This document shows, piece after piece, positions 1-32,000 of a DNA stretch of 32,000 nt. This DNA is from Desulfotalea psychrophila LSv54. Its GTDB lineage: Bacteria > Desulfobacterota > Desulfobulbia > Desulfobulbales > Desulfocapsaceae. The notes under the pieces are model-generated. The model did not search any database and was not told the origin of the DNA. It saw nothing but the letters and a program-made list of their open reading frames with translations. The translations under genes were made by a program, and so were the position numbers. Position 1 is the stretch's first letter. The number at the start of each line of letters is the position of its first letter. The stretch covers positions 240,001 to 272,000 of the forward strand of contig NC_006138.1 of NCBI RefSeq assembly GCF_000025945.1. The letters run 5' to 3'.

Positions 1-728
1 TTATCGGAACAGGCCCCGGAGCACGCGACCATATAATCCCGGCGGCCATAGAGGCCATAGAGAGAGCCGATACCATCATCGGCTATAGCACCTATCTGGA
101 TCTGATAGAGGAACTACTGGAGGGCAAGGAGGTGATCTCCTCTTCAATGATGAAGGAGGTGGATCGCTGTCGCCTTAGCCTGGAAATGGCCGAGAGCGGC
201 AAGAGCGTAGCCCTGGTCTCCGGCGGTGATGCAGGGATCTATGCCATGGCCGGACTGGTCCTGGAGATGGCCTCCCAGAACGATTTTCAGGCCGAGATCA
301 AGATCATTCCGGGGATTGCCGCAGTCAATGCCTGTGCGGCCCGCCTTGGTGCCCCCCTGATGCATGACTTTGCCGCCATCAGCCTCTCCGACCTCCTCAC
401 CCCCTGGGAGACCATTGTGGCACGCCTTGAGGCAACAGCGTCCACCGATTTTGTGGTGGCTCTCTATAACCCCAAATCCAAACGACGCACCGCCCAGATT
501 GCCCAGGCCCGGGAGATCTTCCTCAAACACCGCGACCCTGCCAATGTGGTGGGAATTGTCACCGGGGCCACCCGGGAAAACGAGGTGATCACCCTGACCA
601 CCTTGGACAAGATGCTTGAGTGCGAAATCGGCATGCAGTCAACGGTGATCATCGGCAACAGCAAGACCTTTGTCTGGCGGGATAAGATGATTACTCCTCG
701 GGGTTATGGGGAGAAGTATCAGCTCTAG
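1..728 (+). CDS. cbiH: precorrin-3B / cobalt-precorrin-3B C17-methyltransferase (CobJ/CbiH family), 5-prime end cut by window edge
   Basis: Frame 3 is open from nt 3 (IGTGPGARDHIIPAAIEAIERADTIIGYSTYLDLIEE...) and runs into the listed ORF 132-728. It has tetrapyrrole methylase motifs GTGPG and VALVSGGDAGIYAMAG. Stop TAG is at 726-728, followed by a hairpin. Confidence 0.85.
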   Translation, partial: IGTGPGARDHIIPAAIEAIERADTIIGYSTYLDLIEELLEGKEVISSSMMKEVDRCRLSLEMAESGKSVALVSGGDAGIYAMAGLVLEMASQNDFQAEIKIIPGIAAVNACAARLGAPLMHDFAAISLSDLLTPWETIVARLEATASTDFVVALYNPKSKRRTAQIAQAREIFLKHRDPANVVGIVTGATRENEVITLTTLDKMLECEIGMQSTVIIGNSKTFVWRDKMITPRGYGEKYQL

Positions 729-742
729 AAAAAACAGCATAT

Positions 743-798
743 CCCCCTCCTCGCCTCCCCCTTTTTTCAAGGGGGAGAGGTCGGGAGGGGGTTTTCTT
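743..798 (+). terminator. C5/G5-rich hairpin followed by TTTTCTT; probable intrinsic terminator of cbiH and a copy of a dispersed hairpin module
   Basis: ccccctcctcgcctccccc (743-761), loop ttttttcaa, gggggagaggtcgggaggggg (771-791), then ttttctt (792-798). Confidence 0.6.
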
Positions 799-1302
799 GG
801 CGAGGCGAGAGCTCTATAGGGGCAAGGATTTCGCGAAATAAATACTTCACCAAGAGCAAGACCTTCCAGATAATAACACCTCCATCCCCCAGCCTCCACG
901 GCCGTCCTTAAAACCTTATTGGTCTCAACCATCCTCTCAAAAGAAGTTCCTAAAGGACAAGCACAAGAAAATGCGCTGCGAGCTCCGCATTCTGGGAAAT
1001 TAATAAAACTGAGACATTGAATTATTTCATAAAACTTTTGACAAATATGAACCACGTGGAGAGTTTTCTTATCAGAAAATTACAACAATACCTTCTCAAC
1101 ATTTCAGATGAAATGCATGCAGCAATCTCTCACACAGACATTTCTGGTTTGCTCAGTAACAATCTGGTATTCTGTTAAGCCATTTATTATGGGCTGTTGT
1201 GCTTTTCACGACTGACCCTGCTTGTTCATCCCCCTTCAATGCACTTACTACACCAACTAAGCCCTTGATTAGTTGTATTATTTTCCAACGAGAGTCTTTT
1301 GT

Positions 1303-2340
1303 ATGAAACATAAAATTTTTATCATTGTTTGGCTTTTATTATTTTATTCAACCTCTTCCCATGCAAGCGAAATAGCACAAGAAATTCAAGCCGTAAACGC
1401 CGAAACTCAATTTCGACTGGGATCGCTCTACCACAAAAGCACAGCAGATTCAAAAGATCAGCAAAAGGCATTTTCCTGGTTCCAAAAGAGTGCCCGACTG
1501 GGACATGCCGGTGCCCAGTACCAACTGGCAGTCATGTATTACCAAGGTAAAGGAACTCTAAAAGACCTAAAAAAGGCATTTACCTGGCTGAAGAAGAGCG
1601 CCCAACAAGGAGATGCTTCGGCTCAATATCAACTGGGAATTATGTATTACCAGGGTAAAGGAATGATAAAAGACCCAAAGAGAGCATTTTACTGGCTTGA
1701 AAAAAGTGCCCAGCAGGGAGATGGCAATGCTCAATATCAACTGGCAGCCATGTACCACAACGGTGAGGGAACGCCAAGAAGCCCGATACAAGAACTTTCC
1801 TGGGTGGAAAAGAGTGCTCGACAAGGACACAGGGCTGCTCAATTTCGACTGGGAGTCATGTATTACAGAGGTGAGGGAACGCCAAAAGACCCGAAGAGGG
1901 CATTGCCCTGGGTAGAGAAGAGTGCCCGGCAGGGAAATGCCATGGCTCAATATCAACTGGCAGCCATGTATCACACTGGTAAGGGAACTCTAAAGGATGC
2001 TAAGAGAGCATTTTTCTGGTTCAAGAAGAGTGCACGACAGGGACATAGGGCCGCCCAATACCAACTGGGAGACATGTACTACAGGGGTGAGGGAACTCTA
2101 AAGGATCAGGAGAGGGCATTTTCCTGGGTGGAGAAGAGTGCCCGGCAAGGAGATAGGGCTGCTCAATATCAACTGGCAGTCATGTACTATCTGGGCAAGG
2201 GCACAGCAAAAGACCTGAAGAGGGCATTTTCCTGGTTTGAGAAAAGTGCCAAGCAGGGACATAGGGCTGCCCAACGTCAACTAAGAGTCATGTCTTACAA
2301 GGGTGAAGGACAAGTAACTACAGAAGATGGCGGGCTGTGA
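1303..2340 (+). CDS. Sel1-like (SLR/TPR-family) repeat protein, secreted
   Basis: About 8.5 tandem 36-aa repeats with consensus AQYQLgvMYyrGeGTpKDpkRAFsWfeKSArQGh. N-terminal signal peptide MKHKIFIIVWLLLFYSTSSHA. The ATG at 1303 is preferred over the TTG at 1273 that opens the listed ORF. Confidence 0.85.
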   Translation: MKHKIFIIVWLLLFYSTSSHASEIAQEIQAVNAETQFRLGSLYHKSTADSKDQQKAFSWFQKSARLGHAGAQYQLAVMYYQGKGTLKDLKKAFTWLKKSAQQGDASAQYQLGIMYYQGKGMIKDPKRAFYWLEKSAQQGDGNAQYQLAAMYHNGEGTPRSPIQELSWVEKSARQGHRAAQFRLGVMYYRGEGTPKDPKRALPWVEKSARQGNAMAQYQLAAMYHTGKGTLKDAKRAFFWFKKSARQGHRAAQYQLGDMYYRGEGTLKDQERAFSWVEKSARQGDRAAQYQLAVMYYLGKGTAKDLKRAFSWFEKSAKQGHRAAQRQLRVMSYKGEGQVTTEDGGL

Positions 2341-2600
2341 ACTATCAGCTATAGCAGTGGAGTAGCAGGGAGAGATACTAGATGCGAGAAAAAGCGGAGC
2401 GGCGAGCTGTCAGTTAAGGGCAAGGGCAAAAAGAAAACAGCAAAAGAAATTAACCACAGAGGTTGGGAGGACACAGAGTGTGTTGGATAAAGAGCAACAA
2501 CAAGAGGAAGAGCTAGTTAGCCACTACCCAGCGGACACAGAGATTTTTTTAGGTGAAGGGCAGCAGTGAAGCAGAGCGGCGGAGCGCATTGCCTGTATGG
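2341..2600. repeat. mosaic of dispersed intergenic sequence modules
   Basis: Contains gatactagatgcgagaaaaagcggagcggcgagctgtcag, ttaagggcaagggc, ttaaccacagagg..gggagg.cacagag, cacagagatttttttaggtgaaggg and cagtgaagc. Each recurs elsewhere in the window. Confidence 0.7.
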
Positions 2601-2773
2601 AAAAGATGAGAGACAGGGTGGCGGGGTGGAATGTCGGTCGAAACACTCGGTAAACAAAAGATGACTGACAATTTCACACCGATAATGCACGGGTAAAGAT
2701 GAAACGATTTTATCCGAAGACTTATCCTGTCCTAGCAATTTTTTACTCAGTCATGCATAGCATACGAATTTAG

Positions 2774-2810
2774 AAGAAAAAACGACCCATGGCTTTATTG
2801 CCATGGGCCG
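2774..2810 (-). terminator. rho-independent terminator downstream of the OmpA-like gene
   Basis: Stem CCCATGGC (2786-2793) pairs with GCCATGGG (2800-2807), loop TTTATT. On the minus strand the hairpin is followed by tcgTTTTTTc. Confidence 0.7.
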
Positions 2811-2831
2811 AGTCGGCTCTGCTGAGTGAGG

Positions 2832-3482
2832 TTATGCTTGATTTGGAGTAATTACAATCTCAACCCTTCTGTTTTGTGCATTCGATGAGGATATTGGCAA
2901 GGATTCGCCATAACCAATAGCCCTAATTCTATTACCATTAACTCCATATTGAATGAGGGCATTTTTTACTGCTCTAGCTCGTCGTTCAGAGAGTTGTTGA
3001 TTATAGGCTTCATTGCCAAGAGAATCAGTGTGCCCTGCAACTTTAATGTTGGTGTTTGGGTACTTGTTGAGAACTGTTGCAACCCTGTTGACTTCAGCCC
3101 ATCCACCCGGTTTGATTGTAAATGAGTTGGTGTCAAAAAATGTCTCACCTTTAAAGGTTGCGGTAAGAACGTCCTGATCACGGCGAACACTTGCTGCATT
3201 AGAAGCAGCAACTGCATTACGTAAATCTTGTTCTTGTTGGTCCATATAACGACCAATCTGGTTACCGGCAATGCCACCTACAGTCGCACCAATACCTGCT
3301 CCAAGCAGAGTGGCACCGGTATCGCCGCCAATAGCCTGGCCAATAATAGCGCCAACTCCAGCACCTACGCCAACTCCAATCCCCGTACCCTGCTGTTGGT
3401 TGGTTTGTCCGGCACAACCAACCAAGCTAAGTGTTAATAATATGATTAATATTCTCGATAGTTGTAACCATTTTTTACTCAT
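2832..3482 (-). CDS. OmpA-family lipoprotein with glycine-zipper N-terminal region (peptidoglycan-associated)
   Basis: Lipobox LSLVGC after a signal peptide. Gly-rich GIGVGVGAGVGAIIGQAIGG segment. C-terminal OmpA_C motif NIKVAGHTDSLGNEAYNQQLSERRARAVKNAL...GYGES. RBS GGAGA lies 5 nt upstream of the ATG. Confidence 0.85.
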   Translation of the reverse strand: MSKKWLQLSRILIILLTLSLVGCAGQTNQQQGTGIGVGVGAGVGAIIGQAIGGDTGATLLGAGIGATVGGIAGNQIGRYMDQQEQDLRNAVAASNAASVRRDQDVLTATFKGETFFDTNSFTIKPGGWAEVNRVATVLNKYPNTNIKVAGHTDSLGNEAYNQQLSERRARAVKNALIQYGVNGNRIRAIGYGESLPISSSNAQNRRVEIVITPNQA

Positions 3483-3610
3483 GAATTTCTCCTGAATGAT
3501 GTTTGAAAGATTTTATTTCCTAAGCCTTTGTATAACCATGTAAACCTCCTCCTCATATTATAAGGAACTAATATGGACTTCACAATGTTGGGGGGGATCA
3601 AACTGCATTT

Positions 3611-3995
3611 TAGAACTGCCAGCTATCATCTATCAGCTATCAGCTATCAGAAAAAAGTAGCAGCGGAGCGGCGGCAGTGAAGCGGAGCGGAGCGGCGGCA
3701 GTGAAGTAGCAGCGTAAAACAACGAGTGACGTCAGTGAAGTAGCAGGAAAGATGCGAGCAATGGAGTAGCGGGGAGAGAGACTGGATGCGAGATACGAGA
3801 TGCTAGAAAAAACGGAGCGGCGGATGATAGTGCAGGGCCACCTACTTTTCAGCAAGAGGAGAGCCTCCAGCTTAAGGCTGGTTGAACCTCCTCCCCCCTT
3901 CCTCCCCCTTAATTTCAAGCGGGCATAGAAGAGGGTTTCCTTAACGAAGAGTAAGAAATCAATCTGTTCCTATATTTTTTTTGTGGTTCGCGACA
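3611..3995. repeat. mosaic of dispersed intergenic sequence modules
   Basis: Contains (ctatcag)n, gtagcagcggagcggcggcagtgaagc twice, gatgcgag, gatgctagaaaaaacggagcggcgg, the left arm of the C5 hairpin module, and tcaatctgttcctatattttttttgtggttcgcg. The last is about 80 percent similar to 12557-12590. Confidence 0.7.
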
Positions 3996-3997
3996 AG

Positions 3998-5320
3998 CTA
4001 TAGCTCCTCGAAACAGACCCTGTTGCGGCCATTCTCCTTGGCAAAGTAGAGGGCGACATCGGCACGGCAAATCATACTCGCCTCGTTATCGCCAGGATGA
4101 AAGCTGCTGACGCCAAAGGAACAGGTGACAGAACCAACCACCGGGAAATCATTTTCTTCAACGCTGACACGAATCTTATCGGCCAAGATCCCTGCCCCTT
4201 CAAGGGTGGTTTCCGCACAGATAACAAGAAACTCTTCCCCGCCCCATCTGCCAACGGTATCAACCACCCGAGTACTCTCCTTTAAGATTCGCGCTATCTC
4301 CCGAATAACCTGATCACCCACCTGGTGGCCGTGATTATCATTTACACTCTTAAACTTATCCAGATCCAGCAGGATAAGTGAAACGGATCTCTTATAACGT
4401 TGGGCCTGTTCTACCTCATAGAGGAAGACATCATCGAGCCTGAAACGGTTATAGAGGCCGGTCAGAGAATCAGTAATAGAGAACAGCTCCAGCCTGGAAG
4501 TATAGATCTCAATTTCATCCTCATAGGAGAGCATCAGCCTGCTAATCTGCCTTTCAAAAAAGACCATAACGGCAACTGAGAGAAGAAGGGCAAGGAGAGA
4601 AATAGAAAATGAATTGTTCTTATGTCTCTCATATGTCCTCCTCATCTTTCTCGTTTCACTCTCTATAAGCTGATCAACATCATCGAGATAAACACCGCTG
4701 GCAATAATCCAATCATAGGGTTTATAGAGTTTGGCAAAGGAGAGCTTATGGGCAATCTCCTCCGAATTGATCTTTTTAAAGTAGTATTCAAAATAGACCT
4801 CTCCATCCTTTTTTACACCATTGAGTTCATCTTCATAGGGGCGATTACCCCGAATATCGGTCATATTGGTGGAGACCCACGTCCCCTCCCTCTGGGGCAT
4901 ACTTGGGTGGATCTGGACTCGTCCATATCTGTCACCACCGTCATAGTTAATAATACGGTTCACCCATATATAACCATCATCGATAAGGCGCAGGTTTCGA
5001 ATATGCCTGCTAACCCGTTCTATGCAGAGAGACTCTATCTCCTCTTCGCTAAGATTTTTTCCAACATTTTGATATCTTAACTCAGCTCTCTCATCTTCGA
5101 TGAGATAGATTGTCCGCTCCACAGCATTACGCAAAAATCGTTTTTTCTCATTGATGATCCCCCCTGACAGCTGTTTTATTTTCCTGGTGTACTCTTCCCC
5201 CAGACTGCGGGTGTAGATCGAGGAGAGGAGAACGGTAACCAGAATAATTACCGACATGGAACCGACATAAAAATAGCGGAGGATTGCACTTTTTTCTATA
5301 CGTATTCTATTGGATTTCAA
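3998..5320 (-). CDS. membrane diguanylate cyclase: TM - single Cache (sCache_2-like) sensor - TM - GGDEF
   Basis: GGEEF active site (RWGGEEF) with an RVVD I-site five residues upstream. Periplasmic block GYIWVN...HP...KLSFAKLYKPYDWIIASGVYLDDV is typical of sCache_2. Two hydrophobic helices flank it. The start is TTG, so the exact start is uncertain. Confidence 0.85.
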   Translation of the reverse strand: MKSNRIRIEKSAILRYFYVGSMSVIILVTVLLSSIYTRSLGEEYTRKIKQLSGGIINEKKRFLRNAVERTIYLIEDERAELRYQNVGKNLSEEEIESLCIERVSRHIRNLRLIDDGYIWVNRIINYDGGDRYGRVQIHPSMPQREGTWVSTNMTDIRGNRPYEDELNGVKKDGEVYFEYYFKKINSEEIAHKLSFAKLYKPYDWIIASGVYLDDVDQLIESETRKMRRTYERHKNNSFSISLLALLLSVAVMVFFERQISRLMLSYEDEIEIYTSRLELFSITDSLTGLYNRFRLDDVFLYEVEQAQRYKRSVSLILLDLDKFKSVNDNHGHQVGDQVIREIARILKESTRVVDTVGRWGGEEFLVICAETTLEGAGILADKIRVSVEENDFPVVGSVTCSFGVSSFHPGDNEASMICRADVALYFAKENGRNRVCFEEL

Positions 5321-5476
5321 GATCTTCCCATCTCCATTAGCCCTCTGTGCTATCAGGTTGGCCTACAGGTTTTGCAAGGAATAAACGATCAGCTAAGGGT
5401 AGGGGCTGAAGGATAAAACAACTCACCGAGGGAGCACGATACCAGATTTGTCCCCTTTGGCAAGAATAAGAAAAAG

Positions 5477-5640
5477 TTAACCACTGCCTGAAAGACAGAG
5501 AGGATGGCAATCTATGAAAGATAGGAGATGTGGAAGATACCAGATGCGAGATATGAAAGGTACGAGATGGTAGATGCTAGAAAAAGCACAGTGAAGCGGA
5601 GCGGAATGGCGAGCTGTCAGAAACTGCAATTTAGAGCTAT
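5477..5640. repeat. mosaic of dispersed intergenic sequence modules
   Basis: ttaaccactgcc..., gatgcgagat, ggtagatgctagaaaaagcacagtgaagcggagcggaatggcgagctgtcag. Confidence 0.65.
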
Positions 5641-5805
5641 ACTCTCTGCTCTCCGTGGTTGAGATAAAAGGCAGCATGTTGCACTCATTGCCTGAATTCA
5701 GATATACTACTCTACAGGAGCTGGGCTGAAGGCAATGGGTACAATTTTGCTCATTATAAAGGGCACCAAAGTGCAATACTCGACGAGAGCTGATGGGAGG
5801 CAAAT

Positions 5806-6384
5806 ATGCTTAGGTACTTCTTTTTACTATTTTTTGTTTCATTAGTCGGCTGTTCAGCACCCGGCATAGAAATTACAGACAATAATAACCACATTAAGAC
5901 TCCATATTACTCAATTACAGTGCCGGCAAATAGCGGATGGCAGCAACATAACGGCGGATGGAGTCCTGATCTTTTAACCGTGTCAAAGACCATATCCAAT
6001 AATTTTTACCTGATGAGATTTAGAACCAACTGGATTGAGGATGAAGACAGGCAATCATGGACGGCAGAACGATTAGCAGATGCATACCGCGCTGATGAAC
6101 GGGCTGATATGATAAAAAAGGCTGTAATGAGGGGCCAGTTTAAAATCAATAGTGCAGTTATAGGGGAGGAGAGGATTGGATATAATAAATTCTACACCAT
6201 GAATCAGATAATCACCTCCAAGGGGATAAAACAAAATTCATTCCTCTACCTATGCTTCCCCAAGGCAAATGGCTTTTCCAGGTTTTTTATAGCATATTAT
6301 ATAGAAGAAATAGACGCAGCAAAATCATTTAAGCACGAGTTTTTAAAGACCCTGTATACTTTAAAAATGGGAAATCAACACTAA
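5806..6384 (+). CDS. hypothetical lipoprotein
   Basis: Signal peptide plus lipobox (FFVSLVGCSAP). RBS GGGAGG lies 6 nt upstream of the ATG. I recognise no family. Confidence 0.6.
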   Translation: MLRYFFLLFFVSLVGCSAPGIEITDNNNHIKTPYYSITVPANSGWQQHNGGWSPDLLTVSKTISNNFYLMRFRTNWIEDEDRQSWTAERLADAYRADERADMIKKAVMRGQFKINSAVIGEERIGYNKFYTMNQIITSKGIKQNSFLYLCFPKANGFSRFFIAYYIEEIDAAKSFKHEFLKTLYTLKMGNQH

Positions 6385-6698
6385 GGCAGAAGATACGAGA
6401 TGCGAGGGCAACAACAAGTTAACCACAGAGAATGAGAGAACAGAGAGGAAAAAACATTTAAGGTAAAGGACTGAAAAAAGCTCCCCACCACTATGCTTGG
6501 AGCAAAATAGAAGGGCAGGGGCTGGGTACTTGCCGATCAGTTTAGTGGCTTCACGGCTTTTTAATTCATTGTCTCTGTGTGCTTGGTGGCAGTGGTTGAG
6601 GGTAGTTAAGGTAGCCGAGCAGCAGTGGAGTAGTAGTGAGCGACAGCGAGTAGCGTCAGCAGCGGAGCGGCGAGCGGAATGGCGAAATCAAGACAGAA
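6385..6698. repeat. mosaic of dispersed intergenic sequence modules, forward then inverted
   Basis: agatacgagatgcgag, ttaaccacagagaatgagagaacagagagg, aggtaaaggactgaaaaaag. An inverted attcattgtctctgtgtgc follows, then gcagtggagtag...cagcggagcggcgagcggaatggcg. Confidence 0.65.
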
Positions 6699-7811
6699 CT
6701 AGTCAAAGATCATGACCAGATAGGCGCAAAAGAGTATCAGGTGAACCATGCCGTGAATGATATTTGTCTTACTGCTGGAAAAGGTCATTATTGACACAGC
6801 CAAGGTGCTTACCAGTAGAACCGATTCTACCGGCTCAAGGCCGAGTATTAACCTGTTACCGGTGTACAGACTGATCAGCAAAACTGCCGGCACGGTCAGA
6901 CCGATTGTGGCAAGGGCAGAGCCAAGACAGATATTGACAGAACGCTGGAGCCTGTCAGAGACAGCGGCCTTAATGGCAGCGACACCTTCAGGGGCAAGAA
7001 CTAAAACGGCAATGAGTACCCCACCAAGGGCCACAGGAAAGTCGAGGGCAGCGATTGTATAGTCGATAATTCCGGCCATCCTCTTGGAGAGGAGAACAAT
7101 GGGTAACATAGTAAAAAGCAGGAGAAAGACATGATAGGTCACCGAGCGAACGGTGAGCATACCATGGCCATGCCCCTCCTCAAGGTCATCGCCGGATATC
7201 CTGAAAAAGCCCTGATGGCGCATGGTCTGGATGGCAAGAAAGGTGCCATAGAGGGCAACAGAAGCCAGGATGCCGAATATCATCTGCAGGGTGGAGTAGG
7301 TCCCAGCCTCTGTTGAAATGGTAAAGTTGGGCAGAAATAAGCTGAACACGGCAAGCGGAATCAGGACAACAAGAAATGTATTGGCTCCCTGCAGGTTATG
7401 CGCCTGCTCCAGATGACGGAGACCTCCGCAAAACAAGGAAATGCCAATCAGACCGTTGAGCACTATCATCAACACGGCAAACATCATGTCACGACCAAGG
7501 GTCGGGTTTTGGCTTCCGGTCAACATAACGGCTGTGATCATCACCACCTCAATGCTGATTACCGCAATGGTCAGAATGAGGGTGCCGTAGGGTTCACCAA
7601 GCCTGATAGCCAGACAGTCCGCATGCCTTACCACCCCAAAGGAGAGCCAGAGCATGGTAAGGAAGAGCCAGCAAAAGAGGAGTGTCGGCAAAATCGTCCC
7701 AAACAGGTTTGTCAGCCAGCCCCGGCCAAAAGCCAGAAAGCAGACAAGGGTAAGCAGACCGAAGAGGAGACCAGCCTCCTCCTTTACCAGCACAGCCATG
7801 GCTCGTCTCAT
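6699..7811 (-). CDS. chaA: calcium:proton antiporter, CaCA superfamily (ChaA-like)
   Basis: 370 aa with about 10-11 hydrophobic helices. Alpha-repeat-like GEPYGTLILTIAVISIEVVMI, with a second repeat in the C-terminal half (ALATIGLTVPAV). Size matches ChaA. A strong RBS GGGAGGGATAGG directly abuts the ATG. Confidence 0.75.
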   Translation of the reverse strand: MRRAMAVLVKEEAGLLFGLLTLVCFLAFGRGWLTNLFGTILPTLLFCWLFLTMLWLSFGVVRHADCLAIRLGEPYGTLILTIAVISIEVVMITAVMLTGSQNPTLGRDMMFAVLMIVLNGLIGISLFCGGLRHLEQAHNLQGANTFLVVLIPLAVFSLFLPNFTISTEAGTYSTLQMIFGILASVALYGTFLAIQTMRHQGFFRISGDDLEEGHGHGMLTVRSVTYHVFLLLFTMLPIVLLSKRMAGIIDYTIAALDFPVALGGVLIAVLVLAPEGVAAIKAAVSDRLQRSVNICLGSALATIGLTVPAVLLISLYTGNRLILGLEPVESVLLVSTLAVSIMTFSSSKTNIIHGMVHLILFCAYLVMIFD

Positions 7812-8240
7812 CCTATCCCTCCCTCTTTTTTATACAGATAGATGCATCCTCTTTATCAGAATATCAGGACTGGACAAAAAAAAGCAAAAGCTAAACAACA
7901 AAATTTAACCACTGCTTGGCGAACACAGAGCTTCTTTGGCTAAAGAGCAGCAGTGAAACGGAGCGGAGTGGCAAGGGCAAATTAGCCATAGCGATTTTTG
8001 GAGAAAAAGCGGCCTTGTTGCATAGATAATTTCAAGAGCCTGGAAGCAATGCTCTGTAACATCTCCCCAGGGCTGCCAAAACTTTATTCAGAAAAAATTG
8101 TATGCAACCAGGCCATGAAAAAGTGACAGGTAGAGCCAAAGCCAAGACGTTTTTGAGATGATTTGCTCTTATTCAATCAAGCCAATAGCCCGCTATATCT
8201 TTGACTTATTTTGGTCGGCCCTTTCTCTGTAACACTTTCA

Positions 8241-9479
8241 TTATTCATCTGATTGAATTTTATTTAAAATTCCCAATTGTTGGCCCTGGCTTATTTTTAA
8301 GCCTGGAAAGACATTGGGTTCAAACAAAAGAATGACGAGAGAGCCTCCGTAAGCAAAATACCCCAGTCTTTGACCTTTTTTTACAATCTTAGCAGGAGAT
8401 TTTTTAGGAATGTCTGCAAATCCAGAAGCGAAATTAATCGAATTAACATCATCCAGCCCCACGGAAATCATACCCACAAGACCGTATTTCTCCGTTTGTA
8501 TTATATAATAGCCGCGATGGTATGTTCCAAAAACTCCAAACTTCGTTTTATTGCCGCCAAAATTACCGTTGTTAAAAAAGGAATCAACATCTCCAGCCAA
8601 ACCAAAAGAAGTTCCATCAACAGATCTCGACTCTATGACAGTCCCTCCCACAGGAGCATGATAACGATGGTAGACCGTGGGCAAGAGCACACAAGAAATA
8701 GCTGTGCCACCACTGAATGTATCGGCATACTTCGATCCGTCCAAAAGTTCTCTGACATTCAGATTCTCTGAATACTTGGTGCTGATTTTTGTTGTGGCGG
8801 AGAGGTTAAAATTGATGGCATTAACCACACTATCGGCAGGGGCCACAAGAATTGTATCATCTCCGAAAACAGGCCTCTTCTCCGCTTTGATTTTCCGTAT
8901 AAAAAATTGGTTAAATGAGGTAAAACCACCTTCAGGAATCACATAATCATTCCAATGGGAGCCCAAAAATTCTTTCCATTTCTGAATGATTTCTGGTTTG
9001 ACAGGACCATCCATCTTTTCCCCACGCGCTTTAGTAAAATCTCTTGTCCAGCTTAACCATGGTTCAGTCCTGACAAATTGGAGGGCGTAATTGTTGTTGT
9101 AGCATAAATCGTAAAACAGTTGATAATTGTCAAATCCGTCATTTTGCGGTGTCGGCGTAAAATTCAGCCAACCTTCAAAAAAATCAAGAAGATCATTAAC
9201 TGATTTACCATTCCAACAAAACGGTTTCCCCGTTACGGGTGATACAGAGCACTGCCCTGTGGCTGGGGTAATGGCAACGGCCAAAGCTTTGTCCAAAACT
9301 TCCGGATTTGCCTCATAGAGGACCAACAATTTTTGGACAACCGGCGAATACTTGGCTTCTGCAAATGCATCATTGTTAAAACTTGAAAAGCTGACTGTAA
9401 ACAACAAGAAAAATAAAATTCCGAACAGGGCCCTGTGCCCAAGGACAACCCTCTCTTTTTTTTTGAAAAGCATCTTCAT
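8241..9479 (-). CDS. secreted phosphatidylserine-decarboxylase-family (pyruvoyl-dependent) decarboxylase with an N-terminal accessory domain of about 170 aa
   Basis: PSD hallmarks are present: LLPTVYHRYHAPVGG (the DYHR.H.P motif) and the self-cleavage region GYFAYGGSLVILLFE (cf. F.LGST). N-terminal signal-like segment ALFGILFFLLFTVSFSSFNNDAFA. An alternative start ATG at 9473 has better spacing from GAGGAG. Confidence 0.75.
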   Translation of the reverse strand: MKMLFKKKERVVLGHRALFGILFFLLFTVSFSSFNNDAFAEAKYSPVVQKLLVLYEANPEVLDKALAVAITPATGQCSVSPVTGKPFCWNGKSVNDLLDFFEGWLNFTPTPQNDGFDNYQLFYDLCYNNNYALQFVRTEPWLSWTRDFTKARGEKMDGPVKPEIIQKWKEFLGSHWNDYVIPEGGFTSFNQFFIRKIKAEKRPVFGDDTILVAPADSVVNAINFNLSATTKISTKYSENLNVRELLDGSKYADTFSGGTAISCVLLPTVYHRYHAPVGGTVIESRSVDGTSFGLAGDVDSFFNNGNFGGNKTKFGVFGTYHRGYYIIQTEKYGLVGMISVGLDDVNSINFASGFADIPKKSPAKIVKKGQRLGYFAYGGSLVILLFEPNVFPGLKISQGQQLGILNKIQSDE

Positions 9480-10351
9480 CTCCTCTTAGCATGCCACCGT
9501 CATTACACGCGTTTTAAAATTTTTTATGCTAATTAGCCCAACTACTTATCCATATCACCGGCTTACCCTTGTCCATTTTGGTTGTTAAATATCTCTTCCA
9601 GTCTTCTATATCGCTCTTTTTCATCCCGTAAAATGAAACCTCAAAAGCAGAGCGTTTTCAACTTTTTATCGTGACCAGACCCTCTTTTTCATATTTGCAA
9701 GAGCGGCAGTCTCTCAATAACCGTTAGAAAAATATCCCCGCCCGAAAGTTTCTGAAGAAAATATATTGCCTAGTCAAGCAAGATTTTCGCCTACCTTCCT
9801 TATAAAATTCTGGCCAATTTGCGCTTTTTTCCATACACTTTCCCATACATAATTAAATATTTTCTGTGAGTTACAAGACCCACCAATGGTGGGTCTAGAC
9901 CACAAGAGCCATAAATTGATCTATAAGAATAGGAAGTTTTGAATCATGTAGAGTCATCTCTAGATAAAAAACTGTATCATGGATAAAAAAACGTTGTCAA
10001 ACGTATGTTCAACTTAAACATAAGACCAGGGAAGAGAATAAGTATTTACTATTAAATTTAAGCACTTACTCTACTCACAGCAGAATAAAGACCTCTGACC
10101 ACGACCATTAAGTTATTATAAAGCCAACCACTTACATAGTGGATGATTTTTTTCCAGGCAAGCGGCCCGGCAGCCAGCTACTAAAGAGTAGCAGAATCCC
10201 ACAGCGCAAAAATATGATTTTTGCAGAAAAACGGGGCAAATTTATTGAAATCATGTTCATTGAATAAGTGTATGAGATACCCAATTGATAGCGTCTTCAG
10301 CGGGATGCCAGTCGGCATTTAACGTGAATATAGGAGTTAACAGAGAGAAAA

Positions 10352-11182
10352 ATGGTACAGATAGGCAAAATAAATAAGCTTAGGATAAAAGAAATAGAGT
10401 CAGGTGCTATTCAACTTGATGGTGGTGAGTCAGGGAATATCCTCCTAAAAGGCAATCGTGCTGCCCAAAAACATTGTCTAGGTGACGATATTGACGTCTT
10501 TGTTTATTTAGACAAAGAACAGTGCCTGGTAGCAACTACACAAAAGCCATATGCAATAGTCGGTGAATTTGCCAAGTTGACGGTGGTGGCTACGACAAAG
10601 GCAGGTGCCTACTTGAGCTGGGGGCTTGCAGACGACCTGTTCGTACCCAAAAGTGAACAGCAGGGCAATATGCTGGAAGGTGAAGTGTATGTTGTCTTTC
10701 TATTGCTGAGTGAAAAAAACAACCGGATTATAGCCTCTTCAAAGCTGGATAAATATCTTAACAAAGAGCCTCATGAATATGTAGAGAGAGAAGAGGTTGA
10801 ACTTCTCATCTATGCCAAGTCAGAGCTAGGATATAGTGCGATTGTCAATAATTCTCATATAGGTATGATCTACGAGAACGAAGTCTTTCGAAAGCTTGTC
10901 ATAGGGCAGCAGCTGAAGGGTTATATTAAAAAAATACGTGATGATTTTAAAATCGACTTACGACTTCAGCAAACAGGTTATCGTGGAATGGATGATGTTT
11001 CCCAGAACATCTTAAACAAGATAAAGTACTGCGGGGGAATGGTTACTGTTACCGATAAGAGCCTGCCCGAAGACATCTATGACCTATTTGGGGTAAGCAA
11101 AAAGGTTTTTAAAAAAGCAATAGGTTCCCTCTATAAACAGAAGCTTATCATACTGGACAGTGATGGTATTAAACTGAGCTAA
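10352..11182 (+). CDS. S1 domain RNA-binding protein, CvfB/YitL family
   Basis: 276 aa with tandem S1-like segments (GEFAKLTVVATTKAGAYLSWGLADDLFVPKSEQ; GYSAIVNNSHIGMIYENEV) and a C-terminal winged-helix-like tail (VSKKVFKKAIGSLYKQKLI). The architecture matches CvfB/YitL. Confidence 0.7.
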   Translation: MVQIGKINKLRIKEIESGAIQLDGGESGNILLKGNRAAQKHCLGDDIDVFVYLDKEQCLVATTQKPYAIVGEFAKLTVVATTKAGAYLSWGLADDLFVPKSEQQGNMLEGEVYVVFLLLSEKNNRIIASSKLDKYLNKEPHEYVEREEVELLIYAKSELGYSAIVNNSHIGMIYENEVFRKLVIGQQLKGYIKKIRDDFKIDLRLQQTGYRGMDDVSQNILNKIKYCGGMVTVTDKSLPEDIYDLFGVSKKVFKKAIGSLYKQKLIILDSDGIKLS

Positions 11183-11540
11183 AGCAGAAACTACAGCTGT
11201 CAGCTAGAAAAAAATACAACTGCAAAAGAAGTTAACCACAGAGGGTGGGAGAGCACAGAGATTTTTTAGATAAAGGACGAAAAGAGAGAAGCGAGATTCT
11301 AGATACTAGATACTAGAAAAAGCCAAAGATATTAAATAGCTGCTAGATACCGCTATCAGGGAAAGTTCCACCCTCCTTTGCCGCCTGACGCCACTCGCTA
11401 GCGCTCGCTGCTTCGCTACGCTTGCTGCCGCCACGTCGCTACGCTTGCTGCTGCTAGTTCAATAATCCACAAAAAATCCTCTGTGTGCTCTGTGCTCTCT
11501 GTGGTTTTTTCGGCACTTCGCTACCGCTCCTCGTCGCAAC
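11183..11540. repeat. mosaic of dispersed intergenic sequence modules, forward set followed by an inverted set
   Basis: Forward set: agctgtcagctagaaaaa, ttaaccacagagggtgggagagcacagagattttttagataaaggacgaaaag, ctagatactagatactagaaaaag. Inverted set: gctacgcttgctgc twice, tcctctgtgtgctctgtgctctctgtggtt. Confidence 0.7.
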
Positions 11541-11648
11541 TCACCTTGCCCATGCAACAGTGGAAAAAAATTCAAGCACTGTTGTGCCCTTCAATAATGT
11601 CTCTTCTGACCAGCAATGGTTGGACTTTTTTTCTATTATAAAGAGACT

Positions 11649-11795
11649 CAGTGAGCAGTGAGCAGTGAGCAGTGAGCAGTGAGCAGTGAACAGTACACAG
11701 TGAACAGTGAACAGTGAACAGTGAACAGTGAACAGTGAACAGTGAACAGTGAACAGTGAACAGTGAACAGTGAACAGTGAACAGTGAACAGTGAG
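11649..11795. repeat. perfect-period heptanucleotide tandem array, 21 units: (CAGTGAG)5 CAGTGAA CAGTACA (CAGTGAA)13 CAGTGAG
   Basis: Counted directly: 147 bp, ending 32 nt upstream of the ATG at 11828. It generates the spurious ORF 11541-11825 (the FTVHCSL reiteration). Confidence 0.95.
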
Positions 11796-11827
11796 CGTAA
11801 ATAAAGTTAATCTTGAAGGGAACAAAT

Positions 11828-12295
11828 ATGGCTAGAGTGAAGGAAATAAAAAAAGATTACGGCTTTTTTGGTATTGGCATACTGAATAATGTTAACGAAT
11901 TAAATATTGGTACCCTGTGGCGATCTGCATATATCTTGGGCGCGAGCTTCATTTTCACCATTGATAAAAAATATAAAACACAGAGTAGCGACATTACCTC
12001 GGCCTGGACAAAGATTCCACTGTACCACTATAAAACATTTGCTGAGTTCAAAGATAATTTACCCTTTGCCACAAAAATCGTTGGGGTAGAGATGGGGGAG
12101 AGCTCCATTGCCATAGGAGATTTTTCCCATCCAGATATGGCGGTATATCTTTTGGGCAATGAACAGCGCGGATTGAGCAAAAAAATTACCGACCAGTGCC
12201 ACTCTCTTATACAATTACCTGGAGAATTTTCCCTGAATGTTGCGGTGGCGGGAAGTATTGTCATGTATGATCGGCTCAACAAAGAGGTTAGATAG
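11828..12295 (+). CDS. SpoU/TrmH-family RNA 2-prime-O-methyltransferase (SPOUT), minimal single-domain form
   Basis: SPOUT motifs VGVEMGE, LLGNEQRGLS and IPGEFSLNVAVAGSIVMYD-like. The ATG at 11828 is preceded by GAAGGGA. The listed ORF begins at TTG 11813. Confidence 0.8.
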   Translation: MARVKEIKKDYGFFGIGILNNVNELNIGTLWRSAYILGASFIFTIDKKYKTQSSDITSAWTKIPLYHYKTFAEFKDNLPFATKIVGVEMGESSIAIGDFSHPDMAVYLLGNEQRGLSKKITDQCHSLIQLPGEFSLNVAVAGSIVMYDRLNKEVR

Positions 12296-12351
12296 CTGTC
12301 AGCTCTCAGCTCTCAGCTCTCAGCTGTCAGCTGTCAGCTGTCAGCTGTCAG
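12294..12351. repeat. heptanucleotide tandem array, 8 units: AGCTGTC (AGCTCTC)3 (AGCTGTC)4 + AG
   Basis: Counted directly. It begins inside the TAG stop codon (12293-12295) of the SpoU gene. Confidence 0.95.
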
Positions 12352-12700
12352 AAACAGCAAATTAACCACAGAGGATGGGAGGTCACAGAGATTTTTTTAG
12401 GTAAAGGACGAAAAAACAGATACTAGATGCTAGAAAACACCAACAGATATTAGCTCTAAGTGTACAACAGTAGCCTTGCAAACCCTCAGCTTTTTCAAGG
12501 AGAAGATAAGGAGGGGGATATCCTGCCCTATGCAAACCTTAGCGAAAAGTAAAAGGTCAATCTGTTCCCATATTTTTTTGTGATTCGCGCTTTTTCTCGC
12601 ATCTCGTATCTCGTATCTATCTCTTCTTTTTAATTCATTGCCTCTGTGTGCTCTGTGCTCTCCGTGCTCTCTGTGACCCCAGTGGTTCCGCTCTATTTCA
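12352..12700. repeat. mosaic of dispersed intergenic sequence modules, forward then inverted
   Basis: Forward: ttaaccacagaggatgggaggtcacagagatttttttaggtaaaggacgaaaaaacagatactagatgctagaaaac. Then tcaatctgttcccatatttttttgtgattcgcg. Inverted: ctcgcatctcgtatctcgtatc and cctctgtgtgctctgtgctctccgtgctctctgtg. Confidence 0.7.
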
Positions 12701-13288
12701 TTAGTTACAGAACTGCTCTTCACAGGGAATGCCATCCCCATCACCATCCAATTTTACGTCTGGACAATTGCTCAGATAAAACTGAGCCTCCTGACAGGAG
12801 GTCATCTCTGGACAATGTATTTTACCTGCACAGCTATAGTTTAACGAGAGTTGCTCTCTCTGCACAAAAGTCTCGTCGATACCTCCAAGCGGTATCCCTG
12901 TTACCGTCTGATCAGCACTAGCCTGCAATCGATTATAAAAGAGACTAGCAAAGCCGATAAGCAGCGCCAGGCAGATAACAAAAATCCTCCAACTATTTTT
13001 TGTTTCCTGCTTTTTGTAGGGCCTCTGCCCTGTCGGTTGCGAACGCTCTCTTCTCTTTCGCAATGGCAGACCTTTGATTATTGCATCAACGGCCTTGGTC
13101 TTGCCATTATGATCAGTACGAAGACAATAAGAGATGGTGTCTCCCACCCTGGGCGCTCTGGAGATGGCTCTGTCAAAAGCTGAAATATGGACAAAAATAC
13201 TCTTAGCACTCTTTTCTGACTTGATGAAGCCAAAGCCTCTTTCACCAACCCATTTTTCAATTTTTCCTTGTAGGCGAACTGTTGCCAC
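12701..13288 (-). CDS. cold-shock domain - TM helix - Excalibur (Ca-binding) domain protein
   Basis: N-terminal CSD (GKIEKWVGERGFGFIKS...IFVHISAF). Central hydrophobic helix WRIFVICLALLIGFASLFY. C-terminal Excalibur signature CPDVKLDGDGDGIPCEEQFC. GTG start with AAGGA 6 nt upstream. Confidence 0.8.
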   Translation of the reverse strand: MATVRLQGKIEKWVGERGFGFIKSEKSAKSIFVHISAFDRAISRAPRVGDTISYCLRTDHNGKTKAVDAIIKGLPLRKRRERSQPTGQRPYKKQETKNSWRIFVICLALLIGFASLFYNRLQASADQTVTGIPLGGIDETFVQREQLSLNYSCAGKIHCPEMTSCQEAQFYLSNCPDVKLDGDGDGIPCEEQFCN

Positions 13289-13317
13289 TGTTTATCCTTT
13301 TTTGAGATGAAGATATT

Positions 13318-13390
13318 AGATGCTAGATGCTAGATGCTAGATGCTAGATGCTAGATGCTAGATGCTAGATGCTAGATGCTAGATGCTAGA
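13318..13390. repeat. heptanucleotide tandem array (AGATGCT)10 + AGA
   Basis: Counted directly. It lies 30 nt upstream of the GTG start (13288, minus strand) of the CSD-Excalibur gene. Degenerate units gagatga/agatatt sit on the proximal side. Confidence 0.95.
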
Positions 13391-13781
13391 AAAACAAAAT
13401 ACATTAACCACAGAGGGCACAGAGATTTTTTAGATTAAAGGCTAAAAGAAGTGATGATGCAATTATCATATTCCCATAGCACCTTCATCGACATAGGTTA
13501 TCACGCCTTGTTGTTTCAGTACCCACTCCGACCAATTTTTAATCTTTACTCTGCTGTCCCCCATGCATCCTTCAGTATTTTCTGTTTGTTACAGATGGTC
13601 AAGCTGGGTAAGTTATTTGTTCAACAAGGACCTTTTGAGCTAAATTATTAATACGCCAATAAAGCCGATATTGCTGTTATTGAGATGGGCGTTTTGCCCT
13701 CTCTCTTTTTTGATTGGATGGAGGGGGGAATGCCCTCCCAACCCGCTTGAAAGTGGGCTGACCGACCCTACCATTACCTGC

Positions 13782-14068
13782 TTATGGAGATAGAGGCATG
13801 GGCCTGTATTCTTCCATAGCCTTTTCATCTGCTATTACCGGAAAAACAAGTTCCCCTTCTCCAGCCTCTGCGGTAATTTTCCTATATGGTTTTGGTTCAA
13901 AATAATCACGGCCTTTACGGCCAACGACTAACATAGCAGAAAGGGCATCAATCGCCATGCGCTGGGTCTCTTCTATGCTTTCACCACAGGTTAACGCCCC
14001 TGGTACATCCGGAATGCGCACAGACCATCCGCCACTATTCGGGTAAAAATTGCGTGATAGATATCCAT
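13782..14068 (-). pseudogene. hicB: HicB-family antitoxin (UPF0150-like), frameshifted after codon 8
   Basis: GGAGGA-tcaa-ATG at 14068 opens MDIYHAIF. The conserved continuation YPNSGGWSVRIPDVPGALTCGESIEETQRMAIDAL... is in the -1 frame. The switch maps to the T5 run (plus-strand A5 at 14045-14049); adding one T restores MDIYHAIFYPNSGGWSVRIPDVPG. Confidence 0.65.
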
Positions 14069-14219
14069 TTGATCCTCCTATATAACCAACTCAGGCCCCG
14101 TTCGGGCGATAATTATTTTAAATTTTGGTTCCCATGCCCAGCACAGCCATCGTTGCTCACAGGACACAGCTTTTTATGCTCCCATGCAGAAAATTGTTAT
14201 GAAAAATTCGATATTTTCA

Positions 14220-14891
14220 TTATTTCGAATATTTTTTTATCACATACTTCGCTAAATATTTTGTGTCGTTCTTAGTTCCAGAGTAGCCGAATGACATTGC
14301 AATAGTAATTACTGAAGCATTTTCAATTAACCCTCTACACTTTTGAAAAAAGAGATCTCGTTTTTCTTGAGACCAAAGCTCTGATTCTAAGTACATACCA
14401 GAGTCATTAAAAACATCAATATCTAAATCAAAAGCATATTGTTTTGATTTTTTTACAGCACACATATTTTCGATTTCCTGATGGATGTATTGCTTTGCAT
14501 TGTAAGTTTTTAAAAAGTCAGGTGAAAAAGCTATTTCAGTTCCTTTTTGTCTACAATAAAAGTGAACCTCATCAAAGATCCTCTTAATTATTGCAGGAGC
14601 TATAAAACCATCTTTTGAAATATAGTCTTCACTTACCAAGCTAAATAAAGCGGTTAATTCAGCTTGAGATATGTCAGACAATGCTTTCTCACATTGAAAA
14701 TCATTTATAGCATCCCAATGATAATCAATATGATACAAGCTTAATGGTAAGCTGGTTTTCACTCGATCGATATAGCTAATCCATGCCCAAAAAGCCCATT
14801 TGTGATCATCCATGAGCCAAACATTTGGATATATTTCTTTGCAGAAATCATCACTGTTAACAATGTAATCATCAAATGTTTTCATAGACAT
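14220..14891 (-). CDS. hypothetical protein, possibly UPF0489-like (arginase/deacetylase-fold metal-dependent hydrolase)
   Basis: The ATG at 14891 is preceded by GAGGA; the listed ORF extends to 14963. Motifs WLMDDHKWAFWAW and LYHIDYHWDAI resemble the DHH...H.D.H.D pattern of UPF0489. The family assignment is from memory only. Confidence 0.5.
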   Translation of the reverse strand: MSMKTFDDYIVNSDDFCKEIYPNVWLMDDHKWAFWAWISYIDRVKTSLPLSLYHIDYHWDAINDFQCEKALSDISQAELTALFSLVSEDYISKDGFIAPAIIKRIFDEVHFYCRQKGTEIAFSPDFLKTYNAKQYIHQEIENMCAVKKSKQYAFDLDIDVFNDSGMYLESELWSQEKRDLFFQKCRGLIENASVITIAMSFGYSGTKNDTKYLAKYVIKKYSK

Positions 14892-15005
14892 AGTGTCCTC
14901 ATATACATAGCGCCTGCAATAAAGTGTGCGCCCACTGGATATTCGAAACCAATTACATTCCATACCCTAAATTCCCAGTGTTACAGCATCACATTGATGA
15001 CTTTG

Positions 15006-15833
15006 TTAGAATCTATCAAGTAGTGAGATATTTTGAGATAGAGCTGGTGATTTCTTTGGTAAAGTTAAAAGAATATGACTAATTTGTTCAGAAAAGTATC
15101 TAATTAAACAATTTTCATTTCCACAGTTAATGCGAATTACAAACTGTAAGCACTCATCGGATTTACTAATGCTTGACAAGAAGTTAACACCTATATAGCC
15201 ACCGCTAAAGTCCACAACACGAAATCTGAACATTTTAGATATAGCATCTAAATTTAAGTTGTTACTTAGCCTCTCATGACTAACAACAAATGTCATGAGG
15301 TTTTTCTCTAAGCTGTACTGATATTTCATTCTGTGCCGACTCTTAATGAGAATAGACACTACCCTCATAATGTCTTTCAAATTACTACCCGCATCGTTCA
15401 TTGTATTGCTAAGATTTTTTTGTTTTCCGGTATACTTAGACAAGACATTATCTCTTTTCCCATTCATACTCTTATGACCTTGCCGTAACGCTTTAACCCC
15501 TTTTTTCAACACACCTTCATTATAAGAATGCTCTATATACAATTCAATATGTTTAATTGCATAATCTAAAGAATCCAATGAAAACATTTCTGTCTTACCG
15601 TCACCAACAGAATAATCTAGCGAATAACTTGAAAGGATTAGATGCAATGATTTTTCAAGAGTAAAAACATCATCGATACAAATCTCTAAGGAATAGGATT
15701 CTTCGTAGTCGGGCTCCCCCCACCATTTCTTCAAACTTATCATTCGACTAGAAATATCATTTGCTTTTCCAATTTTAATTGCTCTGTTTTTTTGAAAAAC
15801 CAAGATATATAAATTCGTTTTTTTCATATCCAT
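15006..15833 (-). CDS. T5orf172 / MUG113 (GIY-YIG-like) domain protein with unknown C-terminal region of about 170 aa
   Basis: N-terminal LYILVFQKNRAIKIGKANDISSRMISLKKWWG ... LEKSLHLILS ... GKTEMFSL matches the T5orf172 pattern (hydrophobic strand, KIG, R..L, E..lH, EWF-like). Confidence 0.6.
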   Translation of the reverse strand: MDMKKTNLYILVFQKNRAIKIGKANDISSRMISLKKWWGEPDYEESYSLEICIDDVFTLEKSLHLILSSYSLDYSVGDGKTEMFSLDSLDYAIKHIELYIEHSYNEGVLKKGVKALRQGHKSMNGKRDNVLSKYTGKQKNLSNTMNDAGSNLKDIMRVVSILIKSRHRMKYQYSLEKNLMTFVVSHERLSNNLNLDAISKMFRFRVVDFSGGYIGVNFLSSISKSDECLQFVIRINCGNENCLIRYFSEQISHILLTLPKKSPALSQNISLLDRF

Positions 15834-15937
15834 ACCATTTGATTATAACGCCTATAACAAGGTGGGTGAACGCTGAACCTACCAAACCAAGAATGCCGAG
15901 TATAACGCGTCACCTTAATTGCCTTATTACACCTTTC

Positions 15938-16789
15938 TTAATTGGTTGTTATTTTTTTATACTCATGAATTGATTCAGCTATTGTCTGCTTTGACTTAAA
16001 CTCAGGAATACAAGAGTAACATAGCCAACAATTAATTATCTCCGGGTTGCCACGAAACTCGATGAATGATTTAAATTTAGCGTATCTACGCAGTTCGCTT
16101 GAATCGGTATATATCCTTGTTTTTATATATGCCTTCTCGTAAGTGATATAGCAATAAAAACAATATACATACGGAATAATCGACACAGAGAGTAGCATAG
16201 GGACGAGAAAGTCACGTAAAGTTGATATATTGAAAAACTTGTCTACGTCATCACTAACATATGACAGGCTATCGATGAACAAATAAATACCGAGTATGCT
16301 CAATGCTATACCAAAGACTGATTTAACCTTTTGAAATTTAGGGTCTGTTGAAGCTACAACACTACAGCAGGCAATAAACGTTGACACTGTTACCAGTATT
16401 AGTTCGGTTATGAAACCGTAAGAATGGAATGCAACAAGGAATTCAATTAACACAATAACTTGAAACTGTTGCTTCAGCGCTCTTTTAAGATACTGCACCC
16501 CACTGTCAACATTGACTGTGTTGGATAATTGGACACTACCAACAAAAAGAAACCAGACTACTGTATTTTTCACCTGAGATGTATCCCAGATAGCAACCTC
16601 TCTTAAACACCACACAACACCGACAGTAAATAGCGAAAAAATCACGAACGGTGTCACTATTTCTCGCTGAAAAAATACCTTGATTAGTTGTACAAATGCG
16701 TTTCTAACCCTAGACTGCCGCAAACAGTAAAGCAACACCACTGATACCAGCAACGCTGATGCCAGCTCACGATTATTGAATACTTCCAA
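15938..16789 (-). CDS. polytopic inner-membrane protein (about 6-7 TM helices), no recognisable family
   Basis: 283-aa ORF with repeated hydrophobic helices (ALLVSVVLLYCL, VTPFVIFSLFTVGVVWCL, VVWFLFVGSV, VIVLIEFLVAF, LILVTVSTFIACCSVV, FGIALSILGIYLFI, LVPMLLSVSIIPYVYCFYCYI). TTG start with GGTGA 6 nt upstream. Confidence 0.6.
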   Translation of the reverse strand: MEVFNNRELASALLVSVVLLYCLRQSRVRNAFVQLIKVFFQREIVTPFVIFSLFTVGVVWCLREVAIWDTSQVKNTVVWFLFVGSVQLSNTVNVDSGVQYLKRALKQQFQVIVLIEFLVAFHSYGFITELILVTVSTFIACCSVVASTDPKFQKVKSVFGIALSILGIYLFIDSLSYVSDDVDKFFNISTLRDFLVPMLLSVSIIPYVYCFYCYITYEKAYIKTRIYTDSSELRRYAKFKSFIEFRGNPEIINCWLCYSCIPEFKSKQTIAESIHEYKKITTN

Positions 16790-16915
16790 TACAAATCACC
16801 TATATCAATTCTAGGCATAACGCCCAATTAAGCTGCACCCAACGCAATGATCAAGCTACAACAATGTACCTCAATCACTATACCAATTGGAGCTGAAAAT
16901 GCCATGCGTTGGGAA

Positions 16916-17521
16916 TCATGGTAAAACTAATTTACAGATCTGTGTTGCCAACTCAAGCCACCACGTAATTAGACTAACAGAGAGCCCAACTACAAAAAGA
17001 GAGAAGGTTAGAGGGATTTTGTCCCTAAGAAAGCTGAAATGTTTCTGCTCGTCAACCCAATCGATCTGGTGTTGCCAAAAAAATTTGTAGTGCGCATACC
17101 AATCACTAAACAGGATTTGCTTGCTTTGGCATGAACTATAATATTCACCTTGTAGCTGAGAAAGTTGGTTTTCCAATATCTCAATATCAGACCCATCTGA
17201 GTTTTTTGTCTTGCGATATAGTTTTGCAAGGTCATTGTATAATTGTGTTAATTTTATACCATAACTTTCATATGCTGTTTTCTTATGATCGTAGAGTGAT
17301 ATATACAATCCAACAATACCTAAGACAACAAATGATGCAGACAGAAACTTAGTTGATAAGCCTTCAAAGGCAAGTGCGTAAATGCCGAATGCCATTGAGA
17401 AAAAGCTAATAAACCCAGGTGTTTTCTCTACAATATCATAGGTTGCAAAATGTTTTTTTGCTCCAAAACCAACGTTGTAACCAGTCTCTGCGATATGTTT
17501 AAGCAAATCTTCTTTATTCAT
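16916..17521 (-). CDS. SLATT-domain membrane effector (SMODS/SLOG-associated 2TM family, SLATT_5-like)
   Basis: AETGYNVGFGAKKHFATYDIVEK motif, followed by two adjacent TM helices (GFISFFSMAFGIYALAF; FLSASFVVLGIVGLYISLY), a helical region and a third C-terminal helix. The ATG at 17521 lies 5 nt after GAGG, and this RBS overlaps the upstream gene's TGA stop (GTGAGGcagaaATG). The listed ORF start at 17566 would overlap the upstream gene by 38 nt. Confidence 0.7.
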   Translation of the reverse strand: MNKEDLLKHIAETGYNVGFGAKKHFATYDIVEKTPGFISFFSMAFGIYALAFEGLSTKFLSASFVVLGIVGLYISLYDHKKTAYESYGIKLTQLYNDLAKLYRKTKNSDGSDIEILENQLSQLQGEYYSSCQSKQILFSDWYAHYKFFWQHQIDWVDEQKHFSFLRDKIPLTFSLFVVGLSVSLITWWLELATQICKLVLP

Positions 17522-17528
17522 TTCTGCC

Positions 17529-18815
17529 TCACTTGATTGGTACGTAAATTCTATTTTTGGCAACAACTACATTGTTTTTAATAGCATAACATTCAACTAT
17601 ATGCTCGCCTTTAAAATCCGTAGACTCCCTTCGTTCTTTTTTCCCGCTATCATCAACAATTTGACCACATATACAATTACGTTTTTCAGCTTCTACTCCA
17701 CGATTAAGCACTTTCCATTTAATGGAATAAGGTTTAGGGACATTTATATAAGATATATTAAAGTATAGTTTTTTATTAGCTAATAAAGGGAAATTTTTTG
17801 CTAGCATCTCAGTAAGAAATCGCTTTTGATAGCCATGTTGTGTTACTTCGCATTCCAGTTCTAAATCATATCGAACATCAATTGGAAACTTCTCTTCAAT
17901 AAATTGTTCGGTATCCTGCCATGTGCGTGCAGATTTTAAAGCTTCTTCGACATGTTTTGATTTTGCAGGGAATGGACGGCCATAAACTTTTTTCCATTTG
18001 TCATGAGCACTATTTCCATCCCCAGCTTCAATAGCTTTTAAACATAGCTCATAGGCTTTTTTGGCTTTCTTTTGGAATTTTTTCTTGACTTTAACATTCT
18101 GGCCACTGCCAAGGGCCTTATAATGGTCTTGACTTGGTTGCTCCATGAGATATTTAAAAAAGTCTCTACTCATCCAATCGTAGAACAGGAAACTCTTGTC
18201 ATCATAATCCGATGTTGATTTTAGGAAGTTATGAGCCAAAGTATCGATTAAAAGCCCACCCATACCGACGCCATGTTTGTTTTTCCAGGCTCTTGCCATC
18301 TTACAAAGCTTACGAAGATTCTTGCTTTTCTGATCAACAAAATCCTTCATCGCCGTCATTTCATCACGTGGTTTAGTGATTTTCCAGCTTCCACCGCTGT
18401 AGGTATCAGGATATTTAAAGCTTTCATCATCCTGTTCAAATACAGGCTGTACTTCTACTTGAAAACCTCTATACAAAACTTGTACAACAAGCCGATCAAC
18501 CTTAACTTCAGTGGTAGGATATCTAGCTTTAATCGCGTCTTTTGTATCCAACAACAATTTGGATTGTTTGTTATTTTTATAATCATCCCATTTATTCTTG
18601 GGCATAAGATACAACATGTCAAGATCAGAAATTCCTTTAACCCCCGTCCATCGACCATAAGACCCGACTTGTAATCTATTTTCTTTCTTTGAATCAGTCT
18701 CTCGGAACTTTTTATTTAAGCTTGAAGTAATTTCCCCATATTTCAAGCTAATTTTACCAGCATTATCAGTGACTAAGTTAGCAAGAAGATCCTGAAACAT
18801 TTCTGAAATTGTCAT
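17529..18815 (-). CDS. SMODS-family nucleotidyltransferase (predicted second-messenger oligo/dinucleotide synthetase) with AGS-C-like C-terminal domain
   Basis: Pol-beta NTase signature VGSYGRWTGVKGISDLDMLY (G51-S52, D64, D66), with a probable third acidic residue in FQVEVQP. SMODS-typical block YPDTYSGGSWKITKPRDE...LCKMARAWKNKHGVGMGGLLIDTLAHNFL. A beta-rich tail of about 130 aa follows (YSIKWKVLNRGVEAEKRNCICGQIV...). Confidence 0.75.
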   Translation of the reverse strand: MTISEMFQDLLANLVTDNAGKISLKYGEITSSLNKKFRETDSKKENRLQVGSYGRWTGVKGISDLDMLYLMPKNKWDDYKNNKQSKLLLDTKDAIKARYPTTEVKVDRLVVQVLYRGFQVEVQPVFEQDDESFKYPDTYSGGSWKITKPRDEMTAMKDFVDQKSKNLRKLCKMARAWKNKHGVGMGGLLIDTLAHNFLKSTSDYDDKSFLFYDWMSRDFFKYLMEQPSQDHYKALGSGQNVKVKKKFQKKAKKAYELCLKAIEAGDGNSAHDKWKKVYGRPFPAKSKHVEEALKSARTWQDTEQFIEEKFPIDVRYDLELECEVTQHGYQKRFLTEMLAKNFPLLANKKLYFNISYINVPKPYSIKWKVLNRGVEAEKRNCICGQIVDDSGKKERRESTDFKGEHIVECYAIKNNVVVAKNRIYVPIK

Positions 18816-19359
18816 AATTACCCTTGTTTTTATCTTGTAGTTAACCGGTTACGTTAACGCAGCTACTTTCAGCCCTCTATTTTCCATATATCTCAATGTC
18901 AGCAAATGTGGCATGGAAAAACATAGCTCACCCTTCAAGCCGGAGCAGGCATCAGAACAACCACTCCAACAATCTCCAGCCCAACATAATTTTCCACAAT
19001 AGACCCAATAAATTACCAGCAAATCTCCTGACAAAAAACCACCTCTATCGCTTTAACAGGAAAGGTGTGCTTTTTCAAAGGAAAATCCTAATATCAATAC
19101 ATTGCGTGATGGGATGACAAGCAGGACTCTGTTAAGGGCAAGGATGGGTAGAAAAAAAAGCAGAATGACGCAGCACACCTCCCCTCGCCAAGGTGAGGAG
19201 TTAGGGCAAAGAAGAGGCAGGGGCGGTGGTTAAGGAATGGATCGAAATAATTGGCAAATAAAGATCTTTAATGGTTGGGCAGAGATAGCCCATCTGATCT
19301 CATTTCAAGAAACCGACCTTGGCTGGGCAAGTCCCATTGGCACGGAGCTGAGCACCGGA

Positions 19360-19423
19360 AAAATTTGCGATAAAGGAGTTTGACCTGTTTGAGCGCAGCG
19401 AGTTTCAAACTCCCGCAAATTTT
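19360..19423. other. long imperfect hairpin (19 paired bases, 5-nt bulge, 21-nt loop) in non-coding DNA
   Basis: aaaatttgcg[ataaa]ggagtttga (19360-19383) pairs with tcaaactcccgcaaatttt (19405-19423). Confidence 0.6.
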
Positions 19424-19508
19424 GAGGAGCACAGGGTGCCCGTAGGGCCGGAGTGGCAGGGCTCTTTCTTTTGGTTCGTTTTCTTTTGAGTAAAAGAAAA
19501 TGAATGTA

Positions 19509-20027
19509 CTACCAAAGCTCCGGCGACATTAAAACGGAAACACATTCAACCGTCCCGGAAACCCCTTGCAATGCGCCTACCCTTAACTCTTTTGCCTGCC
19601 ATGCCTCCGGGTATGGCAATGAATACGATGGACTTACATCATGAACTGGATGAAAACCACTGCGGCTATAATAATCTGGATCACCCAAGACGAACACAAC
19701 ATCCGCGCCCTGGGCGGTAAGTGTTCGTAAACCATGCTCAATTAACTGACTGCCAACCCCCTGCCTTTGCCTTGCAGGTGATACAGCCAGAGGCGCCAGA
19801 ATAAAGCATGATAGATTGTCGTTATTTGAAATACTGACTGGACTAAAAAGAATATGACCAATGACGAGATCATCGCTCACCGCAACCAATGAGAGTAGGG
19901 GGTGAGCTGCCTTGATCAAGTCTATGGCCAGTTTCGCCACAAGCTCGCGCTCATCGGCATCAAAGGCTGCCATATGAAGCGCATAAATCGCCTCAAGTTC
20001 ACGACTCTTCGATTCTCTAATGATCAT
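19509..20027 (-). CDS. GNAT-family N-acetyltransferase (YhbS-like)
   Basis: 172 aa. Acetyl-CoA binding motif RQRQGVGSQLIEHGL (Q/R-x-x-G-x-G/A). Typical short single-domain layout. RBS GAGGA lies 6 nt upstream. Confidence 0.8.
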   Translation of the reverse strand: MIIRESKSRELEAIYALHMAAFDADERELVAKLAIDLIKAAHPLLSLVAVSDDLVIGHILFSPVSISNNDNLSCFILAPLAVSPARQRQGVGSQLIEHGLRTLTAQGADVVFVLGDPDYYSRSGFHPVHDVSPSYSLPYPEAWQAKELRVGALQGVSGTVECVSVLMSPELW

Positions 20028-20083
20028 TATTTATCCTCAACAGTTAACAGGGTTGATGGAGAATTTTGCCTCTTCGCCGAATA

Positions 20084-20659
20084 TTACTTCCAACTAAACT
20101 CACCCTTAAGAGTAATGCAGTCGGTAACCGAGGCAGAGGCATCCTCAATATAGATCTGCTGCCTGGCGGAGACCGGATAGCTTAAATACTCTGAGCACTC
20201 AGCACTTTGGCCGGTACCGACCACAACCTTACTCTCTGGTTTCAGAGTACAGCTGACCAATGTATCCAGAGGTGACCACTGGTAACATATTTCATAGCCG
20301 GATCGGTACTGAGCAATTTCACCTGTGGGCGCCTGAAAGGCCCACCACTTACCGAATTTGCTATTGGGGTTGGTGCTATTCCAAGCTCGGTAGATGATAA
20401 TTTGACCATCCTTATTACTCTTATAAACCCGGCCCTGGCAGAGCTTGCCCTTATTAGGAGCACCCAAGGCCTCACCTAAAAGCTGTGCATCCTCAACAAG
20501 CTCAAACTTACCTGAAAAGCCCTCAGGTAGATCAACACTTCCCAAACATGATTGAGCAGCTGCAATGAGTTGGTCTTTTTTCTCAAGTGGCACGCTGGCG
20601 CAACCATAAAGGGTGATCCCTAATAGGCCAACTACTACACTGACTGATATCTTCTTCAT
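20084..20659 (-). CDS. hypothetical lipoprotein
   Basis: Signal peptide plus lipobox (GITLYGCAS). Six further Cys in the mature part suggest a disulfide-bonded periplasmic protein. RBS GGAG is present. Confidence 0.6.
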   Translation of the reverse strand: MKKISVSVVVGLLGITLYGCASVPLEKKDQLIAAAQSCLGSVDLPEGFSGKFELVEDAQLLGEALGAPNKGKLCQGRVYKSNKDGQIIIYRAWNSTNPNSKFGKWWAFQAPTGEIAQYRSGYEICYQWSPLDTLVSCTLKPESKVVVGTGQSAECSEYLSYPVSARQQIYIEDASASVTDCITLKGEFSWK

Positions 20660-21257
20660 AGGACTCCGATATGAATTTCAATTGAGGACAACAGCTGCCA
20701 TAGGGTGGTCGCCACTGAAGACTGCCCCCCAAATGCGGCCTGCAGCAGAGTCTATTTCTACCTATGACCGCAACCAACAGACAAAATGGAAATACTGCCT
20801 CCCTTGCAGCCAAAGTAGAGACCAGGGCCTCTTCCTGACCTCCCCTCCACATTTAAAATGGGCGCCATAGGTGAGAGCATCTTCCCAGGCAAAAAGATCC
20901 TGCAAGGAGTTAACAGGACTAAAGCGACCATGTAAAGTCTTTTGATTAATATCAGTACATTGCAAAAAAGCAGAGTGGCGCAGCTCACCTCCCGGCCTCC
21001 CCCTTTAAAATAAGGGGGAGGAGAAAAGGGGGAGGAGGGAAGATGAGGAGTTAGGACAAAGGAGAGACAGAGGCAAGGATGGGGAGGCGCAGGAGGAGTA
21101 AAAAATCCATATTGCCTGAAAAAACGAGATCTTGTATTCTAGCTTTTATAGCCTCTTACCTTTGTCCCATCTTTTTTAGCCATTCCAACCCAGGCAAAAC
21201 AAATTGATAAAGAGTTCTTTACCCCCAGCAATGAAGGCCTCAACTATAGGGATGTCA

Positions 21258-24224
21258 ATGCGCAAAACAAAATTATACCTAGCTCTTGCCAGCTTAATTC
21301 TGGCCACCCCAGCCCACTCCTATGAAACAATTACTGTTGGCAATTTTGAAGCACAACTTCTTGCACCTGGAGAATCAGCATACGCCATAGGAGCAAAAGC
21401 CAGTGGAGCTGGTTATACAGAAGATTATCGAGAAACGGTAACAGGAGCCGAAGCGTGGACCCAGGGACATAGGGATGCTATTAGCAGAAGCCTGCAAACA
21501 CTAGAACAGAGTTTTGCCATGGGCAACCCAAATAGAAAAATGCAAATTGCCTTTACCTTAGAGAAAGGGGAATATCTCGGGATGTCACTTGGCACCCTAA
21601 TTTTCGACCAAGCTCAGCAGAATATTATCGCAACAGGAGAGTTGCTTCTGCGTAATAATATCCCTACAAACAATGTCCTAGGTAGCGTAGACGATATTAT
21701 CATAATGTTCACCTCAGTTCCTCTGCATTACGGCCCTGAGGCTCCTGGCCACGGCCAATATGACTTCCAAGCAACGGTAACCCACGAAATACTCCATGCC
21801 ATGGGTATTATGAATGGTAATGCCAGAGATGGAGGGTACCCAAATGGGATGACAAGATGGGATTCCTTGTTAAAAGATGTTTATGGTGGCACTCCAGCTC
21901 CAGGGAATCCCCTTCCTATTAGCACTATTGGTAAACTAGGTACTGTTTTTTGGACTGGCGCAGCTGCCAACGCTACCTATGGAGGAGCTGTCCCCATACA
22001 GACTTTTACAAATGCATATAGGGAAGGTAGCTCCCTTGCCCATCCAGCCCCTCCAGGAGAATTGATGTCCTATATGGGGAGTCCTTTAGATGCTCCAAGA
22101 GCGCCGAACAAGCTCCTGCTTGATATGTACCGAGATATGGGCTGGAATATAAATGATGCCTACTATAATAGTTTTGGCCCCACCTATTACAGCAACGCTA
22201 GCCACATAAGCAATACGAATGACTTCGCCACAAGCCATAGTTATACCTACGCTATGTACGTTAATGGCAATTATAATCTTATTGACCAGAGTGGTAATTT
22301 AAAAACAACGAAGGAGCAATCGAACGCCCTATATGTATATGGAAATGGAAACAAAATTAGAGTGAACGGCACACAGTCTGCCGATGCAAATTACTCCCAC
22401 GCACTCTACGCTTTTGGTATAAAAAACCAGATATTTATAGAAGGCGAGGGGACTCTGACCGCAAAAGGAGCTGGTTCTGTTGGTCTTTTACTTTTTGGTT
22501 TTGATAACTCCATTTTTCACTCTGGAACTATCCTGGCGAGTGATGAAGCAACAGCTATTAGGATTGACAATCATCGGGCTACCTGGGGATACCGCCTGAA
22601 TACATCACTGCACCTCCAAACCGGATCAAAGATAGTTGGGGATATTATTAACACTGACTCTACGAAGGCGGCAGATATGACCTTTGGTCGTAAATATGCC
22701 AGTGATGGGAGCTATAGCCCTGACCCTAATTTCAATTTTTCCTACAATGATGAGATACGAGGGGATTGGAATTATGACTTTCATAGTGGTACGGTAACAT
22801 TTGCCAATACACTCAATCAGCATGAAGGTACAATATTAACAGGTAATGGTTCAATTATTGGTGATGTTGATAGCGCGGGTATTATCGCCCCGGGTAATTC
22901 TATTGGCAAACTAACAATTAACGGAAATCTTAGCCAAACCAGTAGTTCGGATTTACAGATAGAATTTGGTGACGGTGGCTACGATCAGCTTGTGGTGAGC
23001 GGTACAGCTCATCTTGACGGCTCACTTTCATTAATCCCCATTGGTTATCTTACTCCGGGTACCCATCAATTCATCAATGCAGGTGCCCTTGCCGGTAACT
23101 TTGCCACTGTAAATAACTTTTCCAGCAGTATCCTGCAAACATCAGCTTCCAGTTTCAATCCCAGCAATTTTAATCTAGTGCGCAATAGTTACGCATCAGT
23201 AAGTGAAAGCCAGCAGCAAAGTCTAGCCAGTTCTTTTGATAGAGCTCGACCGACTGCAAGCGGAGATATGGCAGATACTCTCAATCTGATGGATCTGATG
23301 AATCTTACCGATATCAGGCAGGCAGCAGACGATTTTTCGCCTTATTTCTACAACTCTGTTACCACAGCAATTTTAGAAAACATCAGAACAAGATCAACTT
23401 TCTTGCAAAACAAGATAAGAGGAGATGAGACAGATCGTCAATCGCCACTCTGGTTCTCGGGCTACGGCGGTACTACCCAGTACGACAAGACAGTCACCAG
23501 CAACGATTTTAAAACCAAATATTCCGGTTTTATGCTGGGCTTTGACAGACAATTTGCATCTGGATTTCAGCTAGGAGCCGCAGGCGCTTTCACTGATTTT
23601 TCTTTCAAGGAAAAAGCCACCACCAGCAAGGCAAGGGGTTCTGTTTATGATGGCTATCTTTACGGTTCATGGTCACCACAGGCAAATAATGCGTTCTACC
23701 TGCAATCAACTCTAGGCATTGGCCTTACTGACTCTAAAACCAATCGGAATATACCCTTTCTAGATAGAACAGCCACTAGCGACCACGATGCAATCCATTA
23801 CTCTGCCTTTCTTGGCGGTGGTTACAAACAGCAGATAGGCAATTGGTCTCTTGAGCCACGGGCAGGGCTTGAGTACATCAATCTTGATGAAGACGGCTGC
23901 ACAGAATATGGAGCAGGAGCCGCCTCCCTTGCTATCAACTCAAAAGATTCCGACGCATTGGTAAGTTCTCTTGGGGTTGAAATCAGTCGTACTATTGAGC
24001 TCAATAATGGCTCGTTAGTGCCGAGCTTTCGAGCTGATTGGTTCCATAATTTTTCTGCCAAGGGAGAAAATACCATCGCCACCTTGCAAAGCGGTGAATC
24101 TTTCAGTGTTGATGGTCGCACGGCAAGCGAAAATGCCCTGGAATTAGCCCTTGGTTTAAGGGTACTGGTCAGCAATAAGCTACACGGTTATTTTGAATAT
24201 CAATACACCTTTGCCGACAATTAA
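21258..24224 (+). CDS. autotransporter (type Va) with N-terminal HExxH metalloprotease-like passenger; copy 1, ends at a premature in-frame TAA 15 codons before the paralog's stop
   Basis: Signal peptide MRKTKLYLALASLILATPAHS. HEILH at 21783-21797. Autotransporter-associated beta-strand repeat GNSIGKLTINGNL...LVVSGTAHLDGSLSL. C-terminal beta-barrel with alternating aromatic strands. The start was chosen by alignment with copy 2; the listed ORF opens at 21204. Confidence 0.85.
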   Translation: MRKTKLYLALASLILATPAHSYETITVGNFEAQLLAPGESAYAIGAKASGAGYTEDYRETVTGAEAWTQGHRDAISRSLQTLEQSFAMGNPNRKMQIAFTLEKGEYLGMSLGTLIFDQAQQNIIATGELLLRNNIPTNNVLGSVDDIIIMFTSVPLHYGPEAPGHGQYDFQATVTHEILHAMGIMNGNARDGGYPNGMTRWDSLLKDVYGGTPAPGNPLPISTIGKLGTVFWTGAAANATYGGAVPIQTFTNAYREGSSLAHPAPPGELMSYMGSPLDAPRAPNKLLLDMYRDMGWNINDAYYNSFGPTYYSNASHISNTNDFATSHSYTYAMYVNGNYNLIDQSGNLKTTKEQSNALYVYGNGNKIRVNGTQSADANYSHALYAFGIKNQIFIEGEGTLTAKGAGSVGLLLFGFDNSIFHSGTILASDEATAIRIDNHRATWGYRLNTSLHLQTGSKIVGDIINTDSTKAADMTFGRKYASDGSYSPDPNFNFSYNDEIRGDWNYDFHSGTVTFANTLNQHEGTILTGNGSIIGDVDSAGIIAPGNSIGKLTINGNLSQTSSSDLQIEFGDGGYDQLVVSGTAHLDGSLSLIPIGYLTPGTHQFINAGALAGNFATVNNFSSSILQTSASSFNPSNFNLVRNSYASVSESQQQSLASSFDRARPTASGDMADTLNLMDLMNLTDIRQAADDFSPYFYNSVTTAILENIRTRSTFLQNKIRGDETDRQSPLWFSGYGGTTQYDKTVTSNDFKTKYSGFMLGFDRQFASGFQLGAAGAFTDFSFKEKATTSKARGSVYDGYLYGSWSPQANNAFYLQSTLGIGLTDSKTNRNIPFLDRTATSDHDAIHYSAFLGGGYKQQIGNWSLEPRAGLEYINLDEDGCTEYGAGAASLAINSKDSDALVSSLGVEISRTIELNNGSLVPSFRADWFHNFSAKGENTIATLQSGESFSVDGRTASENALELALGLRVLVSNKLHGYFEYQYTFADN

Positions 24225-32000: not shown

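Follow-up and report, generated by a model that had tools for sequence, protein, structure and literature searches.

The low-G+C island at about 14.0–18.9 kb of the 32-kb stretch of the Desulfotalea psychrophila chromosome analyzed here (the window) is very probably an integron-type cassette array of four cassettes without a nearby integrase (CALIN-like). Mobile gene arrays of this type are already known, and the locus is not a new five-gene defence system. In this island, a SMODS/SLATT_6 pair is trailed by three ORFs of 283, 275, and 223 aa (genes C, D, and E), all on the minus strand, and the regular spacers are attC-type recombination sites, partly decayed. The proposed order of the cassettes would be SMODS cyclase + SLATT_6 with attC1, C with attC2, D with attC3, and E with a possible attC4, a canonical layout in which every cassette would have its own attC site 3' of the coding part. 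The features of the island are listed below, with attC scores from the covariance model R1.

17529–18815 (−): CD-NTase-type cyclase, SMODS plus AGS_C sensor domain; first gene of the CBASS cassette
16916–17566 (−): SLATT_6 two-TM effector (Pfam SLATT_6, 4.1e-81; PADLOC 2TM effector, 6.9e-86)
16812–16941 (−): attC1, site of the CBASS cassette (R1 59.7 bits, E = 8.5e-14, full length)
15938–16789 (−): gene C, 283 aa, TTG start, membrane protein with 6–7 TM
15840–15934 (−): attC2, site of the C cassette (R1 17.3 bits, a weak score; E = 0.012, rough by about 5-fold; full length)
15006–15833 (−): gene D, 275 aa, N-terminal T5orf172 domain (GIY-YIG-like) and family-specific C-terminal half
14902–15013 (−): attC3, site of the D cassette (R1 17.4 bits, a weak score; E = 0.011, rough by about 5-fold; full length)
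14220–14891 (−): gene E, 223 aa, ureohydrolase fold, PF12640 (Pfam 92.9 bits, cutoff 27)
14080–14201 (−): possible fourth attC after E, unconfirmed, consisting only of a correctly placed ATAAC...GTTAT box pair
13782–14075 (−): HicB-like antitoxin gene, frameshift-split on comparison of frames (Pfam HicB_lk_antitox, 3.6e-4, below cutoff)

The initial annotation had described three co-oriented minus-strand ORFs with spacings of 104–126 nt and low G+C, as confirmed by the ORF coordinates and the composition; the attC nature of the spacers was overlooked there. The spacers measure 126 nt between SLATT_6 and C (16790–16915), 104 nt between C and D (15834–15937), and 114 nt between D and E (14892–15005). 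The G+C content is 0.33–0.385 over positions 14001–19000, compared to about 0.41–0.48 in the flanks, which consist of ordinary chromosomal genes, among them a GNAT gene (19509–20027) on one side and a CSD-Excalibur gene (12701–13288) on the other. Because an attC-type site fills almost all of each spacer, the regular spacing is non-random, and the values of 104–126 nt are explained as the lengths of attC sites. A cassette array also explains why the genes are orphans, point in one direction, and are low in G+C.

The R1 model was built from 19 Vibrio parahaemolyticus superintegron attC sites only and was used to search the whole 32-kb window with filters off. Its three best matches are the three spacers, each over the full model length and on the gene strand, and the next best match has an E-value of 3.2. 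On an additional 149 kb of unrelated loci, R1 returned nothing at E ≤ 1 except a true site 3' of a C homolog. attC1 occupies the 126-nt spacer and reaches 26 nt into the 3' end of the SLATT ORF, with an intact R' box (GTTAT), TAAA rather than TAAC in R'', 18 of the 22 model pairs retained, and a DNA fold z-score of −3.5. attC2, which occupies the 104-nt spacer, likewise has an intact GTTAT in R' and 18 of 22 pairs, and its R'' reads TAAT rather than TAAC. In attC3, where 17 of the 22 pairs are retained, the R'' box TCTAACAAAG is intact and contains the TAA stop of D, and R' is GCTAT rather than GTTAT; this site spans the 24 spurious codons by which the 247-aa ORF of E is extended at its N-terminus. 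The polarity of the sites is canonical, with R'' abutting or overlapping each stop codon and R' ending 6–22 nt ahead of the next start. The three sites lie within 2.1 kb and thus form a CALIN site cluster, defined by at least two attC within about 4 kb.

An ordinary defence or genomic island, built by transposition or by homologous recombination at a hotspot and resembling attC arrays only incidentally, would fit with the fact that integrase, attI, and IS elements were all not found in the window. It would also fit with two of the three attC calls being weak (about 17 bits), as the single-strand folds of attC2 and attC3 are no stabler than shuffled sequences (z = −0.3 to −0.6) and only attC1 does better. 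Of the three spacers, only the one from SLATT to C stood out in a generic search for inverted repeats and in single-strand DNA folding, and folding by itself would overlook attC2 and attC3. However, attC1 reaches its high score (59.7 bits, E = 8.5e-14) against a model derived from the integron of another phylum, and the spacers are the sole three matches at E < 1, on the correct strand, over the full model, and in register with stop and start codons. The same site type moreover accompanies C relatives in bona fide Vibrio arrays. An island assembled otherwise is therefore very improbable.

Outside the three spacers, the limits of the cassette array are less sharply drawn. The possible fourth attC was not detected at E ≤ 10 by R1 or by R2, a broader attC model that includes the window's own sites, and its fold has a z-score of −0.9. 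R2 gave no additional site in the window, confirming neither an attC after E nor one before SMODS, and produced only two weak matches on other loci. Since no attC or attI was detected by either model upstream of SMODS or, confidently, downstream of E, the ends of the array are undefined. The split HicB-like gene may mark the island's edge or be an additional cassette. No Rfam or tRNA matches were obtained anywhere in the window.

No Phage_integrase match (PF00589) was obtained for any ORF with 120 aa or more in the 32 kb, nor for six-frame fragments of 18816–19520, the gap of about 690 nt upstream of SMODS. On this absence, the array is classed as integrase-less and CALIN-like; a definition of CALINs, and how often they occur in genomes that lack intI, have been published previously (PMC4889954). 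One AAC/GTT triplet of the core is substituted in each of the three attC sites, which makes their present-day recombination competence doubtful, and the array is thus probably fossilised or poorly mobilisable. The alternative is that the array belongs to a complete, active integron, with intI and attI located beyond the 32-kb window or on another replicon and with cassettes that can still be mobilised. This would be in line with the intact R' of attC1 and attC2 and with the observation that about half of CALINs occur in genomes encoding IntI elsewhere (PMC4889954). It is improbable, however, as no intI was found in the roughly 13 kb to each side, all three sites have a substituted core triplet and have lost 4–5 of 22 pairs, and a full-text literature search, judged by titles and abstracts, returned no report of an integron in D. 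psychrophila. The genus Desulfotalea is also absent from the main text of the IntegronFinder paper.

As the origin of the CALIN-like array, we propose that the cassettes would have entered, one by one, a donor integron carrying attC sites of the Vibrio type, each inserted by an integron integrase that acts on attC hairpins in folded form, and that the block would now reside in the D. psychrophila chromosome without intI. A tblastn search of plasmids gave only a few distant matches and revealed no source among mobile integrons or plasmids. As in known integron cassette arrays, the ORFs are co-oriented and each is followed by an attC of about 95–130 nt, and the attC sequence family is that of V. 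parahaemolyticus. The cargo is likewise mixed, with genes of unknown function, a defence system, and a toxin-antitoxin remnant, and one cargo family (C) is shared with Vibrio arrays; the lack of a nearby integrase is common to CALINs. Contrary to those arrays, the host is a Desulfobacterota sulfate reducer and not a gammaproteobacterium, and just three sites are detectable, with 17–18 of 22 pairs and one core-triplet change each.

The upstream SMODS–SLATT pair, recognized in the initial annotation, is supported by Pfam and PADLOC matches. The cyclase matches SMODS (3.4e-42), AGS_C (1.8e-49), and, over its full length, PADLOC Cyclase PDLC00796 (1.6e-194). The true start of the SLATT_6 effector is likely the ATG at 17521, 7 nt past the cyclase stop, so that there is no attC inside the pair. 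Relatives of SLATT_6 have 198–217 aa and are found directly 3' of a cyclase in nine loci. The pair corresponds fully to type I CBASS, composed of a CD-NTase and a 2TM/SLATT effector without Cap2/Cap3 or HORMA/TRIP13, and nine relatives share its two-gene layout, whereas C, D, and E fall outside the system, with attC sites in between and no co-occurrence.

One reading put forward earlier was a five-gene extended CBASS, in which C would add a second membrane effector, D would act as an effector nuclease, and a hydrolase encoded by E would process or degrade the nucleotide signal, with all of them co-transcribed with SMODS–SLATT. Nuclease and membrane effectors are frequent in CBASS, and the co-orientation and common low G+C of the genes agree with such a system. 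A promoter and terminator scan, in which the number of sites was not above that of shuffled sequence, showed no terminator-like site in the three spacers, so that the five genes may or may not share one transcript.

The conservation of gene neighborhoods points the other way. We surveyed 51 related loci totalling 465 kb (16 for SMODS, 10 for C, 16 for D, and 9 for E), many of them short, so that the test for co-occurrence has limited power. Only SMODS and SLATT travel together, in 9 of the 51 loci. None of the 16 SMODS loci contains a relative of C, D, or E, while SMODS and SLATT are missing from all 35 loci with C, D, or E relatives, and these three never occur together either. Even for the 13 close SMODS relatives (47–72% identity, nine of them with an adjacent SLATT_6), no C, D, or E relative was found within the fetched flanks. 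The link of C, D, and E with SMODS/SLATT or with each other, for which a neighborhood analysis had been suggested, thus finds no co-occurrence behind it. Furthermore, the recombination sites between the genes define independently mobile units, PADLOC has no model matching C, D, or E, and E belongs to the ureohydrolase superfamily, in which guanidino groups rather than phosphodiesters are hydrolysed. Taken together, these data make the five-gene system extremely unlikely.

The other earlier reading, that of independent single-gene cassettes, holds in a more literal sense than intended: attC sites lie between the genes, and the C, D, and E families each recur singly elsewhere, in unrelated contexts. 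The view that these are not canonical CBASS accessory genes also stands, with no match for any of the three in PADLOC-DB at E ≤ 0.1. Separate cassettes do not by themselves prove functional independence; C, D, and E would each act on their own, linked in function neither to the CBASS pair nor to one another. A phage origin of the three genes was considered and rejected on scans of viral contigs, which returned no relative of D and one each of C and E.

Gene C was annotated as a 283-aa membrane protein with 6–7 TM helices and a TTG start, in agreement with the five strong and two weaker hydrophobic segments observed. The TTG start is supported by the conservation of the N-terminus M-x-x-FNNRELA in the family, which also has a conserved cytoplasmic C-terminal helical part. 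The AF2 model of C is all-helical with a pLDDT of 77.7, and Foldseek found nothing in the PDB at E ≤ 0.001. No match was obtained in Pfam, PADLOC, NCBIfam, or PHROG. The 31 homologs of C are chiefly from Vibrio, Aeromonas, and Oceanisphaera, and those in V. parahaemolyticus and Vibrio sp. T11.5 are located within co-oriented small-ORF arrays. An R1-positive site lies directly 3' of C homologs in Oceanisphaera (locus L002, 8857–8961) and in loci L009 and L010. C is therefore a cassette gene elsewhere too, and would be a stand-alone membrane protein forming a recurrent cassette in marine Gammaproteobacteria.

For gene D, the T5orf172-like N-terminus proposed earlier is verified by Pfam T5orf172 (PF10544), which matches residues 9–87 with 26.9 bits against a cutoff of 20, while MUG113 is slightly below its cutoff; D also matches the endonuclease phrog_681 (9.3e-11). 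Its relatives comprise 254 representatives, dozens of them full length, and residues Y9, K20, G22, R30, E60, and E82 are invariant in 38 members. The C-terminal half has no match to a known DNA-binding family. The most likely function of D would be that of a DNA endonuclease, with target recognition supplied by the C-terminal half. The fusion of a T5orf172 domain to a second, specificity-type domain has been described (PMC8263062, PMC8096241, PMC10448857). Compared to the T5orf172/GIY-YIG-like nucleases of phages and satellites (ICP1, PLE) in those studies, D has the same N-terminal domain with the conserved Y, K-x-G, R, and E, and likewise a second domain possibly conferring target specificity, but the D family is essentially missing from viral contigs. 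Its members are found next to conflict-type genes, on chromosomes, and on a contig resembling a plasmid.

Gene E spans a full ORF of 247 aa (14220–14963), from which the internal ATG at 14891 gives the 223-aa protein; the NCBI call is 221 aa, matching a start at ATG 14885. The family suggested earlier, UPF0489 with an arginase-like nature, proves correct, with 92.9 bits against the Pfam cutoff of 27 and PDB 8BRP as best Foldseek match. [quoted passage not shown] Counterparts of all three are kept in E (LMDDHKWAF, HIDYHWD, and FDLDIDVF), and H30, D56, H58, D60, D155, and D159, as well as D28 and H54, are invariant or at least 90% conserved. The E family profile aligns with 8BRP (OspR) over all three motifs with an E-value of 1.7e-7, a match reached only with the profile and not in a single-sequence PDB search. 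The AF2 model, with a pLDDT of 93, retrieves 8BRP as best Foldseek match (E = 9e-7), followed by agmatinases and arginases. E would most likely be a Mn-dependent guanidino hydrolase, with peptidyl-arginine or a related substrate as its target. A role in degrading the CBASS nucleotide signal was rejected, because both fold and motifs place E among the hydrolases that act on guanidino groups.

E shares its family, motifs, and best model match with the peptide arginases of RiPP pathways (OspR, FlmR, OhkR; PF12640; 8BRP). It differs from OspR in having 14–16% identity and in being about 80 residues shorter (223 aa compared to 301–305 aa in the 8BRP chains). The clade of E, with proteins of about 220–240 aa, is found in mobile contexts, and no recognised RiPP biosynthetic gene, be it for a maturase or, among annotated ORFs, for a precursor peptide, is present beside E in the window or in the nine related loci, as far as these have gene tables. 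In Burkholderia, 31 nt separate a relative of E from the RES-domain toxin-like gene upstream of it, a hint that the role could be one of toxin modulation.

Anti-phage systems are often encoded by chromosomal and mobile integron cassettes (bioRxiv 10.1101/2024.07.02.601686, 10.1101/2024.07.02.601719). As integron cassettes are rich in compact defence genes, C, D, and E are reasonable candidates for single-gene defence cassettes and sensible ones for single-gene functional screens, and a role of each in phage or mobile-element conflict would be plausible. It is on balance unlikely that at least one of the three acts alone against phages or mobile elements and represents a kind of gene absent from defence catalogues, E being the most unusual candidate. 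If this is true, E would be a compact enzyme resembling peptide arginases, whose conversion of arginine residues, or of another guanidino group, on targets of the phage or the host would serve defence or counter-defence, and arginine-to-ornithine chemistry would extend from RiPP biosynthesis to biological conflict. At the level of the locus, a speculative five-gene CBASS variant is replaced by a concrete, testable structure, an integrase-less cassette array. Cassettes with attC sites of the Vibrio type, one of them holding a complete type I CBASS, are thereby placed in the chromosome of a psychrophilic sulfate reducer of another phylum, which illustrates how far blocks of cassettes can travel.

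In this window of the Desulfotalea psychrophila chromosome, the genomic coordinates, the spacers and the base composition all agree with the initial annotation of three minus-strand ORFs (C, D and E) that follow a SMODS/SLATT pair at spacings of 104-126 nt and share its low G+C. The five genes are arranged as follows:

17529-18815: SMODS+AGS_C cyclase, upstream of C, D and E
16916-17566: SLATT_6 protein, between the cyclase and C
15938-16789, minus strand: gene C, 283 aa, TTG start
15006-15833, minus strand: gene D, 275 aa
14220-14963, minus strand: gene E as listed ORF (247 aa); 223 aa from ATG 14891

The island (14.0-19.0 kb) has a G+C content of 0.33-0.385, compared to ~0.41-0.48 outside. 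PADLOC identifies the upstream pair as Cyclase + 2TM effector, i.e. type I CBASS. Since both the Pfam match and the homologs of SLATT begin at ATG 17521, this codon is the likely start, which would leave a gap of only 7 nt to the cyclase. Gaps of ~110 nt are thus confined to the junctions that follow SLATT, C and D (126, 104 and 114 nt).

Homologs of C in V. parahaemolyticus (comparison loci L005-L007) and Vibrio sp. T11.5 (L008) lie within long runs of co-oriented small ORFs, including GNATs, DUF4240, DUF1706 and Phd/ParE. Such runs are typical of superintegrons. L005 contains ~19 copies of a ~130-nt repeat, to which the Desulfotalea spacers appeared similar by eye. Using 19 aligned L005 repeats and zero window sequence, we built a covariance model (R1) and searched the whole window on both strands with filters off. 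The top three matches coincide exactly with the three spacers, each lying on the gene strand and covering the full-length model, while the fourth-ranked match has an E-value of 3.2:

16812-16941, minus strand: attC1, after SLATT, 59.7 bits, E 8.5e-14
15840-15934, minus strand: attC2, after C, 17.3 bits, E 0.012
14902-15013, minus strand: attC3, after D, 17.4 bits, E 0.011

On 149 kb of unrelated loci, R1 returned nothing at E <= 1 except a genuine site beside a C homolog. The spacers are attC sites, the recombination sites of integron cassettes. They fill the spacers almost entirely and show the canonical cassette polarity, with the R'' end abutting or overlapping the preceding stop codon (the TAA of D lies inside TCTAACAAAG) and the R' end (GGCGTTAT...) located 6-22 nt ahead of the next start codon. 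attC3 also spans the additional 24 codons at the N-terminus of the 247-aa ORF, in line with the 223-aa length first proposed for E.

The attC sites are partly decayed. They retain 17-18 of the 22 base pairs of the model, compared to 20-22 for the V. parahaemolyticus sites, and each carries one altered core triplet: TAAA in attC1, TAAT in attC2 (vs TAAC) and GCT in attC3 (vs GTT). Only attC1 folds significantly better than its shuffles. Neither the ORFs of at least 120 aa in the window nor six-frame fragments of the 690-nt gap ahead of SMODS encode a tyrosine recombinase, and a scan of the window with a broader attC model that includes its own sites (R2) gave zero additional attC. Upstream of SMODS, neither R1 nor R2 found a site; that stretch (18816-19508) has G+C-rich segments unlike the island and no recognisable coding frame, attC match or integrase remnant. 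After E, 14080-14201 holds just an ATAAC...GTTAT box pair, a candidate fourth site. The HicB-like antitoxin gene at 13782-14075 (minus strand) has a good RBS and no visible HicA partner, and is split by a frameshift in a ATTTTTACCC run, so that MDIYHAIFT and PNSGGWSVRIPDVPGALTCGES... stand in different frames. A pseudogene, a sequencing error and a TA cassette that has decayed at the edge of the array are all conceivable.

Elsewhere in the window, 7-nt tandem arrays lie on either side of a SpoU-type methylase gene (11813-12295):

11649-11794: CAGTGAA x21
12294-12351: AGCTGTC x8

On the plus strand lie two adjacent paralogous autotransporter genes of ~1010 aa each (21204-24224 and 24681-27722), whose matches to the Pfam Autotransporter beta-domain reach ~1e-55.

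The initial annotation had weighed two readings, independent single-gene cassettes or a five-gene system extending the CBASS pair. We compared all five proteins by tblastn with 51 loci (465 kb in total), comprising 16 loci surrounding relatives of SMODS in a species-level genome collection and 10, 16 and 9 loci around relatives of C, D and E, respectively. The sole association is SMODS with SLATT_6, in 9 loci. C, D or E occurs with any other of the five in 0/51. Many of these loci are short, which makes the comparison less than exhaustive, but several extend 5-8 kb to either side and all give the same outcome. The neighbourhood comparison therefore leaves the five-gene reading unsupported and supports independent cassettes, as do the attC sites between the genes and the unrelated contexts of each family.

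The proposed family assignments hold: C has none, D is a T5orf172 protein, and E has a strong Pfam match to UPF0489/PF12640. C has no match in Pfam, PADLOC, NCBIfam or PHROGs, and its predicted structure finds nothing in the PDB at E <= 0.001. It consists of 6-7 hydrophobic helices and a conserved soluble C-terminal part of ~60 residues, with strongly conserved polar positions including the N-terminal NNRELA, K74-N75-T76, H122, E129 and R235. R1-positive attC sites directly follow C relatives in Oceanisphaera (L002) and in L009/L010, and the relatives in L004 and L008 lie inside arrays holding such sites; an Aeromonas relative is a lone insertion with fdhD on one side and formate-dehydrogenase genes on the other. 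The family has 1 match in viral contigs and is not common in plasmids either. As it recurs as a single-gene cassette, C could tentatively be a stand-alone effector or immunity protein in the membrane. In L009 (7054-9797), a HEPN_LA2681-domain gene and a metallo-beta-lactamase gene matching the Anti-Pycsar Apyc1 family adjoin the C homolog and its attC, a defence/counter-defence-flavoured setting.

In D, residues 9-87 form the T5orf172 domain, above the Pfam cutoff, with invariant Y9, K20-x-G22, R30, E60 and E82; a PHROG of phage endonucleases also matches this domain. Among 1.84 billion proteins the family counts 254 representative relatives, of which dozens are full length. T5orf172 nucleases with a second domain setting DNA specificity have been described (PMC8263062, PMC8096241, PMC10448857); by analogy, D most likely cuts DNA as an endonuclease with a recognition domain of its own. 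Its relatives occur on a small plasmid-like contig (RepA_C, ParA) or next to Double-GTPase/GAP1 genes, an Hsp70-like + kinase-AAA + TerB cluster, or alaS. The family has 0 matches in viral contigs and is not common in plasmids.

PF12640 is the family of peptide arginases (OspR, FlmR, OhkR), which turn peptidyl-arginine into ornithine at a binuclear Mn centre that three motifs coordinate (PMC12703449, PMC10028609). Each motif has a counterpart in E (LMDDHKWAF, HIDYHWD, FDLDIDVF), and across 40 relatives the ligand positions are invariant or almost so. Its family profile finds PDB 8BRP (E 1.7e-7, motifs aligned), which is also the best match of the predicted structure (pLDDT 93), followed by agmatinases, arginases and guanidinases. 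E is ~80 residues shorter than OspR and 14-16% identical to it. As it has no RiPP neighbours, it belongs to this family but is not demonstrably a RiPP maturase. The suggestion that E degrades the CBASS signal is argued against by its guanidino-hydrolysis chemistry. Relatives lie between aromatic amino-acid genes and in a tRNA-adjacent island, and in Sulfurimonas (L050/L051) a relative overlaps an unknown 321-aa gene. The family has 1 match in viral contigs and is not common in plasmids. On a Burkholderia thailandensis plasmid (L049, 3555-5693), a RES-domain gene (471 aa) is followed after 31 nt by an E-family gene; the pair may be a two-gene toxin-modulator module. A 62% identical relative belongs to a TA-rich array of co-oriented small genes (L014), just downstream of an ORF-less group II intron (4977-5631; RF02005, 104 bits, plus RF00029). 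As some group II introns target attC sites, this array may also be integron-like.

Each unit would have been captured singly by an integron integrase acting in a donor whose attC sites were of Vibrio type. The block may then have entered D. psychrophila by horizontal transfer, or its platform may since have been lost, and it would now be a fixed, decaying island. In the absence of a Pc/intI platform, expression would rely on read-through or cassette-internal promoters.

The locus is a CALIN (an integrase-less attC array) or cassette array with a CBASS cassette, a known kind of structure; its host phylum and the clearly Vibrio-type character of attC1 are mildly unusual. In other bacteria, ~100-nt hairpin elements come after relatives of the SMODS-SLATT pair (L015 8890-8995, L018 8930-9045), with AAAC...GTTT or TAAAC...GTTAT ends and fold z-scores of -2.2 and -1.6. 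Not detected by R1 or R2, they resemble attC sites from other sequence families, in which case the CBASS pair would sit in cassettes there too. Compact defence systems have been shown to abound in integron cassettes, both chromosomal and mobile (10.1101/2024.07.02.601686; 10.1101/2024.07.02.601719). C, D and E would be reasonable genes to include in single-gene defence screens.

Follow-up and report, generated by a model that had tools for sequence, protein, structure and literature searches.

A two-gene locus for an AGS-C-fused CD-NTase and a SLATT_6 membrane protein in Desulfotalea psychrophila, very probably a type I CBASS anti-phage pair

The window analyzed here is a stretch of 32,000 nucleotides from Desulfotalea psychrophila LSv54 (contig NC_006138.1, positions 240,001 to 272,000). 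A sequence-only reading had described two coupled genes in it, one for a nucleotidyltransferase and one for a membrane effector, and had given their open reading frames, sizes, and positions correctly: the ORF list places both on the minus strand of the window (Table 1). The locus is compact, with the whole pair occupying 1.9 kb. The first gene, referred to below as the cyclase gene, starts with ATG, and its TGA (17531-17529) falls within the Shine-Dalgarno sequence GTGAGG (17532-17527, minus strand), just as that reading had noted. The junction reads ...ccaatcaagTGAggcagaaATGaat, and direct inspection of it shows the cyclase stop codon embedded in the Shine-Dalgarno-like GAGG, 7 nt ahead of the effector start, with 5 nt separating GTGAGG from the ATG at 17521-17519. 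The effector ORF as such extends from a TTG (17566..16916), and its product has 201 aa if started at ATG 17521. To judge from the sequence comparison, this ATG is a better choice than the start in the public annotation, which gives a product of 215 aa (P0121), because the homologues are mostly 201 aa long and the Pfam and NCBIfam SLATT_6 models both align from the first residue of the ATG product onward. Elsewhere, the window also encodes a Cache-GGDEF diguanylate cyclase (3998-5320).

Table 1. Features of the cyclase/SLATT_6 locus and its surroundings (window positions; gene spans include the stop codon)
Feature	Position	Strand	Basis
CD-NTase (SMODS) nucleotidyltransferase with C-terminal AGS-C, 428 aa	17529..18815	-	ORF, Pfam, PADLOC
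N-lobe / Pol-beta NTase core, residues 1-158	18342..18815	-	Pfam SMODS extent
Catalytic codons G51-S52; D64; D66; E121	18660-18665; 18624-18626; 18618-18620; 18453-18455	-	alignment
Helical C-terminal lobe of CD-NTase core, residues 159-282	17970..18341	-	AF2 helices, Foldseek
Variable low-confidence linker, residues 283-299	17919..17969	-	pLDDT, column entropy
AGS-C domain, beta-rich, residues 300-428	17532..17918	-	Pfam, AF2
Gene junction: GTGAGG with cyclase TGA, spacer, SLATT ATG	17519..17532	-	direct reading
SLATT_6 membrane effector, 201 aa	16916..17521	-	Pfam, NCBIfam, PADLOC
Effector TM hairpin, residues 37-55 and 59-77, 3-residue turn	17291..17413	-	hydropathy, AF2
Third hydrophobic helix of effector, C-terminal, residues 169-187	16961..17017	-	hydropathy, AF2
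Low-GC island around the pair (context, outside the system proper)	14000..19250	.	GC

As judged from its sequence, the first gene product is a nucleotidyltransferase of the CD-NTase family whose active site is intact and which ends in an AGS-C domain. The protein, which is 100% identical to a Desulfotalea psychrophila protein, matched Pfam SMODS over residues 1-158 (PF18144; 3.4e-42, 144.9 bits versus a cut-off of 26.5) and the PADLOC CBASS "Cyclase" model PDLC00796 end to end (1.6e-194, residues 1-428), while the NCBIfam CBASS cyclase and cGAS models matched weakly. With E-values of 3e-42 to 3e-81 for the Pfam models and 5e-86 to 2e-194 for the PADLOC models, the family matches of the two proteins are not due to chance. 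All catalytic and family motifs that had been claimed were found in both proteins; those of the cyclase are G51-S52, D64-L-D66, E121 within FQVEVQP, YPDTYSGGSWKITKPRDE, and MARAWKNKHGVGMGGLLIDTL. The Pol-beta NTase signature of G[G/S], [D/E]x[D/E], and a third acidic residue is therefore completely present. E121 aligned opposite the third catalytic Asp of P. aeruginosa CdnD, and an alignment of 44 sequences down to 47% identity shows no variation at G51, S52, or the residues of the acidic triad (D64, D66, E121).

We then compared the AF2 model of the cyclase (mean pLDDT 72.5, with the active-site strands at residues 14-66 below 50) to the PDB by Foldseek. The top 50 matches were bacterial CD-NTases throughout (CdnD, CdnC, CdnB, DncV, CdnE), with target-normalized TM scores of up to 0.67, and the best one was PaCdnD (6p8u; E 8e-10, target-normalized TM 0.66). 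The sequence-only reading had recognized a SMODS protein rather than a CD-NTase of the cGAS/DncV type; this contrast is a false one, since the predicted fold matches only bacterial CD-NTases, DncV included. The alignments to CdnD and CdnC cover about 300-330 columns, and the model places helices at residues 161-181, 187-199, 209-225, 248-263, and 268-278 of the C-terminal lobe. By sequence, the profile of the cyclase family retrieved CdnD from the PDB (5e-13), but not CdnB. The lobes are followed by a linker with pLDDT below 50 and a column entropy of 2.35 bits, compared to 0.82 in the catalytic lobes. Behind it, the AGS-C tail that had been proposed was borne out by a full-length match to AGS_C (PF18134; 1.8e-49, 167.5 bits, profile positions 1-129 of 129). 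This block consists mainly of strands in the model (pLDDT about 76-93), and its motif G-x-H-x-V-E-C-Y-A-I-K-N is retained in relatives of only 23-32% identity. A sequence search found no solved structure for AGS-C. An Ig-type disulfide between C322 and C409 was considered and rejected, as conservation of C322 does not extend to distant members.

The second gene product is, again on sequence grounds, a membrane protein of the SLATT_6 family and has three hydrophobic helices. It matched Pfam SLATT_6 over the entire profile (PF18169; 3.2e-81, 271.5 bits versus a cut-off of 27.1, positions 1-176 of 176), NCBIfam SLATT_6 (NF033630; 1.1e-80, 269.5 bits versus a cut-off of 100), and the PADLOC "2TM Effector" model end to end (5.3e-86), and it contains the motif AETGYNVGFGAKKHFATYDIVEK. 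A SLATT domain with a two-TM hairpin had been proposed for this protein, and both parts of that proposal hold: the family is SLATT_6, and the two hydrophobic segments of the hairpin coincide with AF2 helices at residues 37-51 and 57-76. What had been overlooked is the third hydrophobic helix near the C terminus (hydropathy 1.88; AF2 helix 171-199), which is variable in sequence and kept in 35 aligned effector homologues, except for a few that are C-terminally shortened. The invariant basic and aromatic SLATT_6 residues K33, K81, H144, K146, K168, W149, and W155 lie outside the TM segments, and the positive-inside pattern predicts that this conserved region faces the cytoplasm. Neither domain HMMs nor Foldseek revealed a recognizable nucleotide-binding domain in SLATT_6, and no structural match was obtained in the PDB, where all Foldseek E-values were at least 0.6 for a model with a pLDDT of only 72.6. 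[quoted passage not shown]

Both genes lie in an island of the D. psychrophila chromosome with a GC content of 0.33-0.385, compared to about 0.43-0.48 in its flanks. The neighbors of the pair encode GNAT, multi-TM, T5orf172, and UPF0489 proteins; the further genes of the island are those for UPF0489, the T5orf172/GIY-YIG protein, and a multi-TM protein of 283 aa. None of the three downstream neighbors has a PADLOC match, and they were dropped as extra components because homologues of them are missing from every related locus. For the T5orf172 protein, only 4 relatives were found, and in one case the gene is on a small, plasmid-like contig that lacks the other two. No tRNA or Rfam matches were detected in the window, and no flanking direct repeats were found that would mark the ends of the island. 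Pfam annotation of the neighbors revealed none of the ancillary CBASS genes near the pair, neither Cap2/Cap3 (type II) nor HORMA/Trip13 (type III) nor QueC/TGT/OGG (type IV), and we therefore assigned the locus to type I. PADLOC classifies the first protein as a CBASS cyclase and the second as a 2TM effector, in agreement with the CBASS-like pair that had been suggested, and the strong SMODS, AGS_C, and SLATT_6 matches point the same way. Taken together, the locus as a whole is best explained as an intact two-gene type I CBASS anti-phage pair, and we hold this with high confidence.

It could also be a horizontally acquired remnant that looks intact while its expression has been lost in this genome. 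The 690-bp spacer upstream of the cyclase gene contains no convincing sigma-70-like promoter, and promoter and terminator matches in the region were no more common than in shuffled sequence. Moreover, one relative (L008) carries a frameshifted SLATT_6 gene, indicating that decay does occur in this family. However, the scan relied on an E. coli-type consensus, which is uninformative for this phylum, and both ORFs are full length with all conserved residues in place. We therefore regard a silent remnant as quite unlikely.

A CBASS pair is also what the comparison with related loci suggests. In GTDB genomes, a SLATT_6 gene follows immediately downstream in 10 of 13 close relatives from other species, intact in nine of them and frameshifted in the one mentioned above. 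Effector swapping is indicated by SLATT_4 in place of SLATT_6 in three relatives and by a DUF6161 TM protein in another; the SLATT_4 gene lies upstream of the cyclase gene at two of the loci and downstream at the third. The gap between stop and start was 1-11 nt in all 12 homologous operons, and cyclase and SLATT families co-occur across phyla at equally tight spacing, as a conserved pairing of the two families would have it. The only AGS-C + SLATT_6 operons found in E. coli have cyclases that fall into the PADLOC family of the window cyclase: for all three operon types, PDLC00796 was the best model and matched at full length, as it did here. The published E. coli SLATT6 operons carry the labels F04 and F05 (bioRxiv 10.1101/2023.05.21.541620), and by analogy to these relatives the cyclase probably belongs to clade F, for which no nucleotide product is known (bioRxiv 10.1101/2023.05.21.541620).

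These comparisons also bear on a toxin-antitoxin-like arrangement, in which the cyclase with its AGS-C domain would restrain or trigger SLATT_6 by protein contact and NTase chemistry would not be the signaling step. Such a module would fit with the fact that no in vitro product was seen for clade F enzymes and that SLATT_6 lacks a recognizable nucleotide-binding domain, and tight gene coupling would favor stoichiometric co-production. But the full catalytic signature is invariant in 44 sequences, which argues for selection on catalysis. Furthermore, the membrane effectors partnered with the cyclase family are of three kinds (SLATT_6, SLATT_4, and DUF6161) that are unrelated or only distantly related to one another, and with partners and SLATT_4 gene positions this varied, a diffusible ligand is an easier explanation than a specific protein interface. 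In addition, the SLATT effector of type VII Thoeris appears to be activated by cADPR from the TIR protein of its operon. A contact-based module is therefore highly improbable.

Across phyla, the pair is both conserved and mobile, and in other genomes it resides among defense genes. It is located between hsdS and hsdR of type I restriction-modification operons in five lineages, adjoins HEPN genes on an E. coli plasmid, and is found within a lambdoid prophage. In Vibrio, it forms one cassette in six different contexts, with HipA, TIR, and SIR2 genes as neighbors. The nearest relatives (77% identity) come from unrelated phyla. The phage collection yielded only distant matches (29% identity); with these and the absence of the island DNA from PLSDB, close copies in the phage and plasmid collections were ruled out. 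A housekeeping second-messenger module serving D. psychrophila physiology, for example in ion flux or envelope stress, might be suspected from other signaling proteins in the window such as the Cache-GGDEF diguanylate cyclase, but is scarcely credible given the low-GC island, the nearest relatives in unrelated phyla, the relatives in restriction-modification operons, plasmids, and prophages, and the phage restriction by E. coli operons of like architecture, an AGS-C-fused cyclase plus SLATT6.

Based on the family and on published work on relatives, the CBASS pair would act as follows. Upon phage infection, a late cue tied to virion assembly would lift the inhibition of the cyclase, possibly via AGS-C, and the activated cyclase would produce a nucleotide second messenger. 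This messenger would be bound by the cytoplasmic part of SLATT_6, which would then oligomerize and breach the inner membrane, so that the cell would die or arrest before phage progeny are released (abortive infection).

In a more far-reaching reading, new chemistry may be hidden in the family as a whole rather than in this particular locus. The nucleotide signal made by the AGS-C-fused cyclase, probably of clade F, may differ from the CBASS products known so far. AGS-C may do more than bind passively in the manner of an Ig-like domain, and its near-invariant motif could be a ligand- or metal-binding or even catalytic site that gates the cyclase. Finally, SLATT_6 may read the signal at a helical cytoplasmic site between protomers, basic and aromatic in character and of a kind not described before. 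This reading seems doubtful to us, if conceivable.

The locus itself is already of a well-catalogued kind, and standard defense annotation would call it a type I CBASS. The sequence-only reading had considered signal, trigger, and gating not experimentally established for this subtype. This is only partly current: E. coli operons of AGS-C-fused CdnF04 or CdnF05 with SLATT6 provide at least 10^4-fold phage defense according to a 2023 preprint (bioRxiv 10.1101/2023.05.21.541620), whereas the nucleotide product is indeed not known for clade F. Because close E. coli relatives have already been shown to block phages, the pair is ordinary rather than new. It thus carries little weight as a discovery, and its value is that of a further intact, compact AGS-C/SLATT_6 example from a cold-adapted sulfate reducer. 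The signal of AGS-C/SLATT_6 systems, the role of AGS-C, and the gating of the effector are easier to address in the E. coli operons already in use.

EcCdnF04-SLATT6 and EcCdnF05-SLATT6 are likewise two-gene operons in which an AGS-C-fused CD-NTase is followed by SLATT_6. The E. coli sequences compared here are the retrieved AGS-C + SLATT_6 operons, which we matched to the tested systems by architecture; cluster look-ups of the three E. coli cyclases returned no strain names that would tie them to the strains tested. Their cyclases share 52-63% identity with the window cyclase (two by BLASTP) or 48% (a third by alignment), the two effectors compared share 42-61%, and the stop-to-start gap is 5-9 nt, compared to 7 nt at the window locus. 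The hosts differ, being enterobacterial for EcCdnF04/F05-SLATT6 and a psychrophilic sulfate reducer for the window pair. Type I CBASS systems whose TM effector is Cap15 or another protein (EaCdnB-Cap15 and PspCdnB06-Cap15, for example) follow a like logic: their cyclase stands alone and is often AGS-C-fused, their effector disrupts the membrane, and ancillary genes are absent. Cap15, however, senses its nucleotide through a C-terminal beta-barrel, whereas SLATT_6 is all-helical and lacks such a domain.

A lactococcal plasmid type I CBASS (PMC11381338) also combines an AGS-C cyclase with an effector of the SLATT superfamily, but this effector is SLATT_4 rather than SLATT_6 (PMC11381338). Its cyclase is nearest to BfCdnB (7LJO) by HHpred (PMC11381338), in contrast to the window family, whose profile finds CdnD and not CdnB. 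ThsH of type VII Thoeris (bioRxiv 10.64898/2025.12.03.692087) is a membrane effector that resembles SLATT_6 at the level of the SLATT superfamily. It seems to be switched on by a small signal derived from a nucleotide, and its predicted assembly is a membrane-spanning filament that has basic pockets on the cytoplasmic side where protomers meet (bioRxiv 10.64898/2025.12.03.692087); its signal is cADPR from a TIR protein and not the product of a CD-NTase. The closest solved structures are those of P. aeruginosa CdnD and E. coli CdnC from type III CBASS (6p8u, 6p82, 6p80), which share the catalytic motif with the window cyclase at an identity of only about 16-20% (profile 5e-13, fold E 8e-10). 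Unlike the window cyclase, both are regulated by HORMA/Trip13 and have no AGS-C domain.

The window derives from the Desulfotalea psychrophila chromosome, and its cyclase has a 100% identical counterpart among the proteins of that species. Both open reading frames proposed by the sequence-only reading are present on the minus strand at the coordinates given there, and every motif quoted was found in the two proteins. As had also been described, the stop codon of the cyclase gene (TGA, 17531-17529) is embedded in GTGAGG (17532-17527), and the ATG of the effector gene follows five bases on. In the mechanical ORF call and in the public annotation (P0121), the effector instead starts upstream of the cyclase stop codon. 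However, SLATT_6 homologues are typically 201 aa long, and the SLATT_6 models of both Pfam and NCBIfam begin at residue 1 of the product opened at ATG 17521. Therefore, this codon, already chosen from the sequence, is the better start and fits homologues and both profiles better than the annotated product.

Coordinates of the operon and of features in its surroundings (window positions)
Feature	Position	Strand	Remarks
Cyclase ORF	18815..17529	minus	428 aa
Effector ORF	ends 16916	minus	membrane protein; 201 aa if opened at ATG 17521
P0121	16916-17566		215 aa, annotated as "unknown protein"
AGS-C motif	17532-17620		cyclase residues about 399-428
Third effector helix	16961-17017		effector residues 169-187
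Rest of low-GC island	14220-16789	minus	three genes: UPF0489 (247 aa), T5orf172/GIY-YIG (275 aa), multi-TM protein (283 aa)
HicB-like ORF	13782-14021		79 aa, island edge
Repeat AGCTGTC x8.3	12294-12351
Genes flanked by the repeats	12430-13288	minus	105-aa ORF; cold-shock-domain + Excalibur protein
Repeat TAGATGC x10.6	13317-13390		29-102 nt upstream of the start of the cold-shock-domain + Excalibur protein
Autotransporter	21204-24224		1006 aa
Autotransporter	24681-27722		1013 aa

The N-terminal part of the cyclase (residues 1-158) matches Pfam SMODS (3.4e-42) and its C-terminus (residues 300-428) the complete AGS_C profile (1-129 of 129; 1.8e-49), in agreement with the domains originally assigned. 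The PADLOC CBASS Cyclase model PDLC00796 covers the protein end to end (1.6e-194), and the CBASS cyclase and cGAS models of NCBIfam match below threshold. In an alignment of 44 relatives extending down to 47% identity, G51 and S52 are invariant, and so are the three acidic residues previously singled out, D64, D66, and the one in FQVEVQP (E121). When aligned to CdnD of P. aeruginosa, E121 corresponds to its third catalytic aspartate. The active site of the enzyme is intact. In a PDB search with an AlphaFold2 model of the cyclase (48-sequence alignment; mean pLDDT 72.5, with residues 14-66 and 283-299 poor), the 50 best matches were without exception bacterial CD-NTases, led by PaCdnD (E 8e-10) and followed by CdnC, BfCdnB, DncV, and CdnE; PaCdnD was also recovered by sequence with the family profile (5e-13). 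The cyclase is a CD-NTase. The contrast initially drawn between SMODS proteins and cGAS/DncV-type CD-NTases is not a true distinction, since the structural and profile matches are CD-NTases, including DncV.

The AGS-C region is beta-rich in the model (block pLDDT about 76-93), and a sequence-based search found no solved relative of this domain. Sequence variability is somewhat higher here than in the catalytic lobes (1.17 versus 0.82 bits per column), with variable patches at residues 331-340, 351-360, and 391-400 and a highly variable linker ahead of the domain. The C-terminal motif G-x-H-x-V-E-C-Y-A-I-K-N is nearly unchanged in distant relatives from Kaiserbacteria, Aequorivita, and Dyadobacter, whose overall identity is only 23-32%. 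This pattern of conservation suggests that H405, E408, and C409 belong to a functional site, and that the domain would be more than a structural Ig-like scaffold. As these distant relatives do not retain C322, the domain has no conserved cysteine pair.

For the effector, the predicted SLATT domain with a two-helix hairpin was borne out by a full-length Pfam SLATT_6 match (3.2e-81, profile 1-176 of 176), with the hairpin at residues 37-55 and 59-77. NCBIfam concurs, and the PADLOC Effector "2TM" model PDLC00695 matches end to end (5.3e-86). The protein has the predicted membrane topology, to which we add a third hydrophobic helix missing from the earlier reading. It was found in the 35 aligned homologues except for a few C-terminally shortened ones, and its sequence varies, as expected for an anchor. 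This helix begins just where the Pfam model ends and continues past its limit; the short tail behind it carries a frequently conserved cysteine. Invariant residues form two clusters, one in the N-terminal helix (Y15, N16, G18-F19-G20, T27, D29, K33, P35) and one ahead of the third helix (S139, A143-H144-Y145-K146-F147, W149, Q152, W155, E158-Q159, D167-K168), and the positive-inside pattern predicts both to be cytoplasmic. The monomer model is all-helical (pLDDT 72.6) and gave no PDB structural match (every E-value at least 0.6).

A GTDB scan with one genome per species yielded 13 close cyclase relatives (47-72% identity). Directly downstream of the cyclase gene, an intact SLATT_6 gene is present at nine loci and a frameshifted one at a single locus (L008), while three loci have a SLATT_4 partner upstream or downstream and one (L014) a DUF6161 membrane protein; with L014 these partners sum to 14, compared to the 13 relatives counted. 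At L008, from an Opitutae MAG, SLATT_6 is split over two frames (7311-7851) by a frameshift or an assembly error, and the cyclase is intact. E. coli genomes contain three further operon types of the same architecture. The downstream gene is tightly coupled, and across the 12 operons examined the stop-to-start gap is always 1-11 nt. Such a combination, in which effectors are swapped on a constant cyclase while the tight junction is kept, is typical of CBASS and supports co-translation of both genes.

The pair is not only conserved but also placed in defence contexts. In five lineages (loci L001, L005, L008, L009, L010) it lies inside a type I R-M operon, hsdM-hsdS-[cyclase-SLATT_6]-hsdR, and the cassette appears to have inserted repeatedly into the hsdS/hsdR gap. 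Two plasmid matches overlap or adjoin an annotated hsdS-type gene. The pair adjoins HEPN genes on an E. coli plasmid, it also resides within a lambdoid prophage, and in Vibrio the pair forms one cassette in six different neighbourhoods, beside HipA, TIR, and SIR2 genes. These contexts are strong guilt-by-association for defence and horizontal mobility; a housekeeping role for the pair is much less likely than this defensive one. In some lineages a 77-aa DUF2188 gene accompanies the operon (loci L020-L025, 5758-5991; L001, 5685-5918; L009, 7917-8150). In the Vibrio cassette (six contexts) and in E. coli PM22 it precedes the cyclase gene by about 8-10 nt, whereas in a Methylophilaceae MAG it is located downstream of SLATT_6. 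Its product matches the PADLOC candidate defence family PDC-S16 (3e-36) and may serve the AGS-C/SLATT_6 CBASS subtype as an accessory or regulatory component; the gene is absent from the window.

Within the window, the pair is part of a low-GC island (GC 0.33-0.385 versus about 0.45). Pfam annotation of the neighbours revealed nothing resembling Cap2/Cap3, HORMA/Trip13, or type IV ancillary genes, and therefore the system is a type I CBASS. The three downstream neighbours have no PADLOC match, and none recurs beside the pair at homologous loci. The 283-aa protein has at least five TM segments and matches no family; the T5orf172 protein is rare, with only four relatives among 5.8 billion clusters, one of them on a small RepA/ParA plasmid-like contig. 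The HicB-like ORF matches an antitoxin weakly (3.6e-4, below the Pfam cut-off) and may be what is left of a toxin-antitoxin module. The heptanucleotide tandem repeats, perfect or near-perfect, may be phase-variable or regulatory. The autotransporters, just outside the island, are tandem paralogues with 82% mutual identity.

According to our working model, a phage cue, possibly perceived via AGS-C, would activate the cyclase, and the nucleotide second messenger produced would bind the conserved cytoplasmic surface of SLATT_6, which would then oligomerise and damage the membrane, leading to abortive infection. Oligomerisation into membrane-breaching assemblies has been proposed for SLATT proteins, and the class of CBASS effectors under which SLATT4 and SLATT6 are listed is the most abundant one. 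A signal-free, toxin-antitoxin-like contact between cyclase and effector is much less likely than such messenger signaling, and so is the reading of the pair as a silent remnant. The CBASS-like interpretation of the pair is supported, with PADLOC CBASS models matching both proteins end to end. The questions raised with it are justified, but they concern the family as a whole; none of them is new or peculiar to this locus.

An Ig-like AGS-C domain is fused to some 40% of the cyclases in type I CBASS, and the related operons EcCdnF04-SLATT6 and EcCdnF05-SLATT6 have been cloned (Richmond-Buccola et al., bioRxiv 10.1101/2023.05.21.541620). In the same study, EcCdnF04-SLATT6 restricted phages of five families at least 10,000-fold. 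Escape mutations selected with other operons lay in virion-assembly proteins, and the mutant phages gained cross-resistance of at least 10-fold to the AGS-C-containing F04/F05 operons; an in vitro product was seen for none of the clade F enzymes. The cyclases of the three retrieved E. coli AGS-C/SLATT_6 operon types have 48-63% identity to that of the window, and each matches over its full length the PADLOC model that fits the window cyclase best; the window cyclase is therefore probably a CdnF-type enzyme. Taken together, the system belongs to a catalogued type, and phage defence has been demonstrated for close relatives.
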